NCBI GenBank assembly: GCA_963713825.1
Contig: CAVQNG010000003.1
Location: 224,001-288,000 of the forward strand
DNA from: an uncultured Acidobacteriota bacterium
GTDB taxonomy: Bacteria > Acidobacteriota > Thermoanaerobaculia > Multivoradales > JAHEKO01
Direction: 5' to 3'
Length of the DNA: 64,000 bases
The notes below the pieces were generated by a model. That model was not told the DNA's origin and ran no database searches. It saw only the letters and a list, made by a program, of their open reading frames with translations. Within the stretch, counting starts at the first letter, position 1. Every line of letters begins with the position of its first letter. Of this stretch, positions 1-64,000 are shown one piece after another. Position numbers and translations under genes: made by a program.

Positions 1-35
1 CGATCCCGAGATAGCGTTCCAGGGCTCGCTGAGCT

Positions 36-1236
36 CTACTGATTCAGATCCTCGGAAGCCTCGACTTCGGCGAGACGGGACCGGAAGTATCTCAGGTCGA
101 GTCCATCTGGGGGTTGCTGACTCGACTCGATCTGGATTGCCCGCAGATACTCGTCTCGGGCCGGGCCCGGGTCACCGCTCTTCTGCCAGGTTCGACCGAG
201 TAGATAGTGCCCGAAGGAGGACTCGGGATAGAGCCTGGTGACCTCTTCGAAGACTGCCCGCGCCTCATCCAACCTCTCGGCTTGCAGATGGGCGATACCC
301 AGACTCTGGAGTACCGGCTCTGGAATCGGCACAGCATAGCCATACCTGTTCGAGAGCTCCTTGTAGTACTGGTCGATTCGACCCCTACCCGCCTCGATCA
401 TCTCGTCGGGAGCCAGCCAGTCGGAGTACAGAGCCCGGATCGCTCGATAGTAGGCCAACGGTAGCGACTGATTGTGACCCGCCCCCTCGATCTCGATGAA
501 GGTGACGTCGAGGCCGTCGACAGGTCGCTCCTCCAACTGCTTGGCGAACTTCGTTACCGCCGTGTGGGTCCAGCCGCCCTCTTCTTCGGATCCCGATCGT
601 CATCACGAGCCGGCTCGGGCTCTCGAACGGATCTGGCGGAGGCTCGCTCAGGAGCCGCTCGTGCTCCCACCAGATGCTCGGACTGATCCCGAGGTAGGCA
701 TTGAAGAGCTCCGGGTTCTGCATCATGGAGTAGATAGTGAAGAGACCGCCAAAGGACCAACCACCGAGAACCCGATGATCCACGGTTCTGTAGGTGTCGT
801 CGATGAACGGAATCAACTCTCGGGTCAAGAACTCCTGGAACTCAGCCGCCCCGCCACTGGTGGGGAACTCCATTCCCTCGTACTCGGGCACGTGGGTCGG
901 CGTGAAGTCCTTGTCCCGATCCACATTCTCGATTCCAACGACGATGAGCTCGGGGGCGATGATGTCACTCGCGCCGCATTCCGAGAGGTACCGAACCTGT
1001 GAGGCGACAACGGGAAAGTGCCAGTTTCCGTCCAGCAGATACAACACCGGATAACTCCGCTGACTCTGGCGGTAGCTCGCCGGAAGGCTGACATAGACGG
1101 TCCTGAGCTCGTCGAGGAATTCAGACCGCAGAGCTACGGTCTCTCCCAGATTCGTCGGTTGGCTCCAGATGGTCGTCGGGAACACCCAAGACGACATCCA
1201 AAGAGCCCCTGCAACCACCCAAGTCGTTGCTTTCAT
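36..1236 (-). CDS. Exported alpha/beta-hydrolase (IroE/Fes-like esterase) with C-terminal TPR; split by one indel near 590
   Basis: ATG at 1236 with RBS AAGGAGAG and a signal peptide; YPVLYLLDG, GWSFGG nucleophile elbow and SPSIWW motifs. Removing one G at ~590 joins ORF 385..1338 to ORF 36..536 (GAGHN, TPR helices). Confidence 0.8.
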
Positions 1237-1390
1237 GAGTATCTCTCCTTGAAATCGGCACGCAGGGGTGCCCGATCGCCCGTGCACGGCTCCGCGCTTG
1301 TGTGACGCCGAACGGCCGCCCACATTCGTTAGACACACCTGGGGCCGAATCCGTTTGGTACTTGCAGGTCATTGGAACGTCACCAACTGG

Positions 1391-1462
1391 ATAGACATAT
1401 TGAAAACTGTCTACATTGGGGTGTCATGAAGAGGCTTCGGATGTAGACTGCAAACTGTCTAT
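1391..1462. promoter_or_regulatory. AT-rich nested dyad (four TAGAC/GTCTA half-sites) between divergent genes; putative operator
   Basis: ATAGACA(1391-97) is complementary to TGTCTAT(1456-62); GTCTACAT(1409-16) to ATGTAGAC(1441-48); AAACTGTCTA is repeated at 1404 and 1452. Confidence 0.45.
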
Positions 1463-1501
1463 TTATCTCAACTCCGGCGGGAGCCGGGACAGGAGGAAAC
1501 A

Positions 1502-2659
1502 GTGAGGCGATTCCTGACAACGGTCATGGCGCTGGCGCTAGTCATGGTGCCGCTGGCGGCGACCGCGGCAAACTCCAACAGCGAAGGTAGGCCCAATGGC
1601 GTCGGTCCGGTTCGCACGGCGACATACAACCTCTATCTCGGAGCGGACATCTTCCGGGTTGTAGAAGCTGCCGTAACCGATCCAGATACGGTCCCGGTTG
1701 CTGTAGCGCAGGTCGTGAACATCATGATCGGGACGGACTTCCCCGAGCGCTCAGTCGCAATCGCGGACCAGATCGCCAAGACCCGACCCCACTTGATCGG
1801 ACTGCAAGAGGTCTCACTGTGGCGCTACCAGTCACCCGGTGATTTCTTCATCGGCAACCCGCAGCCGGCCGAATTCGTCCTATACGACTTCCTCGAGATC
1901 TTCTTGGCTGCGCTCGCCGATCGGGGCCTGAACTACGAGGTGGCCGGTGTGGTCGAGAATGCCGACATCGAGCTTCCGATGTTCGTTGGGTTTGATGGCG
2001 ACACACCTTTGTTCGACGATGCTCGTCTCACCGATCGGGATGTGATTCTCGTCCAAAAAGGGGTCCAGACGTCGAACCTCCTGGCCGCCAACTACTCTGA
2101 CAAGGTCAGCCTCCCCATCGGACCAGTGCTCGTAGAGTTCCTCCGCGGCTACGTGGCCGTGGATGCCAAGGTCAAGGGACGAGAGTACAGATTCGTCAAC
2201 ACCCATCTAGAGGTCGCGCCGAACCTGTTGATTCCTCCCGTTCAATCGCTACAGGCCTTGGAGCTGGCAACCGTGCTGGCTACGGAGACGAAGCCGATCA
2301 TTCTTGTCGGGGACTTCAACTCCTCACCTGAGGACATTCCTACTGTCCTACCCCCCCCGTACTGGATCATGACGGCGGCCGGCTATGTGGACACCTGGAC
2401 TCGGCGTGTCGGAAGGCCCAGCGCGGGGTTCACTTGCTGCCAGAACGAGTTCCTGACCAACGAAGAGTCGGAGCTCGACGAGCGGATCGACTTGATCTTC
2501 GTCCGCAATGACACCGACTTCCCGGCCTGGCCTGACCTCGGTCCGGTGAAGGCGCGGGTGCTAGGTGCCCGGGAGCGAGACAAGACACCTTCCGGCCTCT
2601 GGCCCTCCGACCACGCTGGAGTCGCCGCGAAACTGATCATTCCGGTGCGCTGGAGGTAG
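1502..2659 (+). CDS. Secreted endonuclease/exonuclease/phosphatase (EEP) family protein
   Basis: RBS AGGAGG, GTG start, signal peptide; TYN, GLQEV, NTHLE, GDFNS, RIDLIF and PSDH motifs. Confidence 0.9.
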   Translation: MRRFLTTVMALALVMVPLAATAANSNSEGRPNGVGPVRTATYNLYLGADIFRVVEAAVTDPDTVPVAVAQVVNIMIGTDFPERSVAIADQIAKTRPHLIGLQEVSLWRYQSPGDFFIGNPQPAEFVLYDFLEIFLAALADRGLNYEVAGVVENADIELPMFVGFDGDTPLFDDARLTDRDVILVQKGVQTSNLLAANYSDKVSLPIGPVLVEFLRGYVAVDAKVKGREYRFVNTHLEVAPNLLIPPVQSLQALELATVLATETKPIILVGDFNSSPEDIPTVLPPPYWIMTAAGYVDTWTRRVGRPSAGFTCCQNEFLTNEESELDERIDLIFVRNDTDFPAWPDLGPVKARVLGARERDKTPSGLWPSDHAGVAAKLIIPVRWR

Positions 2660-2669
2660 GAGGAACCAG

Positions 2670-3104
2670 CTAGACGCGGTAGTGGTCCTCGCGCCACTCC
2701 TTGACCGCCTTCTTGATGGCGTCTTCGGAGAGATTCTCCTCCGCGGCGCGCTGTGCCAAGGGTCCGAGCTCCCCGTCCGAGGCGAATCGTAGGCCGACGA
2801 CCTGACGGGTGCCCAGCCGCGGATCCAGTAGCGATCCGTGAAGGGCGAAGTGTCGGAGATTCTCCTCGGCGCGGATGGCTCTGTCCTGGGCCTTGAGGGC
2901 AAAGATCCTCAGATAGGCGCCTTCGATCAGGGCACAGACGGCAAGCAGCAGGATCACCGCTGCAGCAATCCGCCCCGAGCCACGAGAGAAAGCTCTGTAG
3001 ACATTGGCCAGAGCTCCGGCGATGGACAACATCACGAGCAGAGTCAAAACGAAGTGATACAGCGGCACAAAGCGACGGTGATTGGCATAGGTCTGGGTAT
3101 CCAT
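2670..3104 (-). CDS. Small membrane protein, DUF6526-like
   Basis: QTYANHRRFVPLYHF N-terminus, two TM helices, QDRAIRAEENLR and WREDHYRV C-terminus. Confidence 0.7.
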   Translation of the reverse strand: MDTQTYANHRRFVPLYHFVLTLLVMLSIAGALANVYRAFSRGSGRIAAAVILLLAVCALIEGAYLRIFALKAQDRAIRAEENLRHFALHGSLLDPRLGTRQVVGLRFASDGELGPLAQRAAEENLSEDAIKKAVKEWREDHYRV

Positions 3105-3193
3105 TCCTGTTCCTCCATTTTATGAAAGGAAGTCTAGGCGCAGTATACTCAGGCGCCTTCGGGAGACGACTTCCCGGGCTCAGGAGATTGGCA

Positions 3194-3619
3194 ATGCAGT
3201 GGAAACATCCGGCAAAACTCATCCTTGCACTATTGCTCGGCGTCGCCTGTAGCGACAGCACCACAGGCCCTGAAGGCGGTGAACAGATCTTCACCGGCCA
3301 GGTGCTCTATCAGAATCCGGACGTGCAGTTTCATACGTTCATCATGCCAGACACCTCGATCGTCCGGGTCGATATCGTCGAGTTGGTGCCTATTCTGGGC
3401 GATCTCGAGCCGCCTGAGGGATACACCATTTCCGTCGGCTTTGGATTGGGATTGCCGGTCGAAGGCGTGTGCCGCCCGACCTACCAAGCCTCGGTCATCG
3501 AAGGAAGCGTCTTCAGCTTCCAGCTCAATCCCAACGAGTACTGCATCGTGCTCGTGGATGCTGGCGCTGTTCTCCCTGACATGGTGGTGGACTACGTCGT
3601 CTCATTGACGCCCGACTAG
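3194..3619 (+). CDS. Hypothetical lipoprotein
   Basis: AGGAG RBS before ATG 3194; lipobox LLGVA-C followed by SDSTTGP. Confidence 0.65.
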   Translation: MQWKHPAKLILALLLGVACSDSTTGPEGGEQIFTGQVLYQNPDVQFHTFIMPDTSIVRVDIVELVPILGDLEPPEGYTISVGFGLGLPVEGVCRPTYQASVIEGSVFSFQLNPNEYCIVLVDAGAVLPDMVVDYVVSLTPD

Positions 3620-3686
3620 AACTTCGCTCGAGTTCCCGGCACGAAGGCGAGCTTCTTCCCCGAGAAGCCTCCTCTGCCCTGACGCA

Positions 3687-4646
3687 ATGGCGACGAGCTC
3701 TATTCAGCCCAGCCCCCTGGAACCCTTCCTCGCGGCCGAGCAAGTCGTCATTCTTGACGGTGGCCTCGCGACCGAGCTCGAGTCTCGCGGCTTCGACCTG
3801 AACGACGATCTGTGGTCGGCCAAGATCCTGCTCGAACAGCCCGAGGGGATCCGAAGTGTGCACTTGGACTATCTTCGCGCCGGCGCGGACTGCATCACCA
3901 GTGCCAGCTACCAGGCGACTCTCGAAGGCTTCATGGGCCGGGGGTTGGGCAAAGACGCGGCAGCGGAGCTGATCCAGGGCTCCGTCGCTCTCGCACTCGA
4001 AGCGCGGGACAAGTTCTGGTCCGACCCCGAGCATCGAATCGGCAGGCTGAAGCCTCTCGTCGCGGCGAGTGTTGGACCCTACGGGGCCTATCTTGCCGAC
4101 GGGTCCGAATTCCGGGGCGACTACGATCTCGACGAAGACGCCCTGGTCGACTTCCACCGCGAAAGATGGTGTCTCCTGGCCTCGAGCGGAGCGGACCTTC
4201 TTGCCTGCGAGACAATCCCCAGCCGACACGAGGCTCGAGCCCTTCGGCGGCTGCTCGAGGAGTCGCCAGACACGCAGGCGATGTTCAGCTTCAGCTGCAA
4301 GGACCAGCAAAGCTCGAGTGACGGTACGAGCCTTCGAGCCCTCGCGGAAGAGCTCGACGACTGCCCCCAGGTCGTGGCACTGGGAATCAACTGCACGGCC
4401 CCGCGGTACATATCCGGACTCCTACGTGCCATAGGTGGGGCGACTGCCAAGCCCTTTGCCGTGTACCCGAACGCCGGCGAGGACTGGAATGCCGAGACCA
4501 AGCAATGGGTGCCGGCTGGCCAGGGCTCGCCTTCTCTGGTGAGTAGCTGTCGCGACTGGGTCGACCTCGGAGCTCGGCTGATCGGCGGCTGCTGCAGGAC
4601 CACCCCCTACGACATCCGCCAGGTCAGAGCGCAGCTTCTCAAATAG
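3687..4646 (+). CDS. mmuM: Homocysteine S-methyltransferase
   Basis: LDGGLATELE, LWSA, AASVGPYGAYLADGSE, ACETIP, GINC, YPNAGE and IGGCCRTTP (Zn-binding Cys). Confidence 0.93.
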   Translation: MATSSIQPSPLEPFLAAEQVVILDGGLATELESRGFDLNDDLWSAKILLEQPEGIRSVHLDYLRAGADCITSASYQATLEGFMGRGLGKDAAAELIQGSVALALEARDKFWSDPEHRIGRLKPLVAASVGPYGAYLADGSEFRGDYDLDEDALVDFHRERWCLLASSGADLLACETIPSRHEARALRRLLEESPDTQAMFSFSCKDQQSSSDGTSLRALAEELDDCPQVVALGINCTAPRYISGLLRAIGGATAKPFAVYPNAGEDWNAETKQWVPAGQGSPSLVSSCRDWVDLGARLIGGCCRTTPYDIRQVRAQLLK

Positions 4647-4699
4647 GCCACGCACGCCCAATCGTCCTGGGGCTTGGGTCCTGAGTCCTGAACAAACAA

Positions 4700-4887
4700 C
4701 CATGTCCGGGTGGAGGTCCGTCCGGGTGGTCCGCAGGGGGACGGCGTCGGCTACTCAGACTGCGACGGACGGGCCGCCACCTTGTCTCGCCATCGCGCCT
4801 CATCGATGGTGCCCTGCGGTGGCTCTTGCGCTGCGCTCGACTCGGCACCCCCTGTCGAACCACCCGAACGAACCTCTGGCACCATGG
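4700..4887 (-). ncRNA. ~185-nt rod-like hairpin (candidate ncRNA or palindromic non-autonomous element)
   Basis: Minus strand GAGGTTCGTTCGGGTGGTTCG(A)CAGGGG pairs with CCCCTGCGGACCACCCGGACGGACCTC using three G.U wobbles; inner stems GCCACC/GGTGGC and CCATCG/CGATGG; central bubble. Confidence 0.45.
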
Positions 4888-4895
4888 AAGGCAAT

Positions 4896-5043
4896 AGGGG
4901 CTTAGGGCAGTAGGGGAGTAGGGGTCTAGAGGAATGGGAGGGGGGCCCCACTGCCTCAAAGGTCGGCCGGAGCAAGCGACGGACGATTCAACCCCCAAGC
5001 CCCCAAAGATCGGCCGGGAGGCACGACCGGCCGCCTCAACCCT
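4896..5043 (+). repeat. Structured intergenic element copy A with degenerate GGGGNNTA octamer tail
   Basis: Aligns in reverse complement to 8227-8400; shared blocks GGAATGGGAGGGGG(G)CCCCACTGCCTCAAAGGT, CGACGGAC, TCAACCCCCAAGCCC and CGCCTCAACCC. Confidence 0.85.
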
Positions 5044-5084
5044 TTGTTGGGCGTCCGCCCAATCAGATGAGAAGATGAAGCTGC

Positions 5085-6872
5085 ATGAATCCTGAGATCG
5101 GCTATCTGCTGGCGCTTATCGTCGTGGCGCTCGTGTTGTTCGCCACGGAGGTCCTGTCGATCGACATCGTCGGGTTGGTTCTTCTCCTCGCATTGACGGT
5201 GCCCGGAATTCTCAGCCCCGAGCAGGCCCTCTCCGGCTTCGGGAGCGAGACGATCTTCGTTCTCATCGGTCTCTTCGTCTTGACGGCCGGCATCGCGAAG
5301 ACCGGAGTCGTGGAGCGGGTCGGGCTGCGCCTGGCATCGTTCGGTAGCGATCGGCCACAGCTACTGACACGACTCCTGGTCACGTCCGCTACCGCCATGA
5401 GCGCTTTCATCTCGAACACCGTCACCACCGCGATGCTGCTGCCCCTCACCGTCGGCAGCGCCAAGAGAGCCGGCATCTCGGTGTCCAAGGTGCTCATGCC
5501 TCTGGCTTATGCCTCGATTCTGGCCGGCAGTATCACGGTCATCGCGACTTCCACCAACCTGGTCATCTCAGGGGAGCTGCCGTCTTACGGTCTCGAGAGA
5601 ATCGGCTTTTTCGAGCTCGCTCCGGTAGGCATCGGTCTCACCCTGGTCGGCCTCGTGTATCTGCTGTTCCTCGCGCCACCTCTCATTCCCGACCGATTCA
5701 AGGAGAACCGTCTCGCCACCTACGGGCTGCGGCGCTACATCTCGGAGATCGTCGTACCCGCCGGTTCCAAGCTCGCCGGTCAGTCCCTCACGGAGAGCAA
5801 GCTCGGAGAAACCCTCGCCGTCAGGGTCCTGGGCGTCAAGCGCGGCGAGAACCGGGATTTGAGCCCGCGCGGCAACGTAGTTCTCGAAGAAGGCGACGTG
5901 CTGCTGATCGAGGGCGACGCTGAAGACATCCTTGCCGTCAAAGACGTCATGGGAATCGACATCCACACCGGTTTCAAGGCAGCGGACCCCGACCTGGAAT
6001 CGGACGAGGTGCGCATGGTGGAAGCCATGGTGATGCCCGACTCGCAATGGGTCCGAAAGTCCCCCAGGGGCGCCGGCTTTCGCAACAACACGGGAATGAC
6101 CGTGCTGGCGGTTCACTCTCCCGGCAGTGACAAGGACTTTCGACGGCATCTGGCTGGGACCCGCCTCAAGGCCGGGGATGTGCTCCTGCTGCAAGGCTCG
6201 GAGGAGAACATCGAGAGGCTGGATCCACAGCATCTGTTGAATCTGGAAGATGTCTCAGGGCATCACCCTCGCTCCCAAAAAGGCCGGCTCGCCTCGGTGA
6301 TCTTCGTGGCTTCGCTGATCGTCGGGGGCACGGGACTGCTGCCGATGTCTGTCGCCTTCCTGGCTGGTGGCCTGGCCCTGGTTTTGACCGGCGCTCTGTT
6401 GCCCGAAGAGAGCTACCAGGCGATCGACTGGCGACTACTGGTGCTCATCGGCAGCATGATGGCCTTCGGAGTGGCAATGAAGGAGACCGGCACCTCTACC
6501 TACCTGGCCGATCTCGTCGTGAGCCATGTCAGCCCCCATGGTGAGCTGGCTGTCCTGGCCGCCTTCTTCGCGCTCACCGCCTTCCTCACCCAGCCGATGT
6601 CCAATCAGGCAGCGGCGCTCATCGTCTTACCCGTAGCGATCGAGTCGGCAATCACGCTCGGCTTCGATCCCCGACCGCTGGTGATGTCGGTCACCTTCGC
6701 CGCCTCCTGCTCCTTCCTCACACCCCTGGAGCCGGCCTGCATCCTGGTCTACGGGCCGGGCCGCTACCGCTTCTTCGATTTCTTCAAGGTCGGCCTGCCG
6801 CTGACCATCGTGGTCTTTGTCTTCTGCATGCTGCTGATTCCGATCTTCTGGCCCTTCCACCCTGCTGGCTAG
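5085..6872 (+). CDS. SLC13/DASS family permease with two TrkA-C (RCK-C) domains
   Basis: SAFISNT, TSTNL, MSNQAAA, SFLTPL and YGPGRYRFFDFFKVG motifs; central soluble RCK-C pair. Confidence 0.9.
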   Translation: MNPEIGYLLALIVVALVLFATEVLSIDIVGLVLLLALTVPGILSPEQALSGFGSETIFVLIGLFVLTAGIAKTGVVERVGLRLASFGSDRPQLLTRLLVTSATAMSAFISNTVTTAMLLPLTVGSAKRAGISVSKVLMPLAYASILAGSITVIATSTNLVISGELPSYGLERIGFFELAPVGIGLTLVGLVYLLFLAPPLIPDRFKENRLATYGLRRYISEIVVPAGSKLAGQSLTESKLGETLAVRVLGVKRGENRDLSPRGNVVLEEGDVLLIEGDAEDILAVKDVMGIDIHTGFKAADPDLESDEVRMVEAMVMPDSQWVRKSPRGAGFRNNTGMTVLAVHSPGSDKDFRRHLAGTRLKAGDVLLLQGSEENIERLDPQHLLNLEDVSGHHPRSQKGRLASVIFVASLIVGGTGLLPMSVAFLAGGLALVLTGALLPEESYQAIDWRLLVLIGSMMAFGVAMKETGTSTYLADLVVSHVSPHGELAVLAAFFALTAFLTQPMSNQAAALIVLPVAIESAITLGFDPRPLVMSVTFAASCSFLTPLEPACILVYGPGRYRFFDFFKVGLPLTIVVFVFCMLLIPIFWPFHPAG

Positions 6873-6944
6873 CCTCGAACCGCACTACCCAAATGGGTGT
6901 TGCGCCGAGCTCCGATCCCCTTCAGGCTGGGGAAGAGGTAGATC

Positions 6945-8225
6945 GTGGCGCATCACACCGTCCGCTCAGGCTACGAGCAGCTGGTCGACCGGCTGAACCG
7001 CTTCCCTCAAGGAGCGCCCGCTTCAGATCTCCTGCACGGCATCCTCGAAATGCTGTTCAGCGAACGGGAAGCCGGGTTGGTCGCGCTGCTCCCCATCAAG
7101 CCGTTCACAGCAACACAGGCTGCAGCGGTCTGGAAGCTGAACGAGTCTGAAGCTCGCAGGACCCTCGAACAACTGGCAGGGCGTGCGATTCTGCTCGACA
7201 TCGAGAGCCCCGATGGTGAGCTGCTGTACGTGTTGCCCCCGCCCATGGCCGGATTCTTCGAGTTCTCGCTGATGCGAGTCCGCGGCGATGTCGACCAGGA
7301 AGTTCTCTCCGAGCTTTTCTGGGAGTACATCACGGTCGAAGAGGACTTCATCAAGCGGCTCTTTACCGAGGGTGAGACTCAGCTCGGTAGAACCTTTGTA
7401 CAAGAAGCCGCATTGCCAACCGACAACACCCTGCAGGTCCTCGACTTCGAGCGCGCCAGCGAGGTCATCTCGTCGGCTTCCCACAGAGGTGTGGGCATGT
7501 GTTACTGCCGGCACAAGGCGCAGCATGTGAATCGCGCCTGTAACGCGCCGATGGACATTTGCATGACCTTCAACAACACCGCCGCCTCCCTGATCCGCCA
7601 TGGCTTCGCCCGGGAGATCGACACGGCAGAGGGTCTGGACCTACTCCAGCAGGCTCAGGACGAGAACCTCGTCCAGTTCGGGGAGAACGTCCAGCAGCGG
7701 GTGAACTTCATCTGCAACTGCTGCGGCTGCTGCTGTGAAGCCATGATCGCGCAACGCCGATTCGCGGTCCTGAATCCAATTCACACGACGAACTACCTGC
7801 CTGCGGTCGATCAAGATCTATGCAACGGCTGTACAAAATGCGTCCAGGTCTGCCCGGTGGAAGCGATGTCCATGGTCTCGGCCAACGATCCCCAGCATCC
7901 CAAGCTGCGCCAGGCCAAGCTGGACGAACAGGTGTGCCTCGGGTGCGGCGTCTGCGTCCACAACTGCAGCCGGGACGCGATCCACCTGAAGCCTCGAGAT
8001 CAGCGAGTAATCACACCGGTCAACTCGGCGCATCGGACGGTCTTGATGGCTCTTGAGCGGGGCAAGCTCCAGGACCTGATCTTCGACAATCAGGCGATGG
8101 CCAGCCACCGAGCCATGGCCGCCATTCTGGGCGTGATTCTCGAGCTCCCCCCCGTCAAGCAGACCCTGGCGAAACGCCAGATGCGCTCCCGCTACCTCGA
8201 CCGTCTGCTCGGCATAGCGCATTGA
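6945..8225 (+). CDS. Cys-rich 4Fe-4S dicluster domain protein
   Basis: CYCR...C...C and CNCCGCCC motifs plus two ferredoxin motifs, CNGCTKCVQVCP and CLGCGVCVHNC. Confidence 0.85.
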   Translation: MAHHTVRSGYEQLVDRLNRFPQGAPASDLLHGILEMLFSEREAGLVALLPIKPFTATQAAAVWKLNESEARRTLEQLAGRAILLDIESPDGELLYVLPPPMAGFFEFSLMRVRGDVDQEVLSELFWEYITVEEDFIKRLFTEGETQLGRTFVQEAALPTDNTLQVLDFERASEVISSASHRGVGMCYCRHKAQHVNRACNAPMDICMTFNNTAASLIRHGFAREIDTAEGLDLLQQAQDENLVQFGENVQQRVNFICNCCGCCCEAMIAQRRFAVLNPIHTTNYLPAVDQDLCNGCTKCVQVCPVEAMSMVSANDPQHPKLRQAKLDEQVCLGCGVCVHNCSRDAIHLKPRDQRVITPVNSAHRTVLMALERGKLQDLIFDNQAMASHRAMAAILGVILELPPVKQTLAKRQMRSRYLDRLLGIAH

Positions 8226-8226
8226 G

Positions 8227-8400
8227 GGGTTGAGGCGCCCGGCTCACCGCCGGGCGTTCTTTGAGGGCTTGGGGGTTGAGGAGTCCGTCGTCCCTCCGGT
8301 CTACCTTTGAGGCAGTGGGGCCCCCTCCCATTCCCTTTGGCCCTCGCACTCCTAGGCCCCCAAGCCCCTAAGCCCCTAAGCCCCTAAGCCCCTAAGCCCC
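8227..8400 (-). repeat. Structured intergenic element copy B with (GCCCCTAA)n tandem tail
   Basis: Inverted, diverged copy of 4896-5043; octamer array 8356-8400 = GCCCCCAA + 4x GCCCCTAA + GCCCC. Confidence 0.85.
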
Positions 8401-8415
8401 GGGAAGGGCATGATG

Positions 8416-10239
8416 TCAGTCTCGTGATTCCCAAAGCACCCAATACCGGTTCGGTTCGAGATCGAGCCAGGTCTGGGTTCGTCCCGAGGGCCAGTCGATC
8501 GTGACGCTGTCGATCGCCTCCACCTCTCCAACCCCCAGATGGATCCGCGGATCGTTCCCCGACAGGTAGCCAGCCGCTGGCTGGTGAACCCTGACTCTCG
8601 GGTGCCCCTGGTCTGACACTTCGACGAAGGCGCCGTGCGAGGTGCCGGGCTGTCCGCCAACGAGCCGCAGCCCGAGCCAGTTGCCACCCCTCTGGCTATC
8701 GTTGCGAAGCAGCGAAGCGGTGGCCTGGTGATCGACATGATTGACCACGATGTCCAGGTCCCCATCGTTGTCGTAGTCCCCGAATGCCGCCCCTCTTCCC
8801 GACCGCCGGCCCGAGAAATAGGGGCCGGCGCCTGTGCGAGCATCGCTGAACTGTCCCGTGCCGTCATTGACCGCCAGCACGGGATACTGCCCCACCAGAA
8901 TATGTGCCACTCCGTTGGTGGTGAACAGGTCCAGGTCGCCATCCAGATCCAAATCGACCAGGCCGGCTCCCCACTGACCGAGACCGTCGAGCAGGCCCCC
9001 GACTCCGCTGGCCCAGGTCACATCTTCGAAGAGGGTCGGCTCCACCTTTCTGTAGAGGCTACCGTGACGTAGATCGACGACCAACAGATCGATGTTGCCA
9101 TCTCCGTCGATGTCTCCAGGTGTGCCGTGCATGGAGCCGGTGCCGAGGCCGGCGTCGTTGACGGACACGCCGGCGGCCAGTCCCATCTCCTCGAAGGTGC
9201 CGTCGCCTCTGGCCCTGAACAAGAAGTTCTCCTGGTGGTCGTTGCCCTGGAAGACGTCCAGGAGTCCGTCTCGATCGAAATCGAGCACGGTAATGCCCAT
9301 GCACTTCGAGTCCGGGTATTTCAGGAGCGCGCGCGCGGTCACATCTTCGAAGCTGCCATCGACTCGCTGTTCGTAGAGCTTGCTCTCCTGCCCTTCGTAC
9401 TCCTTCGGTTCGGGCATCTCCCATTCCTTGCCCGGGTGCAGGTAATGCGGATCGAAGGCCAGGAAGTTGCAGACTGCCAAGTCGAGATCACCGTCGCGGT
9501 CGTAGTCGAACCAGGAACCTCCGACGCTCCACTTGACGAACTTGTTGAGTTCCTTCGGTCCAACGAGTCCCACCTCGGAAGCGACGTCGCTGAAGGTACC
9601 GTCCCCGTTGTTGTGAAAGAGGAGATTCGGTCCATAGGTCGCTAGAAAGATGTCCGGGTAGCCATCGTCATCGTAGTCGCCGGCCACGGCTCCCATGCTC
9701 CAACCCTTGTGGCCGAGGCCAGCCCGTTCCGTACAATCGATGAAAGTCCCGTCTCCGTTGTTGCAGTAGAAGCGGTCGCTCGCCTCGCCGAAGGACCGCT
9801 CGCCTTTCGGATCGCTCACACCCTCGAGGTAGACACCATTGAGCAGATAGAGGTCCAGGTCGCCATCCCGGTCGTGATCGATCCAGGTGGCGCCGGAGCC
9901 GCTCGATTCCAGAATGTTGTCGTAGGCGTAGTCGCCAAAGGTGTACCGAAACCTGACCCCGGACTCGGCTGCAACATCCTGAAACCTCAGGCCCGATCCC
10001 TCACCAGATGTGTCTAGCGGAGGGGCTCCCTCGAAAGAGGGCCCATCAGAGGCCAACGCCTGTGCCGCTACGGGGTCCAGATGGAGGTCGGCAGGAATTG
10101 TTGCTGCACCCTGCTGGACGGAGTCGTCGTCTCCCCCACCGACCTCAGCCTGCAATGGACTTCCGAGCACCAAGCCCGTCATCAGGAGCAGAAGGTAGGA
10201 GCCGGTCGACAAGACATCGACCCTTTTGAAGACTCGCAT
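8416..10239 (-). CDS. CRTAC1-like FG-GAP/VCBS repeat protein with ASPIC/UnbV C-terminal domain
   Basis: Signal peptide; repeated D(Y/F)DxDGxxD and NNGDGTF motifs; GYLSGNDPRIHLGVG and IDWPSG. Confidence 0.9.
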   Translation of the reverse strand: MRVFKRVDVLSTGSYLLLLMTGLVLGSPLQAEVGGGDDDSVQQGAATIPADLHLDPVAAQALASDGPSFEGAPPLDTSGEGSGLRFQDVAAESGVRFRYTFGDYAYDNILESSGSGATWIDHDRDGDLDLYLLNGVYLEGVSDPKGERSFGEASDRFYCNNGDGTFIDCTERAGLGHKGWSMGAVAGDYDDDGYPDIFLATYGPNLLFHNNGDGTFSDVASEVGLVGPKELNKFVKWSVGGSWFDYDRDGDLDLAVCNFLAFDPHYLHPGKEWEMPEPKEYEGQESKLYEQRVDGSFEDVTARALLKYPDSKCMGITVLDFDRDGLLDVFQGNDHQENFLFRARGDGTFEEMGLAAGVSVNDAGLGTGSMHGTPGDIDGDGNIDLLVVDLRHGSLYRKVEPTLFEDVTWASGVGGLLDGLGQWGAGLVDLDLDGDLDLFTTNGVAHILVGQYPVLAVNDGTGQFSDARTGAGPYFSGRRSGRGAAFGDYDNDGDLDIVVNHVDHQATASLLRNDSQRGGNWLGLRLVGGQPGTSHGAFVEVSDQGHPRVRVHQPAAGYLSGNDPRIHLGVGEVEAIDSVTIDWPSGRTQTWLDLEPNRYWVLWESRD

Positions 10240-10244
10240 TCGCT

Positions 10245-10631
10245 TCAGAACATGCCGTTGTCGTGGGCGGCAGTCTCGGGAACCACCTGGAGGACGTCCC
10301 AGTGTTCAACGACTTTGCCGTCGGAATCGAACCGGAAGATGTCGATCCCCGCGTACTCCTGATCACCGGGCCACTCCTGTCGGCAGTGGAGTACGACGTA
10401 GTCTCCTTCCGCGATGGCCCGAACGAAATGAACCCGTTTACCTGGATACTCGGCCGCCATCCTCTCGAAGTACTCGATGAACGCTTTCTTTCCGTCCGCC
10501 ACCATGGAATTGTGCTGGATATAGGTCTCGCCAACGTATTGCTCGACAGCCTCGACCGGTTTGCACTGATTGAACATGAGGTCGTAGAAGGCCATCGCCG
10601 TCTGTTTATTCGCTTCCAGTTGCTCGGACAT
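10245..10631 (-). CDS. SnoaL-like / NTF2-family protein
   Basis: [16 protein letters not shown] and [19 protein letters not shown]; RBS GAAGGAGAG. Confidence 0.85.
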
Positions 10632-10642
10632 TTCGCTCTCCT

Positions 10643-11744
10643 TCAATCCGCTAGCTCGGACTCGGCCAGAAGCTCTTCGAGATAGGGGCCCCAGATCGCC
10701 GGAATCGAATGGGTACCGTGTCCCCGCGTTTCATCCGTGATCGGCAGCAGCACAGCTCGCCCACGTGGCACTCTGATGATCTCCCGCTCGAGAATCCCGA
10801 GCTCTGGTGGGTTGACCTGGTCATCGGCCGAGTTGATGGCCACGAGTGGAGCGACGATCTCCTCCAGATGTGGTGATGGGTCGTAGTCCCGTGACGAATC
10901 GAACTGGTAGATCAGATCGTTGGCATCCAGGCCAGCCGCATAGCGCTGGATCCTCGCTTCCAGAAAGGCCTCGGCCTCCTCTCGGGTTGGAGCCTCCTTC
11001 TGCCACTGCAACGGGCTGCTGACCATGAAGATCAGGGGGTGAATGGCCGAGATCAGGCCACGCGGCTGCTCGGTGTATTCCCCGCCGTTCCACTCGGGAT
11101 CGTCGCGGATGGAGTCGATGATCATCTTGCGCTGCATTCGGTTGCGGCCGGCGATCTCCACCGGCAGGCTGGCCAGAGGCATCAGCGCGTCCATGAAATC
11201 GGGATACGTATAGCCCCAAACCCAGGTGTGCATTCCACCCATCGAGGTGCCCATCACCAGCCGCAGGTGATCGACTCCGAGTTGCTCTGTCAGGAGACGA
11301 TACTGGGCGCGCACCATATCGTCGTAGTTGTACTTGGGGAACTTCATGTGCAAACCATCGCTCGGGCGGCTCGATTTGCCGTGTCCAATGGCGTCGGTCA
11401 GGATGATGTAGTAGCGCTCGGCGTCGAGCAGCTGCCCGGGGCCGAACAGTCCGCCTGCGAAGCGCTCCGAGAGAAATCCCGCTCCGTACCCGGTCGTCCC
11501 ATGCATGATCAGCACAGCGTTCTCCACCGAGCCAGAAGCATCTCGCCTCGGCTGCCCGATCGTCGTGTAGTGCAGATTGAGCTCGGGAAGGATCTCCCCG
11601 CTGGCGAACTCGAAGTTCTGGATCTGGAAATCACCTTCCTGGGGGTCCGGATAGTCGGCTCCCATCAACATTGCGGGGAGCCGCAGCGAGCATCAGAAAC
11701 AGCACGACCGCCGGACTGTAACGCTTGGGCTTCGAACCAGACAT
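10643..11744 (-). CDS. Exported alpha/beta hydrolase of the homoserine acetyltransferase-like family; indel near 11676 detaches the signal peptide
   Basis: HGTTG, GTSMGG and RGHGTH motifs. ATG 11744 with RBS GGAGGAG encodes [23 protein letters not shown], which is out of frame at a G4 run. Confidence 0.8.
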
Positions 11745-11757
11745 CCGTTCTCCTCCT

Positions 11758-12423
11758 CTACTCGAGCGTCGCCCGCTCGAGTCTCGTCAGCTTTGGATAG
11801 GCCTCGTCCAGGTGGGCGTTGCCTTCACTAAAGATCTTTCCCTGCTTGCCACCCCGCATGCCGCCGCCGGCGCCTTCATCGTACCCGGCGTAGAGCCGGT
11901 CGACGACTTCCATGCCCTCGATCACCTGGCCGAAGGGCGCGAAGCCCTGAGCGTCGAGATGTGGGTTGTCCACGAGGTTGATGTACGGCTGGGTGGTGCG
12001 GGTGTCTGGACCCGTCATCGCAAAGGCGATGCTGCCCCGCTCGTTGGTCTCTCGAACCGGATCGTCCGCCAGGGCTCGATCCCTCCACACGGCACTGACC
12101 TGCGGATCTCCAGGGATGCCGAACTGTGCGATATAGCCAGCCCGGATCCGGAAGAAGCGGCTGTCGTCGAAGAAACCGGCTCGCACCAGGTTGTAGAACC
12201 GGTCTGCGCCGAGCGGTGCCCACGCCCTGCGAGCCTCGACGACGAAGTCCCCCTCACTGGTCTCGAATCGGACGCGAAATCGGTCGGGGGCCGACTGACT
12301 CCAGAACTCGTCGGCCGGCCGTAGGAGGACATTCGAAGAAGTGACCGACAACTCGGCCGCACTGGCCCAAACGCCCAAGAAGAGAACTACGAAATAGATC
12401 TTCAGGACAGGTATCTCACGCAT
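11758..12423 (-). CDS. Exported cyclophilin-type peptidyl-prolyl cis-trans isomerase
   Basis: WAPLGADRFYNLV, FFR...AQFG, RGSIAFAMTG and FAPFGQVIEGMEVVD. Confidence 0.9.
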   Translation of the reverse strand: MREIPVLKIYFVVLFLGVWASAAELSVTSSNVLLRPADEFWSQSAPDRFRVRFETSEGDFVVEARRAWAPLGADRFYNLVRAGFFDDSRFFRIRAGYIAQFGIPGDPQVSAVWRDRALADDPVRETNERGSIAFAMTGPDTRTTQPYINLVDNPHLDAQGFAPFGQVIEGMEVVDRLYAGYDEGAGGGMRGGKQGKIFSEGNAHLDEAYPKLTRLERATLE

Positions 12424-12487
12424 TGCGACCAAGAGTAGCAGCCGAGCGAAGGTGGCACCCCCCCTCTCCTTCGCATAGACTCTTCTC

Positions 12488-12605
12488 AGGCTCGACAAAG
12501 GCTCACCTGGCGTAAGTCAGGGCCGCAAAGCCACGGACCTCGGCCTGACAGGCTGCAACTCGCATCGACTGCGATCGGCTGTAGGCGGCCGGGCTACCGA
12601 AGCCT
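12488..12605 (+). promoter_or_regulatory. c-di-GMP-I (GEMM-I) riboswitch
   Basis: CGACAAAGGCTCA-CCTGGC-GTAA-GTCAGG-GCCGCAAAGCCACGGACCT...AGGCGGCCGGGCTACCGAAG matches the GEMM-I layout: P2 with GNRA loop, CGCAAAGC core and 3' GGG(C/T)TACCGA; P1 is AGGCTCG/CGAAGCCT. Confidence 0.85.
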
Positions 12606-12703
12606 TCTCTGGCACAGTCTCCCTGCTTCGCGCAGGGCTCGATCATCCTTCGGTCGGCACCTCTCAGGAGGGCCAACCCTAGGAGGAAAGGACAGACTAC
12701 GCC

Positions 12704-15013
12704 ATGAGACGCAGCGAGGTAACTCTCTTCATCCTCCTCACGTTTTCTACCGGCCTGCTGTCAGCAGATGCCACCACAGGTACCTTCTCTGGCATCATCA
12801 CCGACAGAGACACGGCTCTCGGAATCGAGGGCGTCCTGGTCAACATCTCGTACTCCAACGGCGACTGGGCCGGGAACGTCGTCACAGACGCTGCCGGAGC
12901 CTATACCTCGCCAGCGCTCCCGGCGGGCGACTACGTCGCCAATACGCTCGACCTGTCCGGCTAGGTCAACGAGCTCTACGACGACATCCCCTGTTACTTC
13001 TATTGCGAGCTGACCGCTGGCACGATCATCTCGGTAGCGGTCGGTACCGACAACTCGGGCATCGATTTCGAGCTGGAGCTCGGCGGCAGAATCGCGGGAA
13101 CCGTCAAGGATGCCGACACCTCGATCGGGCTGGGCAACCTCCTCGTCGATGTTCTGGATCCGACCGGCAACTGGCTTCTCAATACCGGGACAGACGGCTC
13201 CGGAGCCTATACGTCAGCGGGTCTTCCGCCAGGTATCTATCGGGCAAAGACATGGAACGAGCTCGGGTACATCAACGAGCTCTACGACGACGTGCCCTGC
13301 CCCAACTGGTGTGACGCGAGCTCTGGGGACGACATCGTGGTGACTGCCGGAGTGACCACCGAAGGAATCGACTTCGAGCTGGCCAAGGGCGGGAGAATCT
13401 CGGGCACCGTCACCGAGGATAGGACCGGGACGCCACTCGAGGGAGTCTTCGTCGACCTTTTCACTCCGACCGGCGAGTTCATCAGCAACCCATCCAGCGA
13501 CAGCATGGGCGACTACCTGAGTCCCGCGCTACCCGCGGGCACTTACTTCGCTCGGAGCTGGAACGACCAGGGCTACGTCAACGAGCTCTACGACGACGTG
13601 CCCTGTTTCGGTTGCGTTGTGACGAGTGGTACTCCGATCGTCTTGACTGCGGGCACTATCACGGAGGACATCGACATAGATCTGGAACAGGGATCGCAGA
13701 TCTCGGGCACGGTAACCCAGGATGGTAGGGGTGCGCCAATCGAGGGGATCCACGTCGAAGTCTGGAGCTCCAGCGGTCAGCTGTTGGCCTGGGCAGGAAC
13801 AGACGCCTCCGGGAACTACGTGATCAACGAAGGCTTCGCCGCTGGCCTCTACTTCGTCAAGACCTGGAACGATCTCGGCTACATCAACGAGCTCTATGAC
13901 GGTGTGCCCTGTGCCTTCTGCGTCGCGACAGACGGTAAGCCTCTCCGAATCAGTGCCACCAAGACCACCTACGACGTCGATTTCTCCCTCTCCCAAGGTG
14001 GCTTGATCTCGGGCACGGTGACGGACGACAGCACCCACACGCCGATCGAGAGCATTGGTGTTCATGTCCATGAACTGGCGGGAAACTGGATCCAGTCCAC
14101 CAGTACTGCCGCCAACGGCACCTACACAATGAAGGTTGGGCTCCCCACCGGAAGTTACTACGCCAGAACCAGCAACGGCCAGGGCTACGTCAACGAGGTC
14201 CACTCCGACGTTCCGTGCATCGGAGCCTGTGAGTTCGTTGCGGCAACTCCGATCGCGGTGACCCTGGGCAGCACGACGAGCGGAATCGACTTCGCCCTCA
14301 TCAAGGGAGCGAAGATCTCCGGGGCCGTGACCGAAGCCGGCTCCGGGCTTCCCATCGATGACAGCGAGGTGGTAATCGTCACCGCTGCGGGAAGAGTCGC
14401 AGCCGGCGCCCGGGTCAGAGCCGACGGAACCTACACGACCTGGGGGGCTGTGCCTTCAGGCAGCTACTACGCCACCACCAGGAACTTCGCTGGCTACATC
14501 GACGAGCTCTACGACGAGGAGCCTTGCTTGGGGGGCGGAGAGTTCTGTGACTTGACCCAGGGCACGCCGCTTCTTGTCGCTGCCGGCACGGACGTTACCG
14601 ATATCGACTTCACACTGAACCTCGGGGGTTGGTTCGAGGGCTCCGTGTTCGACGAGGCATGGGCCCGTGCGCTCGGGGGCACCGACGTGCTCATCTACGA
14701 CAGCAGTGGTGACCCGGTTTCGAAGGTGACGTGGCTCCGTCCTCTTCCCGCGGACGGCAAGTTCAAGACCTGCGGACTGCCACCAGGCACCTACTACGCG
14801 CACACGGACACCTCGGTGCTGGCTCAGGACTACGCCGATGTTCTGTTCGACGACATTGCCTGTGCCGAGACCTGTTATCCCACTCTCGGGACCCCGATCT
14901 CCGTGGTGAACCAGGTCGGGACCACAGGCGTCGATTTCAAGCTGCGGTTCAGGCTCTTCTCGGACGGATTCGAAGGGGGGGATTCCAGCTCCTGGACCGC
15001 TGTCGTCGAGTGA
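12704..15013 (+). CDS. Secreted 769-codon surface protein with 7 carboxypeptidase-regulatory-like (~100 aa) Cys-containing repeats; in-frame TAG at 12962-12964
   Basis: RBS AGGAGG and signal peptide; ORFs 12704..12964 and 13292..15013 share one frame. Repeat motif GYxNELYDDxPCxxC; C-terminal LFSDGFEGGDSSSW. Confidence 0.8.
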
Positions 15014-15038
15014 GGATCGAAGGACACCGACAATCCAA

Positions 15039-17056
15039 CTAGCTCGGGTCCGGTCCCTCCGCCTTGGGCTGCAGCAGCATCCGATAGGGGACGGAGATCT
15101 CGATTCCCTCTTCGTCGAACTTGTTCTTGACCCGGCGCAGCATCTGACGGCGGACGGGGAATGGCTTGTCGGGGAGCGTCTTCAGCATGAACTTGATGAC
15201 GACGCCGTACTCGGTGAACTTGTCGACCCCCAACATGACCGGTTCATCGGTAACGAAGGACCCGAACTCCGGATCGGCCCTCAGCTCTTCGGCAACCTCG
15301 AGCAGGACATCCATCGCGCGGTCGACGCTCTCCTGATAGCTGATGGGTACCTCAATCACGGCCCTGCCCCACACGTAGGAGCGATTCGTCACCGATTTGA
15401 CCTCGCCGTTGGGGATGAAGTGCACCCGCCCCTCGAGATCGCGCAGCATCGTGGTGCGCATGTTCACCTTCTCGACCCTGCCGGTCACGGCGCCGATGGT
15501 GACGAGATCACCCAACTCGTATTGGTCCTCGAGCAGGATCATGAAGCCGGTGAAGTAGTCCCGCATCAGGTTCTGCGCGCCGAAGGCCAGGGCGAGACCG
15601 AGAATGGCGGCACCACCGAGGACCGTCTTGACATCGATCCCGGCCTCCTGGAACACCAGCAGGACCCGCACCGACCAGGATCAGCACGGTGGCTGCACTG
15701 CGAAAACTCAATGCCAGCGTATCGGCCCGATTGACGGTAAGGCTGCGCTCACCTCTTCGTTTGCGAACCGTGATCCTGGCGATAGGTCCGAGCCGAAATC
15801 CTCAACAGAAAGAGAAGTGCGGCCGTGACGACGATCACGAACAGAATTCGAGGACCACGCTCCCGGAACCACCGAGCGACATTGGATGGATGGATCGGGC
15901 TCTGCAGCCAGTACAGCCTCTCCTGAGCCTTCTTGACTTCCTTGCGTTGCTCCTCGACTTGCGCCGTAACGAGACCTTCTTCTTGCTGCTGGACCTCCAG
16001 GCGCTCCTGGAGTGAGGCGAGATACTCCTGCCGCTCGGTAATTCTCCTGCGCCCTTTCTCCAGCGCTGACTCGATGGTCTTCAGATCCTCTTGCAGAGCT
16101 TCGATCTCCGCACGAGGCGCCCCGGCCTCGGTTCTCCGGGCTACCTGATCCCGCCAGTGTTCACGAGCCTTCTCGAGATTTTCGACGGCTTGCTGGGTAG
16201 TCTCGAGGAGCACCGTCTCGAATCCGATTTGCTCCTGCAATGACTCTCGGCGTTTGACGTACTCGACGACTGCCTTCTCCGCCACCTCGACGCCGGTCTG
16301 CTTTCGTTCGAGATTCCTCTGGGCTTCGACTTGAGCCGTGGTCTCCAGTCTCGGCTTGGCCTCTGGCGCAGGAACAGCTCCAGCACCGGGCACCATGGGC
16401 ATACCGGGAATCGGGGCAGAAGGACCTTCAGCGATTTCGGCAGGTGCGTCGGGCTCCGGCGTGGGAGCCGGCTGCGGCCCGCTGGGCTCGACGCCCCTCA
16501 AGGTGTCGATCGCCCGCTGTTCGCGCTCGATTTTCTTTTCGAGGGACTCGAATTGCTGACGTAGGTTGGTCTCGGTCGTGAGCTCCAGATCAGACTGTGC
16601 CTTGTAGAACCCTAAGTCCCTCTCGAGATCGCCAATCGCATTCTCAAGAACTGACCGTTCCTCGGGGTCCCCTGATTCACCCAGCTCCTCGAGCGCTTTC
16701 TTCTTCTCCTCCAGCTCTATCGAGAGGTTGTAGGTTGCGGTCCCGATGGCATCGAACAACTCCTGCTGTTCCTCGAGCTCTTCACGGACCGCCTCAAACT
16801 TGGCTTGATCGAGCTCCTTGACTCTCTCGTACCTCAGGAGCCGCTCGACATCGGAGGTGAGGTCGGCTTCCCCTGCGGTCGATTCAGCCTCGAGCTCGTC
16901 CTCCACGATCTCTTCGGTCGGCTGGGCCTCCGCATCGCTCTCGACAGCCTCGGGTGGCGGTATTTCTTCCTGAGCGTGGACCGGAACCGTCCATGACACC
17001 GTGACCAGAGCCAGCAAAACCAGAACCGAGGTTGCGAGCAGTTTCCCGAATCTCAT
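15039..17056 (-). CDS. MscS-family mechanosensitive channel with long periplasmic coiled coil; frameshifted at ~15670-15790
   Basis: Signal peptide and coiled coil (ORF 15749..17062); MscS core GLALAFGAQNL..D.F.GF.ILLEDQY..GD and FIPNGEV (ORF 15039..15671). Confidence 0.8.
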
Positions 17057-17199
17057 GATCAAGACCTCCGGCTGGACACGGGTCGAGGCACGGCGAATCG
17101 AGTCGCCGTGGGAAGGAAGCAGTGTGCCCGACGGGAATTCTAGGTCAAATCTGCCGGAAACTGGTCCTAGGGTCGTGCGGACCTACAGTCGTCCAGCGG

Positions 17200-17409
17200 T
17201 CAATGACGTCGACGAAGCCACAGATCGAAGAGCCTGGACTCGACGACCGCGTAGCCAACACCTACCGTCAGCGCCGACTGCAATCGCGATCGCCAGGGCC
17301 AGGCCTGCTCCTGGGCGAGGCCCGTGAAGTGCCGAACCGTCGCCCATGTCAGGGCGAAGGTACAGGCGCCGATCGCCAGGCCCACCAGGACCGAGCGCGC
17401 TTCCATCAT
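17200..17409 (-). CDS. Small hypothetical membrane protein
   Basis: RBS GAGGAGG before ATG 17409; two hydrophobic segments; last gene of the PadR operon. Confidence 0.45.
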   Translation of the reverse strand: MMEARSVLVGLAIGACTFALTWATVRHFTGLAQEQAWPWRSRLQSALTVGVGYAVVESRLFDLWLRRRH

Positions 17410-17794
17410 TGCCTCCTCTGCGCCGACCAGAGGCCGACCCTCAGGAAGAACCAGAGGAACGCCGCGATCAACCAGCACGAACATCCCTGCGACGGGGGTC
17501 AGCAGCGACTCGGAGAGACCCATGACCACCGCCTGGGGATTGACGATGCCCCGCTCGACGATCGCCGTGACCAGTTTCATGACGCCAATCCACTGTCCGA
17601 GAAACCCGAGCAGGGCCGCGACGCTTCCCCAGAACAGAATCGAATCGATGCTGTTGCGCCGTCTCGCCGTCGAGGCTGGGGCTCATTGCCGATCAGCGCC
17701 AGGGCATTCCAGAGCACGAGACCGAGGATGACGAAGCACCAGCAGGATGACCGGCCAGATCAGAGGACCGGCTTCCATCAGAGAATCTTTTCAT
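17405..17794 (-). CDS. Small 3-TM MotA/TolQ/ExbB-like membrane protein (multiply frameshifted)
   Basis: RBS AAGGAGG before ATG 17794; pieces in shifting frames read EAGPLIWPVILL, SILFWGSVAALLGFLGQWIG and QAVVMGLSESLLTPVAG. Boundaries approximate. Confidence 0.5.
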
Positions 17795-17809
17795 GGTCTC
17801 TTCCTCCTT

Positions 17810-18572
17810 GATGCGGTCATGATCTAGCTCCACAAGGAGAGCCTCGACCTCCCGGCGCTCACTGCGTGCGGCTAGGTTGGCCAGCACGAACCAGATCAGG
17901 GCGGTCATCATCGCCACCAGAAGCCCAGCACCATCAGGAACGACATCGTGGCCATCCAGCCGGCGAAGCTCACGAACAGGGACTCGGGCGCGCCACCGAC
18001 ATTCAGCCTGAAGAAGCGCTGCAGATGGAACAGAGAATCCAGCGCCAGTGACAGCCAAAGAGGTGCCGGCGAAGAAGAGCAGGGCCCCGAGACCCGATCG
18101 GAGCCTGCGAATGTCGGCAGTCCGGGCTCGGAGGAAGATCTGGTAAAGCTTCCAAGCGGTGAAGATCAAGCGCGGCGGCGGCGAGCGCCCCAATGGGCCA
18201 CAGGAACGGACTCGCGAAACCGAGGAACTCATCGTGGGTCACGACCTTCGCCGCAGCGAGGATCTCGAAGGCGACGAGAGCGACCAGCAGGATCCTCTTC
18301 CCAGGGCCTGCCGATCTGGCCCGAGAGCCGATGATGCAGGCCCCCCAAGCCGGCCTCGTGGATCCGGGTTAGGTGCTTCAGTGCCTCCTCCGAGGTCCCG
18401 AAGGCCTCCTCTGCCCGCCGCGCGCCTCGGCCTCGTCGCATCCATGGCTCAGATGGAAATCGTAGCTGTCCTCCAGATCGGAGGCCATCTCCAGTAGGAC
18501 CCGGGTACGCGAGGGCTCGGAAATCTCCAGTTGATCCCGGGCATCACTCAGGACACGCGTGAAACGTTTCAT
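17810..18572 (-). CDS. PadR-associated membrane protein with N-terminal permease-prefix/HAAS-like domain (multiply frameshifted)
   Basis: RVLLEMASDLEDSY...G.DE.EA..RAEEAFG followed by several TM segments; start overlaps the padR stop; 3' end approximate. Confidence 0.55.
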
Positions 18573-18956
18573 CGTTCCACCTCCACGACGACATTGAAGA
18601 AGCGCTCGAAGAACTCGACTCCACTCGACAATCTGTTCGCCCAATCGGTCGCGGCCGGCCGGGGTCAATCTGATAGCTCTTGCGTTTCCGCTTGCCTTCT
18701 TCGTCGAGCCAGTCGCCCCGGATCAGCCCATCATTCTCCAGTTTGTGCAGGATCGGGTAGAGCGTGCCGTGCTTGAATCGGAACGCTCCACCGCTCTTGC
18801 TCTTCGATCTCGAGGGCCAACTGATAGCCATGATGAGGGCCCGGAAGAGAGGGCCGAGAGAATCAGGACCTCGTTGCAGCTGCGGCTCAGGCTCTGAATG
18901 TCCAGGGGCGCCCCTCGAGCCGAAGGTGCAGAAGTTGTCTTCGATTCTTCAGCCAT
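18569..18956 (-). CDS. PadR-family transcriptional regulator (frameshifted)
   Basis: Fragments EVLILSALS.GP.HGYQL, FKHGTLYPILHKLENDGLI and RKRKSY..T.AGR in different frames. Confidence 0.8.
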
Positions 18957-18999
18957 GACGGGGAGGCTTTGCTTAGAGCTTCATTATATCGACTCTCTA

Positions 19000-19028
19000 T
19001 ATATAGCAACACGACACATAATTGTCAA
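19000..19028 (-). promoter_or_regulatory. Sigma70-type promoter of the padR operon
   Basis: Minus strand TTGACA-N17-TATATA in an AT-rich patch 44 nt upstream of the ATG. Confidence 0.6.
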
Positions 19029-19097
19029 GCGCCGCCTACCCTCGCCCAACCCGCCAGGGTTGTGTAAATCGAATGAAACCCCTGGATTGATGAGTGG

Positions 19098-21554
19098 TTA
19101 TTCTGCCTGCAGGGCACTCGCCGGATCGACTCGCGAAGCACGCCAGGCCGGCAACGAGCAGGTCACCAGTGCCACCATCGCGAAGGAAAGAGTCACGGCA
19201 ATCAGGGTCGACGGGTCGGCTGCCTCGACTTCGAACAGGAGTCGCTGAATGAGTCTTGAAACCCAATAGGATCCGACGAGTCCGAAGATCAGACCCGTGG
19301 CGACCAGAACCATCGCTCGGGAGAGGACGAACCTCACGACCTGGCGGGCGCTGGCACCGAGGGCCATCCTCACCCCGATCTCCTGGTGGCGATCATTCAC
19401 GAAATAGCTGAGCACCCCATACAGCCCCACCAGGGCGAGCAATAGAGCGATGGCTGAGAAGACCCCGAGGGAGAGCGTCACGATCCTCGAATCGGCGATA
19501 GCATCATCGATGATCGACTCCATCGAAGCGGGCTCAGCCAGAGGGAATATTGTGGTCCTTGCGAGCCAAGATCTCACGGATTGGGCCGATCGATTCTGTG
19601 GGCGGCCCAGCGGTGCGCACTGCGAGCTTCATTCTCTCCATCGGCAGCTGCGGATACGAAGCGTACATGGAATGCCTGGGGCTGCTCCGTACAGAATTCA
19701 GACGAGCGTCGGCCGCAACGCCGATGACGCGAAGTGTGATCGGCCGGCCGGCATCCACGACGACCTCTTGTCCAATCGGATCTTGGTCAGAAAACAGCGC
19801 CCGACTCAGAGAGTCACTGAGGATCATCACCGGCTCGCTTCGCGGACCATCGCTGGCGGTGATATCTCTACCAGCCAGGAGCGGAATCTCCATGGTTGCG
19901 AAGTAGCCGGGCAACATGAGGCGGAAGTCGGCCGAAATCCTGTTGTCACGCGATTCAGGCGGTTGACCGACCGGGTGGATGTAGGTGTCGCCTGCGCTAT
20001 CGCGAATCGGCAGGCGGTTGACCAGGCCGACACCCTCCACACCGGGCAGGGCTTGCACCTCCTCGGCCAGCGAGGTGAAGAAAGCGATCCTCTGTGCTGG
20101 CTCGGGATAGTCCTCCTCGGGAAGCTCCACCTCCGCAGTCAGGAGGTTGGTGGCCTCGAAGCCGAGGTCGACCTCCATCTGATTTGCCAGGCTACGCATC
20201 AGGAGTCCCGCGCCGATCAGCAGCACGACCGATGCGGCAACCTGTAGGACCACGATTGCATTGCGCAAATGAGTTGTTCTGCGATCCGAGGTCGTCCGTC
20301 GACCGCCTGCACTCAGGTGCTCTGAAAGCTCGATGGCAGAGGCGCGAAGGGCTGGGATCACTGCGAAGATGATGCCGGTGACGACAGAGACTGCAAGAGT
20401 GAAAACGAGGACCGGCGTATCGATCGGTGGTCGGTCGATTCCCAGTCTTCCCATGGGAAGAAGCCGGGTCAGAAGACCCTGAAACAGATGCGCCAGACCG
20501 AGCCCCACGATCCCCGCCCCGAGCGCCATCATCATGCTCTCGGTCAGGAGCAGGCGAACCAGACGCCAGCGAGAGGCCCCCATGGCCGAGCGAACCGCAA
20601 TCTCCGAGGTACGACTCTGTCCCCTCGCCAGAAGCAGGCTGGAGGCATTGCCGCATGCCAACAGCAACACCAGAGCCGCGGCTGCCATGAGCATCAACAG
20701 GCTCCGGCGAACGTTCTCCACTAGAGCTTCGTGAAGTCCGGTCAGAAGCAACGCCTTGTTCTCATTGGTTTCCGGATACAGTTCTTCGAGTCGCTCCGAG
20801 ATACCGTCCATCTCGGATTGGGCCTGCCGCAAGTTGACATCAGGCTTCAGCCGCCCAACGACGACGAAATTGTGAAATCGCCGAGCGTTGGCAGCTGGGC
20901 CGTCACGATAGGTGAGACGCCAGATGTCGGACTCCCGCAAGAAGTGAAACCCTGCCGGCAGGACTCCGACGACGGTATGAGGGCCACCAAGACTCAAGGA
21001 AAGGGTGCTTCCGATCGCCTCCGGAGAGCTACCGAACCGGCTCTGCCAGTACGAGTGACTGATGAGGAGTACGGAATCATTTCCGGCCACCGCTTCTTCC
21101 TCGGTGAACAACCGACCTGCGACCGGATCGACCCCGAGAGTCTGAAGGAGGTCCCAGGTCACGAGGGTGCCTGTTGCCCGCTCCGGCTCGGACTCTCCCA
21201 GAATGGTGATCGGAATCGTGAAGTTGGACAGCGCTGCCAGCGACTCGAACGACTTGCTCTGTTCTCGATAGTCGTAGTAGTCGTACCCTGAAACCTGTGG
21301 AATCAGGCCATCGCCGTCAGTGCCTCTGCCGAGGACCAAACGGTCTGGCGCCTCGTAACGGAGCTTGCTCAGGAGCACGGCATCGATGGTGCTGTACATG
21401 GCGGTTGTCGCACCGATCCCGATAGCCAGGGTCAGCACCACGATCAAGGTGAAGCCGGGGCGCCGGACGAGGTTGCGCAGGCCGAACCGAATGTCGGCAC
21501 CAGATCTGTGAAGATGCCAGAGCGCGATGGGTGTCGAGGCTGATTGGTGCTCAT
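19098..21554 (-). CDS. ADOP-type duplicated MacB/FtsX ABC permease (frameshifts near 21500 and 19540)
   Basis: DIRFGLRNLVRRPGFT..TLAIGIGA, LLLACGNASSLL..EIAVRSAMGA, EIGVRMALGA and PAWRASRVDP. Confidence 0.88.
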
Positions 21555-21788
21555 GTCGAGGCCCTCTTGTGCCGAATGGAATCAGGGATGAGCTGCCATC
21601 GATATGGCATTGAGAGCAAGATGCAGGCCAAGAGGCTGGATGCCCTGAACGCAAGGATCTCCTGGATATGGCGGCCAGGGAACGTCCCAACTCCGAACAC
21701 GGCCCGAGCGCTTCCGAACAGCCAGTCGAAGCAGCGCATAGAATCGACCAGCACTCGGTGGAAGGCCAGTGAGTGACGGGAAGACCCG

Positions 21789-23099
21789 ATGACCGAGAAG
21801 AAACCCACGACTTCGTCCCTCGGACGTATCGTCAAGATCGGCAGCCTCATGGGGCGGGTCGGCACCTCCGTAGCGACTGAGCGAGCTATCGACTTCGCCT
21901 TCTCGGGGCCCACCAAGCAGCTGCGCCGGACCGAGAATCTGGTCAAGAACGCGGCACGCATCGTCGAGACCCTGGGAGAGATGAAGGGCGCCGCCATGAA
22001 GGTGGGTCAGATGCTCAGTCTGCACGAGTCCATGCTGCCCCCCGAGGTGGCCGAGGTCCTGTCCCTCCTGCAGCAGAAGGCCCCCAGCGTGCCCTCCGAG
22101 GTCATGCGCTATGAGGTCGAAGGCGCGCTGAAGGCGCCGATCGGAGAGCTCTTCGCCGACTTCGATGAAGAGGCCTACGCCTCGGCTTCCATCGGGCAGG
22201 TTCATCGAGCCACGTTGAAGGATGGTCGCCCGGCGGCCGTCAAGATCCAGTACCCGGCCATCGACCGGATCGTCACCGCCGATCTCAAGAACCTGAAGCG
22301 ACTCTTCCAGTCGCTGTTCAGCATGTTCTTCAAGGCCAACTTCGAGCCGCTCTGGGTCGAGGTCCGGGATCGCCTGCTGGAAGAGCTCGACTACGAGCAC
22401 GAAGCCGAGAACATGCGGCAGATGGCGGGACTCTACGCCGAGGTACCAGAGATCGTGATCCCGCAGGTCATCGAGGAGCTGAGCACCAAGAACGTGCTGA
22501 CGATGGAGTTCGTCGGAGGCATCAAACCGCGCGAGGCGATCTCTGACCGTTATCCCCAGGAGCTCAAGAACGAGTGGGGCCGAGTGCTCTTCGAGTTCCA
22601 GGTGCGGGGGCTGTTCCATGACCGCCTCCTGCACGCCGATCCGAATCTGGCCAACTTCGCCTTCCTCGACGACGGCAGGGTCGTGGTCTACGACTTCGGC
22701 TGCATGAAGCGGATTTCCGAAAAGATCGCCACAGGCTACACCGCTCTCGTTCGTGCTGTTCTCGATGACCAAAGAGAGGACATACCCGACCTGCTCTTGG
22801 AGCTGGGTGTCTTCCAGACCGGACCGGTAGCCATCGGCCAAGACATCATCGACCCCTACTTCGATCTGCTCCTGGAGATGGTGCGGGAGGATCCACCCTA
22901 CGTCTTCGGTGAGGACGAGCGATTCTACGAGAAGATCATGGAGCTCGGCGCCGCGAACTGGACGCAGTCGATGGATGCCCACTTCCCCGAAGACATCATC
23001 TTCATCGACCGGTCCTTCGCCGGTCACTTCGGCAACCTCACGACGCTGCGGGCGCAGGGCCCGTGGCGCGAGATCGCGGACAAGTACACGCGTGACTGA
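21789..23099 (+). CDS. ABC1/AarF/UbiB-family atypical protein kinase
   Basis: KGAAMKVGQ, ASASIGQVHRA, AVKIQYP, EELDY, HADPNLANF and YDFG. Confidence 0.92.
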   Translation: MTEKKPTTSSLGRIVKIGSLMGRVGTSVATERAIDFAFSGPTKQLRRTENLVKNAARIVETLGEMKGAAMKVGQMLSLHESMLPPEVAEVLSLLQQKAPSVPSEVMRYEVEGALKAPIGELFADFDEEAYASASIGQVHRATLKDGRPAAVKIQYPAIDRIVTADLKNLKRLFQSLFSMFFKANFEPLWVEVRDRLLEELDYEHEAENMRQMAGLYAEVPEIVIPQVIEELSTKNVLTMEFVGGIKPREAISDRYPQELKNEWGRVLFEFQVRGLFHDRLLHADPNLANFAFLDDGRVVVYDFGCMKRISEKIATGYTALVRAVLDDQREDIPDLLLELGVFQTGPVAIGQDIIDPYFDLLLEMVREDPPYVFGEDERFYEKIMELGAANWTQSMDAHFPEDIIFIDRSFAGHFGNLTTLRAQGPWREIADKYTRD

Positions 23100-23137
23100 C
23101 TTCGACCGCTCAGCTCGACACGGAGAAGACTGCCTCG

Positions 23138-24154
23138 ATGACTGCCTCGGCCCCTGACCCTGCTCCACGACCCAGCCTCTCGGTCGTGTTGCCCACGATC
23201 GACAACTATCAGCGAATCGAGAAGACCCTCGAGCACTATCGGGGCCAGACAGCTGGCGCCGAAATCGAAGTCTTGATCGTCGCCTCCTCCAAGGAGGTCC
23301 TGCAGCTCGACCCGGTTGTCGCCGAGGGGTTCTTCGACTTGAGGGTGATCGAGGTCGGAGAGATCCACTCCCTCTCCGCGGCGAAGGCCCTCGCCGTCGC
23401 TCAAGCCAAGGCCGACTGGGTGGTCTTCGGTGAGGATCACTCCTGGCCGGAGCCAACATGGGCGGAGGCGCTCATCGCGGCCCACGGCGAAGGCTATGTA
23501 CTGGTTGGCCCCATCATCAAGAACGCCAACCCGGGCTCGATTCTCAGTTGGACGAACTACCTGGCCTGCTTCAGTCGCTGGAGCCATTCAGGAATGGCCG
23601 GCCAGGTGCCACAAACACCCTGGCACAACACCTCCTATCGTCGAGCGGACCTCATGGAGAGACAGGACAACTTGCGGCGTCTCCTCGCGGTAGAGGGCAT
23701 TCTGCAGGACGAGTTGCGGGAGAAGGGACACCGGGCGTACCTGCTCCCCGATGTCTCCACGAACCACATCAATATCTCCCGCTTGTCGTCCTGGATCCTG
23801 CAAGCGTTCTGGGGAGGCAAGCTCTACGGAGGCTCGAGGGTCGAGGGCGAAGAGTGGGGCTTCCTGCGCCGCTTGGTCTACGTCTGCGGCGCGCCTCTCA
23901 TTCCCATCGTCCGGTTGAAGCGCCTTCTGCCTGAAATCCGGCCGTTGACTCAGCAGAACTCGCTGATGCCCAAGATCCTGCCGGCCCTGGTGCTCAACCT
24001 CCTTATTCATGCTCTGGGCGAAGTCACCGGCTATGTCCTGGGCAAGGGCGATGCCGAGAATCAGTACCTCGAGTTCGAGGCCCGTCGGTTCGAGGCGATC
24101 TCGGAGAAGGACCGCAAAGAATTGGGCGTTCAGGTGCCGCAGTCTGTTCAGTGA
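23138..24154 (+). CDS. Glycosyltransferase family 2 (GT-A)
   Basis: SVVLPT, EVLIV and VVFGEDH (DxD-like) motifs; C-terminal hydrophobic helices. Confidence 0.75.
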   Translation: MTASAPDPAPRPSLSVVLPTIDNYQRIEKTLEHYRGQTAGAEIEVLIVASSKEVLQLDPVVAEGFFDLRVIEVGEIHSLSAAKALAVAQAKADWVVFGEDHSWPEPTWAEALIAAHGEGYVLVGPIIKNANPGSILSWTNYLACFSRWSHSGMAGQVPQTPWHNTSYRRADLMERQDNLRRLLAVEGILQDELREKGHRAYLLPDVSTNHINISRLSSWILQAFWGGKLYGGSRVEGEEWGFLRRLVYVCGAPLIPIVRLKRLLPEIRPLTQQNSLMPKILPALVLNLLIHALGEVTGYVLGKGDAENQYLEFEARRFEAISEKDRKELGVQVPQSVQ

Positions 24155-24191
24155 CTTGGTGAACCTTGGTGAGCATTCTCCGTAGTACGCA

Positions 24192-26690
24192 ATGACGGGC
24201 TGGAGGGGTATGTCTCAGCTTTCGCACGACCTGCGCGCATCTATTCGTAGCATCCGCCGTCGGCCGATCATTCCGATCGTGGCGGTGACCATTCTGGCGC
24301 TCGGCCTGGCGGCCTGCATCGCTGTCTATACCTACATCAACGGATTCCACCAGTCCTTCCCGGGCGCCGAGGCCCGGGGCCTCGTGCGGGTCTTCGAGGT
24401 CGAGCCCGAAGAGCCTTACGAGGACATCGCGTACCTGGACTTCTTGGACTACGCAGAAGCCAACGACTCGTCCTCCGAGGGTGCGTTCGAAGGGCTTGCC
24501 GCCGCGCAGGCCTACTATGCGGCCAGCGTTCGTCACGCTACCGAAACAGGCGTGGCCTTCCTCGAAGCGGTCTCGGGCGATTACTTTCGCGTGCTGGAGA
24601 TCGAGATGGGGATCGGTCGTGGTCTAGCAGCTAATGACGATCGCCCGGGAGCCGATCCGGTCGCAGTCCTGTCTCACAGCTGGTGGCAGCGCAGCTTCGG
24701 CGGTGAGGCTTCGGTTCTCGGCAGTACCCTCTATCTCAATAACCGGCCGTTCACTGTTGTCGGCGTTGCGGCGCCGAGCTTCCTGGGATCGACCTCAGAC
24801 ACTCGACCCGACGTTTGGATTCCGATCGAGCCGTTCCAAGACCGCTATACCTCCTGGGCCGCCCTGGCTGAAGACCGCAACATACCCCTCATTCGCGTCT
24901 TCGGTCGCCTACGGAACGGTGTCCGAAGGGACACAGCACTCGACCAGCTGTCCCTCATCGCCACGGGGCTCGAGGAGGCCTACCCGAGACCGAATTCGCC
25001 ACGACGACTGAGCCTGGGCAAGGCCACCTGGATCGACCCCCGCGATCGGGTCGCCGAGCAACCGACTCTGCGGCTCATGATGGTGGCGGCCGGGGTACTG
25101 CTGCTGCTCACCTACGCCAACGTGGCGAACCTGCTCCTGTCGGTGGCCTTGCGGAAGCAACAGGAGCTGGCGATGCGGGCCGCCCTCGGAGCCTCGAGAG
25201 CAAGGCTCCTGCGACAGGTGCTTACCGAAAGCGTTCTTCTGTCGACCATTGCGGGGGTGATCGCCCTGCTGCTGACTGGCCCGCTGACTACTCGCCTCGG
25301 GTCCTACTTCGCCCGACCCAGCGTCTGGGGAGCTAATGTGTCGCGGGAGGTCTCTGTCGATTGGCGCGTCATCCTCTTCGCGCTCGTCATTTCCGTCATT
25401 ACCGGGATCGTGGCGGGACTGTTGCCGGCACTTCGCGCCTCCGGGCGAAACCTGATGCCCACGCTGCAGACCGACTCGGTTATGTCTGGAGGCGGACACC
25501 ATCGGCTCTGGGGTATACGGCTCCCCGGCCTGCACGATCTGCTGGTCGCGTCCCAGGTCGCTCTCTCCGTCGTCCTCCTGGTGGTCGCGGGCCTGGTGGT
25601 GCGGACTCTCTCCAACGTCAGCAGCTTGGATCCGGGCTTTTCCTACGAGAGTCTCGTGGGCACTCACATCTCGACGAGCAGCACGCAGTTGGAGCCTGAA
25701 GGACGGGAGCAGTTCTTCGACGAACTGCGGGAGCGCCTCGCCGAGGAGCCCTGGGTCGACGCTGTTACCCTCTCAGACAACGCCCCCCTTTCCGGACAGC
25801 GCTCAGCCGAGATGCGGGTGGAGGGTCAGGAGGATCCCGTCTCCATCCTTCAGTCGAAGGTCGTGCCGGGATTCTTCGAGACCCTCGAGATCGACCTGGT
25901 CAGCGGACGGAGCTTTCTCGACACCGACGATGCCGAGGCCCCCGACGTGGCCGTGATCAACGAAGAGCTGGCGCAGCGCTTCTTTGCCGACAGGGAGGCG
26001 GTCGGCGGGCGACTCTGGGAACCCGCAATGGACGAGGAGCCCGAACGCGAGTACGAGATCGTCGGTGTCGTACGCAACGCCAAGCCCGAGGACTTCCTCG
26101 CCGATGCCCCGGCGGTGGTCTACTTTCCCTACGCCCAGCAACGCTACCCGACAGGCAGCGCGCTTCTCGTCTCCACGAGGATGGACCCAGCGCAATCGCT
26201 ACCGCTCCTCCACCGGTGGCTGCGTGACTTCGAACCCTATCTCGCCATCGTCAACGTCCTGCCCTACACCGAGGTCGTGAGGGGCTTCCTCTACACCCAG
26301 CGGATGAATGCCGAGATGTTCTCCGCCCTGGCATTTCTCGGGCTGGCCCTGGCGGCGATCGGCATCTTCAGTGTGGTCAGCCTAGCGGTGAGTCGACGGA
26401 CACGGGAGATCGGCGTCCGCATGGCCCTCGGAGCCAAGCGCTCCGACGTTGGCCGACTCATCCTCCGCCGTGCCCTGACACCGGTGATCTTCGGGCTGGT
26501 CGTCGGCTTGGTCGTCTCGCTCGGAGTCACGCGCCTGCTCCAGGGACTTCTCTTCGGAGTCGAGCCCACGGACCCCCTGAGCCTCGCTGCCGGTGCCTTC
26601 TTTCTGGTCGCCGCCGCGACGCTGGCCGCCTACCTCCCGGCCCACCGAGCCGCCAGGGTCGACCCGGTCGCCGCTCTGCGCACTGAGTAG
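24192..26690 (+). CDS. ADOP-type duplicated MacB/FtsX ABC permease
   Basis: ANVANLLL..ELAMRAALGASR, RRTREIGVRMALGA and PAHRAARVDPVAALRTE. Confidence 0.92.
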   Translation: MTGWRGMSQLSHDLRASIRSIRRRPIIPIVAVTILALGLAACIAVYTYINGFHQSFPGAEARGLVRVFEVEPEEPYEDIAYLDFLDYAEANDSSSEGAFEGLAAAQAYYAASVRHATETGVAFLEAVSGDYFRVLEIEMGIGRGLAANDDRPGADPVAVLSHSWWQRSFGGEASVLGSTLYLNNRPFTVVGVAAPSFLGSTSDTRPDVWIPIEPFQDRYTSWAALAEDRNIPLIRVFGRLRNGVRRDTALDQLSLIATGLEEAYPRPNSPRRLSLGKATWIDPRDRVAEQPTLRLMMVAAGVLLLLTYANVANLLLSVALRKQQELAMRAALGASRARLLRQVLTESVLLSTIAGVIALLLTGPLTTRLGSYFARPSVWGANVSREVSVDWRVILFALVISVITGIVAGLLPALRASGRNLMPTLQTDSVMSGGGHHRLWGIRLPGLHDLLVASQVALSVVLLVVAGLVVRTLSNVSSLDPGFSYESLVGTHISTSSTQLEPEGREQFFDELRERLAEEPWVDAVTLSDNAPLSGQRSAEMRVEGQEDPVSILQSKVVPGFFETLEIDLVSGRSFLDTDDAEAPDVAVINEELAQRFFADREAVGGRLWEPAMDEEPEREYEIVGVVRNAKPEDFLADAPAVVYFPYAQQRYPTGSALLVSTRMDPAQSLPLLHRWLRDFEPYLAIVNVLPYTEVVRGFLYTQRMNAEMFSALAFLGLALAAIGIFSVVSLAVSRRTREIGVRMALGAKRSDVGRLILRRALTPVIFGLVVGLVVSLGVTRLLQGLLFGVEPTDPLSLAAGAFFLVAAATLAAYLPAHRAARVDPVAALRTE

Positions 26691-26732
26691 CGGTACCACC
26701 GCGCTTGAGAGCACCCCAGTCGAGGCGGGAGC

Positions 26733-28118
26733 TCAAACGGTGCAGGCCGACCGGATCGCCTTGAACTTGCCGGAAGGTTCGAGGGGGATGTCGTCGACCC
26801 GCTCGATGGTGAGGGAGACTTCGTCCCCGGTCCCAAGCACCGCACGCAGGGTGCGGTCCAGGTAGCGCTCTGTCTCGGCCCACTCGACATCCCTGCGGCT
26901 GACAACCCGCAGAACGAACTCCTGCATCGCCAACTGCTCCAATTGCAGGAGAAGCAGCCCGGGGGCATCGTAGAGCTGCGACAGAATCACCGATTCATGC
27001 GCCAGCTCACCTCCCGGTCGCAGGATCAGATCTTCGGACCTCCCGTCCAGAGTCTCGATCGTCGGCAGGGTTCGACCACAAGGGCAGGGCTCCGTCGCCA
27101 GGGTCACCCGGTCGCCCAGTTGGTAGTTCAGCAGCACGGTCGCGTGATTGGTCAGGTTCGAGATCACCAGATTCCCAGAAACACCTGGCACTACGTCCCG
27201 GCCATCACTGTCCACGACTCTCACCGCCACCTGGTCGAGGCTGATATGGAACCCCTTGCCTTCCTCGCACTGAAACGCGATGTTCAGCGCCTCGCAGGCC
27301 TGAAAGGCAGAGAGGACCGTGATCCCGTAGCGCTCTTCGAGGAGACGCTTCTCGGGTGGTGGCAGCGTGTCTCCCCCATACTGGACGACCTTGGGCGGGA
27401 ACACTTCGAGGTTGTTCTCTGACGCGAACCGAAATACCGCCCCGATGTAGGCCCCGAAACCAATGATGACCTCGGGCCTGAAATCGTTGATCACCTCGAT
27501 GTTCTTCGCGAAGGAATCGGCCGGCGAGATGGACTCCCGATTCAAGTCGAACCTCTGAGGAGTCCAGGCCCGATCTCGGTAGAAATCGCGGATCACCGGG
27601 AAGGTGCCACCCTCCCGCGCCACGGCGAGCTCCCGATAGCTGCCTGTCTTGCCGAGCACTCGGGCAATGACCTGCCGCTTCCGCAGCCCCGCCGCCCTCG
27701 CCTGAAAGAGGGCTGCCGAGTCGAAGAAGATCCGCTTGAACTGCCCGGTGGTGCCGGTCGTGCTCAGCTCCAGGGTGTCGTCTTCCGAGTACTTGCTGGA
27801 CAGGAATCCGTGAGGATCACTCGCAAGATCCTGGCCCGTTATGACAGGCAGCCTCGACAGGTCGTCCGCCGTCTGAAAATCACCTGGCACCAGGCTCAGA
27901 TCGTCGAAGAGACGGCGATAGAAAGGGACTGTCCGGTAGGCGTGCTCGACCATTCCCCGGAACCGCCGATCGCGCATCGCGAGGATCTGGTCTAGCGGCA
28001 GATACGGCAGCTTCGCCTCTCGCCGTGCGTGCCAGAGCGTGTAGGTGTTCCAGTAGAGCTTGGAGATCAGTGCCTGCGGCCCCCCGATGGCACTCGTGAC
28101 TGGTTGGCTCGACACCAC
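26733..28118 (-). CDS. Phenylacetate-CoA ligase-like (PaaK/CapK-type) adenylate-forming enzyme
   Basis: HAYRTVPFY, STTGTTG P-loop, LNYQLGD, CPCGRTLP..GRSED and SGKFK. Confidence 0.85.
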   Translation of the reverse strand: MVSSQPVTSAIGGPQALISKLYWNTYTLWHARREAKLPYLPLDQILAMRDRRFRGMVEHAYRTVPFYRRLFDDLSLVPGDFQTADDLSRLPVITGQDLASDPHGFLSSKYSEDDTLELSTTGTTGQFKRIFFDSAALFQARAAGLRKRQVIARVLGKTGSYRELAVAREGGTFPVIRDFYRDRAWTPQRFDLNRESISPADSFAKNIEVINDFRPEVIIGFGAYIGAVFRFASENNLEVFPPKVVQYGGDTLPPPEKRLLEERYGITVLSAFQACEALNIAFQCEEGKGFHISLDQVAVRVVDSDGRDVVPGVSGNLVISNLTNHATVLLNYQLGDRVTLATEPCPCGRTLPTIETLDGRSEDLILRPGGELAHESVILSQLYDAPGLLLLQLEQLAMQEFVLRVVSRRDVEWAETERYLDRTLRAVLGTGDEVSLTIERVDDIPLEPSGKFKAIRSACTV

Positions 28119-28189
28119 GAGGCCTCCTGACTGGGTTTCGAGCCCGTATTGTATTGGAGCCCTCGATCCAACAGAGGTCGCCGTTCGGT

Positions 28190-28978
28190 ATGCTAGCCGC
28201 GATCGAGACGACCGCCATGGATCTGAGACGTTGGAAGGGAGTGCGTTTCGTCAGTCGGGCTCCCACCCGAAGCGGCGAACCTATCCGCCTTCGCGTGGCC
28301 CGGATGACGGTTCCCCACGTCCTCTGGTGGCACTCGCACGTCCAACCCATCATCGATCGGGACCCGGGGCGGACGGATCGGGACTGGAACTGGTTGCTCT
28401 ACGTGCCGTTCGCCACCCTGGCTGGCGGTGTCATGGCGCGTCAACCGGCTGGTTACACTGTCGGGATCTGCGCCGAAGAGGCAGGTCACTTCATCCCCTG
28501 TGCCCTGGTGAAGATCCTGGGGCGATACCCGGCCCTGAACGCACCGAGAAAGAAGAGCGCCTTCGTCTGGTTCATGTCCACAGCACCCGACGAGGCTTTG
28601 CTGACGATCGAAGGCCACCCCTTGTCCGCGGGCCGACTTCCCAAGCGCCTGGGTAGCATCGCACTCGATACGGCGGTTACCCACTCGTTCAACAAGAGAC
28701 ACCTGGGGCGAACGGCTCTCTATGCCGACGAGGATGGAGGTGACGTGCTGCTGGAGTGGTATGAGAGCCGTGGCATGACGGCCTTGCCCGCCGACCAGAG
28801 GCTGCCTCGCAGCCCGAGGCGACTGATCAAGCCGAGCGACGGGCGCTACTGCTACTACACGGTCGACACAGCCCTCGAGGCCAGCCGGAGTCTCGATCCT
28901 CTTCGGTTGAGGGAGGTAAATGCATGCCGACGCCTACTGGAGCCTTTGTGGATGTGGCCGCCCGCTATGGGGAGGTAG
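28190..28978 (+). CDS. Divergent GNAT-fold N-acetyltransferase (toxin-like clade); true stop may be near 28910
   Basis: DWNW, FVWFMSTAP, LGSIALDTAV..S..GRTALYA and LLEWYESRGM resemble GNAT motifs A/B; start uncertain (28154/28190/28217). Confidence 0.55.
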   Translation: MLAAIETTAMDLRRWKGVRFVSRAPTRSGEPIRLRVARMTVPHVLWWHSHVQPIIDRDPGRTDRDWNWLLYVPFATLAGGVMARQPAGYTVGICAEEAGHFIPCALVKILGRYPALNAPRKKSAFVWFMSTAPDEALLTIEGHPLSAGRLPKRLGSIALDTAVTHSFNKRHLGRTALYADEDGGDVLLEWYESRGMTALPADQRLPRSPRRLIKPSDGRYCYYTVDTALEASRSLDPLRLREVNACRRLLEPLWMWPPAMGR

Positions 28979-29235
28979 ACCCCGCCGACATCGAAGCGGT
29001 CCAGCACTGGTTCAACGAGGTACTGCCGACCCTGCCACCCGAAACCATCGAGGCGATCCTGGAAGAGCTGCTGCAGCACGATGGATCGAGCGACGTCCCT
29101 GCACCTGCGCGCGTCTATCCCAAGGGCGCACCGCTGCCCTCCCTCTCCTCGAGCCCACCAGCCCCCTTCCCTTGGCCCGCTTCCAGCTGGAGAGAGATGC
29201 TGATCCGCCTCACAAGGCGAAACAGGGACTCCTGA
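28924..29235 (+). CDS. Small acidic hypothetical protein, partner of the upstream GNAT
   Basis: Strong RBS GGAGGT; acidic helical N-half and Pro-rich tail. Confidence 0.6.
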   Translation: MPTPTGAFVDVAARYGEVDPADIEAVQHWFNEVLPTLPPETIEAILEELLQHDGSSDVPAPARVYPKGAPLPSLSSSPPAPFPWPASSWREMLIRLTRRNRDS

Positions 29236-29378
29236 GAATCGCCCGTCAGGCCTCCCTGTCCGGGGGGGGCGCTTGCTCTACGAAAGTGTTCTCGCTCGCT
29301 GGGAAGGTAGGCGACCAGGGGCTCGGAGGCCCCTGATCGCCGGCACGCCTCTAGAGCGTCCTTGCTAATCGAGTTCGA

Positions 29379-30722
29379 CTACTTGCAGACCTTCTTCTTC
29401 GGGTGGCAGAGCCCGGAGAGACAATCGGCACCTGTGGTGCAGGGATCTCCCGGCAGGCCGCTAACGGGCTCGCAGCCCGGAATCAACGGGTCGAGCTCGA
29501 AAAGGCACCGGTAGTCGTCACAAGAATCCACCGTGCAACCATCAAGATCATCGCAGATCGGCAGGTCGAGGTATTCGCACTCTGCCTCGAAGCATCCACC
29601 ACTCCTGCAGAAGGCGTAGTCGCCACACGGAATGCCGTCGGCCTCCGCTAGGTTCAGGCACTCGCCCGAGGTGCAAGAGTCAGCAGTGCAAGGGTTGGAG
29701 TCATCGCACTCGGTATCCACAATGCAGGTCTCCTCTAGCGGGCCTCTCTTCCAGTCAGGTCCAACACCCGATCCCAGAAACTCTGTTCCTCCGCTAGGAA
29801 ACGTGACTCTGGTAAGACCCAGGGGGCTTCCAAAGAGAAGCTGGGAATCATCGGGTGACCAGGTGGGAGACTTTCCTTGCACAATCGACGTGGCGTTTGC
29901 GATGCTTCCCGTTACCTGGAGCAGCCACACCGTGTCGACCTGCTCGGTGGCACTCTCCGAGTAGGTATCCAATGCGAAGACAAGGCTGCCCGCCCTTTGC
30001 CAATCCAGGGCATGAGGCTCCTTGTGCAGTAGTCCGTCGAGAAACTCAGGTGGCCAGGCGATCTGGTAGGAAATCGCAACCCCACTGATTCTCGGCGCGA
30101 TCGTCAGGACATCGATGCCGTACTCGTCCGATTCCAGGAACGCGAGATTCGCACCGTTGGGACTCCAGGTAACACCAGGGCTCAAGCCACCTCCTGCGGA
30201 GGAGTACACGACCTCGGGCTGCTCGACGCCACACAGAAGCCCATCCGCCGGAACAATGACGACGGATTGAACACCAGTGAGATAGTCCTTCCTCATGGCG
30301 GCGATCTCGGTTCCATCCGGCGACCACTGGGGAGTCTCCAGGACCACAAGGCCGTCCGGTCTGCTGCTGCAGAGCAACAACTGCGGGGCTCCGCCTGCTG
30401 TTGCCGTCCTCCAGATAGCCCAGCCCGGGCCTTCGTCACCTTCTTCGTAGACGTAAGTGACCCACCCGCCATCCGGGGAGATTGAAGGGCTGAGCCATGG
30501 ACCACCGGCTCCATCCCCGTATCGCTTTGCGGTACGAAAGACCTCTGTGCGATTCGAACCATCGGCGTCCATCACCATGATGGTTTTGGCTCCAGCCTTG
30601 GCCTCATCAACAAAGACAATCGCAGGGTCGGCGGCCCAGCCGACGGCACAAACGAGGCTCAACACCACACACCAAACAGCACTTCTCGATGCGACTCTCA
30701 TCCCATTCTCCTTTCGGCTCAT
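29379..30722 (-). CDS. Secreted TolB/PD40-like beta-propeller with Cys-rich C-terminal repeats
   Basis: Signal peptide; SPSISPDG, PQWSPDG, WSPNG and PTWSPDD repeats; CDDSNPCTADSC and CDDLDGCTVDSC tail. Confidence 0.8.
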   Translation of the reverse strand: MSRKENGMRVASRSAVWCVVLSLVCAVGWAADPAIVFVDEAKAGAKTIMVMDADGSNRTEVFRTAKRYGDGAGGPWLSPSISPDGGWVTYVYEEGDEGPGWAIWRTATAGGAPQLLLCSSRPDGLVVLETPQWSPDGTEIAAMRKDYLTGVQSVVIVPADGLLCGVEQPEVVYSSAGGGLSPGVTWSPNGANLAFLESDEYGIDVLTIAPRISGVAISYQIAWPPEFLDGLLHKEPHALDWQRAGSLVFALDTYSESATEQVDTVWLLQVTGSIANATSIVQGKSPTWSPDDSQLLFGSPLGLTRVTFPSGGTEFLGSGVGPDWKRGPLEETCIVDTECDDSNPCTADSCTSGECLNLAEADGIPCGDYAFCRSGGCFEAECEYLDLPICDDLDGCTVDSCDDYRCLFELDPLIPGCEPVSGLPGDPCTTGADCLSGLCHPKKKVCK

Positions 30723-30751
30723 GACTTCTTTCCTTCATTGCCTGCATTGGA

Positions 30752-30781
30752 TGAGTTCCACGAAGGGAGGAATCGTGACAG
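30752..30781 (-). promoter_or_regulatory. Candidate ECF-sigma promoter for the beta-propeller gene
   Basis: Minus strand CTGTCACG-N17-ACTCA; same motif and spacing as 31393-31422. Confidence 0.65.
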
Positions 30782-30849
30782 GCGAAGTTACGGAGTGAAC
30801 GAAACCAGCCTAGAATGGAGGGTATACGCGAGGAAGTGCCAGAACGGAA

Positions 30850-31407
30850 ATGGCACGGGACGATTCGACAGTCGACGTCGTAGAGCGGATCGAACGCGGG
30901 GAGCGCTCGGCCGAGGAGGAGTTGGTGCGCGGTTTCCAGCGGCCGGTTTTTGCGATGGTCCTGGCCCGAACCGGCGATCCCGAGGCGGCCCGGGACCTGA
31001 CGCAAGAGGTGCTGCTCTCGGTCCTGCGATCGCTGCGCGAGGGAAAGCTCCGCAACCCGCAGGGGTTGCTGGGCTTCATCTGCGGCACGATGCGGAACCG
31101 GGTCAAACATCACTTCCGCTCACTGCATCTCGAAACGGTCGGGGACCTACGCGAAGAGCCCGCTGTGGCCGAGCTGGAACCCGGAAGAGGCCTTCGCCAG
31201 CGCCGAGCGAAGGCGTTGGCGGATCGGCGATCGAGACTCTCGAACCCGATGGACCAGAAGATCCTCCGCTTGACCCTCGTGGAAGGTCTCGCTCCGCGTC
31301 AGATCGGCAAACGACTGGGACTGAGCTCGGAGGTCGTGCGGCAGCGCAAGTCGCGAGCGATACGCAGCGCCCGCGAGATTCTGCGCGACAAGCTGTCACG
31401 AAAGTGA
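30850..31407 (+). CDS. ECF RNA polymerase sigma factor (probably with compensating indels at ~31170-31250)
   Basis: Region 2 (AEEELV..F..ARDLTQEV) and region 4 (ILRLTLVEGL..IGKRLG..VRQRKSRA). Confidence 0.88.
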   Translation: MARDDSTVDVVERIERGERSAEEELVRGFQRPVFAMVLARTGDPEAARDLTQEVLLSVLRSLREGKLRNPQGLLGFICGTMRNRVKHHFRSLHLETVGDLREEPAVAELEPGRGLRQRRAKALADRRSRLSNPMDQKILRLTLVEGLAPRQIGKRLGLSSEVVRQRKSRAIRSAREILRDKLSRK

Positions 31408-31422
31408 TCCTCGTGCTACTCA
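31393..31422 (+). promoter_or_regulatory. Candidate ECF-sigma promoter for anti-sigma/CHAT genes
   Basis: CTGTCACG-N17-ACTCA overlapping the sigma stop, 25 nt before the anti-sigma ATG. Confidence 0.65.
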
Positions 31423-31447
31423 CAGGTGGACAGGCGGGGACAGAACC

Positions 31448-32175
31448 ATGAACTGCACGGAAAGCGACAACAGGGATTGGATTGAGAGATACCTGACGGG
31501 GGCTCTCGCCGAGACTGATCGAGAGCGCCTCGAAGAACATCTCCTCGCCTGCGAGACCTGCCAGGATCAGCTCGAGGAGCTCGCGTTGCTGCGTGCGAGC
31601 CTCGGCGAGGAGCGCTGGTCGGTGGCTGAAGAGCTACGAGGGAGCTGGCTCCAATGGCACTGGTCCTGGGCCGCGGCGGCGGCAGCCATGCTGGTGCTGG
31701 CCGTGACCCTCTGGCCGCGCCTGGCAGATCATCCCGGCAGGGGTGAAGTCGAGATTGCTGGCCTCTCGGCAGTCGACGCCCCGCCCTACGAGCCCAGAAT
31801 CCTGCGCTCGGTGAATGGTGACGGGGAGATCCGCTTCCAGGCGGCGATGCAGGACTATCTCGAGGGCTCGTATGCCGAGGCGATTCCTGGCCTGAAAGAT
31901 GCTGTCGAGCTCGATCCCGAACTGGCCAAGGCCCACTTCTATCTGGGGGCCTGCTATCTCCTGGAAGACGAGCCTGAGAAGGCCATCAACAGTTTGAGCC
32001 GTGTCGCCGAAGTGGAAGATCCCAATATCGGGAATGGGCTCGTTTCTACCGGGCCAAGGCCTACATTCAGACCGGGGACCTCGAGCCCGCACGCGAGGAT
32101 CTGTCCGCGGTCATGTCGATGCAGGGCGAGCTGGAAATCCAGGCACAGGAGGTTCTCGAGCAGATCCCCGACTGA
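31448..32175 (+). CDS. Zinc-finger (HxxxCxxC) anti-sigma factor with TM helix and extracytoplasmic TPR; indel near 32030
   Basis: EEHLLACETC, TM segment WAAAAAAMLVLAVTLW and TPR AHFYLGACY; corrected frame EWARFYRAKAY...EQIPD* ends at 32175. Confidence 0.82.
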
Positions 32176-32183
32176 GCCGAACC

Positions 32184-35100
32184 ATGTCGATACGGAGCTG
32201 GCGGAAGGCGCTTTTCGGGGCCGGATGCGCGGTAGTTTGCACGGCTGCGCTCGCTTCACCTGACGAGTCGGTGCCCACGTCGACTTCCCGGCAGATCGAA
32301 CAGCTCCTCTACACGGGCCACTACGCTGACGCGGAACGGATCGCCCACAAGCTTCTACCTCGGATCGAGGCAACCACAGATCCGGACTCGCTCGAGACCG
32401 CCGCCCTTCTCGACCTACTGGTCGAGGCCTTGTGGCGCGGCGGCAAGTCGAGCCCGCCAGAAACCCTGGAGCTCGCGGACCGGGCGCTGGAGATCCGCGA
32501 GGCGCAGCTGGGGGACAGCGACGTCCTGGTGGCCGACAGCCTCTTGCGCAAGGCCGACGTCCTGCTCGCCCTGGGTAGGTACGTCATGGCGGGGGAGCTG
32601 CTGACCCGGGCGCTGCAGATCTACGAATCCGCCTCGGGATCCAACGACATCGACGCGGCCCGTGTGCACGACCGCCTCGGAAAGCGCTACCTGCATTCGG
32701 GGCCGATCCGAGACTCCCTGTGGCACTCCGAGCTGGCGCTCGGCATCGCTGAGAGTGCTTCGCCACCAGATGAGTTGGCGCAGGCTGAGATGCTCACCGG
32801 GCTCGCCGAGTTCCATCTGCATTCCTTGTCCGAGGACTACGGGACAATTGTCGAGCCGCTCGCCCGGCGAGCCCTGGAGATCCGTCGCAGAGTGCTCGGT
32901 GAAGAGCACCCCCTGACCGCCGAGAGCGCCTACCAGTACGGCTACGTCCTGCACGAGCTGCATCTCCATCAGGAGGCGTTGGACCTGGTGAGTGGGGCCA
33001 TCGATTCGCTGGAGCAATCGGTGGGTCCCGAGCACTCCCTCGTCGCCGACTACCTCCAGGGCTTCCATCACCTCCAGGAGACCATGGGAGATCCGGTGGG
33101 AGCCGAGGAGAGCCTCTGGCGGTCCATTGCCATCTACGAGAGATACCCCGAGATCGGCGAGTCGGCCCTCACCTACAACGCCCTGGGGCACCTGCGGCAT
33201 CTCCAGGGCGATCTGGTCTCGGCCCGGCAGCTCTACGAGAAGGCCCTGGGAATCTCCGAGCGCACGTTCGGGCCCGAGAGTATCGAGACGGCTTCGATTC
33301 TGGGCAATCTCGGTCGGCTCGAGACCGAACTGGGGGAGCTCGAGAGCGCTCGGCGGCACCTCGAAACGAGTCTGCAGATCGCTACCGACCTCTACGGATC
33401 TAGAGGCCAGCACACAGTGATCCACTTCCTCTCGCTGGCCAGGCTCTACGTCGCCACGGGAGACTTCGAAAAAGCCGAAAGTCTGGCTCGAAGAGCCTGC
33501 AAGATGACCGAATGCCTCGCGGATTCTGACCATCCTCAGGCGATAGCCGCAGCACGGGAGCTGGGCATCGCGCTGCGTGCAGGGGGCCGGTACGAGGCAG
33601 CTCGAGAGGTCTTGAGCCAAGGTCTCGTGGCGCGCCAGCGAGCCTTCGAGGTCCGGAATCACGAGGTCGCGGAAAACCTGATCGCGCTGGCCGATCTCAT
33701 GGTCGCCATGGGCCACCGGGGAGAGGCCCTCTCGCTGTACAACGAGGCTGTGTCCATTCTCGAGCAATCCTATGGACACCAGCACCCCCGAGCCGCCGCG
33801 ATCCGGTTGAAGATCGCGGACTGTCGGATGCGCTCGGGGGAGTGGGCAGAGGCCTTCGACCAGGCCCTGCGCGCCGAGGAGGTCGGCAGGGAGCATTCCC
33901 GGCTCATGCTCACCGGGTTGAGTGAGCGGGTCGCTCTGCAATACGCAGCAAACCGTCCATCGGGCCTCGACAGAGTGCTTTCCCTATTGATCGACAGGCC
34001 GGAGTCGGGCACCAGGCAGCAAGGAATCGAGGCTCTGATCCGTTCACGAGCCTTGGTAGTGGACGAGATGGCCGACCGTCGCCAGGCATTCTCGACAAGC
34101 GCGGCCATGGGAACCTCCCGTCTGATGCAAGATCTGACGCGGTCTCGAAAAAGACTGGCTTATCTGACGGTTCAGGGACCAGGCGCCCCAGATGCGCTCG
34201 ACTCCTTTCACCTGGCGCTGGGGAATGCGAGGAGAGAGCGCGACAGGACCGAACGGGCCCTCGCCGAGGCCGACCGACGATTTCGCATTCGCGAGCAGGG
34301 AAAGGGAGTTGGTTTGGATGAAGTCAGGGCTTCGTTGCCGCCGAAGAGCGGCCTGCTCGGCCTAACCCAGTTCCGACACTTTCGAATCCCTGGAAACGGT
34401 CGCGCCGTGGACCTGGCCGCTGAGCCTGTTCCCTCGTATCTGGCCTACGTGGTTCGGGCCGACAGTACCAAGATCGAGCTCGTCGAGTTGGGAGTGGCCA
34501 GCGATATCGACGCGTTGGTCACAGAGCTGCGGGCCGAGCTCGAAAGGGAAGCACAGACCACCCTGGGGAGCTCAGCCGCTAGGGAGCAGGACTACCGCGG
34601 AGTCGCCAAGCGACTTCGCGAGCGCCTCTGGGAGCCGATCGAGTCCTATCTGGCCGGTCTCGAGCGAGTTTTTGTTGTCCCGGATGGAAGCCTCCATCTC
34701 ATCAACCTGGCCGCGCTGCCCGTTGGACAGACTGACTATCTAGCGGAGGTCGGGCCCCGACTTCACTATCTGTCCGCCGAGCGCGACCTTGTAAGAGAAG
34801 TCGCCGAGGCGAAGGGTGAAGGCCTACTGGCGATCGGCAATCCGGACTTCGACGAACTGGCGCATCTGCCCAAGACCCAGGAAGTCGGAATCGGAGCCGC
34901 CGGCTCGTCGCCTGTGTCCGAGACAGACCAGGCCGGCATGTTTCGTGGCCTTCGCTCGACGTGCGGGAGCTTTCAAGCCATGCGCTTCGAACCCTTGCCG
35001 GCCAGTGAGATCGAGGTCAAGGAAGTCGCCGAGATCTGGCAGAGTCTGGAGCCATCACCGCCCGTCACGACACTCCTCCGAGGCGAGGCTATCGAGACGA

Positions 35101-35657
35101 GCTTCAAACGTCTTGCCACGGGTCGCCAGGTGCTGCACTTATCCACTCACGGCTTCTATCTCGGTGACGACTGTCCGGTCCGCGACTTCCCTCATCTTCG
35201 CCGGACTGCTGTCGAGCTCGAGAGCCCCTTGCTGCGGTCGGGCTTGGCATTTGCGGGTGCGAATCACCGGCAAGCTGCGCTCCCGGAGGAGGACGACGGC
35301 ATCTTGACCGCCGAGGAGGTGGCGGCTCTCGATCTGTTCGGTGTCGAGTGGGCCGTCCTCTCGGCTTGCGAGAGCGGACTCGGCGACATACAGACAGGTG
35401 AAGGTGTGTTTGGCCTCCGTCGCGCCTTCGCTGCCGCAGGCGCCCGCACCCTGATCATGAGCCTATGGCCAGTGGACGACGATGTCACCCGTGAATGGAT
35501 GACGCGTCTTTACCAATACCGGTTCTTGGAAGGCTCGACTACGATCGGGGCGGTGCATCGGACCAACCTCCATCTCCTGGCAGCGCGGCGCGAGGCGGGG
35601 GCCAGCACCCATCCCTTCTACTGGGCGGGGTTCGTGGCTGCTGGGGAATGGAGGTAG
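32184..35657 (+). CDS. TPR-repeat + CHAT (caspase-like) protease with signal-like N-terminus
   Basis: Many kinesin-light-chain-type TPRs; VPDGSLH, LHLSTHG (catalytic His), LSACESG (catalytic Cys), SLWPVDD and HPFYWAGF. Confidence 0.92.
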   Translation: MSIRSWRKALFGAGCAVVCTAALASPDESVPTSTSRQIEQLLYTGHYADAERIAHKLLPRIEATTDPDSLETAALLDLLVEALWRGGKSSPPETLELADRALEIREAQLGDSDVLVADSLLRKADVLLALGRYVMAGELLTRALQIYESASGSNDIDAARVHDRLGKRYLHSGPIRDSLWHSELALGIAESASPPDELAQAEMLTGLAEFHLHSLSEDYGTIVEPLARRALEIRRRVLGEEHPLTAESAYQYGYVLHELHLHQEALDLVSGAIDSLEQSVGPEHSLVADYLQGFHHLQETMGDPVGAEESLWRSIAIYERYPEIGESALTYNALGHLRHLQGDLVSARQLYEKALGISERTFGPESIETASILGNLGRLETELGELESARRHLETSLQIATDLYGSRGQHTVIHFLSLARLYVATGDFEKAESLARRACKMTECLADSDHPQAIAAARELGIALRAGGRYEAAREVLSQGLVARQRAFEVRNHEVAENLIALADLMVAMGHRGEALSLYNEAVSILEQSYGHQHPRAAAIRLKIADCRMRSGEWAEAFDQALRAEEVGREHSRLMLTGLSERVALQYAANRPSGLDRVLSLLIDRPESGTRQQGIEALIRSRALVVDEMADRRQAFSTSAAMGTSRLMQDLTRSRKRLAYLTVQGPGAPDALDSFHLALGNARRERDRTERALAEADRRFRIREQGKGVGLDEVRASLPPKSGLLGLTQFRHFRIPGNGRAVDLAAEPVPSYLAYVVRADSTKIELVELGVASDIDALVTELRAELEREAQTTLGSSAAREQDYRGVAKRLRERLWEPIESYLAGLERVFVVPDGSLHLINLAALPVGQTDYLAEVGPRLHYLSAERDLVREVAEAKGEGLLAIGNPDFDELAHLPKTQEVGIGAAGSSPVSETDQAGMFRGLRSTCGSFQAMRFEPLPASEIEVKEVAEIWQSLEPSPPVTTLLRGEAIETSFKRLATGRQVLHLSTHGFYLGDDCPVRDFPHLRRTAVELESPLLRSGLAFAGANHRQAALPEEDDGILTAEEVAALDLFGVEWAVLSACESGLGDIQTGEGVFGLRRAFAAAGARTLIMSLWPVDDDVTREWMTRLYQYRFLEGSTTIGAVHRTNLHLLAARREAGASTHPFYWAGFVAAGEWR

Positions 35658-35687
35658 ACGCGACCTTCGGGCGCCGATCCCACAAGG

Positions 35688-37868
35688 TCAGCCGGAAACT
35701 GACACCGTGATGGAGCTGGAGTGAGTCTTGCCGGAATCCGGCTCGGTTGCGGTGACTTTCAGAATGTAGTCGCCCGGTTCCACACCGCTTGCACTCAGGG
35801 TTGCGGCCCATTGTGCAAGGCCAGGCTGGTCACCAGATCTCTGCTCGCCCACATTCAAGAAGACTCTTCCCGCTGGCTTTCTATCGAGCGTGAAAAGCTC
35901 GCCCTGGATCTGGACCGGGTCCCCGATGAAGTACCCAGAGAGGAGTACAGGTGTGCTCTGGCCGGGTACCAGGACAGGCTTGACGGCGGGCTCGAAGGCT
36001 TGTCCCTGCACCGTGAAGGGGTAATCGTGCTCGGACTCCTCGGCGCGCCGGCCACGGATGTTCAGCCACTGCCCCGCCGGTCCGGAAAACAGCGGCGGCA
36101 GCAGGGCCGGCTCCTGCTCACCGGCGTCCGGCACTCGAAACGGAGCTACCGCCACTCCCGAGGTGCCTGTCACCGCATTACGAACCAGCACCCTGGCGAC
36201 GTACTCGCCAGGCGGAACTTCGAACTGACTCCAGAGCTTCAGCCCCTTCTCCTCGAGGGCAGGACCCGCCTTCTGAAGATCGATGCCGAGGATCTGGCTG
36301 TAGTAGTCCCGCACCTCGCCACTCTTCGCGATGGCATAGGCGTAGATCTCAGCGGTGACCTGCCCGCCCTCGGTCCCCTTCAGCAGGTCTGCCCCATTGA
36401 TCTCGACCAACGAGGGTACATAGGCCGGTAGTGAGGCTGTTTTAAAGGGTGCGGCCAGGGTGGCGACGCCCAGCTCTCCGCCAGGCGCACCATAGAGCTG
36501 GGAGGCTGCCGACAGACTGCGCTCCGTCGTTGAGAGTTTGGCATAAGGCCTGGGCGCGAAATAGCCAGGCCGATGGACCAATCGAGCCCCTTTGGGACCG
36601 CCCTCGAGCTTCACCTTCAGTTTGTGGAACTCGCCATCCAGCTTCAGGTCCTCAGCCTGGAAAGCCAGTACATAGGTGACGCTGGTGCGCTCCAGCATCC
36701 TCTCCATGGCCTCGGACAGGTTGTTGAAGTTCTCGAAAAGCTCACCACCCGTGCCGTCGGCCAACATGAAGAGCCCTTGCTTGGTCTCTCGGCGAGCTCG
36801 TTCATCGACTCCTGATCGAAGGCCACCGATGTCGACAGCTTGGATTACGCAGTTAGCTCGCACGAGCTCTTGTAGCACGTGACGGAACTCGGTCTGAGCG
36901 GATGTGTCGCCGAAGCGCAGATTGCTGTCTACATCCTGATACTCGCCCCTGATGGCAGCGGTGTTCTGGCGCCTGATTGCCTCCTGCTCCTCACGAGTGG
37001 CGCCACCGCCCTGGCCGAGAATGATCGAGCTATCGAATCCCTCGGAGAGAAAGACGAGGTACTTTCGCCCATCGACGTTTCGTAGCAATTCGGCAACCTC
37101 TTTCAAAGACCTGGTCAAAGCCAGGATCGCCCTCTTTTCACTTGCCTGTCGAGTCGAAGTCTGACTCTGGGCAATCAGCGCTTCAAGCGTGGCTCGGGGC
37201 GTCGCTAAATCTGATTGAGGATAACGATCTTGGTTATCCTCGCCGGCCACTGCATTCAATGACGGCAGATCGCTTCCCCATGTTTCGGGCAGAGGTGCAA
37301 GCGTAAAGCCCAACGGGTCCCCTTTTGCCGCGACCAGCTGGGGAAGCCCCAAGGTGCCTATCGCAAGGTCCACTTGGCGACGGTCGGAGGAAAATCCGAG
37401 AATCAGCTGGTAGCCTCTGGAAACTTGGTGGGTCGCCACGCCGACCAGATCGGTCGGACTCAGACCGGTGGAGACGAGCTCTTTGGCTGCCTCGCGGGCC
37501 CGGACGATCGAATCGGGCGCAGAGAGTGACAGGTCGAAGAAGAAGAGGAACCGACGCCGGGCAGCGGCCGGAATCCAAGGCGCCATTGGGTCCGGCTCGA
37601 TACCTGCTCCTGACAGATCATAGGCGTCGAAGCCTGTCAGTTCCCGCCGCTTGCGGCCGTCCACGATCTCGAACTGGTCCGGGGTCAGTCCCCGTACCGG
37701 CTTGCCATCCTTGGTCACCTGCACGGGGACCTCGATGACGACCACCTCGGTCACATCCGACACGTTGGTCTTCTTGGCGGCCATAAGGCCGGAACTCGTG
37801 AGGATGCAGCCTGCCGAAAAGAGGAACCAGCCTCTCAGGTAGGTCGACCGTCTCGATGAATACCGCAT
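35688..37868 (-). CDS. VWFA-related acidobacterial domain protein
   Basis: Signal peptide; VPVQVTKDGKPVRGL, GRKYLVFLSEGF, LADGTGG and YVLAF..FHKLKVKL..HRPGY. Confidence 0.88.
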   Translation of the reverse strand: MRYSSRRSTYLRGWFLFSAGCILTSSGLMAAKKTNVSDVTEVVVIEVPVQVTKDGKPVRGLTPDQFEIVDGRKRRELTGFDAYDLSGAGIEPDPMAPWIPAAARRRFLFFFDLSLSAPDSIVRAREAAKELVSTGLSPTDLVGVATHQVSRGYQLILGFSSDRRQVDLAIGTLGLPQLVAAKGDPLGFTLAPLPETWGSDLPSLNAVAGEDNQDRYPQSDLATPRATLEALIAQSQTSTRQASEKRAILALTRSLKEVAELLRNVDGRKYLVFLSEGFDSSIILGQGGGATREEQEAIRRQNTAAIRGEYQDVDSNLRFGDTSAQTEFRHVLQELVRANCVIQAVDIGGLRSGVDERARRETKQGLFMLADGTGGELFENFNNLSEAMERMLERTSVTYVLAFQAEDLKLDGEFHKLKVKLEGGPKGARLVHRPGYFAPRPYAKLSTTERSLSAASQLYGAPGGELGVATLAAPFKTASLPAYVPSLVEINGADLLKGTEGGQVTAEIYAYAIAKSGEVRDYYSQILGIDLQKAGPALEEKGLKLWSQFEVPPGEYVARVLVRNAVTGTSGVAVAPFRVPDAGEQEPALLPPLFSGPAGQWLNIRGRRAEESEHDYPFTVQGQAFEPAVKPVLVPGQSTPVLLSGYFIGDPVQIQGELFTLDRKPAGRVFLNVGEQRSGDQPGLAQWAATLSASGVEPGDYILKVTATEPDSGKTHSSSITVSVSG

Positions 37869-37982
37869 CCGGATCTCCCGAGGCTAGGAGCGTTGAGGGA
37901 TGGGACATCTCCGCTGAACTTCGGTCCTCCAGAGTCTACCGCTTCAGAGACTCCTACGGTCAGACTTTCTCGGAGTTCCCTT

Positions 37983-38055
37983 CTGGGTGTATTACTTGAC
38001 ATATACACCCAGCAGGAGTACCCTCCCTTCAGGTGTATTGGTTTTCTAATACACC
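37983..38055 (+). promoter_or_regulatory. Two YtrA-type operators (TGTA-N12-TACA) overlapping a sigma70 promoter
   Basis: CTGGGTGTAT-N10-ATACACCCAG (37983-38012) and GGTGTATT-N8-AATACACC (38032-38055); TTGACA(37996)-N17-TACCCT(38019). Confidence 0.8.
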
Positions 38056-38070
38056 CTGAGGCGAAACAAG

Positions 38071-38451
38071 ATGATCCTGGTCGTCGATCCACACAGCGGC
38101 ACACCGGCCTACCGGCAGATCATGGAGCAGATTCGCTTTCATGTGGACAGTGGGCTGCTCGGCCCAGGTGACGACATTCCGTCCACGCGCACGCTCTCCG
38201 CGGAGCTGGGGGTCAATCCCATGACAGTCAGCAAAGCATTCAGCCTTCTGGAGGAAGAGGGTTTGCTGGAGCGCAGGCCCGGGCTGCCCCTGGTGGTGAG
38301 CCAGAGAGCCTCCAAGGATCAGCGAGCAAGCAAGCTCGAGCAGCTCGACGCTGCCCTGCGGCCTGTGGCCACGATGGCGCGACAGCTCGGTCTCGAATCG
38401 GAGGAGGCCGTCGAGGCCTTCCGCCGCCTGCTCGAAAGCAACGAGGAGTGA
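38071..38451 (+). CDS. GntR-family (YtrA subfamily) regulator
   Basis: PAYRQI..PSTRTLSAELGVNPMTVSKAF; short C-terminus; precedes an ABC ATPase. Confidence 0.92.
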   Translation: MILVVDPHSGTPAYRQIMEQIRFHVDSGLLGPGDDIPSTRTLSAELGVNPMTVSKAFSLLEEEGLLERRPGLPLVVSQRASKDQRASKLEQLDAALRPVATMARQLGLESEEAVEAFRRLLESNEE

Positions 38452-38454
38452 GTC

Positions 38455-39342
38455 ATGGACTACCCCATTCAATCCGAGAATCTGACCAAGCGATTCGACC
38501 AGATAACAGCGCTCGATGATGTAAGCCTGGCGATCCGGCCGCGGTCGATCGTCGGTCTGCTGGGAAGAAACGGCTGCGGCAAGACGACTCTCCTGCACCA
38601 CGCCGTCGGCCTCTACCTGCCAACGGAGGGTGCCATGCAGACCCTCGGCGCCGACAGCGCCCAGCTCGCCCATGAGCAGCTGACGCGCATCGGCTTCGTG
38701 CCGCAGGAGATTCGCCTGTTGGACTGGATGACCGTCGAGCACCATCTGCGCTACGTCTCGAGCTTCTATCCGCAGTGGGACTCCGACCGCCAAGACCGAC
38801 TGCTCGAGGACCTCGATCTCGACCCGAGCGCGAGGGTAGGGGCTCTGTCCACCGGGAACCTGCAGAAGCTGGCCATCCTCCTCGCCGTCTGTCATCACCC
38901 GAAATTGCTGATTCTCGACGAGCCGGTCAGCGACCTCGACCCCATCGTCAGAGCCCGTTTCCTCGAGTTCCTGCTCGAGGTGCTGCGGGAGGACAAGGCC
39001 ACGATCCTGGTCTCGAGTCACATTCTGCGCGATGTCGAGAAGATCGTCGACTGGGTTGTCTGCCTGGACGAGGGGCGCCTTATCGCCGATGCCGCTCTCG
39101 ATGACCTGAAGGAGCAATACGCCGAATGGCGGGTGGTTTCCTCAGGTGGTGACTTACCCCAGAGATTCACCGAGCCGTTCGTCCTGGAGCAACAAGTCAG
39201 CGGGAGGGAAGGTCTCCTCAGGGTCCACGTCGCCAGAGCGGATCTGAGCGCCTTCTGCGTGACCTGGGGTGTGACCATCGAGTCGCGGCCTTTGAATCTT
39301 GAGCAGATGTTCCCCCTCTTCCTCGAGGCGGCAGATCGATGA
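38455..39342 (+). CDS. ABC transporter ATP-binding protein
   Basis: GRNGCGKTT, LSTGN, LILDEP and SSH. Confidence 0.92.
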   Translation: MDYPIQSENLTKRFDQITALDDVSLAIRPRSIVGLLGRNGCGKTTLLHHAVGLYLPTEGAMQTLGADSAQLAHEQLTRIGFVPQEIRLLDWMTVEHHLRYVSSFYPQWDSDRQDRLLEDLDLDPSARVGALSTGNLQKLAILLAVCHHPKLLILDEPVSDLDPIVRARFLEFLLEVLREDKATILVSSHILRDVEKIVDWVVCLDEGRLIADAALDDLKEQYAEWRVVSSGGDLPQRFTEPFVLEQQVSGREGLLRVHVARADLSAFCVTWGVTIESRPLNLEQMFPLFLEAADR

Positions 39343-40802
39343 GCGACCTCAGAGCCTTCTTCACTCTCATCGGGCGCGATGCGTTCTTCTGGCTCGCCGC
39401 TCTCGGGTTGGGATGCGTCTCCATCCTCCTGGTCGCGATTACGCAGCCCCACGCTCCAACGGTCGACTACGTCGATGCCTTCATCCTGGCCAGCTTCGCC
39501 TTCCCCGCCCTGGCCGGTTGGCTGGCCGGGGCCATGATTCAGGAGCTGCAGACCTGCACCTTCACCTGGTCGCTTCCCAAAGTGCAGCCCAAGATCTCCC
39601 GAGGTTTCTTCACGTTCGGAGCGATCGTCACGGTCATCGTCGTGACCTTTGTCTCACTCCAGGGCTCGCCCTACAACCCGCTCGTGCTGGGAGCCGTCGG
39701 TCTGGCGGGCTATAGCTTCGGGGCCAACTACTACGGGCGGGTGACCTGGCACAGGACATGGCTCGCCACCATCTTTTCGCTGGCGGTCTTGTTCACCTCT
39801 CGAGGATTGGGCGGCCTGGCCAGTACGTATCCGGGGTCGACGGCCTTGTTGGCATTGGCGAGTGCCGGCTACTTCAGCTACGGCCTGCTGAGCGTCTCGA
39901 CCTTTCGGAAGGGGCGCTTTCGGTTACCGTCCCCTCTTCCAGGCGCCTTCTTCCTGCAGCGATCCCAGCGCTTCGAGCGACAGAAACAGGCGATGAGGAC
40001 ATCGCCTACCCGAGGGTGGCGATCGGGCTATCTAGGAAATACTCCCTGGAAATGGGTGCGTGCGGGTGTCCACGAAGCTTACGGCCCGCTGACTCTCGGG
40101 GTTGTCGGAAGGGCCATCGCCAGCACCTGGGTGTTGTGGCTGCTCGTCGCGCTTCACGCCTGGGTCGAGAGAGTCGAGGCGGGTGACGAGAGTTTTGGCA
40201 TCGCCCTCGGAAAGACCCTCCACGACGTTCTCCTCCGATCTCCGAATGTACCGCCGTACGGGGAGGAGGGGCCCTACGCGATGGTCGTCTTCGTCATCGC
40301 GGCCCTGGGCGCCATCCTGTGTCTCAAAGCCTCTGCGACTCCAAACAGCGGGGTGCTCTATCCCCTGTCTCGCAAAGCGTTTGCCGGCGTCGCCTTCCGA
40401 GGCGGGCAGGTAGAAGCCGGCTTCTACTTCGTGGCTATTTTCGTCGGCTTCCTTCTGGTGAGCCTGGTGGCCGGTGCACTGGTCGGCTACGAGACCCGCC
40501 TGGACTTCCTCCCCTTCTTTGTACGGCCGCTGATAGCGACTACAGTCCTGCTCCCACTGCTTCAATACGGACGGCTGCGAATGCAGGCCCCGGGTCGCCA
40601 GAAGGAGCAGAACGCCTTTCTGTTGGTCGTGGGCGGCGTCCTCGGGTTCGTCACGATGGTCTCGATCTGGACCTACTTCGCCCCACAGGTCTTCAGGACG
40701 ACGCGAGTCGAAATCGTCGCGTTCCTCGTCTTGCTGTTGACCTCTCGACTCGTCTACTGGGTCGCGGTGAGGCGCCACTTCGCCTCTGCCGACCTCGCCT
40801 GA
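39339..40802 (+). CDS. Multi-pass membrane protein, probable ABC permease
   Basis: About 12 TM segments; 4-nt overlap with the ATPase. Confidence 0.75.
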   Translation: MSDLRAFFTLIGRDAFFWLAALGLGCVSILLVAITQPHAPTVDYVDAFILASFAFPALAGWLAGAMIQELQTCTFTWSLPKVQPKISRGFFTFGAIVTVIVVTFVSLQGSPYNPLVLGAVGLAGYSFGANYYGRVTWHRTWLATIFSLAVLFTSRGLGGLASTYPGSTALLALASAGYFSYGLLSVSTFRKGRFRLPSPLPGAFFLQRSQRFERQKQAMRTSPTRGWRSGYLGNTPWKWVRAGVHEAYGPLTLGVVGRAIASTWVLWLLVALHAWVERVEAGDESFGIALGKTLHDVLLRSPNVPPYGEEGPYAMVVFVIAALGAILCLKASATPNSGVLYPLSRKAFAGVAFRGGQVEAGFYFVAIFVGFLLVSLVAGALVGYETRLDFLPFFVRPLIATTVLLPLLQYGRLRMQAPGRQKEQNAFLLVVGGVLGFVTMVSIWTYFAPQVFRTTRVEIVAFLVLLLTSRLVYWVAVRRHFASADLA

Positions 40803-40822
40803 CACGGCTGGTGTACCCTGAA

Positions 40823-41960
40823 ATGGTGACCAACTTCAGATTCCCTCGACTGGCGACGCTGGCCGTGGCGATCCTGGTGATCGGCTGCGGGGCCGACGAG
40901 GACAAACGAAATCCGGTCACCGCCGACCAAAATCACCTGGCACCTTCGGGGGCGATCGAGGTGGTGATCGAACTCGACACACCGCCCGGAAACGTCACGG
41001 TGGCGCCCGATGGGCGCGTCTTTTTCACGTTTCATCCGGCGGCGAAGCCGGCCTTGCATGTCGCCGAGGCTCTACCCGGCGGGAGCTTCGAGGTCTTCCC
41101 GGACATCGAGTGGCAGGAGCCGCGGGAGGACGGCCCCTACTTCGTTTCGCCTCTATCCTTGAGGGCCGACCGAAAAGGAAGGCTCTGGGTGCTCGACCAT
41201 GGAGACTTCGGCAAGGAGACGCCCAGCCTCACCGCCTTCGACATCGCCTCTCGAGTGATGGTCCATCGGGTCGAGTTCCCGAAAGACATCGCCAACTGGG
41301 GCTCGATGCTGAACGACTTCTGGGTCGACGACGAACGGGAGATCGTCTACATCGCCGATACCAGCGCCTACGACTTAGACCCCGCATTGATCGTCTACGA
41401 CATCGCTTCGCAAGGTGCCACCCGTCTTTTGGAGGATGACGTTTCGGTGAAGCCCGAGGACCATCACATGGTGGTCCAGGGCCGCTACATCAAGGTTTTC
41501 GGCATTCCCCTGCGGGTGGCTGTCGATTCGATCGCGCTGTCAGCCGACGGCTCGACGCTCTACTTCGGTCCCATGACCGGATCTCGCATGTACCGGATTG
41601 ATACCGAGTCTCTCCGTGACGCAAGCCTCGACAGAGTCCGAACTCGCGTCTCGAGTCCTGGAACATGGCAGCAAGCCCTCGACCGACGGCATCGCGGCCG
41701 ATTCGAAGGGCAACCTCTACCTCACCGCCATCGAGCACGACGCCGTCTGGGTGATGAGGCCCGATGGCAGCCTACAGGTGCTGGCGCAGGATCCCGAGCT
41801 TCTTTCCTGGCCAGACGGCGTCCACCTCTCTCCTGACGAGCGATGGCTCTACGTCACCGCGAGCGAGCTGCAGCATGTCCTGGGGGCCGATCTGGATGCG
41901 CTGCCGACGCAGCAGCCGTTTCGGATTCTGAGGATCCCGTTGCCAGCGGGCCTGCTGTGA
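40823..41960 (+). CDS. Major royal jelly protein/Yellow-like beta-propeller lipoprotein; frameshift near 41630
   Basis: Lipobox LVIG-C; PPGNVTV..DGRVF, LWVLDHG, YIADTS, DSIALSADG, then STDGI..LSWPDG in the second frame. Confidence 0.8.
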
Positions 41961-42013
41961 GATCGACCTGACCGCTCTCGCAGCCAGGCCTATCCCTCAG
42001 GTCAATTTACTCT

Positions 42014-42799
42014 TCAGGTTGGTTTGTTGGCCCGGAAGTTGATTCCGAGCGTGCCGAAGCTCGCCGCCGAGGACTGTTGAGGCGCACCGGCGAAGACCTC
42101 GTCTCGCCATGTGATCTCGAAGTCTTCGAACCCGGCCGCTTCGACCACCGCCTCGAGCTCTGCTTCCAGCAGAGCACCGGCGATTCAGCCCTTCCACAGA
42201 TCGATGTTCTGCTTGGCGCCATCCGGTACGGCCTTCTGCACCATGATGTCGCCGATCTGTAGCCTGCCTCCCGGCTTCAGGGCCCGATTCATCTCCTGGA
42301 AGAGGCCGACCTTGTCTGGGGCGAGATTCACCACTCCGTTCGAGATGATGACGTCGGCCCAACCGTCCTCCACCGGTAGCGACTCGATGAACCCCTGGCG
42401 GAACTCCACGTGGCCCATGCCGGCCGCAGCAGCAGCCAGTCGCGCCTTGCCGATCATCTCGGGCGTCATGTCGATCCCGATGACCTGTCCGGTGTGCCCG
42501 GCCAGCTTGCCGGCAATCAGGCTGTCGATTCCCGCACCCGAGCCAAGGTCTACAACCTTCTCGCCCTCTGCGATTTCACCCAGGCTGAATGGGTTGCCGG
42601 TTCCGGCGAAGGACTCGATCGCCGCTTCGGGGATCCCTTCGAGAAGGGACGGGGAGTACCCGAGAATTCCAGCCAGCTTCCTTCCGGTGTGGAAGTGGAA
42701 CCCCTTGTCAGGGTTCTTCGCGACGCTGGCGTACTCCTTCTGGATCTCGCCGCGCAGCTCATCGACATCGACGTTTGGAACGGGAGGGGCGACCGTCAT
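42014..42799 (-). CDS. ArsM-like SAM-dependent methyltransferase, predicted selenoprotein (UGA at 42185-42187)
   Basis: VVDLGSGAGID, GIDMTPEM and ISNGVVNL; reading LWKG-UGA-IAGAL continues in frame to TGA 42014 (..EAAGF.....GINFRANKPT). Confidence 0.85.
42149..42182 (-). promoter_or_regulatory. Bacterial SECIS-like hairpin
   Basis: After UGA: AU-CGCC-GGU-GCUCUGCU-GGA-AGCAGAGC-UCGA-GGCG; perfect 8-bp upper stem with a G-led loop starting 18 nt after UGA. Confidence 0.75.
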
Positions 42800-43305
42800 C
42801 CCTCGGCCCTCTCGTACTGGATCTCCATCGCCTTGAACTCCTGCCCCTCGCGGGTGAAGAAGCTCTCCATCGAGTGGTGGTCGTCGTCCTTCAGGGTGAT
42901 CACTGAGCGCTTCGACATCGTTCCGCCCTCGGGATCGACCATCTCACTGGTCATCGTCCAGACTTTGCCCGTCTCGTCCACACTGCCGGTCTCGAGTTGC
43001 ATTATGGTGCTGGCGTTGTCGATCCAATAGCCCTCGAACCGTTTGGCCATCCGGTTGTAGCCCCAGAAACCGTGGCCTCTGAAGCTCGGGAAGGGACCGT
43101 CATTGGGATCCCCGACGTATTTCTGGCGCAGGTAGCGCCCATCGAGAACCATGATGTTGGTCATGGTGCCGGTAGAGACCATGGGGTCTCCGGGGCCCAT
43201 CCAGAGTTGCACCTCGGCACGAAAGGTCCCGAGGAACGGCCTCAGGAGCTTGTGCTCCGGGCCTGGAGACATGGCTTCCGCACCCGCCTGTGCTTCTTCC
43301 GTCAT
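42796..43305 (-). CDS. DUF1579-like protein
   Basis: PGPEHKLL..G, GRYL.Q..G.GFWGYN..F.GYWIDN.ST and MEIQYER; RBS GGAGG. Confidence 0.8.
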   Translation of the reverse strand: MTEEAQAGAEAMSPGPEHKLLRPFLGTFRAEVQLWMGPGDPMVSTGTMTNIMVLDGRYLRQKYVGDPNDGPFPSFRGHGFWGYNRMAKRFEGYWIDNASTIMQLETGSVDETGKVWTMTSEMVDPEGGTMSKRSVITLKDDDHHSMESFFTREGQEFKAMEIQYERAEG

Positions 43306-43309
43306 GAAC

Positions 43310-44765
43310 TCACCTCCGAAACAGCGTGAATGTTGCGGGCATTCTAGCCGATCGGGCGCGAGACCACTCGAGTGCGACAAGGGCGGCGAAGAGTCCATAC
43401 TCCAGCCAGAGCCACCATGCTCGCTCGATGCCGTCGAGGTAGATCAAGTAGGACAGCAGGCTCAGCCCTGTCAGGCCAATCCAGGACCAGCACCCCACAA
43501 CAGCCGCCAAGGGCAACGCCCAAAGCAGATACCAGGGCATGACAGCAGAGTGCAGGAGCACGACCGCCGCGAGAATGAAGAAAGCGACCCTGAGGATGCT
43601 GTCCTTCGAGGGGCGTGAGAACCACGGCAAGACAACAATCGCCACCAGGCTCAGGAGCTTTGTCGTCCAGTGGGCCCAGGCCGTCGGATCGGAGGTGCCA
43701 GCCACCTTTGCCAGCCAGCGGATAGCGGCCCAGGGGCCGGAGTTGAAGGTCCATTCCCGGGCGTAGGCACCCAGGCCGCCCGACAGTGCCACCAATCCAC
43801 CGAGCATTGGCAGGCTACCGAGCGCAAGCACGGCGAAAAGAACGACACCAGAGGACAGGTCGGGTGTGCCGTAGGAAGAGAACTCCGAGAGCCGCCGACC
43901 CTACCTTCGCCAGGATGCTGAGCGCCAGAGCTCCGAGTGCCGCCGCCTGGCGCTTCTGGACCAGGCAGAGCAGGGCCAGCATCATCAGAAACACCATCAC
44001 CGCGTCGAGGTGGCCCGAGCCGGCGAACTCCTTGATCGCCAGCGGATTCCACGCGTAGAGGAGGACGTACGATCGGTTCCTCCCAACGGCTCCAAGAAGC
44101 GAGAGCACCACCCAGCAGGTACCCAGATCGGCGAGGACGATCAGCAGCTTCCAGACGAAGACACTGGCAGGTGCCAGCCGATTCGAGAGGCCAAAGAGAT
44201 ACTGGGCCAAGGGCGGGTAAACCGTTCTGTAGCCCTGGAAGCTGACGTTGTCGACGACATCCCACCAGACTTCTTCTTCAAGAAGCGCGGCGTGGGGCTC
44301 CGATCCTTCCTCGGCAGAAGTGATGACTTCCTGCGGCGTAGTCTCGTAGGGAGAGACCCCGTTGGCCGTCAGATGCCCGTCCCAGAGATACCGCCAAACA
44401 TCGTTGTCGTAGATGAGAAACGGGGAATAGCCAGTCGCTGTTCCCGAGAGGTCGTTCGCCAAGGCTGCCACCGGCCTATCGTGAGGCAAGCCCGCAAAGA
44501 GTAGAATGAAGCGGAAGACCACCGCGAAGGCCAGAATCGTGGCCACCGAGGCGCGCTTTCGGTCGCTCTTGCTGTGAACCAGCAGAGCAGCCACTGCGTA
44601 AATAGCAAATAGCGCCCCAAAGGCCACGAGGAAGCCGACCACATCTCGCAGTGCGTTGGAGAATTGCAGGCGGAAGGCGACAAGGAGATAGACGAGAGCG
44701 GAGAGGGACCCGAGAAGTGCCACCGGTACCCGTCCTTCGAGTCGTTTCCAAAACCTGGCCATCAT
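43310..44765 (-). CDS. GT-C-type integral membrane glycosyltransferase (GT87/DUF2029-like); frameshift near 43840
   Basis: NDVWRYLWDG, TVYPPLAQ, YAWNPL..EFAGSGHLD, WTFNSG and MPWYLLW. Confidence 0.8.
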
Positions 44766-44800
44766 CTACCTCGATTGAACGACTTGAAACGGACCCCATT

Positions 44801-45199
44801 ATGCGACGAACAGCGCTCATAGCCACCGTCATTCTGTTTTTGACCGGAATCCCCGGTCTCGAGGCGTCGACGCCGAACCAGGGAGCCTCCGATGCCCCGC
44901 ACGAGTTGCCGACCGGAGCCTCGGCAACCGCGGTCGTCGCCCATCTCAAGTGCACGATTACCGAAGTCCGCCCGGGCCAGGTCCTGAGGATTCTCGACGA
45001 CGAGACCGAGCAAGTTCATCTGCTCGAGTTCACGCCCTCGATTCCTCTGCAGGCCAAGAACAAGAAATCCTTCGATGGTCGCAAGGACCTCGACTTCGAG
45101 GATCTGGCCGCGGGACAGCGAATCAAGATCACCTACAAGATCGCAACGAACGAGATCTTGAAGATCAAGGTCCTCGACCAGGCTCCCGTTCTACGCTGA
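44801..45199 (+). CDS. Hypothetical exported protein (OB-fold-like)
   Basis: Signal peptide; DLAAGQRIKITY-type beta pattern. Confidence 0.55.
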   Translation: MRRTALIATVILFLTGIPGLEASTPNQGASDAPHELPTGASATAVVAHLKCTITEVRPGQVLRILDDETEQVHLLEFTPSIPLQAKNKKSFDGRKDLDFEDLAAGQRIKITYKIATNEILKIKVLDQAPVLR

Positions 45200-45233
45200 G
45201 ATTCCCAACCGCCGAAGTCGTAGAATCGTCGCG

Positions 45234-45981
45234 ATGCTGATCCGACGGTGCTGGATCGCTGTTGCTCTGTTGTTGGTCTGCGAACTCGCGGTCGCCGACG
45301 AGATCAGGGTCGCTGTAGCCTCGAACTTCGCAACCACCTCCGAAGCGATTGCCCAGCGATTCGAAGAGATCACGACCACACAAGTAATCCTGGTCTTCGG
45401 CTCGACGGGAAAGCACTACGCCCAGATCCGGAATGGAGCCCCATTCGAGGTCTTCTTTGCCGCCGATGCGCGGCGCCCTGAACTGCTGGAGAGCGCTGGC
45501 CTGACGGTGCGTGAGAGTCGCTTCACCTACGCTATCGGCCGACTCGTTCTGTGGAGCCCCGAAGAAGGACTCTGTCGATACCGAGGGGCGAATCCTCGAT
45601 AGCGGTGACTTCAGACATCTCGCCATTGCGAACCCCGAGCTCGCTCCTTACGGCAGGGCCGCGCAGGAGATGCTGCAGTCCCGTGGGCTCTGGGCGAGCC
45701 TCGAGCGACGCCTGGTGCGCGGTGAGAACATCGGCCAGGCCTTCCAGTTCGTCAAGAGCGGCAACGCAGAGCTGGGATTGGTCGCCTTGTCACAACTGAC
45801 GAGCCCCGAACGAGAATCGGAGGCAGGCTCGCGATGGGTGGTGCCGGAGACTCTCCACTCACCCATCCAGCAGCAAGCGGTCCTTCTTGTAGACACAGCC
45901 GCGGCGCGCTCCTTCCTGGAGTTCATCAAGAGTAGCGAAGCCAGATCCATCATCCGAAGCCACGGCTACCAGACTCCCTGA
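45234..45981 (+). CDS. modA: Molybdate ABC transporter substrate-binding protein (frameshift near 45570)
   Basis: [24 protein letters not shown] and [10 protein letters not shown], then [14 protein letters not shown] and GENIGQA. Confidence 0.9.
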
Positions 45982-45998
45982 GTAAGATCCCTTCGACC

Positions 45999-46679
45999 AT
46001 GCTCACCGAGACCGATCTCGCGGCGCTCTGGATCACCCTGAAGTTGGCGGGGCTCACCACTCTGATTCTCATTCTCGTGGGCACACCGCTGGCCTGGTGG
46101 CTTTCCCGCACCCGCTTCCGAGGCAAGGTGATCGTGGAAGCTATTGTGGCTCTGCCTTTGGTACTGCCACCCACGGTATTGGGCTTCTACCTTCTGTTGG
46201 CTCTGGGGCCACACGGTCCCGTCGGCAAGATGATGCAGGCAATGGGAGGCCACGCACTCGCCTTCACCTTCGCAGGTCTCGTGGTGGGCTCGGTGCTCTA
46301 CTCCCTGCCCTTCGTGGTCCAACCGCTGCAGGATGCCTTTGCCACCGTTGGCAGGCGCCCCCTGGAAGTGGCAGCCACCCTTCGGGCTTCACCCTTGGAT
46401 CGTTTCCTCACCGTGGCGGTGCCTCTGGCCCGGCCAGGATTCCTGACCGCCGCGGTTCTCGGTTTTGCCCACACGGTGGGCGAATTCGGTGTCGTCCTGA
46501 TGATCGGCGGCAGCATCCCCGGTGAGACCCGGGTCCTGTCTATCGCCATCTACGAGCACGTCGAGGCGCTCGAGTACGGCCGGGCTCATGTGCTGGCGGG
46601 AGGGCTGTTGATCCTCTCATTCTTCCTGCTGCTGGCGGTCTACGCATGGAATCGACGCTTCAGGCTGGTGCCCTCATGA
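45999..46679 (+). CDS. modB: Molybdate ABC transporter permease
   Basis: [15 protein letters not shown] and [23 protein letters not shown]. Confidence 0.95.
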
Positions 46680-47743
46680 GCATCGAAGCGAGATTGCGGA
46701 TCGACCACGGGGCTTTCATCCTCGACGCCGAGTTGTCGGTGCCCGATCGCGGCGTGACGGCGATCTTCGGACCTTCCGGGTGTGGCAAGACCACTCTCCT
46801 GCGTGCGATCGCAGGTCTCGACCGCGGACCCGATGGCTACCTGAAGGTAGGCGAAGCTATCTGGCAGGACGCAGACACCTTCATCCCGCCCCACCGACGC
46901 CCGCTCGGCTACGTCTTCCAAGAAGCGAGCCTTTTTTCTCACCTGTCGGTGAAAGGAAACCTCGAGTACGGCTACAAACGGGTGGCACCCGGCGAGAGGC
47001 GGGTGGCCTTGGACCAGGCTACGGAGCTCCTGGGAGTCGACCCTCTCCTGAATCGCGATACGGATGACCTGTCGGGAGGCGAGCGTCAGCGGGTGGCTAT
47101 CGCCAGGGCCCTGTTGACGAGCCCTGATTTGTTGCTCCTGGACGAACCACTGACCGGTCTGGACGTGGACAGCAAAGCGGAGATCGTGCCGTACCTGGAG
47201 CGACTCCACGAAGAGCTCGAGATTCCGGTCCTCTACGTCAGTCATTCGCCTGACGAGGTCGCGCGTCTGGCCGACCACATAGTGCTCTTGCAGGCCGGCA
47301 GGGTTCTCGCTGCAGGCGAAATCCGGCAGATGCTGACCCGCAGCGATCTGCCACTCTTCCACGGCGACGAGGCCGAGGCGATCCTCGAGGCTACCGTCGT
47401 CGGTCACGACGAGACCTACGAGCTCACTCATCTCGAGTTCCCAGGTGGGCGCTTCAACGTAACCCGCAGTGATCTGGAGGTCGGCCAGCTCGTGCGGCTC
47501 CGCATCCTGGCCCGCGACGTCAGCCTCACCCTGGAGCACCAGACCGACACCAGCATCCTCAACATCATCCCGGTGACCGTGGAGGAGCTCATCCCTGAAG
47601 GCCCAGCACAGGTCATGGTGAGACTCTCGGCTGGCGGCATGCCCATCCTCTCCCGCATTACCCGACGCTCGGCGGACGCGCTCCAACTCGCCCCAGGCAA
47701 GCGGGTCTACGCCCAGATCAAGACCGTCGCACTGCTGGCTTGA
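46676..47743 (+). CDS. modC: Molybdate ABC transporter ATP-binding protein
   Basis: [22 protein letters not shown] and C-terminal TOBE (..VYAQIK). Confidence 0.95.
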
Positions 47744-47819
47744 TTCGATCTGTCGGTCCGATCTCCTCCAATCGCCTCCCGGAAGCGGTGGGTGCCGGGT
47801 GTTTCTAGAGGAGCTTTCA

Positions 47820-47867
47820 TTGACAAAATGAAACGTTTGTTTAATATGACCGTTTGAAACAGCGATT
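47820..47867 (+). promoter_or_regulatory. Promoter/TetR operator region
   Basis: TTGACA(47820)-N16-TAATAT overlapped by dyad TGAAAC-GTTT-GTTTAA and a second degenerate TGAAAC site. Confidence 0.6.
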
Positions 47868-47878
47868 GGGAGCCATCT

Positions 47879-48586
47879 ATGGAAACCCCCACGAGCCACT
47901 GTGATCACCTTCCCGACCGAGAGGAGACCCACGAGAGGATCCTCCAGGCTGCCGAGAATCTCTTCTCCTCCAAGGGATTCGAGGCCACTTCGGTACGTGA
48001 CATCACCACCGAGGCCAGCTGCAACGTCGCCTCGGTGAACTATCACTTCGGCGGCAAGGAGAACCTCTACCTCGAGACCTTCCGGAACCTCTTGAGCGAA
48101 GTCCGAGACCGGCGAATCGAGTCGATGCGCCGCGACATGGCCGCGAGACCCGACATGAGCCTCGAGGACTTCGTCGAGAGCTTCGCCTCGGCCTTCATGG
48201 AGCCGCTTGTGGACCAAAGTCGTGGCCGGTTCTTCCTGGGCTTCTTCGCCCACGAGTTGAACGATCCTCATCTTCCTCCGCGAGTCTTCGTCGAGGAGTT
48301 CATCCGACCGCTCGCCCAGGTCTCGATCGAGGGCTTCGAGCAGTTCGGACCGCCCATGGAGCCGATGGTGCAGCGACTCTGCCTCATGTCGGTGGTCGGT
48401 CAGCTTCTGCACGCCCTCAAGGCCCGTCTTCTTTTCTCGGACGACGTCGAGCCCGTCATGGTGCCAGCCGATTTGCAGGAGCATGTGCGCCACATCATCC
48501 GCTTCTCGGCAGGCGGCATCCGGGCCTGTGCCGCTACCCAGTTGAAGCCCGCCGAGACAGCTCCGACCACAGAGGCAACATCATGA
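47879..48586 (+). CDS. TetR/AcrR (CecR-like) regulator
   Basis: RILQAAENLFSSKGF..TSVRDI..NVASVNYHFGGKENLY. Confidence 0.92.
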   Translation: METPTSHCDHLPDREETHERILQAAENLFSSKGFEATSVRDITTEASCNVASVNYHFGGKENLYLETFRNLLSEVRDRRIESMRRDMAARPDMSLEDFVESFASAFMEPLVDQSRGRFFLGFFAHELNDPHLPPRVFVEEFIRPLAQVSIEGFEQFGPPMEPMVQRLCLMSVVGQLLHALKARLLFSDDVEPVMVPADLQEHVRHIIRFSAGGIRACAATQLKPAETAPTTEATS

Positions 48587-50079
48587 TTCGATCCACATGG
48601 CTCGCCGCGGTGGTCGCAGGTGCCACCCTTTTTTGGTTGAGTGGCTGTACCCTGGGGCCGGACCCTGCCCGACCTGTCACGGCAGCCGACGCCGCCGACA
48701 CCTACGTCTATGCCAAGGCCCAGGAATCCATCGATTCTCCCTCCGTCACAGCCTGGTGGAGGACTTTCGGCGACCCGACAACAGTCGAATTGGTCGAGCT
48801 CGCGCTGCAGAACAACACCGATCTGCAAGCCGCTGCGGCGCGGGTTCTCGAAGCCGAGGCTGCTCTTCACCGGGCCCGTGGTGCCCGACTGCCCCAGGTG
48901 GGAGTCGGTGCTTCCGCCACGGACCAGAGGTTTTCGTTCGTCCTCCCCGAGGTCGGCCGCCGAACGATCGATTCAACCACCTATTCCTACAACTTCAACG
49001 TCTCCTGGCAGGCTGACCTGCTGGGTCGACTCAAGCGCACACAGCAGGCCAACTGGGCAAGCCTCATGGCTCAAGAGGAGGCACAGGAGGCCCTGGTCCA
49101 TACGGTCGTTTCCCTGGTCGTCCGCTCGCGAGTCCTCGTGGCGACTGCCGAGCGGGCCCTCGAGATCACTCGGCAGATCACCAAAAGCTGGGAGTCGACG
49201 ACCAACACGGTCGAGCGTCGGTACCGCGCCGGCCTGGCGGGAGCCGTAGAGCTTCACCTCGCTCGCGAGAATCTAGCCGCCGTGCGCGCTTCGGAAGCGG
49301 TCATCGCCGGCCAGCTGGATCAGGCTCGACTGGCACTCGATGTCGTGGTGGGAAGGCGACCTGGCAGTAGCGACCCACTACCCGACACGCTCCCCGAGCT
49401 ACCATCTCTGGAGCCGGTCCCGCTCGGTCTTCCCGCCTCCCTGCTCGATCGTCGTCCAGACTTGCGACAGGCGGAGATGCAACTCGCCGCCGCGACCTAC
49501 GGCGTCGGCGCCGCCATCGCCAACCTCTATCCCGACCTCAGTCTCACCGGGTCGATCGGCGCCTCGGCCGACAAGATCAACGACCTCACCCTCGACGACG
49601 GTTTGGTCTACAACGCAGTGGCCAATCTCGTCGGGCCGATCTTCTCGGGCGGTCAGCGCCGTGCCGACGTGGACGCGGCCAAGGCCCGCGTCGAACAGGC
49701 AACCGCCCTCTACGCAGGTGCCGTGCTCACCGCCTTGCGCGAGGTCGAGGATGCCCTGGTTCTTGGTGAGTCGACGACTCTCAACTGGGAATTCTCGGAT
49801 CTGCGGGTCTCTGAAGCGCGCGCCGCCGATCGGCTCGCAAAACAGCGCTACCAGCGAGGCGTGGAGACCCTGCTTACGGTTCTTGAAACCGAACGCCGAT
49901 TGCGCCTAGCGGAGCAGGCCATCATCACCGCTACTGCGGATGTCTGGAACGCGCGCATCGACTTGTTTCTGGCCCTGGGTGGGGACTGGGGAACCGACTT
50001 GCTCGTGACCGAAGCCGCCGCACCAGAGTCCGACGAGGACCCCACTCAAGAAATATCCGCCAAGACTTCAATCCGCTGA
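48583..50079 (+). CDS. RND efflux outer-membrane factor (NodT/OprM family lipoprotein)
   Basis: Lipobox LSG-C, WW..FGD, LLDRRPD and LFLALGGDW. Confidence 0.92.
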   Translation: MIRSTWLAAVVAGATLFWLSGCTLGPDPARPVTAADAADTYVYAKAQESIDSPSVTAWWRTFGDPTTVELVELALQNNTDLQAAAARVLEAEAALHRARGARLPQVGVGASATDQRFSFVLPEVGRRTIDSTTYSYNFNVSWQADLLGRLKRTQQANWASLMAQEEAQEALVHTVVSLVVRSRVLVATAERALEITRQITKSWESTTNTVERRYRAGLAGAVELHLARENLAAVRASEAVIAGQLDQARLALDVVVGRRPGSSDPLPDTLPELPSLEPVPLGLPASLLDRRPDLRQAEMQLAAATYGVGAAIANLYPDLSLTGSIGASADKINDLTLDDGLVYNAVANLVGPIFSGGQRRADVDAAKARVEQATALYAGAVLTALREVEDALVLGESTTLNWEFSDLRVSEARAADRLAKQRYQRGVETLLTVLETERRLRLAEQAIITATADVWNARIDLFLALGGDWGTDLLVTEAAAPESDEDPTQEISAKTSIR

Positions 50080-50113
50080 GAGTGACTCGAGCTAGCTTTC
50101 TATACGAGGTGCT

Positions 50114-51313
50114 GTGATGTCAGGAAAGAAATTCAAGTTGGTCCTACCCGTCGTGGTGCTGCTGGCAGGTGCCGCGCTTGCAGCCATGATCGTCGCTTCA
50201 CGCAAGACACCGCCTCGCGTCGAACGCCCTCAGCTCGGGCCGCTCGTGGAAGTCATCGAGGCTGACGTGACCGAGGTTCCAGTTACGGTCACCGGACATG
50301 GCGAGGTTGTTCCCAAGGTCTCCGTCGATGTCGTTCCCCAGGTGGCCGGACAGGTCGTCAAGGTCCACCCTTCACTGGTCGCGGGTGGATTCTTCCGCTC
50401 GGGTGATGTCTTGGTGGTCATCGACCCGCGCGACTACGAGCTCGCCGTCGAGCGGGCCCAGGCCGCGGTAGCCAGGGCTCAGGTGACCCTGGAGCGCGAG
50501 CAGGCGGAAGCAGAGGTGGCTCGCGAGGAGTGGGACGTCCTGAACCCTGGCCAGGAGCCCTCCTCCGGACTCGTGGTAAGAGAGCCGCAGGTGCGGCAAT
50601 CCGAAGCCGAACTCGCGGGAGCGATCGCTGAGCTTTCAGCGGCTGAGCTCAATCTGCAGCGCACTCGGATCAGCCTGCCCTTCGACGGGGTCGTGGTCTC
50701 CGAGAGTGTCGATGTGGGCCAGATCGTCGGTACTGGCAGCCAACTGGCCACGGTCTACGGTAAGGACGTGGTCGAAGTCCGGGTCCCTCTGGACAGTCGC
50801 GAGCTGGCCTGGTTCTCCGTCCCGGCCCCGGGTGAGCAAGGGGCCATGGTGGAGGTCAGTACCTCTTTCGGTGGCGCCCGGCGAATCTGGGAGGGACGAG
50901 TCAAACGGATGGAGGCAGAGGTCGATCAGCAGTCCCGCATGGTGCACGTGGTGGTCGAGATTCCCGACCCCTACGAGATCTCCGATGGGCGGCCCGCCCT
51001 GCTGCCCGGAACTTTCGTCGACGTCAGCATCTTCGGCCGCGCGCTGACCGACGTGGTGGCCATTCCTCGCCACGCGGTTCGTGAGGGCGGCGGACTCTGG
51101 GTGATCGAAGATGGCAAGCTGAGAATCCGGGAGATCGAGGTATTACGATCCGATCGCAAGCAAACCCTCGTATCGTCCGGTCTTTCCCAAGGCGACCTGG
51201 TGATCGTCAGTTCCATCGATGCGATAACCGACGGCATGCTCGTCCGCGTGGCGAACGGTGATTCCGTCGATAGTCCTGGTGAGCCCGATCAGACTCAGGG
51301 AGGTGCAGCGTGA
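50114..51313 (+). CDS. RND efflux periplasmic adaptor (membrane fusion protein)
   Basis: N-terminal TM, PQVAGQV, L.RT.I.LPFDG and IPRHAVR. Confidence 0.92.
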   Translation: MMSGKKFKLVLPVVVLLAGAALAAMIVASRKTPPRVERPQLGPLVEVIEADVTEVPVTVTGHGEVVPKVSVDVVPQVAGQVVKVHPSLVAGGFFRSGDVLVVIDPRDYELAVERAQAAVARAQVTLEREQAEAEVAREEWDVLNPGQEPSSGLVVREPQVRQSEAELAGAIAELSAAELNLQRTRISLPFDGVVVSESVDVGQIVGTGSQLATVYGKDVVEVRVPLDSRELAWFSVPAPGEQGAMVEVSTSFGGARRIWEGRVKRMEAEVDQQSRMVHVVVEIPDPYEISDGRPALLPGTFVDVSIFGRALTDVVAIPRHAVREGGGLWVIEDGKLRIREIEVLRSDRKQTLVSSGLSQGDLVIVSSIDAITDGMLVRVANGDSVDSPGEPDQTQGGAA

Positions 51314-54300
51314 GTGCAGATCGCAAGGGTCCGCTGGCCTGGTTCGCCACCAACCATGTAGCGGCCAACATCCTGATGCTGTTCATCCTGGTGGCTGGAG
51401 GGCTGTCGCTGGCTAGCGTGGTCGTCGAAACTTTTCCCGAGTTCGACGCCGGAATGATCACGGTCCGTGTTCCCTACCGCGGCGCCTCACCGGCAGAGGC
51501 CGAGGAAGGAGTCTGTGTTCGCGTCGAGGAGGCGATCGCTTCGATCGAGGGGATCAAGCGAATCCGCTCGACAGCCCAGGAGAACCTGGGGCTGGTGACA
51601 GTCGAGCTCGAAGAAGACGCCGACAATCGAAAGGTGCTGGACGACGTCAAGGCAGCCGTCGATCGTATCGAGACCTTTCCGCTCGAGACCGAGAAGCCGG
51701 TCGTCGCCGAAGTCGAAACCCGGCGCCGAGTGATCACGATCGTGCTTTCCGGCGAAGCTTCCGAGAAAAGCCTGAAAGCTCTGGCCGAGCGCGTCCGTGA
51801 CGAATTGACCGCATTGGAAGGCATCTCACAGGTGGAGATCACCGGCGTTCGCAACTATGAGATCTCTATCGAGGTATCGGAGGACGCCCTGCGCCGGTAC
51901 GGCCTCAGCTTCCAGCAGGTTTCGAATGCCATCGCGATGTCCTCCCTCGATCTGCCAGGGGGAGCTGTCAAGACGAGTGGTGGCGAAATCCTCCTGCGCA
52001 CGAAAGGCCAGATGTACCGCGGCTCGGAGTTCGAGGACATCGTCGTGGTCACGAGAGCCGATGGTACCCAGGTCCATCTCGCCGATGTCGCCACGGTCGT
52101 CGACGGCTTCGAGGACACCAGCAACGCGACCCGTTTCGATGGCAAGCGAGGAGTCCAGATCCAGGTCTACAGAGTCGGCGGTGAAGGCGCACTGCACATC
52201 GCCGACACAACCAGACAGTATGTCCACGATCTCGAGGCGGTTCTACCAGCTGGAATCACGGCTGACACCTGGGATGACGACTCCGTCATCCTGCGGCAAA
52301 GGATCGGGTTGCTGCTGCGCAACGCTCGCCTTGGCCTGATTCTGGTCTTCCTCTGTTTGACCCTCTTTCTGAACCTGCGACTCGCTTTCTGGACGACGAT
52401 GGGAATCCCCATCTCCTTCCTCGGCGGCTTCTGGCTCGTGCCCCACTTCGATGTGACCATCAACATGATCTCGCTCTTTGCCTTCATCATTGTCCTCGGC
52501 ATCGTGGTCGATGACGCCATCGTGGTCGGCGAGAACATCTACGAGCATCTGCAGCAGGGAATGAAGCCCATCGATGCTGCCATTCGTGGCGTTCGCGAGA
52601 TGGCGATCCCGGTGACGTTCGCGATCCTCACCTCGATAGCGGCCTTCGCACCGCTGCTCTTCGTTGCCGGCAACATGGGCAAGGTCATGCGCCAGATCCC
52701 GATCGTCGTGATCTCGGTTCTGATCATGTCCCTGGTCGAGGCGCTGCTCATCCTTCCAGCTCATCTGTCCGGTGACGGCTGGCGATCGCACCGCTTCATT
52801 CGGCCACTCATCGAGTTCCTGGAGGGCATACAGAACCGGGTGCAAGAGTGGCTTCAGCGGTTCATCGATGGCCCCTACCGAAGGAGCCTCGATTTTGCAG
52901 TCGAATGGCGCTATCTGACAGTGGCAGGAGCCATCGTCTGCTTGCTGCTGGCAGGCGCGCTGGTAGGAGGCGGCTATCTCAAGTTCAGCTTCATGCCCAA
53001 GGTCGACGCCGACAACATGGTGGCCATGCTGACCATGCCCCAGGGAACACCCGCGGAGCAGACAGCGAAGGTGCTGGAACGGGTCGAGAACGCCGCGGTT
53101 CAGGTAGCCCGTCAGAACGACGAAGGGCAGCCCGATGGCGCGCCATCGATCATCCAGCACATGTCGACGACCATCGGTGATCAGCCTAGAGCCGGGGGTG
53201 GCGGGCCCATGGCCCAGAAATCGACTGCCGGTGACTCCTCCCACCTGGGTGAGGTCAACATCGAACTGCTGGGCTCGGAGTCACGGGACATCAGCTCTGC
53301 CGTGCTTCTGGGCCGTTGGCGGGACCTCGTCGGAGAAGTCCCTGGCGTCGTGTCGCTGACGTTTCAGGCCAACCTCTTCTCCGCCGGAGACCCCATCAGT
53401 GTCCAACTCGCCCATCGAGATTTCGACACCCTGCTGGCAGCGGTCGATCGGCTGAAGGGAATCATCGCCGAATACCCGGGTACCAAGGATGTGGCCGATT
53501 CCTTCTTGCCAGGCAAGAAGGAGCTCAAGCTAACCCTAACGCCCGAAGGACGAGCCGCTGGCCTGACGTTGTCGGATCTCGCTCGACAGGTTCGAGCCGG
53601 CTTCTATGGCCAGGAAGTCCAGCGCGTCCAGCGAGGGCGCGACGATGTCCGCGTCATGGTGCGTTACCCCGAGGCCGAGAGGCGCTCGATGGGTGATATC
53701 GAAAGGGTCCGGGTCCGGCTCCCTGACGGCAGCGAAGTGCCCTTCGCGACGGTGGCCAGTATCGAGGAAGGCAGAGGCTACGCGGTGATCAACCGTACTG
53801 ATCGGCGACGCGTCGTCACAGTGTCTTCCGATGTCGACGAGGCCGTGGCCAATGCCAACGAGATCAACGCGGACCTGCGCAGCGATGTCTTGCCCCTGCT
53901 GGCAGCTGAATATCCCGGCCTGACTTTCGATTTCGAGGGCGAGCAGCGTGAGCAGCAAGACGCCATGGGCAGCATGGCTCGCAACTTTCTCGTCGCCCAG
54001 ATCGCGATCTTCGCCATCCTGGCGATCCCCTTCAAGTCCTATACGCAGCCCCTGATCATCATGTCTGCGATTCCCTTCGGCCTGGTTGGTGCGGTTCTGG
54101 GTCACCTGATCATGGGCCTGAACCTGACACTACTGTCCATCATGGGCATGATCGCGCTGACTGGAGTCGTGGTGAACGACTCCCTGATTCTGATCGACCT
54201 GATCAATCGTCTGCGAGCCGAAGGCAATTCGATCAACCAGGCAATTCGCGATGCCGGAATGCGCCGTTTCCGACCAATCATGCTGACCACGGCCACGACG

Positions 54301-54510
54301 TTCCTGGGCCTGTCGCCAATGATCTTCGAGACCAGCATGCAGGCGAAGTTCCTGATCCCGATGGCCGTGAGTCTTGGCTACGGCATCGTCTTCGCCACCG
54401 CCATCACCCTGATCCTGGTGCCCTCCCTCTACCGGATTCTCGAGGACTTCAAGGCCATGCTCGGAGGTGCCACCGAGGAGGTGCCAGCGGAGCAGCCCGC
54501 AGCGATATGA
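51310..54510 (+). CDS. RND efflux permease
   Basis: NHVAANILM, LGIVVDDAIVVGEN, GVVVNDS and RFRPIMLT. Confidence 0.95.
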   Translation: MSADRKGPLAWFATNHVAANILMLFILVAGGLSLASVVVETFPEFDAGMITVRVPYRGASPAEAEEGVCVRVEEAIASIEGIKRIRSTAQENLGLVTVELEEDADNRKVLDDVKAAVDRIETFPLETEKPVVAEVETRRRVITIVLSGEASEKSLKALAERVRDELTALEGISQVEITGVRNYEISIEVSEDALRRYGLSFQQVSNAIAMSSLDLPGGAVKTSGGEILLRTKGQMYRGSEFEDIVVVTRADGTQVHLADVATVVDGFEDTSNATRFDGKRGVQIQVYRVGGEGALHIADTTRQYVHDLEAVLPAGITADTWDDDSVILRQRIGLLLRNARLGLILVFLCLTLFLNLRLAFWTTMGIPISFLGGFWLVPHFDVTINMISLFAFIIVLGIVVDDAIVVGENIYEHLQQGMKPIDAAIRGVREMAIPVTFAILTSIAAFAPLLFVAGNMGKVMRQIPIVVISVLIMSLVEALLILPAHLSGDGWRSHRFIRPLIEFLEGIQNRVQEWLQRFIDGPYRRSLDFAVEWRYLTVAGAIVCLLLAGALVGGGYLKFSFMPKVDADNMVAMLTMPQGTPAEQTAKVLERVENAAVQVARQNDEGQPDGAPSIIQHMSTTIGDQPRAGGGGPMAQKSTAGDSSHLGEVNIELLGSESRDISSAVLLGRWRDLVGEVPGVVSLTFQANLFSAGDPISVQLAHRDFDTLLAAVDRLKGIIAEYPGTKDVADSFLPGKKELKLTLTPEGRAAGLTLSDLARQVRAGFYGQEVQRVQRGRDDVRVMVRYPEAERRSMGDIERVRVRLPDGSEVPFATVASIEEGRGYAVINRTDRRRVVTVSSDVDEAVANANEINADLRSDVLPLLAAEYPGLTFDFEGEQREQQDAMGSMARNFLVAQIAIFAILAIPFKSYTQPLIIMSAIPFGLVGAVLGHLIMGLNLTLLSIMGMIALTGVVVNDSLILIDLINRLRAEGNSINQAIRDAGMRRFRPIMLTTATTFLGLSPMIFETSMQAKFLIPMAVSLGYGIVFATAITLILVPSLYRILEDFKAMLGGATEEVPAEQPAAI

Positions 54511-54590
54511 GTTTGGAAAGAGCTTGACAGCCGGGGCAAGGGTCTATACTCTCTCTGCGCGTTTTGCACGTTTCTTGGAGAACAAGCCCT

Positions 54591-55364
54591 ATGAGAACCC
54601 CGAAATTTACTGCATTCCGACTATTTGCTCTCTCGCTCATCACCTTGCTGGCCGCGCAGGAAATGGCTTCTGCCCAGGAGGTTCCCCGCTTCCAGATCGA
54701 GCTCGAAGCCGGCCCTGTCTGGCAGAGTCGCAACGATGTTCAGATCCCCAATGACGAAACCGGGACACGCTTCTCACTGAAAGATCTGGCTGGCAGCGGT
54801 CCCTGGTTCACAGGTCGGTTCTATGCCACCTGGAATATCAAGCCACGCCACGGCTTGAGACTGCTTCTCGCGCCCCTCTCCTACACCGAGACGGGGACTT
54901 TCGACGAAGCTGTGGACTTTGTCGGCGAGACCTATCAGCCTGGAGAACCGACCGAAGCCACCTACCAGTTCAACTCCTGGCGCCTGTCCTACCGGTACAT
55001 GGTTCGCAACGGCGAGCGCTGGCGTTGGTGGGTGGGATTCACCGCCAAGGCTAGAGACGCCAAAGTGGAGCTGCGGCAAGGCGACACCACAAGCAAGGAC
55101 ACGGATGTCGGATTCGTGCCCCTGCTCCACCTGGCGGCACACTGGAGGCTCGCAGAGCGTTGGAGGTTCCTGTTCGACTTCGACGGCCTGGCCGGTGGAC
55201 CAGGGCGGGCGGTGGATCTCGCCCTCAAGCTGGCCTACGACTTCGACGATTCGTGGAGCGTCACTGCCGGCTACCGAACGGTGGAAGGCGGTGCCGACAC
55301 TGACGAGGTCTACAACTTCGCCTGGTTCAACGCCTTCGTGGTGTCGGGTATCTACCGCTTCTAA
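54591..55364 (+). CDS. Outer-membrane beta-barrel protein, hypothetical
   Basis: Signal peptide, alternating aromatic strands and C-terminal GIYRF beta-signal; TTGACA at 54524 upstream. Confidence 0.7.
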   Translation: MRTPKFTAFRLFALSLITLLAAQEMASAQEVPRFQIELEAGPVWQSRNDVQIPNDETGTRFSLKDLAGSGPWFTGRFYATWNIKPRHGLRLLLAPLSYTETGTFDEAVDFVGETYQPGEPTEATYQFNSWRLSYRYMVRNGERWRWWVGFTAKARDAKVELRQGDTTSKDTDVGFVPLLHLAAHWRLAERWRFLFDFDGLAGGPGRAVDLALKLAYDFDDSWSVTAGYRTVEGGADTDEVYNFAWFNAFVVSGIYRF

Positions 55365-55378
55365 CAGCTGGGCGGGGC

Positions 55379-56233
55379 TCAGACCTCGCGGGTCATCTCG
55401 TACTGGTCCACCAGAGGTTCGAATCCGACCCGCTCGAGGAAGCTCGCCATCCCAGAGTCCGCACCATCGACGTTCTGCAGCCTGACAGTCTCGATCCCTT
55501 CGGGAAGCGACTCGACCAGGCCCTGTATGAGGGCTCGCCCGACTCCCTGGCGCCGGTAGGAGGGCTCGACCACAATCGTGAGGATCCAGTTGAGCATCGG
55601 GGTATAGGCGACAGCCCCGATACAGGCTTCGCCGTCGAACGCAGCCACGACGACCAGCTCGTCAGGTATCCGGTCGATGGACGCGAAGCTGTTCTCCCAA
55701 GAAGGTCGCCAGTCGGCGTACTCGGCGAGGTTGGAAATGACCCGGCGGTCCGCCAATCGCGTCGGCAGCGGATCCGGGCTGGCCGATGTGGATGGCAAAT
55801 CCTCGATCTTCAGCTCGAAGCACTTCAACTCCCGGCTGACTTCGAATCCCGCCTTCCGATAGGCCCGAATCGCCGGGTCGTTGTCTTTCAGAACCTCCAG
55901 AACGAAGCACTCCACACCCCTGCCTTTCAAACTGGGCAGCGCGTGCTCGAACATGAACCTGGCGAGCCCCTTTCCACGGTAGCCGCTGACGATGCCTGTC
56001 GCCGCGTCGAAGGCGCCCAGCCCACCTTGCCACTCATCGATACCGATCAGGGTGAAGCCGACCATCCGGTCCCCATCGAAGGCGCCGACGGATGCATCCC
56101 AATCCACCGCGTTCTTGACGCAGCGCACTCTGAGACGCTCCTCTGTGAGCGATCTCATGTCCATCGCGTAGTCTGCGAAAGCCTCCTGGAAGGCTCTATG
56201 GATCTGTTGGCGAGAGACGCGATCGATTCTCAT
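55379..56233 (-). CDS. Tandem GNAT acetyltransferase
   Basis: Two acetyl-CoA motifs: YRGKGLA...AYRKAGF and YRRQGVG...FLERVGF. Confidence 0.88.
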   Translation of the reverse strand: MRIDRVSRQQIHRAFQEAFADYAMDMRSLTEERLRVRCVKNAVDWDASVGAFDGDRMVGFTLIGIDEWQGGLGAFDAATGIVSGYRGKGLARFMFEHALPSLKGRGVECFVLEVLKDNDPAIRAYRKAGFEVSRELKCFELKIEDLPSTSASPDPLPTRLADRRVISNLAEYADWRPSWENSFASIDRIPDELVVVAAFDGEACIGAVAYTPMLNWILTIVVEPSYRRQGVGRALIQGLVESLPEGIETVRLQNVDGADSGMASFLERVGFEPLVDQYEMTREV

Positions 56234-56253
56234 GGCTCGCAGATTCTAGCGAT

Positions 56254-57795
56254 TCATCGAAGGGCCGCCTCAGGCGCCGATCCCGAGTCCGAGCTCGCTC
56301 TCCGGGCGACCGAGATGGCGAGGCGCTGGCTCGGTCGCCAGTGGCTCCAGTGACGGAACTCCTTCTCCATCGGACCATCCCTGACGATCGACCAGTCGAA
56401 GCCTCCGCACAGGCTCTCGATCCAGCTCCGAGCAATCATCATGGTCAGGTGGACGCCGTTGCAGGCGTGAGGACCGAACCCGAACGGCGAGTACTGACTG
56501 CTGTCGAATCGATGGTTCAAGAACCGATCGGGGTCGAAGGTGTCCGCGTCGCTGAAGACCTCAGGGTCGGCGTGGCTCTCTCGGACGCATACTCTCAGCA
56601 GCCACTTGGCCGGCATGGTGAATCCATCGACCTCGAGGTCTTCGATGATCTCTCGATACAGGTACTCGCTCTGCGCCAAGCGCAGCGTCTCCATGACGAT
56701 GCGGTCCGAGAGACTCGAATCGTTGTCCGAGTCGAGCTCGGATCGCAGCCGAGACACCCACTCGGGATGGTCGCCCAGAATCTTGACCAGCCACCGGAGC
56801 AGCGCCACCACATTGTCGGAAGAAATCTTGTGAATGAAGAGGAGGTTGTCGACAGCTGTCGGGTCCGGCATCGCCTCATCGGCTCGAACCAGTTGACCGA
56901 GAGCGGACGATGAAACTGGCCCCTCCGGTGCAGCCCGCAGCGATTCGGCCTCCAGGTTCACCCACCGGCGAAGCTCTTCCAAGGACTCGAGAGCTGCTCT
57001 GCTCAGGGAAGAACCGAGCGGCTGGGCGCTGAAAGCTGGGTAGATCTCCTCGAATCGGTCGAAAGACTGACTTCCTTCCTCCACACCGAAGAGCACACTG
57101 AGAAACGACCGGCTGACCAGTCGCTTCTGGAAAGGCTCCGGCGAGATGGATTGGCCCTGAGCACTGGCCTTGGCCATGTCCTCGAGCTCGTCCAATGCCG
57201 CCAACCTGGTCGTCGGCTCGGACTCGCCAACGATGGCCGGACTCAGCGAAGCCCGAAAAAGGCCGGCGTACTTGCGATGGGTGTCGTCAGCCATGTAGCG
57301 CAGGAAGCCGCCTGGAACCTCGAGGTTGAACGGCTGAACCGACGGCCCGAGGTTCTTCCGATAGTCCCGCAAGATCCGATGGCCGCGCTCGAGTCCGACC
57401 ACGCAGATGACGCCGCGATGAAACTGCGCCATCTTGAAGACCGGCCCATACCGCTTCGCTTGCCAAGAATAGAAATCCCGCTCGATAAGGGCCTCGATCG
57501 ACCTCCATGGAGACAAGCTCCCAGGGGGCAGGCCGCGGTCGCGGCCAAAACCGACACGACTTCGCCAGGCCGACGCTCCTGCGGTCAAGACCGCGATAGC
57601 GGTCACCCAAGGAAGCCAGCTCGGCTGCACTACTGCCAGAATCACCAGCGCTACCAGGCTGACGAGGGCCGCAACCGCCAGCGCCGACCATTGTCGCGGT
57701 GCTACCTGACGAAACGACGGCTTGGCCAGCAACCTCAGGGCCGGCCACAAGCAGGCTAGTAACACGACCAACAGGAACAAGGATGCAGGGCTCAC
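56254..57795 (-). CDS. Cytochrome P450 with N-terminal membrane anchor
   Basis: ETLR, FDPDRF and heme motif PFGFGPHACNG; three N-terminal hydrophobic helices; GTG start overlaps the upstream stop. Confidence 0.9.
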   Translation of the reverse strand: MSPASLFLLVVLLACLWPALRLLAKPSFRQVAPRQWSALAVAALVSLVALVILAVVQPSWLPWVTAIAVLTAGASAWRSRVGFGRDRGLPPGSLSPWRSIEALIERDFYSWQAKRYGPVFKMAQFHRGVICVVGLERGHRILRDYRKNLGPSVQPFNLEVPGGFLRYMADDTHRKYAGLFRASLSPAIVGESEPTTRLAALDELEDMAKASAQGQSISPEPFQKRLVSRSFLSVLFGVEEGSQSFDRFEEIYPAFSAQPLGSSLSRAALESLEELRRWVNLEAESLRAAPEGPVSSSALGQLVRADEAMPDPTAVDNLLFIHKISSDNVVALLRWLVKILGDHPEWVSRLRSELDSDNDSSLSDRIVMETLRLAQSEYLYREIIEDLEVDGFTMPAKWLLRVCVRESHADPEVFSDADTFDPDRFLNHRFDSSQYSPFGFGPHACNGVHLTMMIARSWIESLCGGFDWSIVRDGPMEKEFRHWSHWRPSQRLAISVARRASSDSGSAPEAALR

Positions 57796-58694
57796 GGCTC
57801 CAGCCACTCCCTCAGGTCTCGGTCGATGAGCGCCTGGCATCGCTCAGTGTCCGCCGCCAACGCCTGGCCGATTCGCGCCCGCAACCCTGGTGCGAGCGGC
57901 GGCTTGTCCAGGTCTTTCAGAAACAACGGTGCCGCCAAGCGTCTCACTCTCTCGGGCAGCATCGGTCGCAATGCCGTTCGCAATCCGACACTGCTCGTCC
58001 AAAGCGCTTTCCGCAGAGCACCACGCACCTCACCGCTTGGATGATGCCTCGACATGCTAATCGTTGCGCTCGGAGCTCGATCGACTCCGAGAAAGGAGAA
58101 GAGGTCGCCCAGAAGATCTCGGGGAGAGTCACATAGCTCCTCGAAGAGATAGACCCGGATCTGCTCCTTGGGAAAGACCTCGAAATAGCGACCCAGGAAG
58201 TGTCCGTACCGCGAGCAACCCAGATAGCTTCCAAACGCCACTTCGTCGGGCAGTCCCTCCGCCAGCTCCTCTTCGAGGACCGCTTCGAAACTCTCCCGAG
58301 TCTCCAAGCCATCCCGCTTCCGTCCCATGTAGTGGGCCCAGGCGCGTTCCGCCGGGGCGCGCAAGATCGCCACCAACTTGGCCTCGGGGCACGAGCCACA
58401 AATGCGCTCCGGAGCGGCCCAGCTCTGCAGGTAAACGGGCGAGACCTCGCCAATCGAAGCTCCTTCCCGTGCGCCAGAGAAGAGGCCCTCGTAGCTCTCG
58501 CGATCGGCAACCCACTGACCCATCATCTGCCTGGCGACGGGCCCTTCCCGCGCCGGAATCGAATCGGCCGACACGAAAAAGTTGGGTGACTTCCTGGGGC
58601 ACATGAAGATCTCTGGATGCTGGCCCAAGTAGTTGTGCAGCGAGGTCGTGCCGGAGCGACTGGCACCAATCACGAGGAAGTCAGGCAGAGGCAT
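57792..58694 (-). CDS. PAPS-dependent sulfotransferase family protein
   Basis: FLVIGASRSGTTSL (5'-PSB), GEVSPVYL and LRAPAERAWA. Confidence 0.9.
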   Translation of the reverse strand: MPLPDFLVIGASRSGTTSLHNYLGQHPEIFMCPRKSPNFFVSADSIPAREGPVARQMMGQWVADRESYEGLFSGAREGASIGEVSPVYLQSWAAPERICGSCPEAKLVAILRAPAERAWAHYMGRKRDGLETRESFEAVLEEELAEGLPDEVAFGSYLGCSRYGHFLGRYFEVFPKEQIRVYLFEELCDSPRDLLGDLFSFLGVDRAPSATISMSRHHPSGEVRGALRKALWTSSVGLRTALRPMLPERVRRLAAPLFLKDLDKPPLAPGLRARIGQALAADTERCQALIDRDLREWLEP

Positions 58695-58732
58695 TGGCAA
58701 GGGAGTCTGGAGGATATCTCGTCGAGGTCGAG

Positions 58733-59632
58733 CTATTGGAGCCAGGCCGACAGGTCTCGATCCATCCAGTCTTGGAGCTTCAACACATCGTCGCGGAACA
58801 GCGCGATGAGCTCGGAGCGGATCTCCGGGTCCAACGGTCTGTCGACGCGCTCCATGGGTAACAGATCAAAGATGGCATCTCTCATGCCGACAGGTAGAAA
58901 CGGCCGCAGTCGAGCGCGAAGGAGTCCGCTGCGCGTCCAAAGGTACCGCAACAGCGGCTGGCGTATCGTACCTCCGCTCGGATTGTGACGTCGCTCGACG
59001 AAGGGGCGAAATGCGCTGTCCACACCCAGGAATTCGAACAGGTCCGAGATCAGACCCTCGGAATCGCTCTTCAGATCCTCGAACAGCCGGACACAGAAGC
59101 TCTCGCGGGGAAACCTCTCCAAATAGGACTCGAGAAAGTGGAAGACGAGGCCGCTGGCCACATAGGTTCCCGAGGCATCGTCACGAATCAGACCCTCCTC
59201 TTGCTCCTGCCGGATGATCCCGGTGAAGCTCGTCCTCGTCTCGAGGCCGTCCCGGGTCCGACCCAGAAATCGGGCGTAGGCCCGCTCGACCGGGTTGCGG
59301 ACGATGCCCACCAGTTTCACCTCGGGTATCTGCTCGGCGATCCGCGGTGCGGCCAGCGTGGTCGCCAGATAGACGGGTGAGACCTCTCCAACCGCTCGTT
59401 CGCTCCGGACCCCATCGAAGAGCGCCTGGTACGCCTCGAAGTCCCGCACGAAGTAGTTGCGAGAGACCAGATGCTGGTACGGGTCTTCCGAAGGCGGAGC
59501 GTCGCAGCAGTAGAAGTAGCTGGGGGCCTTGTTTGCAGGGAGAAAGACATCTGGATGCTGCCCAAGGTAGTGATGCAACGAGGTTGTTCCGGAGCGCCCA
59601 GCTCCTATGACCAAGAAATTGGGAAGAGGCAT
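58733..59632 (-). CDS. PAPS-dependent sulfotransferase family protein (paralog)
   Basis: FLVIGAGRSGTTSL, GEVSPVYL and RNPVERAYA; alternative start 59662. Confidence 0.9.
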   Translation of the reverse strand: MPLPNFLVIGAGRSGTTSLHHYLGQHPDVFLPANKAPSYFYCCDAPPSEDPYQHLVSRNYFVRDFEAYQALFDGVRSERAVGEVSPVYLATTLAAPRIAEQIPEVKLVGIVRNPVERAYARFLGRTRDGLETRTSFTGIIRQEQEEGLIRDDASGTYVASGLVFHFLESYLERFPRESFCVRLFEDLKSDSEGLISDLFEFLGVDSAFRPFVERRHNPSGGTIRQPLLRYLWTRSGLLRARLRPFLPVGMRDAIFDLLPMERVDRPLDPEIRSELIALFRDDVLKLQDWMDRDLSAWLQ

Positions 59633-59763
59633 CTTGGGTTTTCCGTCGTTGTTCTGAACCAAGCGTTGAAAAATGATACCGGATCGACCAAGACTGATAC
59701 CCTGCGGGTACCCTATTGACTCTCTACTTGGTCATCAGTAGTACAAAACTAGAGGACCCCTAG

Positions 59764-60369
59764 ATGAGGTTGAATCTCAAACTCGTATTCGTCGGCGTCT
59801 CTCTGACCATGTCTGCGGGAAGCGTCACCGCGGAGGTGCCCGACCAGGAGCTACAGATCTCAGGAGCCGTCAGCGCGGCCCCGGAAGATCGCCGTGATGG
59901 GGCTACCGTCATGGGGTACTCCAACGGGAGAGACTTGAAGGTGTTGCGCGAAGGCTCGAACGAGCTCATCTGCCTGGCAGACAAGCCGGGCGACGATCGG
60001 TTTCATGCCACCTGTTATCACGAGTCGCTGGAGGCCTATATGGCCCGTGGTCGTGAGCTGAGGGCGGAAGGCAGGGAGGGACCCGAGACCCTCGAAATCC
60101 GCCATCAGGAGGCGGACGCTGGCAAGCTGGAGATGCCCTCGACTCCAGCCACCATTTACAACCTTGGTGGACCGGCCGAGATCTTCGATCCCGCTACCGG
60201 TGAGGTTTCAGGCGGCAACTGGGTCTGGGCCGTCTACGTTCCCTATGCCACCGAAGAGTCCACAGGCCTCCCCACCTCGCCGCAGGCTCCTGGAGCCCCC
60301 TGGATCATGCGACCCGGAACGGCCTCCTCGCACATCATGGTGGTGCAGCCGCGCGATCCGCAGCCCTGA
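59764..60369 (+). CDS. Hypothetical exported protein
   Basis: Signal-like N-terminus; AVSAAP, ICLAD...CYH and PWIMRPGT..SHIM blocks. Confidence 0.7.
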   Translation: MRLNLKLVFVGVSLTMSAGSVTAEVPDQELQISGAVSAAPEDRRDGATVMGYSNGRDLKVLREGSNELICLADKPGDDRFHATCYHESLEAYMARGRELRAEGREGPETLEIRHQEADAGKLEMPSTPATIYNLGGPAEIFDPATGEVSGGNWVWAVYVPYATEESTGLPTSPQAPGAPWIMRPGTASSHIMVVQPRDPQP

Positions 60370-60379
60370 CCCCGGACTC

Positions 60380-60440
60380 AAAAAAAGGGTCGGGCGCAGG
60401 CAGCTCATGGGAGTCTCCCGAAGCTGTACCGCGCCCGCCC
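60380..60440 (-). terminator. Rho-independent terminator after the spondin gene
   Basis: Minus strand GGGCGGGCGC...GCGCCCGACCC hairpin followed by T7. Confidence 0.7.
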
Positions 60441-60461
60441 GACAGTCTGTTGAAGGTGTGT

Positions 60462-61127
60462 CTAGTTCTTGGTCACGTGTCGAACCACGATCTTGGCGAC
60501 GGGGTTGCGCCAGTCGTGATCCTCGGGACTCAAGGAGCCCCGGTCCTGGATTCCGGCATGGACATACACGAACCCTTCAGCGCCATCCTCCACCCGCACC
60601 CCTCCGTTGCCGCAGGGTGGGCCCGGAATGTGGTCGCAGTCCTGGGTGTTGGCTTCGCTTCCGGCATCCCAGGCCATGGCGTAGATTGAACTACTGAAGG
60701 CTGGTACGCGCTTCTCTCCAGCGAAGAAAGCGTCGTTCGTCGTCACCAGCATTCCGAGGGCGGTAATGTATCGGGCTCGCCCCCAGGCCTTGACCCGAAC
60801 CGATGTGGACTCACCGGGCAGCACCACACCCCCTCCGACCGCGACGCCGGCAACCTTGGGCTCGGCGCTCAGCAGGGCGACCAATGGGTCGTTGGCGGCA
60901 TCCTCGGCGAGGCCGGCGAGCTCAGGGATGGCTGGCTCACCTGGTGTAAACAGGTCGAAACTGCTCCGGTGCGAGTAGACGACCGGCGGGGCAAAGATCT
61001 GACCCTTCGTCAGGTTGGTGATGGTGACTTCGTAGGTCTGGGCGCTGGCCACTGCCGGCAGAGCTATCAAGCTCAGAAGTGCGGCAGCTCCGAGTATCCA
61101 GATTTGCGGTGTCTTGCTTCGACGCAT
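60462..61127 (-). CDS. Secreted Spondin_N-domain protein
   Basis: YEVTITNLT, LAEDA, MLVTTNDAF and AWDAGSEAN; RBS GAGGA. Confidence 0.88.
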   Translation of the reverse strand: MRRSKTPQIWILGAAALLSLIALPAVASAQTYEVTITNLTKGQIFAPPVVYSHRSSFDLFTPGEPAIPELAGLAEDAANDPLVALLSAEPKVAGVAVGGGVVLPGESTSVRVKAWGRARYITALGMLVTTNDAFFAGEKRVPAFSSSIYAMAWDAGSEANTQDCDHIPGPPCGNGGVRVEDGAEGFVYVHAGIQDRGSLSPEDHDWRNPVAKIVVRHVTKN

Positions 61128-61194
61128 CGTTCATCCTCCTCTTCCGTGGGTTGACCGTTCTCGCTTCGAACGAGAAGAGGATGACGGCAGGAGG

Positions 61195-61233
61195 TCACAG
61201 GGACCTCTCGGAAGTTTCACATTTTCATCACAG
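61195..61233 (-). promoter_or_regulatory. Phased 11-bp TCAC repeats; putative OmpR-family binding site
   Basis: TCAC/TCTC at 61195, 61206, 61217 and 61228; matching TCACGGAAGTATCAC at 63453. Confidence 0.6.
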
Positions 61234-62706
61234 CGCGCTATCGCGCGCTGGCAGCGTCACGGAGAACGTCGTGCCCTGGCCGAGCTGGCTCGCGACTTCG
61301 ATCGTGCCGCCGTGCAGCTCGACGATTCTCTTGGTTATAGCCAGGCCCAGGCCGGCGTGGTCACTCTCTACATCGCGCTGCTTGCGTCCGAAGAACCGGT
61401 CGAAGACATACGGCAGATCCTCTGGTGCAATCCCACAACCCGTGTCCCTGACCTCGACACTCACCCATAGGGGAGATTCGCGAAGACCCAAAGTCACCTG
61501 GCCTCCGCCCGATGTGAACCTCAATCCATTATCGAGCAGGTTGTCGAGCACGCGGGCCAGCAGGCTGATGTCCCCCTCGACCGTTGCGGGGCCGCCGGGC
61601 ACCTCGACCTGTAGATCGATGCCGCGTTCATCGGCCTGGAGACGGAACTGCTGGACCGCGTCCTGCGCGAGCTCAGCGAGCGCCAAGGTCTCTACTTCCA
61701 TCTCCTGGGTTCCAGACTCCAGGCGTGCCAGCTCGAACAGATCGGCCACCAGCCGGCTGAGACGATCGGTCTGCCGGATCGCACCCTCGAGATAGGTGCG
61801 TCGCTCCTCTGGGCTCAAAGAGGACTGCTTGAGAGCCATGGTCTCCAGAAAGCCTCTCAGCGAGGTGAGTGGAGTTCTCAGGTCGTGCGAGATGTTCGCC
61901 ACCAACTCGCGGCGCAGCTGATCGGTCTTCTCGAGCTCATCGAGCTGAGCCACCAGACGAGCCGCCATGGCATCGAACGTCCGCGAGAGTCGGTCGATCT
62001 CGTCCCTCTCCTTGCCGTCACCTTCGACGAGAGGCCGATGCTCGCGGAATCCACTGTCGCGGAACTCACCCATCGCCCGCTCCAAGTGCCGAGCCCGACG
62101 CGTGATCCAGGCGAAGACCAACAAACCGATCAGGAGGGCTACCAGGAGGCCCATGGCGATCGCGCCAGCCGAGAGGCGCAGAATGTAACTGCCTTGCAGC
62201 ATGGCCACTGCGGAATCCCATTGCTGACCCGCCAGCACCACATACAAGTAGCCATCCGTCTCCGTCGCGGAGCCAATGGGCGCCACGGAGAAGACCTTGC
62301 TGCCCGTTTCGTCTCGGGGATCGTCACCGAGAATCGGCAATCGGGAGTCGGCTTCCAGAAACCGATGAACAGGGCCAAGGTCCACATCGTCTCGAACCAC
62401 GATCCCCTTCGGTGCCGAGTACGCCAGGATTTCTCCCTGGGGATCCAACAGATACACCTCGATACTCGGGTTGATGACCATCAGGACGTGGAAGATGTGC
62501 TCGAGCTCTTCTTCGCGAATCTCGCCGTTCTCCATGGGCAGGGAGTCGGCCACCAGATGCTCGGCCAGGTCGCGGTTGAGCTTCTGGTGGACCTCGTCGA
62601 GGAAGTGACGCACCGAGGCCAAACCCGCCACGAAGAAGAGCCCGCCCACCAGGATGAGAATCACCAGCAGGGCCGCGGCCAACCGACCGTATAGAGTTCT
62701 CATCAT
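61228..62706 (-). CDS. Sensor histidine kinase (2 TM, HAMP, HisKA, HATPase)
   Basis: NISHDLRTPL, NLLDNG, DTGCGI and GLGLAI. Confidence 0.93.
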   Translation of the reverse strand: MMRTLYGRLAAALLVILILVGGLFFVAGLASVRHFLDEVHQKLNRDLAEHLVADSLPMENGEIREEELEHIFHVLMVINPSIEVYLLDPQGEILAYSAPKGIVVRDDVDLGPVHRFLEADSRLPILGDDPRDETGSKVFSVAPIGSATETDGYLYVVLAGQQWDSAVAMLQGSYILRLSAGAIAMGLLVALLIGLLVFAWITRRARHLERAMGEFRDSGFREHRPLVEGDGKERDEIDRLSRTFDAMAARLVAQLDELEKTDQLRRELVANISHDLRTPLTSLRGFLETMALKQSSLSPEERRTYLEGAIRQTDRLSRLVADLFELARLESGTQEMEVETLALAELAQDAVQQFRLQADERGIDLQVEVPGGPATVEGDISLLARVLDNLLDNGLRFTSGGGQVTLGLRESPLWVSVEVRDTGCGIAPEDLPYVFDRFFGRKQRDVESDHAGLGLAITKRIVELHGGTIEVASQLGQGTTFSVTLPARDSAL

Positions 62707-63424
62707 TCTCGGGGTCCCTCGTCCGGCTCCGAGAAGCGATAGCCGATGCCCCACACCGTGAGGATGTAGCGGGGCTGTGCCGGGTCCAGCTCGATTTTGG
62801 AGCGCAGTCGATTGATGTGCGAGTTGACCGTGTGCTCGTAGCCCTCGTGTCCGTAGCCCCAGACCTGATCCAGAAGCTGGGCTCGGGTAAAGACCCGCCC
62901 TGGGTAGCGCGCAAAGTGGAGCAGAAGGTCGAACTCCTTGGCCGTCAGCTGAACTGCCTCGCCCCGGACCTCGACACTCCGCTTGTCGGGCTCGATTGCA
63001 ATGTCGCGCTAGTCGGAGTCGGCGCTTTTTCGGCCAGGGCTTCCTGTGAACCCATCGCCTCCATTCTGCGAAACAGCGCTTTCACCCTCGCCACGAGCTC
63101 CAAGACACTGAAGGGCTTGGTCAGATAGTCGTCGGCACCGAGCTCGAGTCCCAGAACTCGGTCGAATTCGGACGTCCGGGCGGTCAACATGAGAATCGGT
63201 GTGTAGTCGGAGTGGGAGCGAACCCGTCGGCAGATCTCCAAGCCGTCGATCCCGGGGAGCATCAGATCGAGGATGATGAGGTCGTGCTCACCGTCCTGGG
63301 CTCGCTCGAGACCGGCCTTGCCGTCCGCAACGGTCTCGACTTCGCAGTCGATGTCCTTCAGATGGAGTGCGACCAGGTGAGCGATGTCCTGGTCGTCCTC
63401 GACGATGAGCACACTCTTCCGCAT
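62703..63424 (-). CDS. OmpR-family response regulator (frameshift near 63010)
   Basis: LIVEDD, LDLMLPG and GADDYLTKPF; second frame LTAKEFDLL..HTVNSHINRLR..TVWGIGYRF. Confidence 0.9.
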
Positions 63425-63688
63425 GGCCGCCGACAATCATAACCAGCAACCTTCACGGAAGTATCACGCCAGACTACTGGACGCTGCACTCCTCGCTCAT
63501 GAGCCGGGACTCCTCGGAGTCGGTCGAGCCACGAAGTACGGTCGGGTTGAGAGTCCGTGAAACTTCATCGCGCTCTCAGAGATCTTGACCTCGGGCGGTC
63601 GATACCTCGGCAGAATTCGGGCCCGAAGCTGGCGCCCTGTAGAATGGCCTCAGGATCTCGGCCAGATCGATTGAAAAGGGACCGACTC

Positions 63689-64000
63689 TTGATCGGCGAA
63701 ACCCTCGCTCACTACAAAGTCACTGAGAAGCTCGGGGCGGGCGGAATGGGAGAGGTGTACCGGGCGCGCGATCTCACGCTCGACCGCGATGTGGCCCTCA
63801 AAGTGCTCCCACAGGGTCTGTCCTCTGATCCCGAGCGCCTCGATCGTTTCGAGCGCGAGGCGAAAGCCGTCGCAGCCCTCAACCATCCGAATATCGTCAC
63901 CCTGTTTTCCGTCGAGAAGGCCGACGGTGTCCCATTTCTCACCATGGAGCTGGTGGAGGGTAAGCCACTGGACGAGGCGATTCCGGATGCTGGCCTGCCT
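63689..64000 (+). CDS. Hanks-type Ser/Thr protein kinase (5' part, runs off the window)
   Basis: [30 protein letters not shown]...VALKVL...[16 protein letters not shown]...TMELVEG. Confidence 0.92.
   Translation, partial: [104 protein letters not shown]

Follow-up and report, generated by a model that had tools for sequence, protein, structure and literature searches.

An in-frame UGA that very probably encodes selenocysteine in an ArsM-like methyltransferase gene of an uncultured Acidobacteriota bacterium

Introduction

Does an in-frame TGA that closes an annotated methyltransferase frame end the protein, or does it encode selenocysteine (Sec), and, in the latter case, what would an enzyme with such a residue methylate? 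The question is raised by a locus on the reverse strand of a 64,000-nucleotide stretch of DNA (hereafter the window) from an uncultured Acidobacteriota bacterium. The first-pass annotation of the window had proposed that this locus is a hidden selenoprotein related to the arsenite methyltransferase ArsM, with a UGA as its only active-site Cys/Sec and a hairpin directly behind it, and that its substrate may differ from As(III).

Selenoproteins of this kind are already catalogued, the pairing of Sec with Cys in this column since 2007. An 'arsenite methyltransferase' selenoprotein with the motif UxxG is listed under NF008823 with the accession WP_011987699.1, Fomenko et al. 2007 Science being given as the source (PMC13188914, PMC9312934). 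Three fusion selenoproteins with UxxG are listed as well, i.e., NF041537 (ArsM/AhpD), NF041536 (ArsM/DUF2284) and NF047649 (methyltransferase/UXPK-star), all attributed to Haft & Tolstoy 2025 (PMC13188914). In the main text of the BSepDB paper (PMC13326102), methyltransferases are not mentioned, and among the NCBIfam models there is none that names the stand-alone form.

Results and discussion

Reading frame and product of the gene

The locus comprises the following features, given with their positions in the window:

42796..43398, minus strand: upstream DUF1579 gene (Pfam PF07617, 124.8 bits), whose stop overlaps the start of the methyltransferase gene (ATGA)
42014..42799, minus strand: coding sequence of the putative selenoprotein methyltransferase, 261 codons including one for Sec, plus the terminal TGA at 42016..42014
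42682..42699, minus strand: N-terminal F-H-F-H-T-G, residues 34-39, followed by R40; specific to the clade described below, canonical ArsM having Cys-rich inserts instead
42590..42604, minus strand: GTGNP, residues 66-70, with Thr (T67) in place of the Cys of canonical GCGNP
42524..42556, minus strand: SAM-binding motif I VVDLGSGAGID, residues 82-92 (Pfam Methyltransf_31/25/11), invariant in both clades compared below
42323..42343, minus strand: SNGVVNL, residues 153-159, with Gly (G155) in place of the Cys of canonical SNCVINL
42185..42187, minus strand: predicted Sec codon UGA, residue 205, in a UxxG motif (U-I-A-G), aligned with the Cys of solved ArsM and of Cys-type clade members
42157..42175, minus strand: putative bSECIS hairpin with an 8-bp stem (42175..42168 with 42164..42157) and the loop GGA at 42167..42165
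42017..42184, minus strand: coding part after the UGA, residues 206-261, with a helix at 212-221 and strands at 225-233 and 251-258, which completes the ArsM-like fold

Under translation table 11, the open reading frame at 42185..42799 on the minus strand yields a protein of 204 aa whose last residues are LWKG, followed by the TGA at 42187..42185. Beyond this codon the frame runs on for 56 codons (IAGALLEAEL...FRANKPT) up to the second TGA at 42016..42014. With the first TGA read as U, the product has 261 residues, no Cys, and the C-terminus NKPT. The extension of the frame to 42014 that the first-pass annotation had described is thus borne out by both the ORF and its translation. The further claim that the protein has no Cys at all holds for this copy (0/261) but not for the clade, where orthologs carry zero to four scattered, non-conserved Cys.

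If the TGA were a real stop, the locus would be either a pseudogene or a gene for a methyltransferase cut short at 204 aa, with a remnant or a separate small ORF starting with GTG (42148..42014) downstream. This would be in line with the proteins of 204-208 aa that gene callers give in 16 of the best 120 database matches. It is opposed by the pattern of substitutions after the UGA, where synonymous differences outnumber non-synonymous ones in 7/7 comparisons (e.g., 21 vs 9 against locus L025); the compared sequences indicate that the frame downstream of the UGA is under purifying selection.

The UGA column in homologs

All 11 full-length copies found in relatives (10 genomes, from 97% down to 48% identity) contain a single internal TGA, always in the same column. 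They represent several genera and a second family, and their protein sequence is conserved past the TGA. On contigs sampled at one genome per species, 27 of the 29 loci belonging to the same clade (clade A, see below) have a TGA at the Sec column, and the other two, L051 and L058, have TGC. The taxa involved are Acidobacteriota, Gemmatimonadota, Chloroflexota, Actinomycetota (Gaiellaceae, Thermoleophilia, Acidimicrobiia), Nitrospinota and Holophagae. Overall, the genome copies examined show 38 TGA against 2 Cys codons at the nucleophile column. Of 18 database homologs, 17 align a Cys with U205 and the remaining one a Trp, and every one of the 51 canonical ArsM loci has Cys there.

The pairing of Cys with UGA, proposed at the outset as a check of the selenoprotein reading, was therefore found in database homologs, in the clade loci, in the canonical loci and in the solved ArsM chains. 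Termination of homologs at this position had been named as evidence that would speak against the reading; none of the relatives' copies and clade loci was found to truly end there. In 38 copies from six or more phyla the TGA occupies the same column, and frame and protein are conserved beyond it; together with the existence of full-length Cys forms, this makes a real stop a very improbable explanation.

A second way of avoiding Sec would be that the TGA is decoded as Trp, Gly or Cys, either through an altered code or through near-cognate read-through. Three full-length database proteins with Trp (P0019, P0027) or Arg (P0036) at the column are compatible with such decoding. Against it, TGA also serves as the stop codon of this gene and of the upstream gene that overlaps it, relatives have at the column a Cys, the usual partner of Sec, and both a SECIS-type hairpin, lost in the Cys forms, and a complete Sec machinery with a Sec-type selD accompany the TGA in this genome, as described in the following two sections. 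We give this possibility scarcely any weight.

The hairpin downstream of the UGA

Nine nucleotides after the UGA, GCUCUGCU (42175..42168), GGA (42167..42165) and AGCAGAGC (42164..42157) follow each other and form a perfect 8-bp stem with its loop. The GGA-loop hairpin said to begin 10 nt past the UGA is therefore present, at 42175..42157, and when folded alone it reaches -11.7 kcal/mol. The published criteria for bSECIS elements comprise a loop of 3-9 nt, a stem of 4-16 bp, a G in the first two loop positions, a distance from UGA to loop of 16-37 nt and an MFE <= -7.5 kcal/mol (PMC13188914 section 5). The hairpin agrees with all of them, having a 3-nt loop (GGA), a stem of 8 bp, a UGA-to-loop distance of 17 nt and the energy given above.

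Folded as a single 76-nt sequence, the region is unremarkable for GC-rich DNA (z = -1.17; 27/200 shuffles fold equally well), a point that would suit the real-stop explanation. The comparison among copies concerns the structure itself: the hairpin is kept in 38/38 TGA-bearing copies and is missing from both Cys-encoding loci (L051, L058). In the alignment of these hairpins (38 rows, 34 distinct), 93.8% of the cells pair and the seven core pairs break in only two cells, while three stem pairs show compensatory changes (UA to CG, GC to CG and UA to AU). None of 500 shuffles matched the covariation score of the hairpin, and registers slid along the alignment pair at 28-54%. Since the stem overlaps codons of a conserved peptide, its conservation is partly a matter of the protein. 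However, the stem is retained, with a change from UA to CG, in three Actinomycetota rows where the peptide over it goes from ALLEAEL to ALPCAGW, and this points to selection on the RNA.

A scan of 41800..43000 against Rfam (E <= 10) gave two chance matches and no SECIS family, and it is uninformative because the bSECIS of this family is absent from Rfam. Among metagenome contigs from two DNA and two RNA runs, none spans 42185-42187 with 31 letters on each side, the contigs being fragmentary and breaking off at the hairpin; those of the RNA runs belong to relatives with a likeness of about 90-97%.

Selenocysteine machinery in the genome

The assembly (5.4 Mb, 96% complete) contains the full selA/selB/selC/selD set whose presence had been put forward as a check on the selenoprotein reading. 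SelA (460.9 bits), SelB (320 bits, in addition to its C-terminal part) and SelD (339.5 bits) all score above the curated cut-offs, and so does the tRNA-Sec (69.2 bits), which ARAGORN also reports as tRNA-SeC with the anticodon tca (UCA). Besides, the selD of this genome is itself a selenoprotein gene, with one in-frame TGA at TTGG-U-AAK followed after 9 nt by a hairpin with a stem of 8 bp and the loop GGG, which has the same geometry as that of the methyltransferase gene.

By analogy with bacterial Sec decoding, the hairpin at 42175..42157 would recruit SelB and Sec-tRNA(Sec), the UGA at 42187..42185 would be read as selenocysteine, and translation would end at the second UGA, which is without such a hairpin. 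That the in-frame TGA encodes selenocysteine is, as judged from the sequences compared here, close to certain. The hidden-selenoprotein reading of the first-pass annotation accordingly finds support in the Cys/UGA pairing, the bSECIS criteria, the Sec machinery and the lack of terminating homologs in the set studied.

Fold and relation to solved ArsM

The protein matches the class I SAM methyltransferase domains of Pfam (Methyltransf_31, 97 bits). A phmmer search of the PDB places three As(III) methyltransferases, namely CrArsM, CmArsM and human AS3MT, nearest to it among solved proteins, with E values of 1e-27 to 1e-19 overall and of 1e-27 to 5e-26 for the ArsM chains. In the alignment with these chains, the Cys of GEC(L)(A/G)GAL is matched by U205, that of GCGNP by T67 and that of SNCV by G155, so that the replacement of ArsM Cys sites noticed at first (GCGNP to GTGNP, SNCVINL to SNGVVNL) is corroborated by this alignment.

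An AlphaFold model built with 34 sequences has a mean pLDDT of 91.9 and a pTM of 0.92, residues 206-261 included. Per block of 10 residues the pLDDT ranges from 87 to 98, except for values of 77 and 69 around residues 231-250. The top Foldseek matches of the model are ArsM structures, 4fr0 and 6cx6 (TM 0.74-0.75, rmsd 2.3-2.4 A). The C-terminal 57 residues are needed for a complete fold and are confidently modelled, which further opposes a real stop at the TGA. The product is an ArsM/AS3MT-fold, SAM-dependent methyltransferase, the test for an ArsM-type fold having come out positive, and Sec205 sits at the position of the metalloid-binding Cys of the C-terminal domain (Cys224 of CmArsM).

A clade distinct from canonical ArsM

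We compared 80 loci, 29 of clade A and 51 of clade B, the latter being canonical ArsM. At the GxGNP column, Cys occurs in 0/27 of the clade-A loci that have the column (with T, V or M instead) and in 50/51 canonical loci. At the SNxV column, the 28 clade-A loci that have it show 26 G, 2 S and no Cys, against Cys in 51/51 canonical loci. At the third site, which is the Sec column, the 29 clade-A loci have 27 TGA and 2 Cys, and here too the canonical count is 51/51 Cys. The N-terminal motif FxFxTGR is a further mark of clade A, with F34, F36, T38 and G39 in at least 96% of the rows and R40 in 93%, whereas the clade-B sequences are gapped or Cys-rich in this region.

In a maximum-likelihood tree of 89 rows, clade A is separated from clade B with an SH-aLRT of 99; for this tree, three partial rows were left out, and the canonical loci and the full-length database proteins were each thinned to every third one. 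The Sec forms lie on deep branches of clade A, the Cys forms are nested inside it, and at least five changes between Sec and Cys are required. The gene thus belongs to a distinct, phylum-spanning clade in which the other As(III)-binding Cys are replaced and Sec is commoner than Cys at the nucleophile column.

The profile NF008823 has a cut-off of 263 bits. The methyltransferase scores 229.5 bits against it and five Cys-type relatives score 217-259, all below the cut-off. A canonical ArsM paralog in the same genome (C3:971838-972731) reaches 329.3 bits. This paralog has CC clusters, GCGAP, SNCVINL and GCVAGA, and a Cys-rich, regulator-like ORF lies upstream of it; a stop-free canonical paralog was found in 8 of the 10 genomes that carry the Sec gene. 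A survey of arsM demanded a SAM domain and at least three of the four conserved Cys (44, 72, 174 and 224 of CmArsM) (PMC5552862). The protein studied here falls short of this count, as only the equivalent of 224 is present, in the form of Sec, while 72 corresponds to T67, 174 to G155, and the N-terminal Cys is absent. By both sequence measures, i.e., the Cys count and the NF008823 cut-off, clade A lies outside ArsM proper.

As the Bacillota indicate, a Sec in this position is not usually accompanied by loss of the other Cys. Among 401 genomes of this phylum, we found two Sec-ArsMs above the NF008823 cut-off, L157 and L158 (330 and 322 bits), which read LYCG-U-V(T/A)GAS and still have GCGNP, SNCVIN and the Cys cluster near the N-terminus. 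A further five TGA flags in Bacillota were rejected as Sec, being terminal stops.

These comparisons bear on the possibility that the enzyme is an arsenite methyltransferase of the ordinary type with Sec at its active site, in which Sec205 and small-molecule thiols would jointly bind As(III), MAs(III) or As(GS)3 for methylation as in ArsM/AS3MT. It would explain why the best matches in both sequence and fold are all ArsM/AS3MT and why Sec stands at the column equivalent to the As-binding Cys224, and it agrees with the naming of a catalogued family with an equal UxxG motif as 'arsenite methyltransferase' (PMC13188914, PMC9312934) and with the same label given by JGI to many Cys-type clade members. 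What speaks against it is that one conserved Cys site of four remains where the published survey required at least three (PMC5552862), that the NF008823 score is under the cut-off (229.5 vs 263), that the same genome has a canonical ArsM with an upstream regulator, and that the Bacillota Sec-ArsMs keep GCGNP and SNCVIN, from which it follows that Sec alone does not remove the need for the other Cys. Together with the gene neighbourhoods treated below, this leaves the arsenite explanation unlikely.

With regard to the gene itself, we consider it highly probable that a single intact gene, 42799..42014 on the minus strand, encodes a clade-A selenoprotein methyltransferase of 261 residues.

Comparison with the closest known systems

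The catalogued NF008823/PRK11873 selenoprotein and the protein studied here share the ArsM fold, a Sec in UxxG at the Cys of the C-terminal domain and a bSECIS directly downstream, and both are cut short by gene callers. The protein studied here lies below the NF008823 cut-off, and compared with the canonical Sec-ArsMs L157 and L158, clade A has lost the N-terminal Cys cluster, GCGNP and SNCVIN.

The fusion families NF041537, NF041536 and NF047649 have the UxxG Sec motif in common with our protein, which, however, stands alone, with one Sec and without an AhpD or DUF2284 domain or a UXPK C-terminus. It misses their cut-offs by a wide distance, with 228.3 vs 510 bits for NF041537, 220.1 vs 575 for NF041536 and 195.8 vs 460 for NF047649. 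No member above the cut-off was found for NF041537 in 251 Acidobacteriota genomes, nor for NF047649 in 301 Chloroflexota genomes. The fusion-family profiles give clade-A proteins 196-248 bits, with matches from about profile position 7, and the canonical paralog 158-173 bits, from about position 40. Since the profiles favour clade A over the canonical paralog, the methyltransferase parts of the fusion proteins are probably close kin of clade A.

Canonical ArsM/AS3MT (CmArsM 4fr0/6cx6, CrArsM 5evj, human AS3MT 8xt7) shares with the protein its fold (TM 0.69-0.75), about 30% identity, the SAM motifs, SN.V.NL.PDK and G(C/U).(A/S)GA. The protein departs from it in missing three of the four conserved Cys, in having FxFxTGR in place of the N-terminal Cys cluster, in being shorter (261 aa), in lying outside ars operons and in co-existing with a canonical ArsM.

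The Cys-type proteins of clade A, named 'methyltransferase domain-containing protein' at NCBI, are 58-68% identical over the full length and share AGTGNP, SNGV and LWTG(C/U)IAGAL. They have Cys for Sec, and both loci examined as DNA (L051, L058) are without the SECIS hairpin. Our literature searches found no published function for these Cys-type proteins.

Genomic neighbourhood and candidate substrates

The nearest two ORFs on each side were taken as neighbours for 28 clade-A loci (95 ORFs) and 42 of the 51 canonical loci (150 ORFs). Neighbours of ars type (ArsR-type regulator, ArsA, ArsP, Acr3/SBF or ArsC-type phosphatase) occur at 0/28 clade-A loci, whereas by the same procedure 12/42 canonical loci have at least one, a contrast that also counts against the arsenite explanation given above. 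Fisher's test yields p = 0.001 for this contrast, or 0.004 with three Lysinibacillus loci counted once, values that overstate the significance because related genomes are not independent.

Clade-A neighbourhoods are poorly conserved between phyla, and links to TusA/DsrE concern a minority. Some neighbours recur, each in a minority of the 28 loci: five loci have a second methyltransferase, three an MFS transporter and two a DsrE-like protein. In 17 of the best 120 database matches, a Cys-type member bears a TusA-like sulfur-carrier domain (PF01206) fused to its C-terminal end. The upstream DUF1579 gene was considered as a functional partner and rejected, because the adjacency, seen in 6/52 loci with the window's own locus L021 included, is confined to the genus.

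The suggestion of a substrate other than As(III) thereby gains indirect support, from a clade without the other As-binding Cys, without ars neighbours and co-occurring with canonical ArsM. In the mechanism that we favour, the single Sec/Cys would covalently hold a soft atom beside SAM for methyl transfer. Tentatively, we take the atom on Sec/Cys to be a chalcogen, i.e., S or Se as a persulfide or (per)selenide, or Te, as our first choice among several candidates. Part of this reading is that a single-Sec/Cys enzyme would be unable to carry out classical three-thiolate methylation of As(III). A thiol-liganded metalloid is also possible as the held atom. Arsenic is likewise a possible substrate, for example as a glutathione-liganded or already methylated arsenical, given that every one of the nearest solved relatives methylates As(III) and that Sec lies exactly at an As-binding position. 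We thus regard a chalcogen delivered by persulfide/perselenide carriers as somewhat likelier than classical arsenite methylation, and leave the remainder to other substrates.

A fuller and more speculative form of the chalcogen reading, which we rate as rather doubtful, is that clade A is a non-arsenic, Se-dependent methyltransferase whose single Sec/Cys bears S, Se or Te in the form of a mixed (per)selenide/persulfide, and which releases volatiles. In the Cys forms, the atom might be supplied by the fused TusA-like carrier, and methylation of the held atom would give volatiles of the methanethiol, methylselenol or methyltellurol type. If this were true, a widespread, unrecognised route of chalcogen volatilisation would exist in sediment and soil bacteria and would be mis-counted by arsM marker surveys. 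In the literature on Se and Te methylation, the top match of our search (PMC10128142) concerns a thiopurine-type methyltransferase and was set aside as unrelated.

Distribution and significance

As stored at present, the gene and many of its relatives are 204-aa fragments. In arsM marker surveys, clade-A proteins are either dropped, having fewer than three Cys, or counted as arsenic methylases. A methyltransferase with Sec as its sole nucleophile would also offer a clean system for what Sec adds in metalloid and chalcogen chemistry.

The Sec gene is present in about 8% of the sampled Acidobacteriota genomes (20/251), none of these being a fusion form, and in at least five other phyla. Genome G006, which is flagged as unpublished, was counted solely in a tally of 41/61 genomes. 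The stretch of DNA forming the window was found, partly or nearly whole, in metagenome runs of sediment and marine origin that belong to 11 studies.

Selenoprotein genes and ArsM paralog of the same assembly

The assembly that contains the window encodes a further selenoprotein, selD, as well as a canonical ArsM paralog, and the Sec methyltransferase gene occurs in it a second time.

C25:839157-840080 (locus L010), minus strand: selD, a selenoprotein (TTGG-U-AAK) with in-frame Sec and SECIS
C3:971838-972731 (L042:1339-2232): canonical ArsM paralog, 329 bits against the NCBIfam arsenite methyltransferase profile NF008823

The SECIS of selD (9 nt, 8-bp stem) carries a GGG loop. The canonical ArsM paralog has N-terminal CC clusters and is preceded by a Cys-rich ORF of 169 aa, which looks like a winged-helix regulator, and for which no match was found in NCBIfam at E ≤ 1e-30.

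The second Sec methyltransferase copy (92% amino acid identity) lies together with a second copy of the DUF1579 gene on the short contig C23 (7025 b) of this assembly, which is colinear with window positions 37432..43388 at a DNA identity of 81%. This contig derives either from a co-binned relative or from a diverged duplication.

Metagenome depth and the neighboring lipoprotein gene

In two DNA metagenome runs, the summed contig depth rose 8-10 fold at 42155..42205, precisely where the Sec codon and its hairpin lie, and contigs broke at 42175/42177. Both the rise and the breaks would be expected if many related organisms have this near-identical stretch in common.

Close to the methyltransferase gene, one gene is split over two frames.

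40319..41960, plus strand: MRJP/SGL-like lipoprotein gene (Pfam MRJP)

Positions 1-170 of the Pfam MRJP model fall in the first ORF and positions 181-276 in the next, with the frame change near 41590-41640, while the counterpart in a genome of the same genus (G004, L022:2340-3473) is a single intact ORF of 377 aa. The split is a frameshift, which stems from an error in the assembly or else marks a pseudogene.

Cys-type relatives and distant loci of the clade

Among the 120 best database matches, 17 were Cys-type clade members with a TusA-like domain (PF01206) as a C-terminal fusion (e.g., P0016, P0020, P0028, and P0033), in which a GCADGP motif is conserved. Two longer forms of 432-438 aa (P0041 and P0100) bear an unassigned C-terminal domain. 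In three full-length database proteins (P0019, P0027, and P0036), the Sec column is occupied by W in two cases and by R in one, reflecting either a TGA read under another code by the gene caller or genuine TGG/CGA variants.

In three distant loci of this ArsM-like clade (clade A), a second, different class I methyltransferase directly adjoins the Sec methyltransferase, and is itself adjoined by an MFS transporter in L047 and L061.

L047:5172-5795: adjoining class I methyltransferase
L061:5139-5963: adjoining class I methyltransferase
L065:3916-4491: adjoining class I methyltransferase
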